A DNA stretch of 64,000 nucleotides, from NCBI GenBank assembly GCA_964270895.1, contig OZ185441.1; one strand, given 5' to 3'. The position numbers and the translations under genes were made by a program. The DNA comes from Podarcis filfolensis. Its lineage: Eukaryota. This document shows positions 1-64,000 of the stretch, one piece after another (the stretch's first letter is position 1; every line of letters begins with the position of its first letter). The notes under the pieces were generated by a model. The model ran no database searches and was not told where the DNA came from. It worked only from the letters and a program-made list of their open reading frames with translations.

Positions 1-188
1 TTTGCCCTCTGGACATTGCCAGGCTACAAACCTTAAACTGGGGATTTAAGATATAAGAATCAAATCAGAATAATCAGGGACAGTCACTCACTTCTAGTTT
101 TTCAATGGTAGTGATTTCCAAATGCTAATGGGACAAGCCACATCAGTTCAGAATGTTCTTTTTCCTCCTCCCCCCACCAACCTGCCAG

Positions 189-3100
189 CCATGCACTTGA
201 ATCCTACACTGCTCTTCCCTACAATCAGCGCAGTCCTTGTCCTTCAAACCCAATGAACCGCCCAGCATATCAAGGAAGCAACCCTATCAGTGATATCTGG
301 GCCATCCATGCATTACGGATTGTTGCTAAATATTTAAAGAGGTAAGAGTTCTATTTTATTAGGGTGCGTATAATTTTCTTTACTGAGCCCTGCAGTGGAT
401 TATTTGGAGGTAGAGAATTGTGGCAGAGAGAACTGGGATGTGTCTAATAACAGGGTTTTGCTTCCCAGGGCAAATTTTGGAAAGAGCATGTTAGTTAAGC
501 AGCTCAGACATATGTCATACAAAATTGCATAACTGAGGTCCCAGTCATAAAAAGAGAGAGAGGATGTAAACTTCTTCATGGCTCAAAGTGGCTAATTTGA
601 GACAAATGCAATGGGAATCATGTGCTAGAAGTCATAGCACTCTCTTCTGACACCTGCTGTGATCATTACTAATAGATACTTAATGAGTTCCACTGACTTT
701 GAAAAAGGGTTTTTCTCCTACAACACTTGATTTTGAGCATTGTCTTTCATGTGAAAAGCTGCATTTTACAAGGTCAGATCATTTGTCCCATCACCTGATT
801 GTTTAGAAGTAGATGTTAGGAATTGATCCTGGAACATTCTGCATTGCAGACATGTTTTCTGCCACTGAACAAGAGTCCTTTCCCAAACCAAGTAGGATTT
901 GTGGCTATGAAACCAATGCCACAATAAACAAGTTGACCTCGTAGCCTCCTACAGTGCAATTTGCCTTTTGAATAACAGACTTGCGTTCCGCACAGAGCCA
1001 TCAGGGATCCAGAAGATAAAGAAGCAAGGGCCAACATGCACCTGGCAAGTGCTTCTGCCGGCATTGGCTTTGGAAATGCTGGGGTACATCTTTGGTGAGT
1101 TGAGAACAATTTTTATTGCCCTCACATAACTGTTGTCTTTTTTGTTCCATTAAATGCAATAAAATGTGAATGCATTGTCCATGGGGAGGGCATGATCCGT
1201 GCTAGTTACAGTGTTCTGTCCAATGTGGCCTTTCCATTGTCAAGCAAAAGCGCTTAAAACTGGGCTTTAGCAGTTTAAAATATGCCTAAATGTATAATGC
1301 TCTATCTATTTCATTCATTCATTCATTCATTCATTCATTCATTAAATGTAAATCCCATCCTTCCAAAGGAAGCCAAGGCAACTCTATATACCACCCTATA
1401 CCCAAGGGTCTCAGGGCAGTTCACAGAAAAAAGTCAAGATATAAAACCACAAAATACATAATAAAAATAAAAACAACAGCCCAATAGCACCCCCCAAAAA
1501 AGCCACATTTAAAACAGCATAATTAACAAGAGAATAAAATATTATCATAAGCATGACATGGATGTTTGGCAGGCACAAAAAGAATCCAATATTTAGGATT
1601 TGTTATCAGGCATAGCAATGTCCCTCCGGCATAGCTGTCAACGTTTTCCTTTTTTTAAGGGAAATTCCCTTATTCCGAATAGGATTGCTCGCAAGAAAAG
1701 GGAAAAGTTGACAGCTATGCCTTCTGCCCCCCCCCAGGAGTTTCGCCCCAGTAGAGCTGGGCGAGTCTGGGCCCCGTCAACTAGGCCAGGTGGAAAAGGC
1801 CTTTCAGGGAACAGCCTTCACAACTCACAGCCAGGCGATGTGAAAAAGGAGGTACCTTTTTTCACATGTGGTGGTCTTGTAATAAGGTTAAAGCTTACTG
1901 GGAAAGGATTATAATGAATTGAAAAAGATGTTTGAGATAACATTCATATATTTAAAAAAACCCAGAAGCTTTTCTCTTGGGAATTATAGGATTAGAACTA
2001 CCCAAACAGTATAGAAATTTATTTATGTAGGCAACTACAGCTGCAATAATGTTATTTCCCCAAAAGTGGAAGGATGAAGAGGCCCCGACGAAAGAAGATT
2101 GGATACAGAAACTGATGGAGTATGCAGAAATGGTGAAACTTGCCGGAATAAGAAATCAAGATTCTAAACTTTTTAGAAAGGAATGGAAGTGGTTTACTGA
2201 GTATTTACAAACAAACTGTAAACAGATCAAGACATTGGCCGGATCATTGTAAAAACCTGCAATTTTAAAAATATATATAAGAATAGGCAATTAAAAGAAG
2301 AAGCTAAGGCAATTTGGAGTACGCAGGAAAGGACAAAGATAAATGTAAGGAACTGCAGAAAGAGGGGGAAAGGAGCTGAAATTGAAAATGTTAAAACTTG
2401 ATTAAATAATTGTTGCAATGCATATAAATGAAAATTATTTTTAAAATGTAATAAAAGAAAAGAAAAAGAAATGCTGATCTGTCTTCCCCATACATAACCT
2501 GTATCCACTACATGCGGAGGTTATCATTTGGATGAACAGCTACTTCACATGTGAAAAAGGGTATAACCCTATTTGTCCCAGAATGAGAGATGTAGGGATA
2601 TGTGCTTGTGCATTCAGGTGCAAATGGTAATCAACCTCTTCCTAAATTAGCTTCCATGCATACTTGCATACGACACTTTTGGACACCCAAGTAATTCTGG
2701 ATCAGGGACTTTCCCCCTTGCGTTGTTGTCATGAAAGGGTCATTGCCAAGGTGCCTCTTAACCCCTTGACCCAACTGAGACACCAACAATATCAGAGAGG
2801 CATTCATAAACCTCTTAGCAACTCTCTGCACCTCCTCCAATCAATTATATTCAGAATAAAGTTGAGTATTTTCTAGTTGCTTGTATAATTTGTTTATGTT
2901 CCTACCTTTTCATACTAAAACGAAGGCTTTCTTTCCCTCTAGCCATGGCATGTCTTACCCTATTTCTGGCTTGGTGAAGAATTACAAAGCAAAGGATTAC
3001 AATGTGGACCACCCTTTAGTGGTAACTACTTAATGCACTTGCTATTCAATTTGCCTGAAAATGATATTGCTGTTACTTTCAGCACTGAACTTTGAACAAT

Positions 3101-6100
3101 ATAGGTTGCCTGGTTAATGCAAGCTGTGCTTTTCTTTCCTGCAGCCGCATGGTCTTTCCGTTGTCCTCACGTCCCCAGCAGTGTTTACTTTCACAGCCCC
3201 TATGTGTCCAGAGCGTCACTTGGAGGCTGCACAGATAATGGGTATGATTCTGTTGATAAAATGTGAGAGTACATGCTTTCAAGGTTGATAGGCAAGATGT
3301 CATTCAGCCCTTCCAGGATCTGCACCTTTTTTATGTCTAATGCAACGGACATGCAATATTATTTTGTTTGAGGGTTCTCAAACTGGTATAAGGAGCTTTT
3401 GTAGGTGTGTTGTTGTTTTTGAACCAATGTCATCCTCTCCCCTCCCCAATGTAGTGGTATTTCCCCCAGTGGATGGGCACAAGCTGCTCCTAGGTCTGGA
3501 TCAGAAGCTGGGGTGAGGTTTGGGTGCAGAAGAGACCAAATCCATCTTAAATGTACAAGCTGAATTTGCCGGTATACAATTGAATCTCACCCACAAAACA
3601 GCAACCGTTGGGAACTGGACTCAGCTAATGTGTCAGATTTACTGACAAGCAAAACAAGTCAGGATTTGTATATTTTTAAAAAAGGAATTTGTTGATTTAT
3701 CCCTTAAAAAAGAAAAAACAAGCACCGACTCAGGGTGCTTCCAGACAAGGGAATAATACTATAGTGGGGTCACTGCCATTTTTTTTAATCATAGAGTAAA
3801 TTTGAATAAAATGGAGGTGTGGGGATATGGGCAGTTTTATTCTAATTATGTTGTGTGGACACCGACATATTTACTTGCATGAGGAGCACCTGTTTCGCAA
3901 TAAACACCTGTCTGGAAACACCCTCTGACTCATAAAGGTTAACCTGGACAGTTTTGATATCACAAACATCAATGTCTGATTCCTGGATTCCACTGATTTC
4001 ATTGCAATGACCTTCCTGTCCTATAGGTGTTTTGTGTTCATCAGAAGAATTAGTGACAGCAAGGGGCCCACAATCCTAACTTCAGTCTGCATGTGCATAT
4101 CTGCCTTAAGCAATACTTAGTGAACACACGATAAAAATGCTAAGAGTGGCTGCACCTCTCATGGGTCACTCACAGCTTTAGATTGTGTTTTCCACAATCT
4201 ATTGCCACTTATCAGACTGATGGTAGTAAAAGCATAATGGGCAGAACAATTGGTTCTCATGCCAGTTAACTTGTTTTTTTGTTGCTGCTGTTCTCTTCCA
4301 ATTTAGATCTATATCATATTTTTAGACTCCTTTAATTGAGAAATAGTTTCATTCAGTTTATTTCATTTCATTTTTAGAGAAATGACTGCTTTGTGTGCGC
4401 ACACGCATTTAGTATATTCAGCTACTGCTACAGCTGAGGGGTCTCTCTTTATTTCCTCAAAGTTCCTCTCTTTATTTTAGGTGCTGACATCAGCACTGCC
4501 AAAACCAAAGATGCGGGTCTTGTTTTGGCAGACACTCTCCGGAAATTCTTATTTGATCTGAACGTTGATGATGGCTTATCTGCTCTTGGTTATTCTAATG
4601 ACGATATCCCTTCCTTAGTCAAAGGTACCCTCCCTCAGGTAAGACAGGTGGCAAAGACCATTTCTCCTAAAATAAAACACTTACCTTTAAAAAAAATCAT
4701 TTATTTTTAAGATGCGAATATAACAGACGGAATATCCTTATTATTAATATCAGTAAGTGATGCTTATATCAGTCCTAACCTAAACATACAGTATACATTT
4801 GTATAGGTATCAAAACTCATAAGCCACACATTCAAACATACTGACAAATGTAGAAAGGGCAGTGAAATGTTCAGACCACTGGGGGATGTTGATCCTTCCA
4901 TCCTTGCAATATAAGTCACTCTGCAACCATAAGGGCTCAGAGGATTAAAATAAAACATTTACTGTAAACGTTTTCCTTTCTTGGCTTTGTTTCTCTGGCA
5001 GCAAACAAGTAACAATTGGATAAAATCCGTAATCCATTTTTCTTTATGCTATGCAGAGCATTCGAAGTACAGTGGTACCTCTGGTTATATACTTAATTCG
5101 TTCCAGAGGTCCATTCTTAACCTGAAACTGTTGTTAACCTGAAGCACCACTTTAACTAATGGGGCATCCCGCTGCTGCTGCAGCAGCTGCTGCTGCCGCA
5201 CCGCCACCGCTGCCACACGATTTCTGTTCTCATCCTGAAGCAAAGTTCTTAACCCAAGGTACTATTTCTGGGTTAGCAGAGTCTGTAACTTGAAGCATAT
5301 GTAACCCGAGGTACCACTGTGGGAGGCAGAGACGACTTCTTTTTATATTGACTTTTCTCCACACATTATTTTGTACATTCTCTAAGAAGGAACCACTAAT
5401 GATAAACAGGTTTATCCTCAGAAACCAGCTGTGCACTGCACTGAGTTTTTGGTCTCTGATTAGCTTGGAGATGTGAAGACTTCCTCCCAAATTCATTGTG
5501 CATAAGATTTCATATATAGAATTGCGTCAAACGAGGAGTGGAGAACTTCAAGTCCTGTGAACCAAATCAGGCCTTCCAGGACTCTCTCTTGGCAATTTCC
5601 CCTTCATACCCATATGAAGCCATACCCATTAACAGCCCTGTTCCATTCTTTTCTTGGGTGCTTTTACCTGGCTGGAATTTGTCTTTGGACTGTGGTAATA
5701 ATACCTATACCTTACCTGGATGGAAGATGGAAGAGTGTGTTTGTGTGTGTAGAAACTTCTGACTTACTTGTGGCTTGAATGCAGTCTACTGTATAAAGGT
5801 TAGTCTGTTGCTCCTCACACTTTTGCCTCTGGCCTTGACCACCACTGTTCTCCATGTTCTCCAGGAAGGAATGTGTCTGTCAGACTGAAAAAGGATCTCC
5901 ACCCTATCTTTTGAACTGTAGCAAGGCATATGCTCTAATCAGTTACTAAGTTGTTAAAGAACTTTCAGCCTTAGTCATCAGTGTGTACTCAACTGTTGAT
6001 GATTGCCAAAACCTTTACATAATTCAATTTATTTTTTGTTTTTGTTTTTTTAAGGAAAGAGTGACTAAATTATCTCCCCGTCCTCAGACTGAAGAAGAAT

Positions 6101-6138
6101 TATCTGCCCTTTTTGAAGCTTCCATGAAACTGTATTAG
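189..6138 (+). CDS. ADHFE1: Hydroxyacid-oxoacid transhydrogenase (iron-containing alcohol dehydrogenase 1), 3' part; last six coding exons (9-14 by human numbering); 5' exons lie outside the window
   Basis: Exons 189-341, 996-1094, 2943-3021, 3145-3241, 4481-4638, 6055-6138 (TAG). All are AG/GT bounded and phases are consistent (153,99,79,97,158,84 nt). Translation: (C)[222 protein letters not shown]. This matches the ADHFE1 C-terminus, with the Fe-ADH histidine motifs (CHALE, HLCHG, PHG) intact. Confidence 0.98.
1310..1343. repeat. (TTCA)n microsatellite, likely the tail of a minus-strand L2/MIR-type retroposon remnant extending to about 1430
   Basis: TTCA repeats followed by aaatcccatccttccaaaggaagccaaggc, which resembles the reverse complement of squamate L2/SINE 3' ends. 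Confidence 0.7.
1630..1719. mobile_element. hAT-type MITE, short (90 bp) variant of the CATAGCTGTCAAC family
   Basis: TIRs catagctgtcaac ... gttgacagctatg. The 8-bp flanks match only 5/8 (ccctccgg / ccttctgc). Same termini as the copy at 55521. Confidence 0.8.
1835..2470 (+). mobile_element. 5'-truncated L1-clade LINE: degenerate ORF2 C-terminus plus 3'UTR and A-rich tail
   Basis: Reads [33 protein letters not shown]...[10 protein letters not shown]...LFM*ATTAA...[27 protein letters not shown]...[10 protein letters not shown]...LAGSL*. This is the HMWWxC zinc-knuckle region typical of L1 ORF2, with a frameshift and a stop. Ends in aataaaagaaaagaaaaagaaa. Confidence 0.85.
5070..5319. mobile_element. 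Tc1/mariner (Tigger/pogo-like) MITE in ADHFE1 intron 13
   Basis: TIRs CAGTGGTACCTC ... GAGGTACCACTG. Flanks are TA (left) and TG (right, mutated TSD). Internal GCT/GCC expansion. Same family as 57841-58082, in opposite orientation. Confidence 0.9.
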
Positions 6139-6412
6139 ATGTTCTTTTTTAAAAAGAATGCTTTCTTCAATTGCATCTAACTCGCATGATGCAATTCAAC
6201 TCATGACTGTCATATGAATGAGTGTAACTCCATATTCTAAATTTAAGAAATCATGCCCATTTCTACATATATTTGCAATCCAAAATATTTCTGATTCCTT
6301 TATTAGTGACTGGAACTAATCACTGATGGTTCTCCCTTGCCTTCCTAAGAACTGTACAGTAATTCACTTCCTAGCATGTCACATGAAGTGGTCCAAATAT
6401 CACAGATACAAA

Positions 6413-6418
6413 AATAAA
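6413..6418 (+). terminator. Candidate ADHFE1 polyadenylation signal (AATAAA); a second candidate is at 6815-6820
   Basis: First AATAAA noticed downstream of the stop codon at 6138. Usage cannot be shown from sequence alone. Confidence 0.45.
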
Positions 6419-7884
6419 ACTTTACAAGTTCGGAAAGTGCCATCCTCTACAGCCACTTCACATTCAGAACTCCCTTTCATACAAAGGATGCTTTGTGTTT
6501 TTTATGACTGCCTTGAACTCTTGGCTCAATGAGACTGCTACCCACCCATTCTGTGTAAGGACTCTTTTATGGCCAAATACCGGATGTGGGTCTGTAAGTC
6601 AATTTATTGCTTGTAAAAGAGGTTGGGAGGAGGTGAAATGCTTTCTGCTTACCCCAGATCAGTGTATCACTCAGCTAATAGGCATGCAAACTTCAATGTC
6701 AATATGTGTCCACACTCTCTCGGAGAGCTTTTGCAGCTCAGACTTTTCCATGGGCTCTTAGGTCAAATGAGAGGAGAGAAGGAAAAAGAAAGCATAATTG
6801 AATTGTTGGCGATTAATAAACACGCACAACTGCCACCACTACACTTCTTTTGCCTCAGAAAAACCCAGTTTTAGGCAGCAGCTCAAGATGTGTTAGGGCA
6901 TATACACACTACAAGATTGAAGGGCTTTGTCACAGACTCTAAGAAATGTAATGAGGGGATCTCTAACTGTTTACGTTGAACATCGTCAAGAAACAAATGC
7001 CCAAAGCTCTTAAAGCCACAATAGCTGTAGCAATTTGATGCTGGTTTAAATTTGGGGTAAAAGATCTTTTCTTATTCAGTGTCATAAGGCAGGATCACAT
7101 GTGAAAGTACATATGTACAGTATGCACTATCCCTAACAAGTCATGAAACACTGAGGGCCAGCAGCAAACCTGATTGCCATTGACTAAATATTAGCAGGAA
7201 GTTGCAAGAGCCAATTCTAGCTCTCTAATAAGAGTACCTTTACAGATCTGTGCACATAATTTTGCTAATGTATCTGTCCCAGCTACTCATTACATTTTCA
7301 CAGGAACGTCTTAAAAATGTACTCTGTGTGGAGCAGATTTCCAGCCAGACTTACCCTGAGAAGGGGCTTGTTTTGCTTAAAAGTCTCATCCACATGGAGC
7401 AGTGAGGGCCCTCTGTTAGTCACCTCACTGACCTTTGAGCTGAATGTTGTGCTTTTAATGAGATACACAAACTTGAATGTTGGTCCCAGAGGCCTTAATT
7501 TCACTACTTGGCATTCAGATGCTGATTTACAGCTGCAGCTAAAATGGGTAACACATCTTAAAGATTGATTGATTGTCAGGGTCGCCAGTGTGCGGCTGCC
7601 CCCTCTCCATTGTTGTGTCACTTGCTTCTCTGCCCTCGAAGGGCACCAGCCATTGTCTGACATAGTTGGTGTTGCTGTGGACACAGCTTAGAATCTGACT
7701 CTTGCACTGCATATATATCTTCGTTCTTCAGAGAAAGAACTGCTACAATACAAAACTGTGATTGGAAATCATGGCTGCTGCTCTGTTTAGGCACAAAAGC
7801 AGGGGAAATAAGGGAGATTTTCAGTCATTTAATTAAAAAGAAACACAAAACATTTTCATCTCTAGATTACAAAATTAGATACTT

Positions 7885-8115
7885 GGTGCTGGCTCTGGAG
7901 TACTTTAATAGTACAGACTAAGATCTGGGAGACCTGGGTTCAAATCCCCACTCAGCCATGAAGCTTACTGGGTGACTTTGGTCCACTCACTGCCTCCCAG
8001 TCCTAGCCTACCTTTCAAGGTTGTTGTGGGGATTAATTTAGGAGGGGGAGAACCATGCACACCGTCTTGAGTTCCTTGGAGAAAAAAGGTATGATATGAA
8101 TGCACTTTTATAAAT
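7885..8115 (+). mobile_element. tRNA-derived CORE-SINE (MIR/Ther1-related)
   Basis: B-box GGTTCAAATCC at 7937-7947, CORE-like tgggtgactttgg...ggttgttgtgggga, then a degenerate L2-type tail ending in taaataaaat. Confidence 0.75.
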
Positions 8116-10719
8116 AAAATAATATTCTTCTCTTCTCACAATGCCAAACTTGTGTTCAAAGTTATGCCTTAAAATCCTGGGTTTGCTTTGCACCATTTTT
8201 CTTTTCAATTGTTTAATTGTGCAACACTTCAGTTCACGGTCCCAGTCCAAAAATACCTGCAGTTTATCCTTATCATACCGACAAGTTAATAGAAGTAGGC
8301 TCAGGTAGCTCAGTAAGGATCAGATTTACTGTTATGCAACTGAGTATGAAATCCAATGAGAATGATACCATTAAAGACTTAGATTTGATAACACACCCTG
8401 CCTGTTGGAAGGATATTAGATGGTGGCCTATTCTCTTTAGATAGTTGCTGCTGATTTTAAATCAGGACCAATGGCAGTAGTTTGCATGGTTAATAAAATG
8501 GGGCAGTTCTAGGTTTTTTATATTCCTGGAGGCAACAGACCATGGAAGCCATTCTCTCTCATTCTTGATGGGTTTATAATTAGTTATGGGAACTCCTCAA
8601 ATGTCCAGAGGTCCTTCAACATTCCTTCATTTTGTTCGACTCTGACAATTAAAATATTTCACTGGGCTTGGTTCAACTTAATTCTGTGCTAATGCGTGAG
8701 AATGTTTCTTTACAGCAATATAATTACCTGGAAATATAAGACTTCATCACATGTGAAGGGGGTTTCACAGTAGGAGGAGCAACAGGACTGTACTTCTGGC
8801 TCCACCCCTACAGTTCCAAGCCCCACCCCCTGACATCCGCACATAGAATAAATACTTGAATTTCTGAAGCCCATACGCATATACTTCCCCTATGCAGGCA
8901 TGGTGGGGCAAGGGTTAGGGTTACCATGTGAAAGATTACATTCCACCAATGTAATGGGTGACCCCACCAAAAAGTACCAAGAACATACAGCAAGAATGTG
9001 GATAATAATTACCTAATGGTGGCCTTCAGTGCAGGAAAAGCTTATAAACACTACAGGGGTGTGGGAGAACTGTTCCCACAACACATTTCAGCAGGTAGGT
9101 TACAGCATCATCTTTCTGAGTTATGTGTTCATCAACTGTTTCACCAGACATTTTCTTTCCACCTCAAGCAAGAGGGGAACTAAAATATTTCTCTTCATAC
9201 ATGGAAAGAAAAATGTGGTTTGTATATTTGCAATAAAATATAACTTTTTAAAAGTTTTAAAATGTTTAATACATAGAAACCACCATTATATTGTGCCTTC
9301 CAGATAGAGAAATTCTGCATGACAAATTTTTAATGGAAACGGATGTTCTTTTCTAGGATTATCTTCTTTAAGGAGTATCCAAAAATTAGCAGGTGGGGGA
9401 ATAGACATTTTGTTTCAGCTTTCTAATTTTGCCTGTGGGTCAATGTGGATCATTTTTCTGACCATTTGTAGAAGTTTGAAATCCCTGCTGCCTAACCTCC
9501 TCTGCTCAGCTCGCTGCTGAATAGATGGTGCACTGATCTTTTTATTGGTTGGTAATGGATTTGGTTTGATTGCTTGACACAAGAACAATAGAAGGATAAA
9601 CAATTCCATTTGTGGCCATGAAATTCCCCATCTGTTTAGTGTGTTTGTGCCTGGGACAAACTGGACGGAGACAGATGAACTAGCCAGCCGAGTCTGATGT
9701 TAATGACATCAGTCATACAAGCAGAACATGTGGCACAATAAATCAAAAACTAATTGAACTTGGGGCTGATTATATTGATTGCTCCCTGAACATTTTAAAT
9801 ACTCCAGTGTTTTCTAGAACAACAGCTTTTCTCCCCCTTCCCAACAGATTTGGTACCATAGGACAGTTTGGAAACAAGTGGTACAAATCCTGTACTAATG
9901 TTGTTCCTGCTTTGTTTGTGAGTCCACAACTCTCATATAAAGCAAGAACTATAGTATTTGGCTCAGGCTCATGAGTTGAATGTTGATGTCCTCCCTTTAA
10001 AATTCTATTGTATTGTAGTAGTGGCAGCAAGTTATATTTCCAGGACATCAGGCACCTCGGATTGCTAATACCAGCTACAGTTTCTGACCCAGAATAGCTA
10101 GACTAACCCTGTATGTGCATTTCACACACCTACAAACAAAAAAAGTATTTTTGTGTGTGCTTAGGTGACAACTCAACCACTATTTTAAAAAGACCCTTTC
10201 CCAAAAGATTAATATAACATTTACAAGACACTCATCACTGTGGCATTCCCAGGATGAAAATGCTAAACCAAGGCACCTGAAGTCAATTCCTTCTTGGAAA
10301 CATAAGAATCAAACTGGGGGAGGGAGGGGCAGTGATTTTGGTGGGCCTAACTCCTGTGTAAGTGGGTGTAGCGTTTCACCTGGTGTCCGTTATTGGTTTT
10401 GCTTTTTTGTTTTTGCAAGGGCTCAACACCTCAGCAAACCAGGCCACCTATTAAAAGAGCTAAATGTAGATTTGAGTGCTTAAGTCCAAGCATCTATATT
10501 TGAAAACGTTGATCTCAGAGCTGAAAGACCTTATCCCACTGCCTTGTGAAACAAGAAACATTTTAAAGTAAAATATGTTCTTATTGCAGCATGTATTGGG
10601 TGTTTTTTTTTAATTGTCCATTTAGAAAATTATTCTGTGTTTATTTTTTAAATGAGTATATGCCTGAAGTGAACAATAAATACTACAAAATAATGCCTGG
10701 TTCTGTCACTCCCACAAAT

Positions 10720-10795
10720 CTTGTAAACCATCCTGTTATCTTCGGATGAAGGGTGGTATAGAAAATTAATTAATAATAACAACAACAATAATAAA
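10720..10795 (+). mobile_element. LINE (L2-like) 3' tail fragment
   Basis: gtaaaccatcctgttatcttcggatgaagggtggtatagaaaattaat followed by an AAT/AAC simple tail. A reverse-oriented relative lies at about 40790-40840. Confidence 0.55.
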
Positions 10796-11170
10796 TGTCT
10801 TATTTCATAATTCCTCGTCTAAATACAAAATGCAAGCATTCCTTCAGGTCGCCACTTACTATTGGCAGAAGGTGCCTGTAACTTGTTTGGTAACAGAGAG
10901 AGGCTATGCAAATAAAATATTGCTTGCATGGCTGTGGTTTTAAGGAACAGCAAAATCAAACCCTGGCGTGAGCAGAATTCATACAAAGGCAGACTGGGGT
11001 TGAAAATGTTGCAATGAAGAATGTAGAATGAGATGAGATCACAGCATCAGTCTCTCCTTTGTGGACGTGGACAATGATCACAGAGCCAGATGGGATTAGT
11101 GAAACCTATTTACCAGAAGTTCAGAGCAGTTGCATGAAGCCGATAGGCAGCCAGGAGGGAGAGGTGAAAA

Positions 11171-14100
11171 ATGCACCAGATTTACAGTTGCAGTGATGAA
11201 AATTTAGAAGTCTTCACTGTGATTTCTTCCAAATGTGAGTACCACACAACCAGAGCTATTGCCAGGGGTTCAGTGTTTATTGAAATGGAATGTTAGGGGG
11301 AAACCTTCAAAATGGTAAATTCAGATGTGTGCTCACTGTATTGTACTTGCTGTGTAGTGATCTCTGATTCCCCAACTCCTCCCCCCGTCCGTTCGCCCTT
11401 TCCTTGGAGAAAATGAAAACAGAAGTCTAGATAGGCTAGGCAGTGGAAGTATTTCTACAGAAACAAACTGTGCAATCGGTGTGCTTAATTCCATGTGGCT
11501 TTGTTCCTAGGCATCCAATATTACCATTAAGATGAGAAATCATAAAGTTAGGAGTATTGAAAAATGAAGCCCTGAATAGTTAATATGTAGAAAATGACTC
11601 TATATGGCCACGACCTACTGGGTCAAAGGAGACAGCATTTTCAAATTTGTGTTCTGGGACTGATTGTACATTTAACCTTAGCATTTACTTGTCACAAAGA
11701 GCAAACGTCAGACAAAGATCAATATGCATTCAGGAGAACAATAGTTTTTCAACACCTTGTGTCCGAAGGGAGATAGATTTCTCATGGGAAACTCTGCATG
11801 GAAAAGTGTAGTCTTAATATTTATTTGCAAGCCCCAGTTGCTCTTTTCAGATTTATTATGATGATGTTTTTATTAAAATGCAAATGAAATTATGAGTGGG
11901 AGCCCAAGCTTATTATCCTTGGAGTTCTTTCGTACATGTGTGCGCGCGCACACAAATATCTTTATAAAAATGGATTTTCATTGTGTGGTGGTTTTTTTTT
12001 CAAATTACCCCCAAATTTGCTTCCAGTTCCACTATCCCTTTTACTGCTAATGGGGTGCAATGTTGATTGTACAACCAAAGCCCCATCTCACAGCTTCACC
12101 AAACCACTACACCCGTACCAGGAGAGCTTGGTTTGTTAGTGGAAAACACATTATGGTGCTGAGGGTCTTTATTTTACCCCATTCATTCCAGAGAACCCAC
12201 CTTACTTTCTAGGCCTGAGTCAAAAAACTGGATTTTCTATAGGGGCGTAATGATTTTCTGGCAGGGTTCCCACTATTTTAACATTACTTTAGCAGGAAGA
12301 AATTCACAGGCAAAGCTCTTCTTGGCCTGAAGATGCAGGAAAAGCTAAGCTCAGTTGCATATCTGTCTGTTGCACAACTGCTTAAAGGCAACAGTCTAGG
12401 CAAGGCAGGGGGATGAGGGGCAACCCGAGCTTTGACTGAAATAGGAAGGATTTCAAAGTAGTAGTTGTTTTTTAATGGCCAAGTCTGGTTGTTACTTAAG
12501 GAAATCATTTGTAGGAGGTCAGGGCAGAAGGTGTATTTGGGAGATGATATCCTACAAATCTGATTTTGCAAGGACGGGGGGCAGTCCCAGAAACGTTTTC
12601 TGCACAAGGCATCAGCCTGATAGGATGATCACATGAAAGTGAAGGCCCCTGTAGCTGATATGCAAAAGAAAGAAATCTGGCTAGTAAATTTGGCAAGTGA
12701 AGTTTTTCTGAGCCATGCAGCACTATAGCAAGGCAACCCTGTTCCACTTGCACCTGTCTTAAGGTGTACCTGCTTGTATCTGTATCCTTCTGAAGGGCAC
12801 TCTTCACATACTTAGAAGCACTCAAGATGTGTCAATACCCTTCAGTACATAATTTGATGGCCCATTTGTCTGATTCAGTATCAAGCAGCTCCTTATGCCT
12901 TTATTTCATGGCAGGCCAAGGTGAATTGTCAGCTTGGCTCCCATCTTCATGAACAACTGTTTCTTAAGCAGCCTATTCAAGAAGTATTACCTCTGTTAGA
13001 ACTTTTCCTCACTTTGCCTTTGGTAAGGCAATTTGCTGCTTTCCTCGCCTGCAGATGTACAGCATTTTGGCTGGGGAGATTACAATGGGCAAGCTAAAAA
13101 TATGCCAGATGGATATTTATAAAGCACTCCTTGCTACTTAATCTGGAGCATCATTAATGTAATTAAAAACTGCATTCAAAAAAGAATGAATATGCAAATA
13201 TTGTTTCATTGTCCTCTGCTTTCAATAAGATGCAAGGAAAACTATATAAAGACAGCATATACTTTTACATACGCTTAAAATCTTTCTAACACCTCTGTTT
13301 CGTTTAAACTTCTGTGACTGATGCATGTGAACCATCACTTGCTCCATGTAATATTAGCTGTTGCTTCCATGGCTTTGTGACTGTACGGAGTTATTTTATT
13401 GAATGACTAGCTGATTAAATTAAGAACCACCTTAATGATTGGGAATGGGTACTGTTCTGATTTAAGTCACATCCCCAGAAAACAAGAGATGGGGGTTCTC
13501 TTTTTGTGTGTGGCTATTTTCATCCTAGTTAACAGATTGCAACAGATCAGATCAACACAGAAAGAAAATGCAAAGCAAATAAGACTGAAATCAAGAGCAC
13601 AACAACATTCTACAGAATAAGCAGAACAATTGTGTTCCATGATTAAAAGTTTAACAGCTTTTACTTGGTGCCAAAGTAATGGGATCCCACGTATAGATTG
13701 ATCTCAAGAAAGGCTTACCTGGTTGCCAGTGTTATGCTTTTTTTAAAAAAAGCCCCCCCCCCAAAGTTCTGAATTTGAATTGGTTTTATCTCCTGTTTTA
13801 TTTCTATGTACATAGTATACATAGACATATATACACACACATAAATGTGTTTGTGTGTGTGCTATTTCAACCGAATGTTGTCAACCACTCTGAATTATTT
13901 TTTTTAATTTGAAAAAACTGAGTTCCAAGCAGATATCTCAAATGCTGGAGGAGAGCAACCCTAACACTCCTGACCCCACAACTTCTCTCAGCAAGGTCAC
14001 TTTAGTCTATCTTTGATGTCACTCAGGGCCAGCTCCACTGTGAGAGTCCCTGTGAAATCGCCCTGTCATGGAATTATGTTAGTGGGTTTCTCCTTCTTTG

Positions 14101-17100
14101 AGTGAGCCCTGGTGTGCTTATCCGATAACAGCAACGGATGTTGGTAGAAGCAGCACTCCAATTAGTGCCAGACAGCTGTGAGCCACCATTTTAACTTCCC
14201 ACAATGCCCCACATATGGTGTTGCTGCAGAGCACTGTGGGAAATTAAAATGGCAACTCCTGGACCCAATTACCTGGTACTGATCAGAGTTGGGGGGGGGC
14301 GGGAGGAATATCCACTGAAGGCAGTGCAGAGAAGGTTCTACCAGGTGGGTCTGAGCTGCTCTCTTGGGATGCTACATTTTGACAAGGAAAGTTAAACAAT
14401 CTCTTCAGTTCATGCTGATGTTTCCATTGTTTTTGTAGCATGTAGCCCAGTCAGAAGAAAAGCCAAAAGTACTCAATGCATCCTGCCGAAAAAGGTAAGG
14501 AAACTGTTGCTTATTAAAGAGGGTATTTCTTGTCCACTGAAGCAGAACATAGATCTCTCAAGATCATGGTGTGGAACCGACATATGCACTGGCACCAAAA
14601 AAAAACACAAAAAACCCTGACATGGTTCATAAATTGCACGTAGGTTTTAATGAAATTTCAAATGCAGCCTTTTCTACAACAAAAACAAAAAACAAAACCC
14701 ACTATTGGGAATTACTGGGCAAAAGAGAGTGGACTTAATCCTTCTGTCTGCAAATGATTTGCACCAGGCCATTTTAAACAAGTTTCATCCATCTGGGCTT
14801 AATTCTGGTTACAGAGCCCAGCTGCATAATAAACAGTCTAGAAGGGCATGTGCAGAGAAAAATCAGCTGACCAAGAGAGGTTACATACCTCTACATCTCA
14901 GCTTCTGACCTGCTCTCATGTTTATGTCACCTTGGCAAACGTAAGATCTGGGTGGAACAGGCATCTGGCACGATAACACAACCACAAGCACATATCAACC
15001 TCAAGCACATCTGAAAATCGCACTCTGATCTGGAAGCCTCACAGCCACCAGTATTTCCTGGATGTAGTTGGAAGCAAGCTATGTTGATTCACAAGTGGGA
15101 AAGAAAGGCACTCCTTTATGAGTTCCTTCCAGGGCTGAGTTTGGGCATCCAAATAAGCTCCTGGAGCAAAAGTAAGTGAACCCTGGCTCAAATTAATTGT
15201 GCTCCTCTGCCAGTAATATAAACCACCTGGGAACTGATATCCAATGGCAGTATAAACATACAGTAAATAAACTGGACAAACTAAAAATGTGCAATCATAC
15301 CAATGAATGGCAAATATATATACATCATGAAGGGAGATTTTGAGGCCCAACTCCCCCCCCCCCTTACAATGCAAAATATGGAAAATTAATTCCTAAAAAA
15401 ACTTGCCGCTTTACCTGTTCTTAGCAGCCTGAGATGATAGGACTTATTTCACCCTGGTAATCTTCATAGGTGCCCTTGTTTAATCCCAGACATGGCAAAA
15501 ATAGCAAGCACCCTTGGAAGCCTGCCAGAGTCTTTAACAGCAATAGCACTTTGAGTGTGCCAGGGCAGGGTTAAGTGCTGCTCAGTCATATGACCATCCC
15601 TGTGAATTAACCTCAGATGCCTCAACATTAACCGTTTCCTGATAGCAATGATGTTTTAAAGACTCTCCATGTGTCTGGGGGAATCCTACACAACCACTTT
15701 CCAGCAAAACATGAGCATACCAGTTTCTCGTTAATTCTTTGCATTGTATGTCCATCTCAGATCTGCAGGGTCCATTTGTTTTGAAGATGCATAGGACTGA
15801 GCTATTTTAAACAAGGGCCTCCCCTGCTCCCCTTTCTTATGTCAAAAGCCCCTTTAAAATCAGCGAGGAGAAACTTATGACGAGGGTGAGTCCTGCTGCC
15901 AAAGTGCACACCATCACAGTATGTATTAACAGCCTATCTTCTAAACTCAGAACAGTCCTCACCAACCTGGAGCCTCCCTCCAGACTTTTTGGATCACAAC
16001 TCCCATCAGCCCCAGCCAGCATTGGCTGGTGAATTCACCAGGATTGATGAAACTGGGCTGGTGGGTGTCTCCATCAAAACTACTAGAGGGTCCTAGGTTG
16101 GTAACGGTTGGGCTCGAACGTCCATACTATCAGAGGCAGGTTTAAGGGAACGCAAACAATTTGGTTGCACTGGGCATGGGATTTTGGGCGTGCAACAGCC
16201 ATGAGGTAGAATCAGAGGCCCCAGGTTATGGATGCCCAATGGCGCCTGTGATAAAACGTGACATCGTGACATCATGAGGTCATGACTTTACATGGCAGCA
16301 GTGGCTCTTCCAAGGCCTCGCAGGGTCTCGGAGATAACGTCTGAGACCTCATGAGACTTCCGAACATGACTTCCAGTTTCTACCAGAAGTCAGATTTGGA
16401 GGCCTGGCAGGGCCTCTGATGTCATCTGGGAGGCTGTGTCGGGGCTTTGACATGACTTCTGGTAATTTCTGTGAGTTCCCTGGCACCCAGGGCCTCCTAG
16501 ACCCGACACCTATGGGTAGAATCCAAGGTGAGAGGCAGATTTTGGAATATGAATAGATGCTAGGAGATGTTATATTTATTACAGGCTTCCTAGGCTGTGT
16601 CGGGGCTTTGACATGACTTCTGGTAACTTCTGTGGGTTCCCTGGCACCCAGGGCCTCCTAGACCCAACACCTATGGGTAGAATCCAAGGTGAGAGGCAGA
16701 TTTTGGAATATGAATAGATGCTAGGAGATGTTATATTTATTACAGGCTTCCTCAAACTCGGCCCTCCAGATGTTTTGAGACTACATTTCCCATCATCCCT
16801 GACCACTGGTCCTGCTAGCTAGGGATCAGGGGGTTGTAGGCCAAAAACATCTGGGGGGCCGAGTGTGAGGAAGCCTGAGTTATTAGATATTATCCTTCCT
16901 TCCCCCTGATTCAGCAGAGTGCCATCCCTTTGCAGCTTACAAGGAAGTTTAGATAGGCTAGTTTTGTCCCTTTAGTTTAAGTAATCCAGGATGTTTTAAG
17001 GCGGAGTTGATTTTCCTGGTATTTTCCCCTTTTCTCCCCCTTAAACTAACAATTAAACACAAAATGGATTTGTAAAAGGTAAAAAATAAAATATACTCAG

Positions 17101-20100
17101 AATACTTATTGAACAGTAATGGATACAGCAGCTTTGTTCAGACAGACTTAAAATGGTAATTCAGTTACAAAGACAGTCTAGCTCAAAATGTAGTCTGAGT
17201 TTGGAGCTCAGACTTTGTAGGTGTCACATTGCTGGCAGAGCGGAAAGAGATGGAAAGAGGGTGTGCCCAGGCAGGTAGGAGGATATATAGCTATGCCCTC
17301 CCCTTGTTGGGGCACAGTGGGAGTGTCTCTCACAAGAGTTCTCTAGCAAGTTTACAGGAAAACTCTGAGCTTCAGCTCCTATGATGTGCCCAGCTAGCAA
17401 AACATGAATAGTTGGTTTGACTGCATTTTAATTATCTTACAGAGTGGGGCACTAAATTTTGGCGTTGCACAGGCACTGCTGAAATTTGAGACTCCAAGTT
17501 CCGCCACTGATGCTAATTAATAATGAGCAACAATCCAACCAGAGTTAGGCGCTTTTAAATGTTGTAGGAGAGTTGAGGAGGTGCTTAGTCCTTTCTCCCA
17601 TTGACAATGATGGAACACTCTATGAGTGATTTTCAAAATAAGTGCTTAACATTGATTGACTCAGTGACTGTTAAGTTATTGTAGTTTTCTATAATGGAGA
17701 CATTAATTCTTTAAATAAGCAAAATAATAAGAGTGAAGCGAGTGAAAGCCTTGCATAGTACAAATTAATTTAGTTTTGACTTCTGGAGCTGAATTGGTTT
17801 TAGTTCCAAAAACTTTTTTGCAATGCATTTGTGATGCACAGCTTTCCTATTTTCCTTCTCCTTCCTGTTGGTTTTATCAGTATTTTTTCTGTTGTTTGTA
17901 AAAGCCAGCTCTCCCTCATTGTTTGTAAATTCTAGTTGTTGGCTTATTGAAGAATAACATGAAAATAGCCACTGAAAGTGTTTTGCAAGGCTTTCTGCTG
18001 CAGGACTCCACACAGCGCAAGAAGAAAAGCTTGCCTGTCAAATGGAACAAGTAGCTGCTGCTGAAACAAATAATATCTTTAAAAAATCATAAATCAAATA
18101 TTTAGGGAGCTGCTTTCTAATGCTACTTAGTTTGGATGAGACTGCCATTCATCTGAATAATGGCCAAACTCACATTAGCTTTTCTGATACAATTAGAAAA
18201 GAAAAGTGACTTCAAGATAATCCCAGAGATTTACCTTGCGTGTTCATAATGACCTAGAGAAGCTTGAAATCCTGTTTAGATCTAAACTGTGCTACCACAG
18301 ACTTGGCTTCCTGACCTACATAAGTTATCCCAACTTATTACTGCATGGCATTAGGCCCACATATACCCAAGTGATTTGGACATATTCTGTTTTCTAAAAA
18401 AGAAAAGAAAATAGTATTGGTAGTAAATGAAACAAATACATATGGAAGAATAATGCAGCAGTAGCCTCTGTTAATGGCAAGATACTCTTGCTTCTCTGTT
18501 TGTGTGTGTTGATATCTCAAGACATATAAAGAAAGGTAGATGTTGTACAACTTTCTCTTGAATTCTACTGCCAATATGCTAATAGCGTCTCATTGTTATA
18601 AAAGACGAACTATCCTTGCATTACAGGAGGAACATAGTTGTCACCCCTCTGTGGTAGTTTCCTACTTCAGTAACATCAGAACCCATAATAATTGGGTCAC
18701 TTAGGATGGATCAAATGACATGGTCATTTTCCATAGCAGCATTGTCTGCCTTCAAGTAGACAGAACAATAGAGGCATGGGACGTAGCCAAACAATGACGA
18801 CAACTTATTTCTCATACCCCGCCCATCTGACTGGGTTGCCCCAGTCACTGGGCAGCTCCTGTCTCTTCCACGTCATCTGTTGGGTCTGCCATGACCCCAG
18901 AGCCCAGCAGTGACCAGGACAAGTTAGAGGCTACAGAGTCAACATTTGACCTGATGATGGTGATCAGGAGACCACTGAATCCAAAGCAGGCAGGCAGAAG
19001 CCTATAAACTGGATCCCACAGTATCAGGACCCATAGAACCAGGCCCAAGACCCTCATGGGTGCCTTATGCTGGACCCAAGTAGTTTTCAAATTATATCGT
19101 CAGTCCAATGGTGCAGGAAGCACACTAGACAATATTCTCTTTTTCCTGGTTGGGAGAGAGGGAGAGATTTCTCTGTCTAACCCTTTTATTGCACTCTTGC
19201 TAACTTTAAGCCTTTTAGATAACTGTAGAAATATAGAGGAGTAACATAATAGGCTATCAGCTTACTTACACTTTTCATAATGATAATATAGCAGAACTTT
19301 TAATTATTGTTTTATGGGCAAAGAGGACAGCAATGCTTATTCTACACTATAATTACTACAGGTTATGCATAGACTCAGGCACTGAATCTATACATGGCAC
19401 ATGTAATTAAACTGTTTCACCTCTTCCCTGTAGGTGGTAGCAGTGTCTGACTATCATCTTCAAGGGACAGAGGAGCTGCTGTCACACCAAGGTGATCTTA
19501 TTCAAGTCTTCTGCAAAGATGAAGAAGGGCAGGCATTCAGTCATGTGCAGAACAGGCAGCAAGGATTCTTCCCTAGTCCCTCCAAATGTTCTGCAAGACA
19601 CAGTAAGTCTCAGCAATATATTTAGTACTCAGGCTTACTAACTGTCCAGAGGTATGGCCTTGCAATAAAAACAAGGAGCCCTTTGGTACTGAGAAGAGTT
19701 TTGTTTTTGTTTTGTTTTTGTTTTTTTGCAGCACAAAATATCTTTGATACAGCATTCAACTTTTCCATTTGAAAAAGTCAGTGTTAAATAATATTCTATT
19801 GGGAGCCACCCAGAGTGGCTGGGAAAACCCGGTCAGATGGGCAGGGGGTATAAATTTATTTTTATTATTTATTTATTTATTTATTTTGGGCAGGGGGTAT
19901 TTATTTATTTATTTAAAGGAGCATTGCTGGTAACAATGCTGCAGGACGTATATTAGCCTACAGAAAACGGATCTTTGTGGATAATCCTGCTGTCCATTTT
20001 AATCAGAATGGAAGACAGTTCCACCATGAAAGTATTAAGGAAGAATATCAGAGAAATATATGATGCTCAAACATGCCTAGAGAAGGCAGAATATCACAGG

Positions 20101-22460
20101 AAGGAATGGTTATTCCTTATCCCCACAGAATAGGACTATTTTATTGCAAGTGTCCTTTCCAACTCTACAATTCTATGATCACACTTTCAAGTACTGTTGC
20201 CAGTGAGGTCACTTATATTTGAAATACTGATTTGGCAAGCGGAGGTCTCATAGCAAGAAGGAGTGTGTGAAAAAGCTACATTTCCCTGTTATTAAATTTC
20301 CGCCTCCACTCAGTGCTGCAGTTAGGTAATTTTAGTTTCTGGTCTTTCTGGAGCCCCCTTTTTTAGATAGTTGTGTGTGTTGCTTCATAATGTGGTTGGG
20401 GTCCTCCTGTTCATTCTGCTGAGTGGGTCTCTGGACTTGTGCCTTAATGTCCTTTTCTGATGGCATCACTGCCATAACCAGTCACTCTCATTTCTGATGA
20501 TAGTGGTCCCTGGGGTCAGCTGCAGGCACCCTTTATAGGGTCCCACAGCCCTCCCACCTGGCCTGGCCAGGATTCAAATAAGGCTATGGCGGGAAAGCCC
20601 ACCAATCTCCAGCAGCTGGACTGGGATTCCTCATAACCAGCCACCTCATCCTAGTGTTCCTTCCAAGGGGGAGGAGCCCAGCATGATGGTTACTTGTGAC
20701 CAGGTAAGCAGCCATTTTCATTCATCGGCAGCATTTATACACATATGGACGAATGACCCAGATGGCAGAGCACAGTCCACATTCCAGTTCTCTCTACAGT
20801 ACATTTTACCCAAAGTTTCTCCTTTCTGTTTTTCATTGCAGCTGGAATTTCTAAACAAAGGTCATTCTGCTATAGCAGTAGCCTGTCAGATGCAAAGACT
20901 TTGGTAAGTAACACATACGTAATATAAAACCAACTACCTCTGTGCAACATCATGTGACTCCTGATGATTGCTACAAGTCCTGTGAGTGTTTCAGTCAAAA
21001 ATTCATGTAACATCCTTAATCTTCTTATAAAGAGGTCTTTGCACTTACATTAATCACATCCTCCTTCCGATACAAAAAAGATCAAAAGCAAAGGTTGCAA
21101 ACACACAAAAAACCCTGTAAAAACAAATCTAAAGAAATTATCGGACAACAACACAAGCATTAATTTTTTTTACATGATACATACAAATCCAGCAATTATA
21201 AGAAAGGATAGCAATATTAAGATGATACTGGCATTGGTGTATCAGATATAATCTTTTCTCAGCCTCCCAACACCACACTCTCTAGTCTCACTCTTTGTTG
21301 ATTGATTTTTAAAATTTATATCCTGCCCACTTTATAAAATAATCCAATTGGCTGACAGTATATCTATGAAAACTGTTATTTTATGGGTGAACAAACAGTC
21401 CAAGCATGAACTATTAGGGTCACCCACTGATGTCTGCCATGCATATATGATGTCAACATTCCCTCTTCTACCAAGTTGTTAGATGTGTGCTAGCTATTAT
21501 TGTGTTCTGTTTTTATTGCATCTTGACATTTTTATTTTACCCCCCCCCCACGCATTTCCCTATAATTTAGCAGCCGCAGGGATCCCCAGTCTCCCATCAC
21601 AATGCAAGATGGATTGCAGCCACAGAACCAGCCATGAGGGATAGTGCATTTGCAGACGAGTAAGTTTCTTTCCGTTACCCTCTCCTCTAATTCCACAACT
21701 ATTACTTGGGCTACCAAACTCAAAGTCTATAAGAACCAATGACACGCTACTCAGACTGAAGATCGCTGACATTCCAAAATGCAACTTTTAAGAAGTTAAA
21801 GAGTATCTGTAAATAAGTAAAAGCGGAAAGAGTCCAAAGGCTGCTGGAAGAGCATACTTTACATGCACAAGATCCCAAACATAATCCACAACATCCCATA
21901 CACGCTTACCTAGAAGGAAGTCCCATTGAATGCAATGGGATTTACTGCTGAGCAGGCACATATAGGATTGCACTGTTGTTTTCTATTTTCATTATATGTT
22001 TTTTATTCTGGTCCAGGATTAATTAATCTGCTGTGCTGGTTTTTAATGCTCAAATGCTATCATATGGTCTTCTTCTGCTTTGATGTTTCATATGTCTTTA
22101 AATTTAAGTGATCATTGCCTTGCAAGGACAATGGGTCCTGAAAGGCAGGGTGGAAAAGCATTAAATAAACAGCAGGCGTCTAAAGATTTTGCCTGAAATA
22201 TCAGGGTTTTCTGTACTATAAACTTTTTTTTTAAGGCAGTTTAATTGTCATGGCTTCTCCAAGGAACATTGGGAACTATAGTTTGGTGAAGGAATGTTGG
22301 GAACTATAGTTTGGTGAAGGTGCAGAGAATTCCATTAGAGCAGCTTTCCCCAACCTGGTGTCCTCTAGGTATCTTGGACTATAGCTCCCATCGGCCCCAT
22401 TTGGCATGGCCTTGCTGGCTGGGGCTGATAGAAGCTGTTGCCCAAAACATACATACATAC

Positions 22461-22513
<53 letters not shown>

Positions 22514-22852
22514 TTTTAACAAATAGTATTTTAACAATAGAAGACAAAAATGGTGGGGAAAAAAGTTTTAGTAAATCGTTTGACAAAACGGTGAACACCA
22601 AATAAATATTCTGAAGGAACTTAATCTTGAAATGTTGAATCTGTTCCCACTTTCAACTGTAGGCACAGAAGGTCCTTGCAGAAAAATACTGAAGATGACA
22701 TAAGCCCAACTCAAGGAACGGAGGAGGCCTCTTTACCTCTAACGGGCAGCATTTTGCATGGAACACCAAGCCTCCTGCGGAAAATATGGATGAAACATAA
22801 AAAGAAGTCGGAATATTTGGGGGCCACAAACAGTGCCTTTGAGGCAGACTGA
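11171..22852 (+). CDS. VXN: Vexin (C8orf46 homolog), six coding exons, 209 aa
   Basis: Exons 11171-11234, 14439-14494, 19434-19602, 20842-20903, 21571-21659, 22663-22852 (TGA); 630 nt, frame conserved, all GT-AG. The N-terminus MHQIYSCSDENLEVFTVISSK and C-terminus EASLPLTGSILHGTPSLLRKIWMKHKKKSEYLGATNSAFEAD* match vexin, and the position between ADHFE1 and MYBL1 is syntenic. Exon 5 (QPQGSPVSHHNARWIAATEPAMRDSAFAD) is the least conserved and was placed by splice sites and phase. Confidence 0.93.
16431..16752. repeat. 161-bp tandem duplication in VXN intron 2
   Basis: 16431-16591 and 16592-16752 are identical except for 3 transitions. Confidence 0.95.
16743..16877. mobile_element. hAT MITE (135 bp)
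   Basis: TIRs caggcttcctcaaactcggccctccagatgttt ... aaacatctggggggccgagtgtgaggaagcctg. The 8-bp TSD matches 7/8 (atttatta / agttatta). Confidence 0.9.
19801..19915 (+). mobile_element. L2 LINE 3' end with a duplicated tail
   Basis: gggagccacccagagtggctgggaaaacccggtcagatgggcagggggtataaat then (TTTA)n; gggcagggggtat plus (TTTA)n is repeated a second time. Confidence 0.7.
20150..20182 (+). mobile_element. CR1-type 3' tail fragment
   Basis: gtcctttccaactctacaattctatgatc resembles the CR1 terminal stem and ATTCTRTG repeat. Confidence 0.55.
21885..21976. mobile_element. Old short palindromic (hairpin) MITE-like repeat; relatives at about 4065-4190, 25265-25355, 28575-28650 and 61800-61955
   Basis: atcccatacacgcttacctagaaggaagtcccattgaatgcaatgggatttactgctgagcaggcacatataggattgca is an imperfect inverted repeat centred on cccattgaatgcaatggg. 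Confidence 0.6.
22338..22447. mobile_element. Degenerate hAT-MITE fragment truncated by an AC/TA microsatellite; related fragments at about 15955-16025, 23495-23545 and 59250-59355
   Basis: ccaacctggtgtcctctaggtatcttggactatagctcccatc...gctggctggggctgatagaagctgttgcccaaaacat resembles the interior of the 16743 element. Confidence 0.6.
22448..22510. repeat. (TACA)n/(TA)n microsatellite
   Basis: About 60 bp of alternating AT preceded by ATAC units. Confidence 0.95.
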
Positions 22853-23896
22853 CAACCCTCAGCCTTGCTTGTGCAAGCAGAGGGTTCTTCAACAAAATAC
22901 AGAACGCTGTCACATTTACCTGATAACGGATGTAGTGTGGCACATACTTATCCCATAAAACAAAACAAAACAAAACTTCTACAGAATCCACGGGGGGTGG
23001 GGTGGGCGAGTTTAAAGACTGCATCCTATGCAAACAATTCAGCTCATATATTTTGCACATGCTTCTGATATGCTTCTTGTTAACAGATTCAACTGTGATC
23101 ATTGCATCAACCCAGCATTTCTTATTCTATCCTGGTTCATCTGGATTTGTTGGAAAAGGCCAAGAGAAATTACTGTATCCTCAACAGACCTCACGTCAAT
23201 GACACCATGCCATTTAAAGTACAGTCCTGCAATTTATCGTGTGATGCTACTTCGGCAAATGATTTCTTTAAATCAGTGATATGCAGGCTTTCAAGTTCAG
23301 AATCAACTTGTTTGCTTAGGAACCTCTGAGCATGACAGAGGACTTGCAGAAGAATTCTACTGCAATCATTCAGTTCACCTAAATGAACTGTTCACCTACT
23401 GTTGCACCACATCAACAGAGAGTGCACCCTTGCACAGAGATGAAGGAATCTGTGGCGCTCCAGAGATTCCTGGACTCCAACCTCCATCAGTCCCAGGCAG
23501 CATGGCCAATGGTCAGGGATGATGGGGGTTGTAGTCCAGCCCACCATATCATATGCTCAACACTCAAGGTGGTGGTCAACCTGCCTTTCCTGTTTTCTAT
23601 TACTGATATTCTCATCAATGCCTGCTCCGCTCTTTCTCACACACATGCAAACATTAAACTTCCAAAGAACTCTTGGGTTCTTTGGTTTGAAACTGTTGCT
23701 CTAAGCTATGCCCAGTTACCAGAACTGGCCTTTGCTGCCTGAGGCAACGTACAAGATGGTGTCCCTCCTCCCCATTCGACATACAGAAGCCATGGAGCTG
23801 GCAGTGTAATCTGACATTGACACTGATGCCAGAAAAGCATCCTCCGCCACACCTGAGGCCAGCAGACTAACTGAGGGATGTCAAGATAAGCTGTGT

Positions 23897-24064
23897 GGGG
23901 AAGGGTCGTAGCTTTGCATGCAGAAGGTACGGGGTTCAATCATTGGCAAATCCAAGTAGGGCTGGGAATGTCCACTATCTGAAACCCTGGAGAGCCACTG
24001 TCAGCCAAGGTAGACTGAGCTAGAAGGACCAGTGGTCTGATTCAGTAAAAGGCAGCTACCTAGG
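23897..24064 (+). mobile_element. tRNA-derived squamate SINE with an internal A-box deletion, inside the presumed VXN 3'UTR
   Basis: ggggaagggtcgtagct[deletion]ttgcatgcagaaggtacggggttcaatc (B-box) ... ctgaaaccctggagagccactg ... gagctagaaggaccagtggtctgattcagtaaaaggcagct. The family was recognised from memory. Confidence 0.75.
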
Positions 24065-24940
24065 TGGCACACATTCTGCCTTCCAGCACCTTGCTGATGT
24101 TTGCTCACTGCTCTGCCTGACGTTTGCTTGCTGCCAACTCAAGCAAAAGCTGTAACACAGCAGTGGCAATGGGAGCATGCAGCATGAGAGCAGAGCAACA
24201 CATGCACACATATGGAAAATCTTCTGGAAGATGTGGGGTGGCCACCTCTTTGCCTGTTTGGCTCAGTCAAGGACCCTTCCTAATCCTGCTATTTGTGATA
24301 CACTGGAAGAAGGCAACTAGGTAGGACAAACAGCCAGGTTGAAAGAATTATCACAAGGTACCACTTGCTCATGAAGATGAGAATGATCAGAATGACTGTA
24401 CCCTGGTTTCTCTTCAGATCGTATAAATCTTTCAACTTTTACTAAAGATCAGAATGACTGTCACTGTCCCCTAGCATTTGCCACCTGAGGCACCTGACTC
24501 ATGGTAGGACCAGCCTGAGCAGCTGATTTTTTTCTCAGATTAAAAAAAAAAATTAAAGAATGCACCACTCTGTGCAGCCATGTATCATCACATCCAAAAC
24601 ATTATGTTGCCAGATATCGTAATAACTAAATTCATTGAATAACAGTGCATCAGTGGCTAGTTAGCAGGAAAGTCTTGCATGTGGAAAGGCCCCTACTTTA
24701 GCTTTTGGTTATATGTAAAATAATAGCTTTAAACAGTATTGAGATGGGGAATGCGCGTTATTATATATTCTCTCAACAATTGTTGTATTTTAAAACATGT
24801 TTTCTTCTAATTTATTTAATTTATAAGTCAGAGATATCTAATGTCAGATTTCAAAAAACAAAGTTGTAGTTTAATTTTATATTCCCTAACACTAATGAAG
24901 CTTTTTCTTACATGTAGCAAGTACTTGTTTTATTGTTCCA

Positions 24941-24946
24941 AATAAA
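24941..24946 (+). terminator. Candidate VXN polyadenylation signal (AATAAA), implying a 3'UTR of about 2.1 kb
   Basis: AATAAA at the end of an AU-rich tract (taatttatttaatttataag; ttgtattttaaaa) typical of distal 3'UTRs. Confidence 0.55.
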
Positions 24947-26217
24947 TGATGTCCTCTTCAGGCACACAGTTCCATGGGGCCCAGGGGTCGGGAATAGAGA
25001 GCTGCTCTATATGAATTTACAAGGAATAACTTTATGATGATATAACTTCTGCCATCCTGCTTTTCAGACAAATGCAAGAAGAGTAGAGAAAACTGCAGTC
25101 ACTCAGTGCTTTACTTTATTACCTTTTTCTTTTTTAAAAAACAAGCACAGTTCCTCAACATGTTTGACTAACGTTTCTGCAAGAGTATTTCAAAACTAAA
25201 AAAGAATTATATGACAAACTATGGTCAGCACAAGTTGCCTTGGCTAAGGGCTGTTAGCACATTATGGCTGCAACCCTAAATACACTTTCATGGAAACAAG
25301 CACTACTGAATACTGTGAGACTGACTTCTGAGTCCATAATGCACGAGACTGCACTGCACAGGGTACTAACAGTGCAACCATATATATGTCTACATACAGC
25401 CTACTACTCCCCCCTCCCCAACTCATAACACTATGAATACCCTTCCCAGGAGTCTTTGAATAGCTGGTAATCTGAGTAGAACAGATGCTGTATCACAGGT
25501 TAGATGACTGCCCTTCTTTTGTCCTCGTTGCAGCCTTCAGAAACAGGCCAAAACTAATGCAGCAATTATACGCTCCATGTTTGCTTGTTTTTGTTTTTGT
25601 TTAAAACAGCTGTGGCCCAGTTGGCACACTTCTCACCAAAACTATTTGGTGAACATTTTAAATCCATGTTACAGGTTAGGACAAAATTTACTCTGGTTGG
25701 TTTGCAACCCAGATTTTACAGTGTTCAGATATACAAGTTCACTCAGGGAGACATAAGTTCCATTAGGTTTATCAGCGCTTTTTTTTCTTAAAAAAATGTT
25801 TAGGGGTACTCTCATTTTCCTACTCATATTGAAATACTGCCCCTCAATGAGGCCCAACTTAGATTCACAAAATGTTTAGGGGTACTGGGTTTAGTGGATC
25901 TTACACCAAGGAAATGGGTATAGGATCACAGCCTCTGTTATCCAAGTTTATTTCCAAGGTGGAAACTAATCCCATGAAAACCACATGATAGTACTAGGAG
26001 GCCCCTGGCAGCCTAAATATGCCATGTACAGAAGGGCAGACTTGACTGAGCTTCAGTTGCATCGCTTGCTCTGAACCCATTGTAACTCATCTCTTAGACC
26101 AGGTAATCTTCTCTACGTAATCAAGGAACCTCAACAGGATTTACTGGGATGGGGAACTTATGGCCTTCCAGACACTGATGTTTAGAGCGAATTATAAGCA
26201 AGTGAATATATATGCTA

Positions 26218-26219
<2 letters not shown>

Positions 26220-26252
<33 letters not shown>
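26220..26252. repeat. (TG)n microsatellite
   Basis: About 16 TG units. Confidence 0.95.
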
Positions 26253-26255
<3 letters not shown>

Positions 26256-29200
26256 TTACAAAATTTACAAAAGCACACCCATTCACTAAAATATAAATGG
26301 CATGGTATTATCACCACCACCACCATTTGCTATTCAATTTATACCAAAAAATAAATAAATTACAAACAGATATAATGAATGAAAAGCCAAATTTAAAACA
26401 GTACATCATGCAAAATTCCTACAATTCCACAATATAATAAAAAGTGCAAGTCCAGGTACCAGAGAAGTCCTAGATACCATGTTCTAGATATCAGGCTCAA
26501 TTTAGCTTAATGTATCTTTCTTCAAAAAGGAAATGCCTTTTATTGGGATAGGATCATTTAGTTTGGGGACAGCCAACTTCTGTTGTCTTGGAGAACTACT
26601 TTCATCTAAAGACAAGAGTGCTGGAAGATAAGAGTATGCCACAAAAACTCAGTAACTCACAAAGTCAAGTTGATGGCATTGAGCAGGAAAAGCTTCATAG
26701 TTATGGTGCACATTGGACAGTTATAACCAGAATTTGACACACAAAGTGATCCACTGCCAAAGATACCATCCCGTCTGTCTGTCTGTCTGTCAAACACACA
26801 CACTTATCTTTGAGTAGAACTTAGTAAACATTTTACTACACCTTGTTAAAAGTTGGTAGGATCAGCAGCACTCTATTGAAATTGCTTTGGGTGCCCTCAT
26901 TTGACCTGCACTTGGCCATTCCTGATGTGCTCTCTCCCCTGTAATATACTCTTAAAATATGTTTTTTATCCCCCAGATGATACACACGCCATGATCTCTG
27001 AGCAGTGAGAGCTTTCAGTGGGTCAAGGTCATAGCCTGGGTTGGTTTCCTTTGAATAAGGTCACAAGGTTTTAAGTGTGTACACACAGATAGGTTGACTC
27101 CAACAGATTTTGCTCCCAATCTTATTTCTAGTGGAACTCTGAAGCCTTGGATTCTCGGAGAGCAAAATCAGGCCTTGTGTTTTCAGACTCCATTCCAATG
27201 CTGTCTGTCTGTTGTCTTCTTACTCACATCCACTCTGACACACTTACACATTGATAACTCACCTACAGCTGTGTGTAAGTTGGGGTAAGCAGACAAACAT
27301 GTTATTTTTGCTGCTCTTGAATTATCTCTAGTTATTTAGTTCTTGTGAAACGATATTGTCCTAGCTTACACTACAAAAGTAGATGCTAACCCAACCTGGC
27401 CTGGGCTATTTACTTAATGTTCTGGTTTTGCAGTTTTAGCAGTCCTTTTCTTTTTGCAGTTTCCAGTCACACAACTATAGAATCAGTCACAAGGGTAGAG
27501 GGAATCCCAAGTAGACACTGAGCCTCACCTCAATCCTATAACACTATGCTGTGCTTCAACACCCAACTGAGTTCTGCAAAATTTATCTCATTATGCAACC
27601 TATGGCCCATTAATAAATAGATGACTGTGTAATACAAGAATCTGTTTTTGCTGTTAGTGATCCAAGGGTCGTATACAGCTGACAAGCTGACAAGCTTTAC
27701 TCAGAATAGATCCACTGAAATTAAAAGGCATCATTGAGACAGGTCCATTAATTTCCAAGATTATATACAGAGATAATGTCTATACACCCACCTACCCACA
27801 ACCCAGTAGGATTTTGATCCTTCCCACATGGGTAGCATAATGAGAAACATGGCAGTTAGCAGAAAAAAATCCAGTATCCCCACCATCCAAGTTGGTAATA
27901 GGCAGTTATTTTTGTCTCCCTTCTCAGTTCACAGCTGAAACAACCACCTCAGACATGGCAGTTAGGTACCACCACTCCAACACGGTCGGATAAGTCCCAA
28001 CACCTGGCCTACCAACCATTCTAGGTTTCACTTGTCTCAAATAGAATTCCACCTCTCTTGTTATTATAGGCCATTGGCAAGAAAGGAAGTCGGTTATAGG
28101 AGGGCACCAAGTCTGGCAAGGGACCAACCAAATTAAACACGATTCCGATGGAATAAAGCTTAATTCCTTTTGAGGTGGCTTGAGGGCACTTGGTGTAAAA
28201 TCTACATTTCACCTGCCTTGCAGCTGTCATATTGTTCAGAGAAATCAATAGCTGGCAGACACTTAATCACATTTAATGGAGATATTGAAAAGACAAGCAC
28301 AAAAGGCTCTTGTGTAGATCTGACGGAGTTCTTTGAGGCATTGAAGAACTCACCTGCAGCCAGGATGAATGCTGTAATCTGATAAACAACCCATTCATGA
28401 AATAGCTTCACAAAAAATCTATAGTAGCAGTCATATTTATTAAGTACTGTCAATGTTCTTGGCACTTGGCAGAGTAACAATCAGCATGAGTGGCCTCTAT
28501 GCCAGAGTTTACAATCGAAACTTTAACGGGGGGGGGGGGGGAGACCACAGAAGATGGAAATGAGAATAACTGTACGGTGCAATCTTATTTTCACATTCCT
28601 GGGAGTAAGTACCACTGAATTAAATGGGACTTACTTCTGAGTAGCCAGGTAAAGGATTAGCCATGGTTAGTTTGGAGCAAAAAAACCATGAGCCTGACTT
28701 CACATGTAAAAAAATGAACCAAGCCTTGTGCTTTCTTGCTACAGTACAGAGCAGGGGAGAGTGAAGCGGAGACTTTTTAGGGGTACCAGCACATTGCTAA
28801 TTCTCTTAAAACCGTAGCTAAACATTAGCTATGGTTTAACATTACATGCCAACCAGGCCAAGAAGTGGACTTCCATTTCCACCCCAAGCTGACATCTAGA
28901 ACTAAAAGTTGCAGCTGCTATTATAATTGACATACAGATAGTTATTTAAGGTTTACATCAGTGTGCAGTGTTTTCTGAATACAAGAGGTCAGCTTTTGGC
29001 TCAAAGCAGCTTGCTTACAATCTAAAATTCAGCACAAGGGAGACAGAAGGAGAGGTAGGGCCAAAATGAGAAGAATGTATTATCATTTCTTGTGCACTTA
29101 GTATATGCACTTAGTCTTGGTTACACAAGGGACTGGGAAGTAGGGGGTTGTACCAAAGGCTAAATGGAAAAGGTGGGTTTCGAGGAAGGATTTCATCACA

Positions 29201-32200
29201 AGTGATTTGGGAAGCAATTCCAAACATATGGGACAAAGTGCATTTTGAAAGAGCATGAGAACTTTGGACAGCTAAGGGTGGTTGAACTGGAGAAGCAGAG
29301 GAAGGGATTTGTTATCATGATGTATGTCAGCTCGGAAAACATGTACAGCTTCCTCAGGAAAAATGTTCTGAGTAAAACTGAATAATAGATTAGATTGTGT
29401 TCACATCAGACTAGGGTGAGGTCTTTGACCACACTAATTCCAGTCTAGCAGGTCAATAGGGATTCAAAGCCCCCTGGCACTCAATTTGCTGGTACAGATA
29501 TTGGGAGCCGTAGCAAAATAGAGCTGAAATATACATACCTCTGAAAAATGTCGGTGTCTGAGTTTCTCACAAGAAAATGCAAGCGTTTGTGTATCAGAAT
29601 ATCCTTGCTGTGATGAGACACATGCTCCAACAATGCTCCACTCCTTCAGTTCACTAAGAAACTCAGTTGATTCCCTCATTTAAAAATTTAACCCTAAAAG
29701 CGCACACACGCAATAGTAGTATTAATAGCACCCCTCCCCCCTCACTGAATAAACACAAGAAAGGAAAAGCATCTGGAACTTTTGGCGAAACATAGATCAT
29801 TTCAAATTGGTTGAATGCTTTTTGGCAAAGAAGTGACTCTCTGGGGACCCAGGTTGGTTGTCACAAGTTTCTGCTTGCTGTGAAAGGCCATAGCAGGTGG
29901 TGTCTTCTTTCCTCGTCCTCCTTTCTGTAGTCATTATGACAAAAGGAAATGACATGAAAGCTTGTTGTGTGAATTGAGCTGTCAAGGCAGAGCTGTGCAG
30001 TGAACTTTTAAAGGCAGGGTCACAGCACTTATGAGATGGCTCAGCAACATTTACAGGTTTCTGTTGTTTTTTAAAAAAATTAATAATCCACAGCTCAGCT
30101 TCTTATGTATTAGGTTCTCAGGTCCGCTGGGGGGGGGGGCCTTTTGAGCTTTTCCTTGCTGCCATCATAAAAGTTAACTTTTTCACCTTGAGGTGTGACA
30201 ATAGCTTTTTCATGATTTTTCAGTTGACAGCATTTGACTACTAACATCTGCTTCAGCTAGGATTGCCCTCTCTCTTTTTCACCTGGCTAGGCTCCTATGC
30301 ATGACAAAAATTCAGCATACGAAAAAAGCAAAAACCACTCCATTACTTCACCCCCATGTGATAAGAAAGTTGCACCTGTTGAATTTCTGCCTAATAACTT
30401 TCTTTCCTATATGACTGATGAAGAAAAGGAACAGTTGCATACAGTTTAAAATTCAATATAAAACCCTCCCTTACCCTAATACTTAGGGCTAGCAACAGTT
30501 TAACTCTTTTAGAATAACCAAATTAATGTTTTATTGTAGAAAAGGTGCATAATCAGACTCAGTGATCAGAGGATACAGATGTTTCTCCAGCACAGATATA
30601 TTATGTAAACATCAAAACTATTACCATGGACAAAATGAAATATAATTTTGATTGTTTAGAGAAAGGTGAGGTATTCCATCTACAGCCGTTCACAAAAAAG
30701 AGAGAATATGAGTATGTGTGGAGAAGCACGGAGGAGCATACTTCCAGTAAAAAACCTATTAGCCATTGAAACAGTTAATTTTTTCAAAAAGGGAAAAGGA
30801 AGTTTTGTTCCCGCCAAAAATTATGCAGTAACAACAATCCCACAAAGAGCGTGCCAGATGACCCACTTGTCACGCTCATAATGGCATGCCATCTGGTGTC
30901 TAGCATACACAACGTCTGGCTGTTTGCCAAGGCAGGCCAAGATAACACTCACAAGTTGATCTGGTCCACTTCTGGTGTGGCAGGCTCTGGGAACACTGCC
31001 ATACTGCTCTTCTTAGTGCTTCCGAGTACATTGAACTCACTCATAAACTTCTGCTGACTTTTATATATAAATAAAGGCAGACTTCCAGTTATGAATCAGG
31101 CATGGATGACTGAAACATCTGGAGACTGGAAAGTACCTTGTTTTGCTCTTTGCAACCTGAAAATATATGCATCAATCCAAGCAGCTTGGTGACGTATTGC
31201 TTTTTAAAAAAATGCTCTCCACTCATACAAGACCTGCTGTATCTTGAACAAAGATGGGGATGGATATGTTTTAAGGGGTATGTATCAAATTTTACAAACA
31301 CACAGGCTTTTAGACTTCAGAGGTCTGTGTATGTCACACAAGCACACAAAATGTCAAATAACTACCAAATTTAAACTTTTCAAAGAGAAACACAGACAAA
31401 TAATTTCATTATTTCATTCAATTTACATCTTATTTTACCTCATCTACTTTCTTTGTTCTGCTTTGCAAAGATTTTGTTTCTCATTCTTTTGAATGCATCT
31501 CAGATTTGGCTGTCTTCTGACATCTTTCTCCTCCCCACACCACCTCTCTTACAGACGCACCAACTCTCTTCACCCATCTGTTAACCCATTTTAAATCCCC
31601 AACTGACATCTATAAACACTATCTGTTGGCTTCCATTTTCTTATCCCTCACTCCGTCAACTGAGATCTTAGTTTGTTGCTGTACATGCCCCATATGTTGC
31701 CCAATTTTTCTCCCAACGCCCTCAATCTAGCTTTCCTTGATCCTTTCCTCCACACTCAATACCAATCTTGCCATTGTCAGAAGAAGCCCCCGTAGTCCAG
31801 AGCAAGCCAAAAAATGGAATTTCCAGTAAATCTCCATACTATCAAAAAGCTTAAAGCAACTTGTTCCAATGTTTGGGTAATTTTCTATATGAAAGCATGA
31901 TTCACATTTAGGAATCAAACGAAGTATCAATACAGATTACACTTATTTCTCAGAAGTAAATGTCCAGTAGATATGTACATAAATGTTTTTATTTCTGTGT
32001 TAAGGTCTCCTGCTTTGTATGCAAGATTCTTTTAAGTGAAACAAAATCTGCAGTAAAATAACAAAACACAACAAAACTTCAAAGATATTCATCTTATAAT
32101 TAGAGTCAAAACTTTAGAAACGTAAATATTAACAGATGCTGTCATTTTCCAACATGCATGTTTGGCTGCTGCAGGTATACAGTATTCTACTTATATATAT

Positions 32201-32277
32201 ATATTTTTAAAATTGCAAATGCACCTAAGACTGCAAAAGTATCAAAATATACCTAACATGGCAAAGGTTCAAAACCT

Positions 32278-32287
32278 TTTATTTATT
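32278..32287 (-). terminator. Candidate distal MYBL1 polyadenylation signals (overlapping AATAAATAAA); another AATAAA at 31988-31993
   Basis: The minus strand reads agaaataaataaaaggttttg within U-rich, UTR-like sequence about 4.1 kb past the stop. The assignment is inferred. Confidence 0.4.
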
Positions 32288-35200
32288 TCTTTTTGCTAAA
32301 AGCAACACGAAAGCAATTAAATGAAAGATTCAACCAATACCAGCTCCAGTTTGTACTACTTACCAGAGACCTATGTTAAACCTTGGTACTGGAGGCTTTG
32401 GTACCATTTAAAAAGAAAAATACAAATAATATGCATACCTCCTGCAAAGCAGCAAATCTTTTAAGCATAATAGATGAAGACTTGGAGTCAGCCCAAAGAG
32501 CTGCAGGCAGTGTTTGTGTGTACACTGCAGAACTTTGTTCCCCACACACCAGTCCCCTGCTATGCCTTGTTCTCCCAAGAACTACTCCAGAAAGTCAGGG
32601 ACTCTCAAGAGAATCTTCCAACATAGCACAAGAAACTAAAGCTAGAATTGGAAAATCCAGGCAGCACTGGTGCACACACTCTTTGGATCTTGGCATAATG
32701 GTTGTAATTCAGAGAGCACATTTTAAATACAGCTAAGCGCTTGTGTATACCCAGAAGGACAAGAGGCTAACAACACACATGCTACTTAAAACAGCCATCA
32801 TGACTGTAGCTTGCCACATGGCCTTGAGGTGGGTGGGCTGTGATTAAAAAGACAGCAAAAGTCAAAAGCCACGGTAGGAATGGTTCTCTGAATTACAGTC
32901 TTACTATGCTAATCACATCCACTTAACTCCTTTGTGCTTCAGGTGGGGAATCTTCTAAAGAAACATACCGAAGAGAGAACACACCAAAACCAACAATGCC
33001 AAAGGGAATCCCAAACTGGCTTCTCACATTTTGAAGAGGAAGAATAATCCTCTTATCAACAGAGCTGATCAGAAAAAACGCTAACAGTTTTAAAACTGGA
33101 TAAAAACCTTGAGTGCCCATTAAAGGCAGCGAGGTGAATATTCCTATATATAAATATCCATTTAAAATAATAAATAAATAACTATGATACGGGGCCTTAA
33201 GCTGTATTTAAGTATGCTAAGGTCAGAGATTGCTTTACATACCACACACACACAATATTAAAATAAGGAAAATCATTTTTAGAGTTCTTGGTGTTATGTG
33301 GTATCAGGTTTCTTTCTGGTAATTGTGTTTCTCCATGCACAGCAACAGTTGATATCAGTTTAGCTTGAGAACATGCCATCATTCTATTTGTCATTTTACA
33401 TACAGTGCATATGATGCTCGCTCTTTCCATCTCTCATAGCAGCAAGCAGATTCTGCTAGTATCTATAGCAGCACACCCAGGAGTGGAGAGGAAGAGTGTC
33501 AGATTTATAAATAGATAACACCTACAGTACACAATTCTATTTTCCTGTCAGTATTAAGGTTGACAGCACACCATTATGTTTCGCAAGAAATTAACTAAAA
33601 AAACAACAGCTACAACAAGCAAAACTAAGACATTCCTTCAAATCAGACATAAATAAGTGCAAATGTCTAAAGCAGGTAAACTGAAGCAACTGCTGTAACC
33701 TGTGAAGATTAGAAGCATGTACAAATATTAAGGGAAAAAATGAATTTTCATTTTAAACAGTTTTGTAACAGGGTCGTTGAGGCATCCAAGAGCAGGCATA
33801 AATGGTTTTAGAAAGAGTTCACAGCCTAAGCGCAAGTAACCATAGATCATCCTTAGTCATGTGCATGCCCACACACAGGGTAGGTGGGGAAAATTGAGGG
33901 CGACTTGAGCTGTACAGAGATAGCGCCAACAGCAACTTCTGTGACTGTGTTGGCACTTCTCTCAAGCACAATTGCAGAAACCACTGCAACTAACCAATCT
34001 ACAGCCCAGTTCACACCAACATCTCTCCACACTTAAGCAAGCACAAAATGTGGCCAAGGAAAGCCCATGGCTGCTTGTGTCAAGAAAAATAACTATATGA
34101 GCCAACTCTTATTTCTTTCAGAGGTGTAATGTAATGCATTGGTGTTGATTCCTAAATAGGGCTACAAGGTGAGACATAGCATATCCTCTTGTTCTGTCCC
34201 TACACAATGGCGCCGTCTCGGTCCCTTTAATAACCAGGGTCCTGGAATATTTGTAGTATAACTAAGCTGAACTTTAAAACTACTATCTTAGACCAACATG
34301 ATTTAAAAGGGAATAGTGCAATCTCGAATAGATGAAATGCAAATTCATGTATTTCACAGCATGCAATCTCGCTGCTATTCCATGCACCAAGGTTAAAATT
34401 CGCTCTTTCTCATTTTTGCTGGAGCTATTTACCAGGAAAACAACATCCGCTTCTAGACAACCTGCATACATATATATTTCTGCACAGTGAGGCTGCAATC
34501 CTTTGTATCGTTTGTGCCCGCATAGACCCACTTCTGGGGCTGGCATTCGCAGAGCAACCCAGATACTTCAACGCATCCTGCCATAGCAGCTGATCCTCCA
34601 CCACCATCCTTCAGAGAGGATGCTCATTCTCCCTTTTGCCACTTTCACAGTGTTTACACAGCTCAGGGGGGAAAACAGAAGAGAGGAAGTCTCTTTCACA
34701 CAGAGATGTGTTTATACCTTGCACTGTGCTTCTTCTGAGACACACCACAGGCCACTTCCTTTTATTCCTGCTTTGATTTGATTAGGAATAGTAGGCTATC
34801 TTCAGAGACACCCCTTAGCCAACAGACAGCTCAGGTACCACCACCATTCCAATCTATCTCCTCAGGTAAAATATGATGCATTTGTGGAGACTGAGAGCAA
34901 GTCAGAGCAACTGCTGTAAAAGGCCAGCCCAACTGAGATTCCTCTCCCATTTTCCATTTGTTAACTTCTGCAAGGTACAATGTTTCATGACACAGTCAAT
35001 TCTGATACTTCATACGATATTGGGGCCTTGCTCTCCTTCCCTTCCCTGGGCCATTTGTAGGATCAACAGTCCCCACCAGAAGCAAGATGCTTTCATCCCT
35101 GTCAAAAGGCACAACCTGCAACTGAGAATATGAGCATCATCTTTTAAGAGGCTGATTCTTCACTGTCACAAGCTGCTCACATCCTCTAACCTAAAGAGAG

Positions 35201-36398
35201 CTCTTCTACCAATCTACCCAGGTTAGAGCTTTGCAGGAGTAATCCTACTGCAGCTTCCTAAAAGAAACAAAATACACATTGATTTCTTCTTCTTCTTAAT
35301 GCCCCTGACTGATAATATACTGGAAAGTTCTTAAGTGTCCTACCAAAATTAAGGCAGTGATTAGAGTCCCAAAGACTTCACAGGCTAGAAGCAGAATGGG
35401 GTTCAACTGGCAGGTTAGCTTTAGACTCATATTCAAGAAAGACTGAGGACTTGGTCAGGACTGCTGCTTCTATGGGGAAAGGATAATAAGGGGATGTAGT
35501 TCATCTCAAAAACTAGCAGAATGGACTGTGTATAAAAACACTGCATAAGGCTGAGGTTACAACAATGGAAAGGAGGAGCAAGGGTCAACAGTGCTTAAAG
35601 GTGTTGTCTCTGAGAAGTGGGTGTTATGATACTACTCCTTTCCTCTCTGCAAGCAAGAGCAAGCTTGTCCTGGCTTCCTCCTGAGTTTGTGTTGTTTTGC
35701 AAAGCAGCAGGAATATGCGAGCACTTGGTGAGATTGCAGCCTTAAGCTTTAAAATGAAAATAAATTAAAAAACAAACCCCCTTCCAAATTTACAAAAGCC
35801 TTCCTGCTCCCACATGCTGTACAATACATTCAACAATGGTCTCAGTTTGAGATTTCTGAATACTGATGCTTTATCCTAATAAAAATTAAATTCTTCCCTT
35901 TGTCTACTCTTATTAGAAGTACCATTCTCAAATAAATACATTTAACACTGTAGTTAATTTTGTGCAGCATACCTAGTTCTAGTAGTGCAACTTTCTATTC
36001 TTCCTTTAGTCTTTCTTTTGTGTTTATAAAAATTGCTACATAAGCAAATGCGTTTAAGCAAAAGCATTCTCAAGGAGTTGTGTAATGTTTTTTCTTTTAC
36101 AGAACACTGAGTACCTGTAAACCTACTCTACATTAAAAGCTTCTTAAGAACAAGAGAAATGTATAAAGAATTTTAAAAACGGCTTAAAAAAATATTCCTT
36201 TCACCATTTTCTTTAGAGTGGTCTTTTAAAAGACCAATTAAACTTGCTTTTAAAAAAGGTTTAAAAAAAGACTTAAGTTCTTCCTTATAATGCAGCTTCA
36301 ACTCAAAAAAGTATCCATACATACATTACTGGGGAAAAAATCTCAGTATAAAGTCTGTAGTATAAAGGAAAAAGGTAGATTGGTACATTTAGCGACCA

Positions 36399-39300
36399 TC
36401 ACAAGATCAGAGCCCTTGAAGTGCTGCCAGTAGCTGTATAGGTGCTCAGGTATCTTCTTGCTTGCTCAGTCATAATAAGCTGATCTTCAGTCTTCCCATA
36501 AACAACAGCTTCCCATTCACAATTGGCCTGCAACACATGGTCCAGGTAACAGTTACTTTCAAGTCACATCGAACTTTTTTGTTTATAAGCGAAATATGAA
36601 ATCCAATTGTGGCTGCCTCACAGGAAAAGTAACTTCTCCTGGCATGACAGAATTTCAGCTTCCTCTTCTCTTTCCTGCAGCCCCACCCCACCCCGAAAAT
36701 TTGCTCCATAGGGTTGGGGGACCCTCTGGAGAAGATATAGGGAGGGTATGGGGCACAAAGGGCAAGTCCATTTTATGACAGTGTCCTCACAACCAAACCT
36801 TAAAATAAAATGTATCATTTAACAATGAGAATTCAACATTTCTCAGTTTCACTAAGTGGCCCTAAGACATGATCCTATTCTCAGCCTCAGCCCCCTCATC
36901 TGGAATGTGGGAATAATCACACCAGCAGACTTTACAGTTCAATATAAACACATTACTCCAAATACAGAAAGATCTGTTTGATGGCACCAAGCTTTTTTGA
37001 AAAGTTTCTTTTTTACAAAATGGCACAAGCCTTTGTAGAAGCAACTCACTTCAGATGCTCAGCAGTTCCATGAAATAGGTTGTCACCTATGAAAGCTTAT
37101 GCTATTTTAAAATAAAAAGTTTTTAAATTGTCAGCCGCAAGGTGCTATTAAACAGATTCCTCTATTATTATTATTATTTTTAAAAAAAGGTTTCATACTA
37201 TATAAACAAACATTACTGAAAATGTCTGTGAACCACTTTTCACACTTGGCGCTCCAGCCAGGTGGAGGTACAACTGCCATCTCCAGAGGACTCTTATAAA
37301 GGGAGGCATTGAACACCAGTATCCATCTCCACTCTTTGTAATTTACTTATGCACTGGAGTCGAAGGGGAGGGCTGGATGTGAATATGGGAGGCATCTGAA
37401 TTACTCTTAACTGTCTTGCCCATGTTTTTCTGCAATGTGGTTCTAGTGCACCATTATCATTGCACTATGCGGGCTACTGAAACCTCAGCAGTACTGTTCC
37501 AAGTCTACACAGAGGGCATGGCACTAATATCAACATGGGTACTACTGGACTTAAAATGAAATCTTCATATTTGCATTGCATATTTCAATACCAATGCATC
37601 ATATTTCAGTACCAACGCATCATATTTGCATTGGTAAATATTGAATTTAGTCGTAATGGATGCATCGTGAGAATCTTGCAGAAAATAAGCTGCATCAAGA
37701 ACCCTCAATTCCTTATTTATATCTAAGCTGCTAAATACAAACAGAAAGGAAAGAATGCAAAAAGTAATCTTCCAAATAGCATATAGCTAAACTAAATAAA
37801 GCAGAATATTAAGATGCATTGAATACAGACCTGGAAGGTTTTTTCTGTTTTGACATTTTTTGAAGTGCAAGTATTCTGCTTTTTCTTCATTGCTACATTC
37901 AGCTTTGTTGAACTGGAATCCTGTTTCTCTGGAGTCCTACTGCCTCTATTGTCATGTATTTCCAATAATGGAATCATCAGGAGTGATGTAGTATATATAT
38001 TTTCTGACTAGATTTACAAAGGAAAAAAAAGTTTAAATCAAATAATTGAAGAATAAAAAACTGACATACAGAACTCTCCCCATTTACATTCAAAGGCATC
38101 ACGTGTTTAAGTGAAATTGTGGGCCACTTCTAAGTTCAGTGCAATATGTGCATTGCATGCATGGTCACATACTTATCAGACGTTCCTAAAACAATCACTG
38201 TAATGCAAACAATAAGGCCCAGTAGGTTCATCCCTATTTAGCAACCTTATAAAAGTGGCATACTTTGAAATAACCAGCATTTGGCGATATGACTTCAATA
38301 GGCTGTATCATCTTAATTCCAATAATTCTAGCTTGAAATATTTTATGGATCCAGATAAATGTGTTCTTGTATCACTAACACAAAGACCTTTCTAGAATAA
38401 AAGCGGCCTATAAATAATAATATTAAAAATGTTCCATTACAAAATGAGACAAGACTGCTGTTTTTCTTGCCATTTAAAATCTAAATTTGGTAGTATTATT
38501 TTTAAAGCCAGTGTCATGCTTGGTTGTGCTACTTGTCAACAGAGAAGATTTCAAATAACCATGACTTACAGAAACAAATTAAAACAAAAAAATTTTTTTC
38601 TTTCCAGTAGCACCTTAAAGACCAACTAAGTTAGTTCTTGGTATGAGCTTTTGTGTGCATGCACACTTCGTCAGATACACAGAAACAAATTAGTTTACAT
38701 TCTACCTTAAATATGTGCATATTTTAATTCATGCTGCTCACCTGTACATCTGGAACACTTTCATCTGTGAAAAACTGGGCACCAAGCTCTTCTTTTTCCC
38801 AAGGATCCAAAACTAATGACTTCCTGACTTTCTTCACAGAAGGATTCTAGGAGCAACATTTTAAAGAAAGAAAAGCAACTACAGTCGTTTCCATAATCCT
38901 TGCAATGCTAGAATACTATGTATTTTTAAATTGTTATACAGCTCCACATTTCACAGAAATCACTAAGCAGTTTACAAGTATCACAAGTAGATTAAAAAGT
39001 GAAAAATTCCACATTTTATAACAGCACAGAAATAAAACATTAATATTAAACCAAAATAAAATTAATGACTAATAGCAATTCCAAATTACAGAAATACAAT
39101 CGACAACTAGCCAAATATACAAGTATGTATTTACAGGTAGCAACAGCTCTCTCACTTCTGCTATCTCCCCAACCTAAGCTTGCAACATAAAGTGGGGCAA
39201 AATTACACACTCCCTGCCCCCATGCAAAATTACATACTTCTCTGCTCCCAATCATTTCTCCCTCCAATAATACCCATAAAAAACAACAAGGGTGGGTGGT

Positions 39301-42300
39301 GCCCTCACCCTCTTTGTAAAGGAGCTTTGAAAAAGGGTAATGTAATTTACCTCTAGTTTGCAGCCCTTGTAGAAAGAATCCTCTTCTTCCTTGAAGAAGA
39401 TATCTGTTCCAGTTTCCTCCTTTAAAACTTCTCTGATATCTTCTTCCAGATAGGCAAGGGGCTGTGACTAATCAAACAGGTAAAATACATCAAGCAGAAG
39501 GCAAGTCGGGAAATGATTTCTCCTAAATATCATAGCACTAGGTACACTACTTTAAAAAAAACATTTAATTCCAATGCACAAGTAATTCAACTGTAGTATT
39601 ATTTAATTTACGGAATATCCAGAAGCAATCCAGCACAACACTATGGAAAGAGATGAGGACATTAACAACCAATCAAACCATGCTTCTCTATATATCTATA
39701 TACTAGTACAAAGGATTACCATTAAACTTTCAAAAGAAGAAAAAACTGGTTTGAAGCAAAGTAACATTGCCTATCATAGCATAGTCTTATATTTAAATAG
39801 AAGTCCCACTCTAATAATGATGTGATTTCTTACACACCCTCCATTAGAGGAGTTACAGCAATTTAAAACTTAATATTTAAAACAGTTTAAAATCAATTAC
39901 ATTAAAAAATAGGTCCTGAGCTGTGTCTGTGTGTATGTGTATCCAAGGCAATGTGAACCAAAAGTTACGTAAAAGGAATATGAACCAAAATTCTACATAC
40001 CACAATTTTCAGAGGACCATATTTTTTTTCCTGAGCAGCTAAAGCATTCTTAAATGGAGTAGGGGTCCTTGGTGTTGTACCTAGCAGCGATCTTCTAATA
40101 GTAGGTGTCCTAAAACTTTCCAAAAACCGAAGTTATTTATGCAGTGTGTTACTATTTAGATAGTCAAAATCAGTCATTTTAAGTAAAGGATTCTTGGAGA
40201 GTGAATCCACTCCCCCACTTTCCTTTGATGGTATTTGCAAAGTAATTCTTCAGCACATCTAGGTTTTGTTTTGTTTTTAATTCATATCTAAAAGCCATTT
40301 AAAATGAATCATATACTTACCCTGCATTTTCTTTTTGATCTTTGGGTGTTACTTCTTTATTATGTAAAGGTGTGGTAATAAGAACCTTTTGGCCACAAAT
40401 TGGAGTTGATGTAAAGGCAGGATTTTCAATGTTAAACTGCTCATTTCCAGAACAGGTGTTGAAGAACTGCACATAAAACAAGAACACAAATTGTTCCATG
40501 TAGATTGAGCAGTATTCCCTCAAACTGTCTCCGACTACCAGTTGTGAATCTGCTTATACAGACTTAACTATTCTGGTTTTGCTTTTATTACTCTGCCCCA
40601 TACACACAGTTATGAGCTGTCCAACTTGTAGCAAGACATATTCTCATTCACTATCATGCTATTACGAAGATTTCATAAGCATGATTCTCTACCCTTAGGT
40701 CAGAGAAGAACAATGGGCTGTACCCAGGTATGTTTTACACCGTGTAGAACTATCACTGAATACAAGCCAATCAGTTAATATCAACAACATCATTAAATAA
40801 ATAAATAAATTTCTATACCACCCTTCATCTGAGGATCACATTGCTGTCTTTGCAACTAATTCAAACTACCGTATTTTTCGCTCTATAGGACACACTTTTC
40901 CCCGTCCAAAAATGAAGGGGAAATGTGTGTGTGTCCTTTGGAGCGAATGCAGGCTTTCGCTGAAGCCTGGAGAGCGAGAGGGGTCGGTGCGCACCGACCC
41001 CTCTTTCTCCAGGCTTCAGGAAGCTATCCGCAAGCCTTGCGAGCCTGGCGGGAGTTCCCGCTGGGCTCCCAAGGCTTGCAGATAGCAGCCTGCATCCCGA
41101 AGCCCAGGGAGTGCTGCACAGCGCACCCCGGGCTTCGGGCAGATATCCGCAAGCCTGGGGAGCCCAGCAGGAGTTCCCGCTGGGCTCAGAAGGCTTGCGG
41201 ATAGCAGCAAGCTCCAGGAGCAAAGGCGAAGTTGCGTGCAACCTCGCCCCCGCTCCTGGACCCGTTCGGGGGAAGCTCAGGCTTCCCCCGCCCCAGCCCT
41301 GCGGCTAAAAAGGAACCAAGATAGCGAGCGGGATCCATCCCACTCGCTGTCTTGGCTTCTGCCAAAGCCACACGCAGCCTCTCCCAGCTGGAGAGGTTGT
41401 GTGTGGCTAAAGAGGAAGCCAAGACAGCGAGTGGGATGGATCCCATTGGCTGTCTTGGCTTCTTTGCTCTTTGGGGCTGGGGGCAGGGGAATAATTTTTT
41501 TTCTTTATTCCCCCCCCCAAAAAAAAAACTAGGTGCGCCCTATAGAGCGAAAAATACAGTACCTTTCATTCTACTTTGACCTTTTGCTGAACTTTTGGAG
41601 TAATCATTGCAATATTTTCAGTGTTTTTCTGTAAAATTGTTGGCTTAAAGCTGTGTTGGATTTATGCCATTCAGATAACACTGGAAACAATACTAAATTG
41701 TATGCAAGTCATTTATAGAGCCAATTCCTGCCATGACACAATCCAAGATAGGTCTGAGTCACTTATAGTTAAAATGTGCAGAACCAATGTACTGAGCAGG
41801 GAAGAGCTGCATACTTAACTACACAATTGTTACAAGTGAATGAATAGTGTAACATCATCTTTTATTGATTTATAGGATTTAGTAGATAACCCTGCCTAAC
41901 CTATTCAATAAAAGCAAGTTTAATTACATCAATTTTATTTACCTGGGAAGGAGAAAAGGGTAGTGTTTTCACTGGTGTTTGTTTTAGTGCAAAATTGGAA
42001 CCACTGCTACATGAACCATCGTTCTGTTCATTGACTGATGGTGACAGTCCAGTTCTAGTTTTCTTCTTCTTGCGCAAAATAGTTGGAGGAGTACTGAACT
42101 TGGCTGTAGTTGGAGATGCTGACTCTTCGTCGTCACTTGATTTTTTGCCATCTAGTACAACACTTACATTAAACTGGCACTCCATGGCCCCATCGTTGTG
42201 CTGAATCCGCATTAGTTTTACTGGAGCTTGACTGACAGGGGACGTAGCCGCATCAGAGAGGTCAAAGCTGGTGACGTCACTCCATGCTACAGGATCCTAC

Positions 42301-45300
42301 AAGGGGGAGAAAGAAACATTGTGCCATGTGTTTATTGGAATAAACAGAATTATTTATCTCAACAGAATTGGACTGGTGGGATCAGTTGCTTAACTGTGCA
42401 CCATCATTCTAGCACAAAACGACTAAATTTAACTCTAGTCCTTAAGTGCATGTCTTTTTAGTTTGAATTCAGTCTCCTAATTTTCTATCATCTTATTCCA
42501 GAATGTTAATTCCTAATTCTGCATTGTTTTTCTTTACAAAAACCAATAAAGCAGCTAATAGTGAAACACTATTATTATGTAGCACTTGCAATACATAGAA
42601 CAAATGATATATTTTGTGCTAATGTTAATATTGTTTGTTTGTTTCTCTTTTGCATATTATGAAAAATAACTGTTTATTAAAGGCTGGAAATAAAATGATT
42701 CAGACTTACAGACTCAATGAGTTCTAGTGTCTCTGCAAATTCTGGAATGGTCTGTAGAGATGACAAAACCGCATTTGCCTCCACAGCCAAATATTTGGTA
42801 GGAGAGTTCTGCTGAGCTGTTGCAGTCTGGGTTTCATCCAGATTATAGAAGTCATTTGTTTGTTCCCCAAGGCCATTTAGGGCATTTGTCATACTATCTT
42901 CCATGATGAAGCCTCCAGACCAGTTAGAAAAATTTCCAGCTTGCTAAGAATACAAAAAGTGTTGCTTTTTATTGATATTAAACATGAAAGATGACTAACA
43001 TAAATTACTTTTAGGCAACCTAGGTCCCACCTGCACTATTCACTTAAAGTAGTATCACCTCAGTTTAAACAGTCATTGCATCACCCAAAGAATCCTGGGA
43101 GCTGTAGTTTGTTTGTTTTTTAGTGTTGGGAGAATGGTTGGGAGACCCCAATTCCCCTCTCAGAACTACTATTCCCAGAGTTCCGTGGGAAGAAGGTCTG
43201 ATAATTACCTTATTTTTCGCCCCATAGGACGCACCGCCCCATAGGACGCACCTAGTTTTTTGGGGGGGAAATAAAGAAAAAACATTTTATTTCCCCCCAG
43301 ACGCGGGGCTGGCGCGGGGGAAGCCCGAGCTTCCCCAGCCCCCAGAACAGGCTGCTGCCTGCAAGCCTTGCGAGCCCGGTGCGCGAGGCTTGCCGACATC
43401 TGCCCAAAGCACGGGGCTGGCTCCTCAGCTCACCCCGTGCTTCGGGCTGCAGGCTGCCGGCCCAAGCCTTGCGCGCCCGGTGGGACCTCCCGCCGGGCGC
43501 GCAAGGCTTGCGGACATCTGCCCGAAGCACGGGGCGGGCTCCGCAGCTCACCCCGTACTTCGGGATGCAGGCTGCCGGCCCAAGCCTTGCGCACCTGGCG
43601 GGACCTCCCGCTGGGCGCGCAAGGCTTGCCGACGTCTGCCCGAAGCACGGGGCTGGCTCCGCAGCTCGCCCCGTGCTTCGGGCTGCAGGCTGCCATCCCA
43701 AGCCTTGCGCGCCCGGCGGGACCTCCCGCCGGGCGCGCAAGGCTTGCGGATAGCTTCCTAAAGCCTGGAGAGCGAGAGGGGTCGGTGCGCACCAACGCCT
43801 CTCGCTCTCCAGGCTTCAGCGAAAGCCTGCATTCGCCCCATAGGACGCACACACATTTCCCCTTCATTTTTGGAGGGGGAAAAGTGCGTCCTATAGGGCG
43901 AAAAATACGATAAACAACACTGATTAGCATTTAGGCTATAGTTCAAGCATGCTGGGATTCTAAGGGAAACACATTCCATATGCAAAGAAAGAGCCAATGG
44001 CAGAAATAGCACAGAAGCTACTGTTGTGCATGCAGCTCCCTTCCTGCAACATTTCCTTTGCCCTCCATAATTTAGCAATGAAAGGTATGCAAAGCACCAA
44101 GCCTTTCTTCTAAAAACTCTAAGATAGTTGTCCTAAGAAGCACATTATGTCATTCAAGCTGTCTCAACTGCCCCTCCCTCTTGTCCCACTGTCCCAGTGT
44201 GCAGGGAAAACCAACAGGATTCCCTCAAGGATTCCTGTATAAGCAAAGGAGAATGGGGAAGCAGAATACACATGAAACAAATCAGAATCATAAAGCTCGT
44301 TCATTAATTTGTTTAAAATATGAACAGTAAAAGATCATTAGCCATCATGACATCATGACATTTATAGAAAAAGTTCTTACAGATGAGACTCTCTTTCTCC
44401 TGATTTCATTCTCAGCCGACATAAGTAACAGCTCAAGTTCCTTAATTTTTTTCTCTTTGTCAGGATCATCATCAAATGGCTGCTGATGCATACATTGAAG
44501 GAAAAATAACAACACCAAAGGACAAAGTGTTAGGGCACATTACTGAGAATGGCAACATATTTGCTGTTATAATTTTCTGCAAACTCAATTAAACTTATCA
44601 AAGTTCTCATTCAAAACATGGGTTGCCAACACAGAGCCCACAGGTTCACATGCATCCAGAGGCCTTCCCTGGTGCCCATAAGGTCCACCCCCACTGTCCC
44701 TCCTGACTGCTTTTCAAGATTAGTTGCAACATAGGAGAAATTCTGAAGGGTCACAGGCTCACAGCTGCAGATCATTATTCTGCCACCCCATGCCAAAAGG
44801 ATTCCTCACAATACAAGTGGTCTTCAAAGAAGCCCTCTGTTGGCTACAGTAGGTTTCGGAAGCTTAATTTACAATGGAGGAGAGGTGATTGTGGGTTGCA
44901 GCTAGGGAGGAAAGGATTGTTGTTTTCCTGCCCAGCTGCAACTCTCCAAAGTTGCAAGACCTGAGCGCAGAAGCACTCTCCCCTCCAGCGGTTTCCAGCA
45001 ACTGGTATTCAGAATAGTTTATTTTAAACTGCAGTATTGTTTAATACGATGTGCTAGCCAGGCCACTGTAGGCCACACAATCTCTATCTCCCCACCCCCA
45101 AAGAAAAGGGGGAACACCTTATAACCTTTGAAACTAATCTTATAGACACATTTTTCGCCTGCACAGAATTCTTCTCAAAATGCTCTCCTAGAGGTCACAT
45201 TATATACAAGCCATTATTCATTTTAACGGATCTGTTGCTCAACACAATCCTGGTGATAAAGTCCTTAAACTAAAACATTTGCATGCTATCTGCCAAATAT

Positions 45301-48300
45301 TTTCATAAAAAGCTTAAAAATTCATCATTATAGATAGAACTTACCTGAATGAAATTTGAAGAAGTTGTGACATGGTCAATGCAGTTGCCTTCTGTTGAAA
45401 CATACTGATATCCTGGGATCTAACAAATCAGAACTATTCTTTATATACTGATTTTATACACTTTATACACATTTTTCAATTTCAGCAATTTTATAAAATT
45501 TGACACATACTTCTTTTCAAAAACTGATTAATTTGAGACAAATGAGGAACTCTCAGGTTATTAAAGAAAATTTATCCACCGTATCACTTTCATTACAATA
45601 TCCATTTATCACACTTTTAATTTATCACAGTATCACTTGGAGACAAGAGCTCATTTTCCGAGTTAAAAAAAGGCTTATTGAGGCGGTAAACATTGGATTT
45701 TTAAATAAAAATTCTGAAGATATTTCCTCAACAACATTTTTTTTTAACAGCAATAGTTTCTTTGTGATATAAGTTTTAACAGAGTGAGCAACCTTGGTAG
45801 GGTTGGCAAGATGCAATGCACATGCTCTTAGATGGAACTGAGTATCCTGACACGTCTCAGTCTAAATTAGCTGCCTACTAGCTTTCAATGTTTCACTGTT
45901 GATATTTAAAGCCCTAACCAACTTGGGACCAGGATACATACTGTAGCAGACAGCCTCCCTTGGCATAAACCAAGCCCGTCTTTTTTGTAAACCGCCTTAA
46001 TGTTTTTTTCCACAATCAAGCAGTATATTAATTTTATGAAATAAATATATTTCTAAGTTTTCACAAGGAGAAATGGGCCTTCTCAGCAACAGCACACACC
46101 TCAGGAATATCCTCCTTTGGGCCATTCATGAGGCAAAGACAGTAATAACTTTTAAATACCTCTTAAGAACTAACATTTACTCAAATTTCCTGGACTCCAA
46201 CTAACTCCCCAACCTCTGTTTTGTACCCTGCCCAATTTGTAATACATAGTTTGTTATTCTTCATCTATTTTTGGAAACATTACTCAGTGTCATTTATTAT
46301 GATGGTTCTTACACAAACCACTTCAATTTTTATTATATCCATCAGTATTCATCCATCACTATGCATTTTTAATAAATAAATGAAACAGAAAACGTCTATA
46401 CCAGAAAAAGAGGGAATTTCAGTGGATTAGCTTGTCATGCCAGCTTCATCTAGTGAAATCCCTTGCTTTACATAACTATGAAAGGTACAGGAGCATTGCC
46501 TTATTTTTCACCTGGCTAGCCATAGCGCTCAGCCAAATTTCTAAAGTCCTTTGCAGAAGACTAATCTCTTCAAAGACCAAGAATGAAGAGAGAGCAGAAG
46601 AGGAGGTGTAGAGGGGGATGTGAAAAGAGAAAGGGCTGCTGGGAGAAATAAAAACAGCATCCCCATCTCCAACACCACTGGAGAGAATGTAGCCCTTGAT
46701 AGAAAAAAGTACTCATCCATTTTAGTATATGCTTCCCCCGCCCTTCTTAAATAAAAAATGTAGACACACACAAAAGGTTCTGAAAAACTTACATGTGCCT
46801 GCACTGGTATGTAGAACTGATTTGGGGTATGAAGATGGTCTGTAGATGCACAAGTTTTGTGTGGCAGTTTTGACGAACAAGGTCGCTCAGTCTTGATTCC
46901 ATCTTGTAAATATCCTTCTTGTTCTACTTTTCTTCGCATAGTGGAGTTCCAATGATTTTTGATAGAATTGTCAGTCCTAAATAAATCATGGGACAGATCA
47001 GGCCAAAGTCAAGCAATATAAAGTCTCATGTATTCAATGGATGAGAGTTAATCACCTGCTTAACTCTTATTGAAATGAATTAAAACATAAATAATATTTA
47101 ACTTTGGCTGCATTGTGCCCAAAATGTAGAAATTATGTAGTTACATATTGCATTGACCTGAGAGCTTAGCTACATCAAGATAGAAACAATGAGAGAAATA
47201 ATGTCTTGAGAAGGAAAGTTACCTTTCGATACTTCTCTAAATTAAAAAGGGGAATTTCAAATATTTCTAAAACAGTACAATATTTATTTTTCATAATAAT
47301 AGAAAGGGACGGGAGATCTAAGAGGATTCTTCCTAACAGAAACTTGCACAAGTAGAATTTAAAAATGTTTCTCTTCCTCCTTTGGATTCCACCCAAGTAT
47401 TAGTTTCTTTGTTATTGGAATCATAGCCGTCTGGAGGAAGGAATCTGTATTACTTTAACTGCTCCGAATATAACATTAACAACTATTTGATTCAGATTTT
47501 AAAATAACTCAAAATGCAAGATAAATTGCAGAGCAGAAAAGAGGAAAGGTATGCTATATGATAAGCAGGACATTTGTAATTATTTAATCAACAAATCCTG
47601 CAAAATCCACCGCAAGATAATCCATTTCTTGGATATTTCTTCCTAGTTCACCCTTTAGAAATAAACTTTTACACTATCAATTCCTTCTATTCTGATTCTG
47701 GGGAGCAAGTACACAGCTTAGCTCTGTAACATTCTTGGCATGGCAGGGGTTGATGGGAGAGGGGAAAATAGATGTTGCAATATCAAGCAACATCGTGGGT
47801 GCTTGAAGAAACTAAAGGAGTTCAGAAGATTGCTGCCTGGTTACTTGAGCCAGAAGGCCACAGGGCATCTAATATACCAAACTCCCTTCTTCCCTTTTCT
47901 AAGCCTCAGTGGTTACTGGTTGATGTAATCATGCCTGCCCAGAAACACATGCAAGGAAGGACCGCGCTCCTACAAACATACACACACACACACACACACC
48001 CCAAACTTGTGCTGCTCTACAAGTTTAAGAGAAATCTATGGAGATCAGTTGGGGACACTGGATGCTTAGCAGGATTGGCCAGGCAGAGGGATATTTATTG
48101 CTATGGCGCAGCCTACTGCACAAAAACATTAAGACATGGCATAGAGAAGGGTGGAGCTTCTTTGAACATGCTAATCTGGGAGTGGGGGGAGGCCAGTCCC
48201 AATTATTTTGGAATAGGTTTCAGAAACCTAGAAATAACAGTGTGATTTTACCTTCCGGGAAGCAACTTCGCAATTTCAGCCCATCGATTTCCCAAGCGTT

Positions 48301-51253
48301 TGTGAGCTTCATAGATGATTCTGTCCTCCTCCTCAGTCCATGAAGATTTCTTTACCTCAGGATTAAGGTGATTATGCCATCGTTCTCGACATTGCTTCCC
48401 TATTCTTCCTTTTAAGTGCTTTGCAATCAAAGACCAGCGCTTTGGACCATATTTCTGAACAAGCTCAATAACCTGCAACACAAATTGAACAGCAACAGTA
48501 TGCAACTGATTACTATATAAGAAAACAATAGCCATATTCATGATAAAGAATTAGAGAATCTCAATTACATTTATTTATGCTATTTGTACTTGGAAAAAAA
48601 TAGTAATACTGAAGTAGTACAAGATTGTGTCAAGCAAAATGATAAACAGTTATATTTCAAAAGTTCCAAAAGACAGAGTGACATTGACTTTTTAAATAAA
48701 AATTGTACAGCATCCAACCAATGAGAAAGAAAATGCATTTTGGAAAACAGTCTGAAATATATCACTCTTCCTTTCCACATACTGTGTGGCCAAGTACAGG
48801 GTGAAATGAGAAAGCTTTTAACATGTAAGAAAAACAAACCAATTGTTACATTTTAACACATCATAGTTAAATACATGACAGTGTTGTGAAAAACTGATAG
48901 CATTATCCTATGAGAAATGAAATCAATTTGGGAAAATATTCAAGCAATTTAATTTATATTTTGGTTTTCATCCAAGTAAACTCTTAAGAGCACAACAATG
49001 GGACTGTGAACCCCATCCTACAATTGAGTTGGCCAAAGGGTAAAAGCAGTAAGGTAAAAGCAGGGTAGTGCACTCTTGGGCAATCCTACTGTGCTTTCAG
49101 AAACATAATTAATAATCAAGAAAAATATAGATCACTTACCCTCTGATCCTCTTCCTTAGTCCAGGGGCCTTTAATAAGTTCTGGATTCAGGACTTTTTGC
49201 CAACGGTGCTGGCACTGAAAATCAGAACGATTCTGCAGAAGAATGGGGGGGGGGGGGGGAAATCACTGTATAATTCCAACTGAAGACTCCATAAGGCTCC
49301 AATATACACCTGGAGCTTCCATTAGGAGCATTGTTGTTGACTTCAGTGTGGGAGACATCTTGGCACATGCAATGGAGATGCATGTGTGGCTTTTGAACTC
49401 TTGTATGTAAAATAAGAAAAATCTCATTGAAATAATTTCTACTTACTTGTAGATGACTAGCAATAAATGTCCAGTCACTTGTACCATGCTGTTCTACTAG
49501 CTTCTTCAGCTTTTCATCCTGTTAATACAGTTTTTAAAAACTTATAAATAGACACATGACATTAGATCTAAACATAAAGAAAAGCCATTACCTGGTTAAG
49601 GCTCACCTCATCACGCGTCCATTTTACTCTGTTACATAACTTCTTCGTTCCTTTTTGTTGTGGTACTTCATAGTCATGATCTGCATAGTGAAGGTCATCA
49701 TCATCTTCCTCACTGCAAAGTGCAAGCTAATATTAAGTTAACATTGACAGTGAAACCATGCTTACACAACAGCTCGAGAAATCTTTTTTAAAAAATAACA
49801 AATCATCAACAGAAGGCCCAATTCCAATTGTGGAACAGTAGCATGAGGGAAGGACAGTTTTCCTTCATCGTTTTCCCATTGACACCCCCTGCACTGCTTT
49901 CAGTTAAGAAAAAGATGTAGGGCATCCAAGCAAAAGATTCAAATATTCCATTTAGGCAGGATCCAATACGGTCCTGAGATTAATGTCCTGGGTTTCTCAA
50001 CTTAGTATCATTTGTTTTATATAAGGTCTGTCTTGTTGAAGAAGGGTGACTGCAAAAGAACTTGTTAAATTTTTATTGGAAAACCACAAACATAACTAAA
50101 GAAGTGTCCAGATTGCATTAAAGGTGGCCCTGTCTATAGGGAAACACACCATACATTTTTTCTATGTTAAATTTATTTCTATACAAGAATGCTGTCAGCA
50201 AATAGCATTAAGCTGGGAACTCATGATGAAATAAAAGAAATAGGAAGAAGATTGTCATCACCCTTGTACCTCCTTGATGCCTGTGCGCCATCTACTGGAC
50301 AAAAAAACTAATTTCAAAACTATTGGGTGTTTACATCAAAAAATTTATTTGTCCATATTTGTATCACCCTTCCTTCCAAAAAGAGGGTATAACAATTAAA
50401 GAACAGGAAAAAACCCACTGGCTTCTCACATCCATCCCCTTTACAATATCTATTTGTGACACAATATTAATATATGTAAATGCCCTTTTTTGACAAACAT
50501 GTTTCAGCAGCTGTTTCCCTTCAGCCTTTCTAATATATGTGCAGAAATAAATATTTTCAAATTTCCAATACATGTGAGGTGTAAGGTTACCAAAGAGCTA
50601 TGCTTTTTAAATTACAGACAACAAGTGTACTACTGGTACATGATAGTCCCTGGATAGCTGGCGGGTTTGGTGGCTCTGGATACTTTAAAGCCAGTCTAGA
50701 CAGATATATGTGCACACATGCATGTGTACAGGATTGGGGTAAAAGCAGACACTGAGGAACAGAGAGAAGGGGGTTTACAACTCTATTGGGATAATAAAAA
50801 GCAACACTATCTCTGAAGCATACTCTTTCCACATTTCCTCTGCCTTCATCTAACTTAGGCTTTGAGTGTTTATGGAGACAAACACCTGTAGTTTATCGGT
50901 TGCTTAACCCATGATGTAATCATGAATGTCAGCATAACTCTCAGTCACCAAAGGGTTTCCTTTTCTACATTGCTGGATGCCTTCCTTGGTGTGACACTTG
51001 TTAGAGAATCCACACAAGAGGAAGTGAAGCAACTGTTCCTAAATAGTATTGAAGAAATCCTATTCTTCCTAAAGATACTTCCTTGTAAGGAATGCACTGA
51101 TTTCCCTAGTGTAGAAAACAGTAACACTACTTTGAGGAAGCTGGTACTAGTGCCATGATGCAAAGTCACAAACCACTGTATAAAATCAAGTGAGACAAAT
51201 AAGTTATCCCATGTAAACTTTTTAGGAACAATGTTCCCATGTACTGTAATATA

Positions 51254-51290
<37 letters not shown>

Positions 51291-53505
51291 ATGCATACAT
51301 TCCTCATACACAACAGTCTTCTTTTTCTGAGGCCCTTATGAGATATGCTTAGTTTCCTATGTGTATATGATGAGCATGTACATGAGATGCCCACATCAAC
51401 TGACTTCTCTCAAGATGCAATTCTTCAGGGAACTTAGCTCAGCTAGTATTTCTTTCTTTACTGTAGAAAGCAGTCACACTGTTTTAAATTCTCTTTCTTC
51501 ATTGACAGTATTCCCATTCTCATTCAGTATTCTCATTCACAGTATTTCCAAGTTAAACACAGAATATGATTTGCAAACAAGTTCTAAACAGTGGGTTGTA
51601 TTCAACAGAGCGCTAAACAAAATGTTACATCAACACAAAATAATTTTTCCTTGCACAACACAATGTTCTCCCCCACTCCTCCCCATGTGCCCTCTCAAAT
51701 ATGTTTGCTGGTGGTGAGTTCCTCCAGAGCAGATTTGGGGGTGGTGTGGAGTGCACATAGGGAGAGGAAAAGGGGTGAAATCTCACTGCAAAAGCACAAC
51801 TATTTAGTTGAATGCTACCCCATGGTTTCAACATTAAAAACAAACCTTAGAAAGAACATTACTGCTCTGCTTTGTAAAGGGGTATGGCAGGGTTGAGCCT
51901 TGCACATACAGTAATAAATCTTATGTTATATATATTGAAAGCTAGGAGACGATTCAGATGTTTAGGATAGCAGTTGGGCAGTTCTTGATGCTTCATTTGT
52001 CTTGTTTTTCTGCTAAAAAAATAAAAGTTTTGACAAAACAAAGAACAAGAAATACTGCTTAACACTACATTTGAACCAGGCCATGATATCCCATTTTAAG
52101 CCATGTTCACATTCAAAAAGTCATCCACATTAGACTTAGTCTGTCCATTTTTACTTGGACATAAGTCCCACTGATTTCGAAAGTGGCTTACTTCCAAATA
52201 ATTGGGCATAAGATAGCTGGCTAGCATTTCTAGAGTTGCAAATAAAACTAATAAACATAGAATTAAAATTGAGCCCACAAGTGTGTGCATGTGAACACAT
52301 GAGAGAAAAGTAACAGACGGCCAATTCAGACTAAACTAAAAAAAAATCCAGTTTCAATTATTTTTAATATTCTAGTGGAAGTAAAAAGGCAGTTTTATGA
52401 ATGTCAAAGTCATTAGCACACTACCCAAACTGCATTTGTTAGACCCACTGTTAACTTTAATCTGATAGATAAGTAATTCCACAATAGTTCTTCCTCTAAC
52501 CTGGATACCTAGTTTGATACTGTACATAAACTATCTACACCAGAATGAAATTATTACACATTCTTGTTTTGAGATCTGTATGTTAATTCTATGATCACAC
52601 AGGGTGTAAATTTCGGAGTGATTTGTTCTAGAAATATGAAAAAAAAGTTTGTATGAGAATAAAACACACTGTACATGTCTTTATATGCAGGCAACACTCT
52701 CTCTTTTAAAGTCCTTAAGGTCAACATGGACATTGCTTTCCTCCCCGTTGCAGTACCCCCCAAAAACAACAATTAGCTTTCTACCTTGCCTTCCCAAGGA
52801 AGAAAACACAGTGCCATGTCTTATTTAGTAACAGCTGTACAATCTACTATTCTCATACAGAGGAAGGATAAAAAAAGAAGAAGCCACTATATCGACACTA
52901 CAGTAAATAAGCAACAGAGGGAAATACCAGGATAAGAGGACATGAATTACCAATATGAAAGGCTCTTTTGTCACTGTTATGTGACTCGATGCCAAAACAC
53001 AAAAACAAAGAAAGTAGGGTGGAGCCCAGAGGGCAATATAAATTTCCAAAGGGGAAGAAATCCGAGTGTCGAAATAGTGCTGTAGCTGGGGAGAACCAAG
53101 TGAAAGGATTACTACTGAATACCCTAGAATCAAGCGAAAAGATTACCACTGAATACGCAAGATTCTGTGTCCCCTTGTGCTCTGTGAATAATATTAATGA
53201 TGTCGGGGGGGGCACCTTAATTGGCATTAGCAAGATGCACTCAGGTCGAGGCGCTGGGGCGCAAGAGTGAATGGACCAAAGGACCCGATGGTCAGGGCAC
53301 GTGGAAACGGCAGCGAGGATCTCCTGAGGCGAGGGGATCTGTGGAGACGGCCGGAGGGCTGTCAGGAGCCCCCTGTTCCAGCGGATAGGCAGGGCTCAGG
53401 TTCCCCAAAGGTCCCGGGCAGCAGGCAGGGCGCTGGAGATGGCTTGGGGAGGGGGCGATCGGGAGGGTCTGCGGGGGCCACTCACCTGCGCGGCCTCTTC
53501 GCCAT
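36399..53505 (-). CDS. MYBL1: Myb-related protein A (A-MYB), 16 coding exons, 749 aa
   Basis: Exons (minus strand, in transcript order): 53505-53486, 49712-49607, 49518-49447, 49232-49140, 48472-48252, 46976-46793, 45419-45345, 44482-44381, 42943-42710, 42296-41943, 40466-40321, 40115-40001, 39467-39351, 38846-38742, 38007-37831, 36527-36399 (TGA); 2250 nt, all [32 protein letters not shown], then R1R2R3 Myb repeats ([83 protein letters not shown]), the activation motif [18 protein letters not shown], the conserved [23 protein letters not shown] region, and the end [20 protein letters not shown]. Confidence 0.99.
37566..37632. repeat. Short 21-bp-period minisatellite in MYBL1 intron 15
   Basis: catatttcaataccaatgcat / catatttcagtaccaacgcat / catatttgcatt, starting at 37579, 37600 and 37621. 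Confidence 0.75.
40869..41559 (+). mobile_element. Tc1/mariner Tc2-like non-autonomous element (691 bp), copy A, in MYBL1 intron 10
   Basis: TA|CCGTATTTTTCGCTCTATAGG ... CCTATAGAGCGAAAAATACAG|TA. GC-rich interior made of palindromic modules. The strand label only marks orientation relative to copy B. Confidence 0.9.
43083..43205. mobile_element. Older squamate repeat fragment directly abutting MITE copy B (probably interrupted by it); relatives at about 22260-22335 and 62560-62640
   Basis: ccaaagaatcctgggagctgtagtttg...ggagaccccaattcccctctcagaactactattcccagagttcc; the family was recognised from recurrence in this window and from memory. Confidence 0.55.
43208..43910 (-). mobile_element. Tc1/mariner Tc2-like non-autonomous element (703 bp), copy B, in MYBL1 intron 8; inverted relative to copy A
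   Basis: TA|CCTTATTTTTCGCCCCATAGGACGCAC ... GTGCGTCCTATAGGGCGAAAAATACGA|TA. The reverse complement of its right end aligns with the left end of copy A. Contains 118-bp internal tandem units. Confidence 0.92.
45880..46040 (+). mobile_element. Heavily deleted L2 LINE 3' fragment
   Basis: tttaaagccctaaccaacttgggaccaggatac ([11 protein letters not shown], an L2 ORF2 C-terminal motif) followed by gtaaaccgcctta...ttttatgaaataaata tail. Confidence 0.55.
47979..48000. repeat. (CA)n microsatellite
   Basis: About 10 CA units. Confidence 0.9.
51256..51287. repeat. (CA)n microsatellite
   Basis: About 16 CA units in MYBL1 intron 1. Confidence 0.95.
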
Positions 53506-54200
53506 CCTTGGCGCGCACCATAAGGAAGACGAGAAGAAGGGAGCGCGGCTGTCACCACCGGCCAAGGCGCGCAGCCCCCAGGGGGCGGGGAGGGGGGCGC
53601 GGCTGCCTTTCAGCCCCGGCCGCGCCTCGCCCCCCGCATGGGGGACATGGCCTTACGCCCAGCGAAAGGGATGGCAAGCCGGGCTCCAAGTCCCCCGCCT
53701 GGGGCCTCGCTCGGCTGTCACGGCTCGGAGCTCCTCCGGCAGGGCTGCTTTCCCCCAGGCGCCGCCGCCGCCTCCACCCCCGCTGGCTCCTTTTTCTCCT
53801 TTTTTTTGTCCCTGCCGCCGAATCTCGCGCCCAGCCTCTTTCCAGAGCCGCCGTTTGAATCTGCGCACGCGGACTGCTACGCCATTGGCTGCTCCAGAAA
53901 GCACGCGACCAAGCAAGGGGGCTGGTGCGAGGGAGGAGGGGGAACGGCCAGTAAGGGGAGAAAGGTGGCGGGATATGGAAAGGAGCCGGAGGAGGGGCCG
54001 AGGGCGGGCTAAGGCGCAAGGCATGCTGGGGGAGGGAGTCCTTTCGCCTTCAAGGGCTTGTGAGGGGATAAAACAACCGAAACAAAAACGGCCCGTTTTT
54101 AAGGGCAGTAGCCAAAGGCAGCTCACGGACGGGCAAAATACCCTCTGCGATATGTACTGAGTCAGCCTGTTGTGCCGCTTTCCTTTCCCCACACGTTAAA
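53230..54200 (-). promoter_or_regulatory. CpG island with MYBL1 promoter, 5'UTR and exon 1
   Basis: Abrupt rise in GC and CpG content around the ATG. CCAAT box at 53884-53888, CHR TTTGAA at 53854-53859, E2F-like TCTCGCGCCC at 53823-53832, NRF1-like TGCGCACGCG at 53862-53871, AP-1 TGAGTCA at 54158-54164. Confidence 0.85.
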
Positions 54201-54372
54201 AGTAGCGAGAATCCGTATACAAGACTGGGCACTCGTGAATTCGCCTTTCTAGGGGAGAAAAATCTATATTAATTAACGACAATACAATTGCCTTTTAAAA
54301 CAAACAAACGCGGTATTAAGAAAAGGAATGAATAGCAACACTGCGAAGAGATTTTATACCTGTAAGAGAAGC

Positions 54373-54386
54373 AAAAAAAGAAAAAA
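54373..54386 (-). terminator. RNA polymerase III terminator of the tRNA-Tyr gene
   Basis: The minus strand reads GGCCTTG-TTTTTT-C-TTTTTTT starting a few nt after the tRNA 3' end. Confidence 0.85.
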
Positions 54387-54393
54387 CAAGGCC

Positions 54394-54486
54394 TCCTTCG
54401 AGCCGGAATCGAACCAGCGACCTAAGGATCTCCGTGTGGAACAGCGCCTCTACAGTCCTCCGCTCTACCAGCTGAGCTATCGAAGG
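54394..54486 (-). tRNA. tRNA-Tyr-GTA: tRNA-Tyr (anticodon GTA) with a 20-nt intron (54430-54449)
   Basis: CCTTCGATAGCTCAGCTGGTAGAGCGGAGGACTGTAG[aggcgctgttccacacggag]ATCCTTAGGTCGCTGGTTCGATTCCGGCTCGAAGGA. This is the canonical vertebrate mature sequence with intact A and B boxes and the intron at position 37/38. Confidence 0.98.
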
Positions 54487-55520
54487 GACGTTGAGTTCGC
54501 TGCTTCTGTTTTCTGTATACAAAGTCTCAGTATAACTCCTGGAGGGAAAAACTGCACTGGCTAACGCATTTCCAGCTCTTCATTGGCATTTATCACTATG
54601 TTTATATATTATTAACAGCCGCGTATGTAAACAATTTAAAATTAAGAGGGGGGGGGTAGGCTGGTTCTGACGGCAATAGATATAACCATGCAACTGCCAA
54701 TAGTTCTATAATATCTCTAAAAAGTCATTTCAGTAGTCGACAGTAAATGTGAATTCAGAGGCGGCATTAGGCCACCTGAGCTCAGCCGATGCGTTTTTTG
54801 ATGTACACTCTGCTGCAGTGAGAAGCAAAAAGCAAGCGCCTGTAACATCCACCCCTTCCAATGTTCTATTAGTTTTTGGGGTACTAACTACAAAAATTAT
54901 CTTCCTTCAATTAGCTTTAAAGTACTGTATGTTTCTTTTTCAACTTCAACTTCAATGTCATTTGTGCTAGGTAGCTAGTTCACTTCAAATACAACCAACG
55001 CTAGAAGCACTATATAAATGATTGTATAAATTACAATCAAATAAAGCTGTAAGGGGTAAGCTGGATGGCTTTTTATTTCATTTTATTTTAATTTAATATT
55101 TTTAAAGATAAAAATAATGGATATTCCAAAATAAATTATGCTTACCGAGATAGGAACTGCTACAAAACAGAAAACTTATTAAAAGTAAAATCTGTGACAC
55201 ATCTGTTGTGTTACATAGTGCGCTGCCACTACTCAGAATGTGGCTTTTCGACCATTGGCTTGTGCAAATGCAGGGAGAGAAGGATTTTGAGCAATCCATC
55301 TTTGATGGATGGGATAGCAAGGGATGGGAGCCTCTCATCCACCATGGATCACATTCTGATGTGCTTCAGTTGTGAGAAGCTGCGCTCACTGCTGGCAAGT
55401 GTACCTTGAAGTGCCAGGATAATTAGTAGTGCTACCCAGACATTCAGGAAAACACAAGTGGAGGTGATGTTGGCAAGTCATATGCACAGGATGTGACCTC
55501 GGTACAATGTGGTGCCCTTC

Positions 55521-55685
55521 CATAGCTGTCAACCTTCCCTTTTTTTGCGGGAAATTCCCTTATTCCAGTGCCATTTCCTGATGCTTCCCGCTGCTATCCC
55601 TGATTGTTAGATATCCCGTAGACTGTCCCTGGGACAGGTGAGGCTGCTGATCCCTTATTTTCAAATCTGAAAGTTGACAGCTATG
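55521..55685. mobile_element. hAT MITE (165 bp), CATAGCTGTCAAC family, with a perfect TSD
   Basis: TGCCCTTC|catagctgtcaac ... gttgacagctatg|TGCCCTTC; the 8-bp TSD is diagnostic of hAT. Confidence 0.93.
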
Positions 55686-56116
55686 TGCCCTTCTGGGCCC
55701 ATCATCTGAATCTGAAATCAAATCATGGTAGTTGTTGAAGCAAAGATCCTTCTTCCAGCTGACAACAAGCCATTGTTTTCAGGACTCCCTCTTCCCTGTT
55801 TTCCTCAACTGTTTTCCTGCATAACTCAGGAGCTTCAACATAACTCAGTTCTCCTGTGCCAGTTTTATTGTCCACTGAGGCTGCCATTGTAACCTTTGCT
55901 CCCTCTCCTATATTCCAGAGGCCCTTTCCCTTCCAATCATAGCCTCCACGTCTGCTCTTCCTCTTCCTATCTAGGTATGACTGTATTTTTAGATCTGCTC
56001 TGAACTTCCTATCTCCATGTGTGTGTGCCTGTGCCTCACTGCTTCTCCCTGTTCAGCTGCACAAAGCTGAGGCCTAGTCTGCCAAGTGAGCCCATTTGGA
56101 AAGAATGAGCCAGTGT

Positions 56117-56245
56117 CATGGGTGTAGCCAAGGGGGGATAGGGAGGGGCAGCTGTCCCCAAGTCAATAAAAATCAATAAAAAATACATAGCTGAGGTTCT
56201 GCCCCCCCCCCAAAAAACAAAAGCCTGCTACTAGCTACACCCATG
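56117..56245. mobile_element. hAT MITE (129 bp)
   Basis: TIRs catgggtgtagc ... gctacacccatg; TSD gccagtgt / gctagtgt (7/8). Confidence 0.85.
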
Positions 56246-56389
56246 GCTAGTGTGCCTTCTCACTCTCATGCCCTCTGTGCTTGCTCCTTTCTGAATGTAT
56301 GTTGTGGGTGTATCAGTTTATTTGTGATTTTATTTAGCTAATTTTCTCACACTGCTATACACAATACATATGTACTGTTGCTGACCTGG

Positions 56390-56515
56390 ATTCACAGAAT
56401 TGTAGGGCTGGAAGGGACTCCAATATCGTTTAGTCCATCTCTCTGCAATACAGGAATATGTAGTTGGCCCATATAGGCATTGAACCCATGACCCTGGCAT
56501 CATCAGCACCATGCA
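56390..56515 (-). mobile_element. tRNA-head SINE with a CR1-derived tail, 5'-truncated
   Basis: The minus strand reads gcatggtgctgatgatgccagggtcatGGGTTCAATGCC...attcctgtattgcagagagatggactaaacgat...ggagtcccttccagccctacaattctgtgaa (B-box followed by a CR1 3' end). Confidence 0.8.
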
Positions 56516-57840
56516 ATGGAACTAACAGCTGTTGAAGTGTTAAACGTGTCTATTTTGATTCATGTCAGTGTGCAATAAACAACCCCATTTTTAAGACCTA
56601 TATGAATTTACATTTCTTATTAGATCTGCCATGATGCACTACTGCCACTGTCCAAAGGTTCACAAGAGTTCTGTAACAGGTGTCTACTGAGGAAGCTTGC
56701 TTACAGGATGTTAGAAGTGTTTGAATACTGAATCATTCAAAATGTTTTTCAGTAAGTGTTTGCAGTTTTTTGCAAATACTTGATAACTACCGGTACATTT
56801 TTCTGTTCTAGCAGTATTTCAACTACATTTTTTTAAATCTAGCAATATTTCAATTCCACATTTCCAACAACTGAGTCATGCATTTAGTGGAGGAACTGCA
56901 GCTGTTTAAAGTCTGCTGACTACAGATAAGGCTGTACTATGTTGCTCAATAAGCTGAAAGTTTCTAGTTGAGATCCAAAATATTTTGAATATAGAACAGG
57001 ATGCATTTTGTGAAGTTCTATTCCACTGCCTTTATAAAACAAACAAACGAAACAAAACCCTATTTTGATAGGATAGCTTGCAGTACAATACACATATATG
57101 CCTGCCAGGGAAACAGCTATACAGCCTCAGATGGATATTGTAACTCATGAATTATGGCCATTTCTATTTTTGAACGTTTTATGCAGACTCATGAGTTACA
57201 TGTTCCATAAATAGGATGGAGGAGTTTCCAGTATGGTCAGCTGAGAGGGGCATGAGGATGACAAGATGTTATTTAAACCACTAGCCTATGGAATGGCCTC
57301 AGCAAGTAAGCATGAGGTGGGTAAATATCAACACTCTCAAGCCTTTCAGATGGAATTGGTAGCCAGTTTGTGCTAATGGAGAATCACTGCACTAGTCATA
57401 GAGATTACAGCTAACTCAAGCAAACTACAACTCCCTGTATGTTGCAACATTCAAAGGTGTTCCCTAACAACAATTTGGCCCAGTGAGCCACTGCACCAAG
57501 GGTGCGGCTCCAAGAAGCAGATTCTAGTACCTATAGAAAGGGGAAATTCATCCTGACATTCTGGCAACAGGACCTAACTCATTGTAGGCAGGCAGGGACA
57601 GCCATCAATATGTGCTGCAAGGGGCTGTTGTCTCCTCTCCATTCTTGCCAATGCTGCAAGAACCATTCTGGGCTCCTCACATGGCATTCTACATGCCTTT
57701 CTGTGGCTATGCTTGCCAAACATAGGATTATGTTCACGTTGCAATGAATAAGGCACTGCAGCCCACTCAACCAACTGAATTGGATGCCCAGCTGACATCC
57801 ACAACACACTTCAGCTGCAGCATTGGGCAGAATTCTGTTA

Positions 57841-58082
57841 CAGTGGTACCTCGGGATACATACACTTCAGGTTACATACGCTTCAGGTTACAGACTCCAC
57901 TAACCCAGAAATAATACCTCAGGTTAAGAACTTTGCTTCAGGATGAGAACAGAAATTGTGCTCGAGAAGTGTGGCGGCAGCAGGAGGCCCCATTAGCTAA
58001 AGTGGTGCTTCAGGTTAAGAACAGTTTCAGGTCAAGAATGGACCTCCGGAACGAATTAAGTACGTAACCAGAGGTACCACTG
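57841..58082. mobile_element. Tc1/mariner (Tigger/pogo-like) MITE, 242 bp
   Basis: TA|CAGTGGTACCTC ... GAGGTACCACTG|TA. Reverse-complement relative of 5070-5319, with a small subterminal duplication (cttcaggttaca twice). Confidence 0.92.
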
Positions 58083-60179
58083 TATCTTCAAGGAGACTGA
58101 AGCACAATTCTAAGTGCAGCCATCCACATTCACTTGGAACACATCACCCAAATGCAGCACCACATGACATTTGTAGATTCAACTCCCCAATGATTACACC
58201 CATGCAATTCTAGACAAGCTGTCAGCAGCTTACTGTACTTACTAGCAGCTAAGAGCAGGCTGAGGAAGGGGGGTGGGGGGAGTTTTCCAGGCTTGTAGTC
58301 ATGTGTTCCATATCATGACATTTATGGTTATCTACTTATGTCCCCCAGCAGATTTTGATTATTCTCTGTATTATTATTATTATTATTAAACTAGGTAATC
58401 TTTTAGAATGGTTTTCATTATACATTAGTACTCGACTAGTCCTAAATGAAAATGTTTTGATATATAATTATAGCTAAGCAAAGATTAACAACTCTGAATT
58501 AATGCATTTTCTTCCAAATAAGGATCAGGAAGTGAACCAGGAAGTGACCTATACAGAGAATGAGACAGTTCTATCCAATATATTTTGTATCCTTCTGTTT
58601 CATCCACTCCATTCTATCTCACCTGGTTGGCAGTTCCTTCTGTGGCAGTATGTCATTCTTGCATTGAGCTGTTAGCAGGTGGTTTGGGGGTAGCAGCTGC
58701 CCTGCTTAGGGATTTTCCCTACCAGTTCTTTCCACTGTTATCGTTTGTGCCTGCCTCAAGGTTACCCCTTACGTCTACTGGTTCATCTCACGTAGTTTGA
58801 GTGGTGCGGTTTTGTTTCAGCTACATGTACAGGAAGACTCCAAACAGTGTTGCTATAGATACTTGTAAAACACTTGTCCTTCAAAGAAAGAAAACAAGAC
58901 TATACACCCTTTTCATTAATCTGCTTTTCGCATAGGCACCTAGGCTGTTCTGCACACCCCTTTTAACTCAGGGTGGGAAAACTGTGACATGGAGAGGCCT
59001 TGTGATGGGGTGCTGCTGCTCACCTGATCTACAGTGCTTACTTACTGTTGCTTGCTGTGAAGTAGAGAGGCCAGGAGATGGCAATGTCCATACAGGGGAA
59101 ACATACCTGTTGGAGCACTCCACTGGTGCACTTGCACTTCACTGATTTCACTGATTCCTTGCCCCTTTAGGTTGCACTATCAGCTGCACCACATGCACCC
59201 AGAGAATCAGGTGAACAGTGGCACACCACCATGCCATCTGCTACTGTCAGTGACCCTTCAAGTGTTGGTCTCCAGTGCTCATCAGCTGTAGCCAGCATGG
59301 CCAATGGTTAGGAACGATGGAAACCAGTCCAGCAACTTCTGAAGGGCCACAGGTTCCTCATAGTTTTAGCTCATGAACTAGCCATTCCGCCTTGACCCTT
59401 TGCCCACATCCTGTAATCCAGAAAATCTCCTGGAGGTCTACTTCTCTGAAGTGAAGCAAATTTAAGACTAGCCAGGTATTAATGGATACAGTCTGTAAGT
59501 TCCCCATGCAAATTTCTGGGAGGACAAGAGTACAAACCCGATAAATATTTCGAAGCAAAATCTCCAGTCTCTTTCCCGCCTCTTAATCCAGTAGTCTGAA
59601 AAATAGGTGCCATCAGCCTTATTTACATTTGCTCTTCTGCTTGCAATCCTGGGATATAATCATTAAAACATACTGGCTACACCAACATTTGACCTCTCAT
59701 GTGGTCAATAAAAAATAAAATTAAAATTCCAGAAGTCGCAAGCACTCAAGGTATGGGAAGTGATGAATCGCATCCAACTCTACAGAATTTACTCCCACTA
59801 TAAATTAGGCAGACACTATCCCCAATATGTCCTGGATGCCTGGTTAAAATATTTTAGTCCAGGCCTTTGCACCATTAATGTTGTTTTTTGCAGTTTTAAT
59901 ATCAGATGTGTAATGTAGGTTTTTAATGTTCTGTATGCTTTCATTTTGTTCAGCTGCTTTGGGACCCAGATGGCGACAAGTGAAATATGATTTAAAAAAA
60001 TAAATTCATGGACACAGTTATGGAAGAACAGCTTGCAGTTCCGTTCAGGTGAAAACCTGGGTTGCTGCTCGCGTGTGGCTCACTTCCACTCAGCCATAAC
60101 AGCTAACTCTGACAAAAGACAGAAAAAGCTGGCTTTTGCCCACAGTACTAATAACAATAATGTTGGTATAGAAATTAGG

Positions 60180-63100
60180 AAAAAGTTGTTTAGCTTATGT
60201 TTTTAATATAGCAATCAAAGAAAATCCCAAATACTGTACAATAAAGTGTAATATAGTACACTGTTATAATACACTATTGATACAATACAGATAAAAAAAA
60301 AAACAAATTAGTACAGCAATCACAAATAAAATCTGAGTGTGCTGAACAGCCAGCATTGTGAACATGGTATCATTGCTATTCTAATTGTATTCAATTTGTA
60401 AAGCACTTGCTGTTTTCAAAGGTTTCCTAAATATATACAGTACTAATGCTTATTTATACATTTTTTTACTCAATTACTTCCAAAAGTGCACTATTTCTCT
60501 TCCTGGCAATAACCTTCATTAAAATAAAATCTAAAAATATGAATCACTGTTCAGTCTTTAAACTTTACTACAATCATAGGGGCAAAGTTGGAATGCTGCC
60601 TTAAAGTATTTTAAATGCAACACTTTAAAATACTATGGGATATTCACAAGTATATATTGAACGAAGCTTTTTGCTGGAATGTCAGTCCCCAAACTGAGGT
60701 TGTGACAGTCTGATTAGCATCCAGCATGTCAAACTGACCCAAAGAAAAAGTAGCTTAGATCTGAATTCTAAGCATACACATAATTGAGTTCCACTAGAAT
60801 TGGTGGAAATCGGGGATAATTCACACACATTGGGCTTATATGAAATCTAGGTGGGTTGCATGCGCACAGGGAAGAGCAATCATCAAAGCCCTCCATTATG
60901 CAGATATACTCAAATTCGTCCCTTCAGAAAAAAGCCATTTTGGTTTCGGAAAATACATCCTTTCTATAGCATTTAGTATACAGCTGCAGCAATGGTCTTC
61001 TGTGATCTTTACTAAAGCAGAGAATAGACATCATGTCTGGACCATAAACACAGCAACTAAATACTGACCCTATAACAAGTCAATTTCAACTGAAAATGTA
61101 GATTATTTAAGGCTAAATGAGAGGAACACATTATACAGGCAAAGAAGGGGAAAGATCAAATATTATTTTTAAAAATCAGAAACTTTGTTACACCTTGCTA
61201 CTTTATTTTTAGCTGGGTAGAAGTATACTACAACAAACATTCAAAAGTGAAATTAAGTGAGCAAGCCATTTTTTCAGTTGTGAAATAATTACGGTAAGTT
61301 TTTAAAGCTGAAACATCCAAGGGTTGACTCTCCAGAGAAATATAGAACAGTAATGTAGTAAGTGCACCTTGTACACCCACTAAAGTACTACTAATGGAAA
61401 GCAAATCAGTATGCAGCAATTCCAGAAATTTCTAGAATGCACTTACTTCTTCATTTTTCTTCTCTGATTGTACAGAATTTACTCCCTCCTGAGTAAACCA
61501 GTGTATTGGTGCTGCTGTGCTACTACTGTATTCCCACTTCCCATTCATATTTTTATATATACATTAAACTTGCTGTTCAAGAACAAGCTTTTTTGACCGA
61601 CTTAACAGTGTTTGAAAGAAAACCATGGCCTTTCAACTGTCGAATTTTAGACCCACACACATCAGAAAGCCTGACGGTTGGTGAATAATAAGAGACAGAA
61701 TTTGGAAATGTCTAAAGGAAATGCACTTCAGGCATCCCCTTGCCACATCTAAGATATTCCATAAATTCATTTTATAGAGGACTCTCAATTACTCGCTGAA
61801 GCTGCAATCCTGTAACTAGTTGCATGTGCTTAAGCTTACTAAGTGAACTATATCACGTTAGTGGCAACTATGTGTCATCAAAGTGAATGAGACCACCATT
61901 TATTTGTGCACATTAATCCCATTAACTTTGATAGAGATAAGCCTACATTGCACACTTGCAATATAAAAAATTAAATGTTAACGTTTCCCCAACATACTTA
62001 AAGCTACAGCAGTATTTTTTCCATAACGCTCCTAAGCCAGGATGAGAAAACCTGTGGCCTTCCATGAATATTGGCCATGCTGGCTGGGGTGGAATAAGTT
62101 GGATGGCATCTAGAAGGTCACAGGTTTCTCAGCCCTGTCCTAATCCTTTACTATTTTCATTTTACAAATAGAGCATTGCAAACATCTTTTCAACACATCA
62201 CACAAGGGCAAGAATACAAAGTGAATAACTTTGTATTTTTATTTTCTGAGAAGGGAAAAATTAAGAGTCATAACACAATTCCTCAAGAGAAAGGATTTCT
62301 ACAAGGAACAGAAAAGATGTACTTAACTCTTAGTTCACACCACATTAAATTATAAAATCACCCATGCCTTCCCAACTTTACAGCTCTTGTTCATTTATAC
62401 ATGCATTTTGCGTAAAGGATGTTGACAATTATCCTCCTTTGCACACAATGAAAAACCACCAAAGTATTTCCAAGCCAAGAAGAAAAATATCAAACCACCA
62501 GGCTGTTTATCAACCCTATAATCCAAGCCAATTTTAAGCTAACAGTGGCCATGATTCTCATCCAAAGAATCCTGGGAACCGTAGCTCTGTGCTATAAATC
62601 CCCCACAAAAATATTTCCAAAAATACTGGAATTCCCAAGCTTATGTAATAGAAGCCAGAGATGTTAACTGAATTTTCAGGATTTAGATATCCAGTGCAGA
62701 TATCCATATGGTCAGAGAAATAGTAGTTACATTCTGGTTTGTCTCACAAGCCATCTCATAATATATTAAATGCTACCTTTTAAACTGGGGCATGGGATAC
62801 TGCTGTGCCAGAAAGTCCAATATCACCCACCCCTGCACAATCCCTTGTGAATGGAAAACACTTTGGGCCACGGCCACAAGTCTGGTTGTGCGTTTGTTAG
62901 AAGTTACAGTGGTTTTTTATATTCCGCCTCAAGCATCCTGTTCTGTGTGGCATGATCAATTTTAGAATTCCCTATTTACATCACATATTTCATTTCTTGA
63001 CCAAATTAAGCAGCAAAACTATATATTTGAAATCATTTATTTATGAAAGTTGTATTTGTATGTTTTATATATAAGCAGTGCATGAAATAACAAAAGATTT

Positions 63101-64000
63101 AGTCCCTGAATGAGAAAAGCAAAAAGGGTGTTTGAATGGATTAATATAGTTGAATGAACCAAGGCAGTTTTACCTTCGGTTAATTTCCCATATAAAAAAT
63201 AAACCTTCCCTTACTTGGGACATTTTATCATAGCATTGCTTAGAGGTTTCCTGTGTGATTATAACTGCAGAAAGTGTGAGCATATTTTCAGAATATAAAC
63301 ATTAATACAAACTTAGTATTTGTGGACCAGGTAAAACTTGCATGTTGAGTAAACACTGGCTTCAATAGCTAAGCACTTCAGATTTCTTTTCAGTATCTCT
63401 TCTGTATTATAAGTCGTTTACTGTTTCAAGTTTATTTTCATTAGATGAAGCAGTAATAATGCACATAAAACAGAAATAAGCAAAGAGGCAAAAGTGCAAC
63501 ATCAGTATCAAGATAAATATTCTATCTTTACGGAGCAAATACTATGGCTGCTTAGTAAAAAATGGCACTGTAGATCTGATGAATATGCTGTTTAAGTGGA
63601 TGACAGTTTAATCAACGTGATGCATGAAGACTTGCATAAAAGTGAAACACTAAGGATTTCCCATTTCAGGGAGTCAAAAAGAAACTGTTACTATATCGCT
63701 GAAAATCTGATGAAACTTCTGTTAAATTCCATTAATCCAACATGCTTAGAAAGTGTTAATAGCCAGCACTGATAACCAACTGTTATTTTTCAAAATCTTC
63801 CTGCACAAAAAGCAATTCCTTATTAGCCTGCTGCAGTTTCTTAAAATACCTGCATACTATTGCCTTTGCAATGTAAAGCACACAATAGTACTTTACCAGC
63901 TCAAAATTAAACATGCAATCACTAGCCAACGGGGCAATGAAAAAGCTGTGCTGGCTCAGTCTGCCATGCATTGCTGCATCACCTTTGCTTTAGATTCATC
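60180..64000 (-). other. VCPIP1: Probable distal 3'UTR of VCPIP1 (coding exons lie outside the window); candidate ATTAAA signal at 60201-60206
   Basis: Inference only. The known gene order is ADHFE1-VXN-MYBL1-VCPIP1(-), and this tract is long, AT-rich, repeat-poor and UTR-like on the minus strand. No VCPIP1 coding sequence is seen. Confidence 0.5.
62038..62137. mobile_element. hAT MITE remnant (100 bp)
   Basis: caggatgagaaaacctgtggcc ... ggtcacaggtttctcagccctg; TSD tcctaagc / tcctaatc (7/8). Confidence 0.75.

Follow-up and report, generated by a model that had tools for sequence, protein, structure and literature searches.

Inverted repeats in flanking introns, for example Alu/SINE pairs, promote exon circularisation. 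A 64-kb stretch of DNA from the wall lizard Podarcis filfolensis, referred to here as the window, raises the question of whether a pair of short DNA transposon derivatives (MITEs) could have the same effect. The two copies, A and B, lie in opposite orientation in introns 10 and 8 of a minus-strand Myb gene and bracket exons 9 and 10. The gene reads as A-MYB (MYBL1), which acts as master regulator of male meiosis and of the pachytene piRNA genes. An earlier note on this DNA had regarded the pair as a candidate switch for back-splicing or exon skipping.

The gene and the bracketed exons

The tentative assignment to A-MYB is based on sequence comparison. Long stretches of the gene agree with human A-MYB. 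Successive minus-strand exons match the Pfam families Myb_DNA-binding (2.7e-27), LMSTEN (2.4e-19) and Cmyb_C (3e-21), in the expected order. The peptide of exon 8 aligns with the KIX-binding peptides of c-Myb (6dmx and 1sb0), and its motif reads LMSAEN where c-Myb has LMSTEN. Exons 9 and 10 alone gave no Pfam match, and the identity of the gene is taken from the other exons. A homolog search with the open reading frame of exon 10 returned fragments only, with identities of at most 80% and no close lacertid among them. The exons concerned are:

44381..44479, minus strand: exon 8, with the LMSTEN/KIX-binding activation motif; phase 0 end at 44381
42710..42943, minus strand: exon 9, 234 nt, phase 0-0; the peptide ends in the FAETL motif; RNA contig pieces at 42709-42943
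41943..42296, minus strand: exon 10, 354 nt, phase 0-0; contains RKKKK; RNA contig pieces at 41943-42295
40321..40466, minus strand: exon 11, start of the Cmyb_C conserved region; phase 0 start at 40466
40001..40115, minus strand: exon 12, Cmyb_C, TPTPF region

Exons 9 and 10 are open in translation from their first base, and spliced RNA contigs place their boundaries to within one base, which bears out the lengths and phases given earlier. The donor and acceptor sites involved are close to consensus, and the flanking introns are short, at about 1.4 kb. Skipping of exons 9-10 would remove FAETL and RKKKK together with the start of the negative regulatory region. The earlier note had correctly named the loss of RKKKK, which lies in exon 10, but had overlooked that of FAETL at the end of exon 9.

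Anatomy and age of the MITE copies

The two elements and their internal repeats are located as follows:

40869..41559, plus strand: MITE copy A, 691 bp, in intron 10 of the minus-strand gene; GC 0.59, CpG observed/expected 0.59; TA duplications at 40867-8 and 41560-1; terminal inverted repeats present
41009-41208: two related 119-bp units inside copy A
43208..43910, minus strand: MITE copy B, 703 bp, in intron 8, opposite to A; GC 0.66, CpG observed/expected 0.85; TA duplications at 43206-7 and 43911-2; terminal inverted repeats present
43374..43747: 118-bp GC-rich palindromic tandem array inside copy B; 3.2 units, 90% matches

Both are short, non-coding and very abundant non-autonomous DNA transposon copies. 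A 2-bp TA flanks each copy on both sides, and no 3-bp target duplication fits either of them. The terminal inverted repeats span 38 nt at 82% in copy A and 30 nt at 90% in copy B. A 20-nt pattern of the terminal repeat, for which chance would predict 0.02 matches in the 64-kb window, has four, one at each element end. Because of the TA duplications and the terminal inverted repeats of roughly 27 nt, the family is assigned to the Tc1/mariner type; the Tc2-like affinity named in the earlier note would be a narrower, putative placement. A Pfam search of the open reading frames inside A and B found no family match and thus no coding capacity, and no transposase is present within the window. At the element ends, the summed contig depth in two DNA runs exceeds that of unique sequence by a factor of 10^3 to 10^4, a depth figure that is not a copy number. 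The window contains no N runs. A known RNA gene carried by the elements was considered and rejected, as Rfam gave only sub-threshold hairpin-like matches.

The longest inverted repeat between the copies has its arms at 40867-41009 and 43770-43912, an ungapped 143 nt with 92% complementarity. When A (plus) is aligned with B (minus), identity is 91% over 228 nt and falls to 74% across the adjoining 105 nt. At the far ends it is again 74%, and the interiors are unrelated (39%). The 91% identity over 228 nt shows that the estimate made earlier by eye, about 200 nt at the outer ends with roughly 90% complementarity, was right. The coordinates and opposite orientation first proposed for the copies are likewise confirmed by TA duplications, terminal repeats and inverted arms, and the distances stand at 383 nt from the exon 10 donor to A and 264 nt from B to the exon 9 acceptor.

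The CpG observed/expected ratios of 0.59 (A) and 0.85 (B) compare with 0.07-0.13 in the remaining intron sequence. The higher values in the elements indicate that the insertions are much younger than the introns in which they reside.

Occurrence in related genomes

In two relatives with a divergence of about 2%, DNA contigs run 24-26 nt into the element ends at 41534, 43885/43887 and 43231. The A/B pair is probably common to the window species and these relatives, i.e., to at least three related genomes. As it is probably shared in this way, the pair would not be the novelty of a single species. Under neutral drift, the pair would be expected to persist over a divergence of about 2%.

Among the contigs of distant squamates covered, only L001 and L002 reach exon 11. 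In the outgroup contig, exons 10 and 11 are about 500 nt apart, and the terminal-repeat pattern has no match. Since the outgroup introns do not align, this points to a short, element-free intron and not to an exact empty site.

Predicted pairing across the introns and self-folding

Folding of the full 3.2-kb region on the pre-mRNA strand, which the earlier note had called for, gave a minimum energy of -1582.0 kcal/mol with 353 A-B pairs, including a helix of 254 pairs. The arms of this helix are:

40869..41143, minus strand: predicted cross-intron duplex arm in copy A, 254 pairs with 43635-43910
43635..43910, minus strand: predicted cross-intron duplex arm in copy B, partner 40869-41143

With A-B pairing forbidden, the same pre-mRNA reached -1478.0 kcal/mol, which is 104 kcal/mol worse. 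An RNAcofold-type calculation for A and B together, of the kind with which dimers of young transposons were assessed in mammals (Gruhl et al. 2021, PMC8516420), gave -1145.3 kcal/mol and 327 cross pairs. In these models, pairing of A with B across the introns is thermodynamically favoured at equilibrium. Liang and Wilusz are said to have found in 2014 that 30-40 nt of complementarity are sufficient in minigenes; the predicted A-B duplex is far longer and lies near both splice sites. Besides A/B, no other inverted repeats of at least 40 nt were found in 36000-54000, which covers 18 kb of the gene. As modelled, the pair has the structure that circularisation by inverted repeats, a known mechanism, calls for. 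Given the long duplex near both splice sites and the lack of an outside competing partner, measurable circRNA from exons 9-10 is quite possible.

Self-folding, already raised as a caveat in the earlier note, proved to be a serious competitor. Each copy alone folds to a very low energy (A, -495.9 kcal/mol; B, -529.3 kcal/mol), equivalent to -0.72 and -0.75 kcal/mol per nt; the hairpins inside the elements have arms of 31-76 nt. In the local-only fold each duplex arm is self-paired to 84-85%, and the longest unpaired stretches, which could serve as toeholds, measure 5-8 nt. Furthermore, the order of transcription is unfavourable, as the modules that pair best are transcribed first in B but last in A. 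Normal inclusion of the two exons is expected because of the strong self-folds, the unfavourable transcription order and the strong-looking splice sites.

The preferred explanation proposes that introns 8 and 10 of A-MYB each received, in separate events, a copy of a GC-rich, palindrome-filled MITE family. The opposite orientation of the two would be due to chance, and both insertions probably reached fixation before the lineage separated from the relatives about 2% diverged. In the pre-mRNA, A and B could form a near-continuous duplex of roughly 275 nt that loops out exons 9-10, a geometry known to favour back-splicing, but each copy would snap into its own very stable fold during transcription. 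Exons 9 and 10 would be included in nearly all transcripts, with at most low-level circRNA or a skipped by-product and no regulated switch. A probability of about 0.62 is assigned to this reading of a young MITE pair in chance orientation, with normal exon inclusion and at most a low-level by-product; its folding kinetics, neutrality and by-product level are what we infer.

Transcripts and alternative explanations

In spliced RNA contigs from two related lizards, exons 8-9-10-11(-12) follow one another in the normal order; one of these contigs is 6637 nt long with a depth of 81. Exons 9 and 10 are thus normally included in the available assembled transcripts. No skip or back-splice pieces occur among the matches listed, which comprise assembled contigs only, and these drop rare variants. 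At 42004 and 42174 the organisms that supplied the RNA do not match the window, and the elements may or may not be present in them. A circRNA or exon-skipping effect of the pair would be a fairly ordinary possibility.

Sequences of the element family are abundant in the RNA contigs. This could be consistent with a purely local effect, in which the GC-rich hairpins of each element become substrates for ADAR editing or for dicing into small RNAs while exon choice is unaffected. The self-folding energies per nt and the long hairpin arms given above would suit such a fate, as would the Rfam matches to miRNA-precursor models, all of which are consistent with generic hairpins. However, all Rfam matches lie far below the gathering scores, and the RNA depth over the elements stems from copies across the whole genome. 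Such a local effect is considered improbable.

A working isoform switch, as envisaged in the earlier note, would require A-B pairing to yield meaningful testis levels of a 588-nt circMYBL1(9,10) and/or of an in-frame A-MYB lacking 196 aa. The geometry is in its favour: the copies are inverted, their 143-nt arms are 92% complementary, a 254-pair helix is predicted, and the cross-intron fold is 104 kcal/mol ahead of local folding. Both exons are in phase 0, the gene has no competing inverted repeats elsewhere, and the pair was probably kept in at least three related genomes. In addition, human MYBL1 makes a circRNA, circ-MYBL1, in T and NK cells, though from other exons, 12-7 (PMC6144802). These points are opposed by the assembled transcripts of two organisms, which show only canonical inclusion, by the strong self-folding and unfavourable transcription order, and by the strong splice sites. 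Neutral drift also predicts the retention over about 2% divergence, and mammalian circRNA loci follow the occurrence of young transposon dimers that themselves show no sign of being selected (Gruhl et al. 2021, PMC8516420). Taken together, a working switch appears very unlikely. Even less credence is given to its extended form, according to which the DNA-transposon MITE pair of wall lizards made a lineage-restricted circMYBL1(9,10) and/or an A-MYB without the FAETL-to-RKKKK segment, with testis-specific output that tunes A-MYB.

Least likely is an effect at the level of DNA or chromatin, with copy B acting as a CpG-island-like promoter, enhancer or methylation target or the pair mediating an inversion of exons 9-10 by recombination: the composition of copy B (703 bp, GC 66%, CpG observed/expected 0.85) and the inverted homologous segments of 230-340 bp, 2.3-2.8 kb apart, would fit, but a young insertion simply explains the high CpG, and the A-to-B joints listed among the contigs derive from other copies of the family. 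Neither a transcript start nor an inversion junction appeared in the contigs, a type of data in which neither would show up.

Comparison with known systems

Like Alu/SINE pairs, copies A and B belong to a young, abundant repeat family and lie in opposite orientation in the introns flanking internal exons. They differ in being derivatives of a cut-and-paste DNA transposon, in a reptile and not a mammal, and the circRNA at the lizard locus is predicted only from structure. Each MITE copy is a stack of palindromes, and its self-folding is therefore a much stronger competitor than that of Alu. The locus is mainly of value for testing whether MITEs that fold strongly on themselves can act like Alu pairs; it is now a well-formed candidate with the geometry needed by a known mechanism. 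If there is measurable diversion to the circle or the short protein, this would be a clean natural non-mammalian case of DNA-transposon-driven back-splicing. It would affect a gene in control of male meiosis, and the relatives would offer a comparison. Since the MITE family is so abundant in the genome, many such inverted pairs must exist.

A survey of rice counted only 72 circRNAs out of 2354 with MITEs in both flanks, and its authors took other mechanisms to be dominant (Lu et al. 2015, PMC4647462). As in the lizard, MITEs in both flanks were considered there as drivers of intron pairing; the organism and the element family differ. Human circ-MYBL1 comes from the same parental gene family member and shows that back-splicing of MYBL1 pre-mRNA is possible. 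It involves other exons in another species, with flanking repeats of other origin, and is uninformative on lizard exons 9-10.

With regard to the elements themselves, the TA duplication and the terminal repeats of about 27-38 nt resemble those of Tc1/mariner MITEs such as the Stowaway, Made1/mir-548-type and pogo/Tc2-derived elements. Further shared features are a length under 800 bp, the lack of an open reading frame with a family match and a very high copy number. The lizard copies are distinguished from these MITEs by interiors made of amplified 118/119-bp GC-rich palindromic units, which differ between A and B.

Host gene and position of the two elements

A vertebrate Myb gene lies on the minus strand of the window; its successive exons match the Pfam families Myb_DNA-binding (2.7e-27), LMSTEN (2.4e-19) and, across two exons, Cmyb_C (~3e-21). 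The exon 8 peptide aligns to solved c-Myb peptides that bind KIX, with LMSAEN in place of LMSTEN. This residue pattern and long stretches of other exons appear to agree with human A-MYB, and the gene is read as a putative MYBL1 (A-MYB). A GC-rich block (63%) at 53000-54200 contains a putative first coding exon, with a peptide ending in …MAKRPRR near 53485, and presumably represents the CpG island of the MYBL1 promoter.

Exons 9 and 10 of the putative MYBL1 gene and the flanking elements
43208-43910: copy B, non-autonomous transposon in intron 8, TA on both sides
42710-42943: exon 9, minus strand, 78 codons, open from the first base
41943-42296: exon 10, minus strand, 118 codons, open from the first base
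40869-41559: copy A, non-autonomous transposon in intron 10, TA on both sides

The earlier note had delimited both elements exactly, each of which has a TA dinucleotide on either side, and its distances to the splice sites are reproduced: 264 nt separate copy B from the exon 9 acceptor downstream of it, and 383 nt separate the exon 10 donor from copy A, which follows it. Lengths are 1437, 413 and 1476 nt for introns 8, 9 and 10, so that each element occupies roughly half of its host intron. The end of exon 8 (44381) and the start of exon 11 (40466) both fall between codons, so that skipping of exons 9 and 10 would preserve the reading frame and delete 196 residues, as proposed. The RKKKK stretch would be lost from this hypothetical protein, as had been recognised, but so would the overlooked FAETL motif at the end of the exon 9 peptide. 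In Myb proteins, the negative regulatory domain begins at FAETL (PMC7910556).

Anatomy, age and abundance

A 20-nt pattern built from the terminal sequences has four matches in the 64-kb window, compared with 0.02 expected matches, one at each element end. Terminal inverted repeats of 30-38 nt (I18, I24) bound both copies, and no Pfam match was found for the ORFs inside them. The interiors consist of nested GC-rich palindromes, with 3.2 repeats of a 118-bp unit in copy B, and, in copy A, two related 119-bp units together with a hairpin whose arms are 76 nt long. The window contains no N runs. The copies are in opposite orientation. Alignment of the plus strand of A with the minus strand of B gives 91% identity in the first 228 nt and 74% over the following 105 nt, while the interiors are unrelated and the far ends are 74% identical. 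The longest inverted repeat of the region pairs 40867-41009 with 43770-43912 (143 nt, 92%). Together with the alignment, this bears out a by-eye estimate of about 200 nt at roughly 90% complementarity.

The CpG observed/expected ratio is 0.59 in copy A and 0.85 in copy B, compared with 0.07-0.13 in the remainder of both introns, which indicates that the insertions are much younger than the surrounding intron. Copy A is the more decayed; copy B (703 bp, GC 66%) fits the usual CpG-island criteria, the ratio in the rest of its intron being 0.07. In contig L001, from a distant squamate whose exons are ~80-89% identical, exons 10 and 11 are separated by only ~500 nt and the terminal-repeat pattern has no match, which points to an insertion in the lineage of the window.

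DNA-run contigs of two relatives, organisms F and G, were placed on 39600-45400. Both share about half of the sampled 31-letter words, corresponding to ~2% divergence from the window. Their contigs of unique flanking sequence extend 24-26 nt into the element ends. The stop points are 41534 at the right end of copy A (F), 43887 and 43885 at the right end of copy B (F and G), and 43231 at its left end (G). Such overlaps fall short of the 31-letter bridging rule but are expected for 31-mer contigs reaching a high-copy repeat. Since an empty site would give a flank-to-flank contig, these ends are read as occupied: both relatives probably carry copy B, and at least one of them copy A. At copy A, the organism G contig ends at 41560 and has 56 letters left unplaced. 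When contig depth is summed over the element ends, it exceeds that of unique sequence by a factor of 10^3 to 10^4; this figure does not give a copy number, but it indicates that the family is very abundant.

Predicted pairing of the copies in pre-mRNA

Predicted folding energies (pre-mRNA strand)
Copy A alone: -495.9 kcal/mol
Copy B alone: -529.3 kcal/mol
A + B cofold: -1145.3 kcal/mol, 327 intermolecular pairs
Whole 3201-nt stretch (44000>40800): -1582.0 kcal/mol, 353 A-B pairs
Same stretch, spans >1640 nt forbidden (no A-B pairs possible): -1478.0 kcal/mol

The proposed cross-intron pairing is predicted by the whole-stretch fold, and at equilibrium the modelled structure is favoured by ~104 kcal/mol over the local-only fold. 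It includes a 254-pair helix of 43910-43635 with 40869-41143, from which exons 9 and 10 are looped out. No other competing inverted repeat of at least 40 nt was found in 36000-54000. Jointly, the two insertions form a textbook geometry for repeat-mediated circularisation.

Three features argue against efficient pairing in vivo. The caveat that each element can fold on itself holds, as both arms are 84-85% paired in the local-only fold and the longest open runs are just 5-8 nt. The transcription order is unfavourable: polymerase moves towards lower coordinates, so the best-pairing module of copy B is made first and has an element-long interval in which to self-fold, and its partner in copy A is transcribed last, ~2.1 kb beyond the exon 9 acceptor. 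With co-transcriptional splicing, intron 8 may be gone by then. Lastly, the splice sites look strong, with donors GTAAGA, GTAAGT and GTAAAT and pyrimidine-rich acceptors.

Transcript evidence

Assembled Logan contigs from two RNA-like runs of related lizards (RNA organisms A and B) were placed on the same 39600-45400 stretch; the runs are spliced and hence genuine cDNA. Contig X2 (6637 nt, depth 81) aligns in pieces at 44381-44479, 42709-42943, 41943-42295, 40321-40466 and 40001-40115, and contig X1 (806 nt) has identical joins for exons 8 to 11. Both confirm the exon model and a dominant mRNA that includes exons 9 and 10. RNA depth at 45226-45400 is probably exon 7. Among the matches listed for contigs of both organisms, none represents an exon 8-exon 11 skip or an exon 10-exon 9 back-splice; assembled contigs lose rare variants, so this result speaks for constitutive inclusion and not against a minor product. 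In exon 10, both RNA organisms depart from the window sequence at 42004 and 42174, differences lacking in F and G, which places them in another lineage than the window and F/G. Their transcripts may stem from genes without the two elements. At 42195 (exon 10), the window alone has G and all four runs have A, a synonymous difference in an Asn codon.

Interpretation

Copies A and B are most likely two independent intronic insertions of an abundant MITE, probably neutral, with canonical splicing as the dominant outcome. Low levels of a circRNA or of a skipped by-product are plausible, and by our estimate the chance that such a product is detectable in deep testis total RNA is somewhat short of even. 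A regulated switch is very unlikely.

Inverted Alu or other SINE pairs act by the established mechanism that is proposed here. In contrast to them, the present repeats are DNA-transposon MITEs with extreme self-complementarity, situated in short introns of a different host lineage. If a product exists, the locus would be a further case of known repeat-mediated circularisation, differing in repeat type, short introns and host lineage. Mammalian circRNA loci track young transposon dimers that are without signs of selection (PMC8516420), and in rice only 72 of 2354 circRNAs have MITEs on both sides (PMC4647462). A human MYBL1 circRNA occurs in T and NK cells (PMC6144802), with exons 12-7 back-spliced, whereas the candidate here comprises exons 9-10. 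No lizard circRNA survey was among the best 8 of 99 matches of a literature text search (circRNA + lizard).

The insertions may have other effects. Each element may be edited, or processed as a local hairpin, for which an Rfam scan gave sub-threshold hairpin-like matches only; copy B, being CpG-rich, may act on chromatin; and the inverted copies may recombine.

Neighbouring repeats

A SINE-like fragment (43040-43200, motif 'ctgtagtt…ctactattcccagagtt') lies immediately upstream of copy B as read on the plus strand; DNA-run depth rises at least 100-fold there and the relatives' contigs break at 43111-43113. Just before copy A, 40800-40840 is a short piece of a different dispersed repeat. A number of RNA and DNA contigs align as far as 40840 and run on into unrelated sequence, and both relatives' contigs stop at 40827-40829; copy A may therefore have landed beside or inside this older repeat. 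Intron 7 contains another high-copy repeat (44838-45031), with depth ~50-fold up in both DNA runs. The simple dinucleotide repeats at 22280-22520 and 51200-51260, translated as (IY)n and (CV)n, are ordinary microsatellites.
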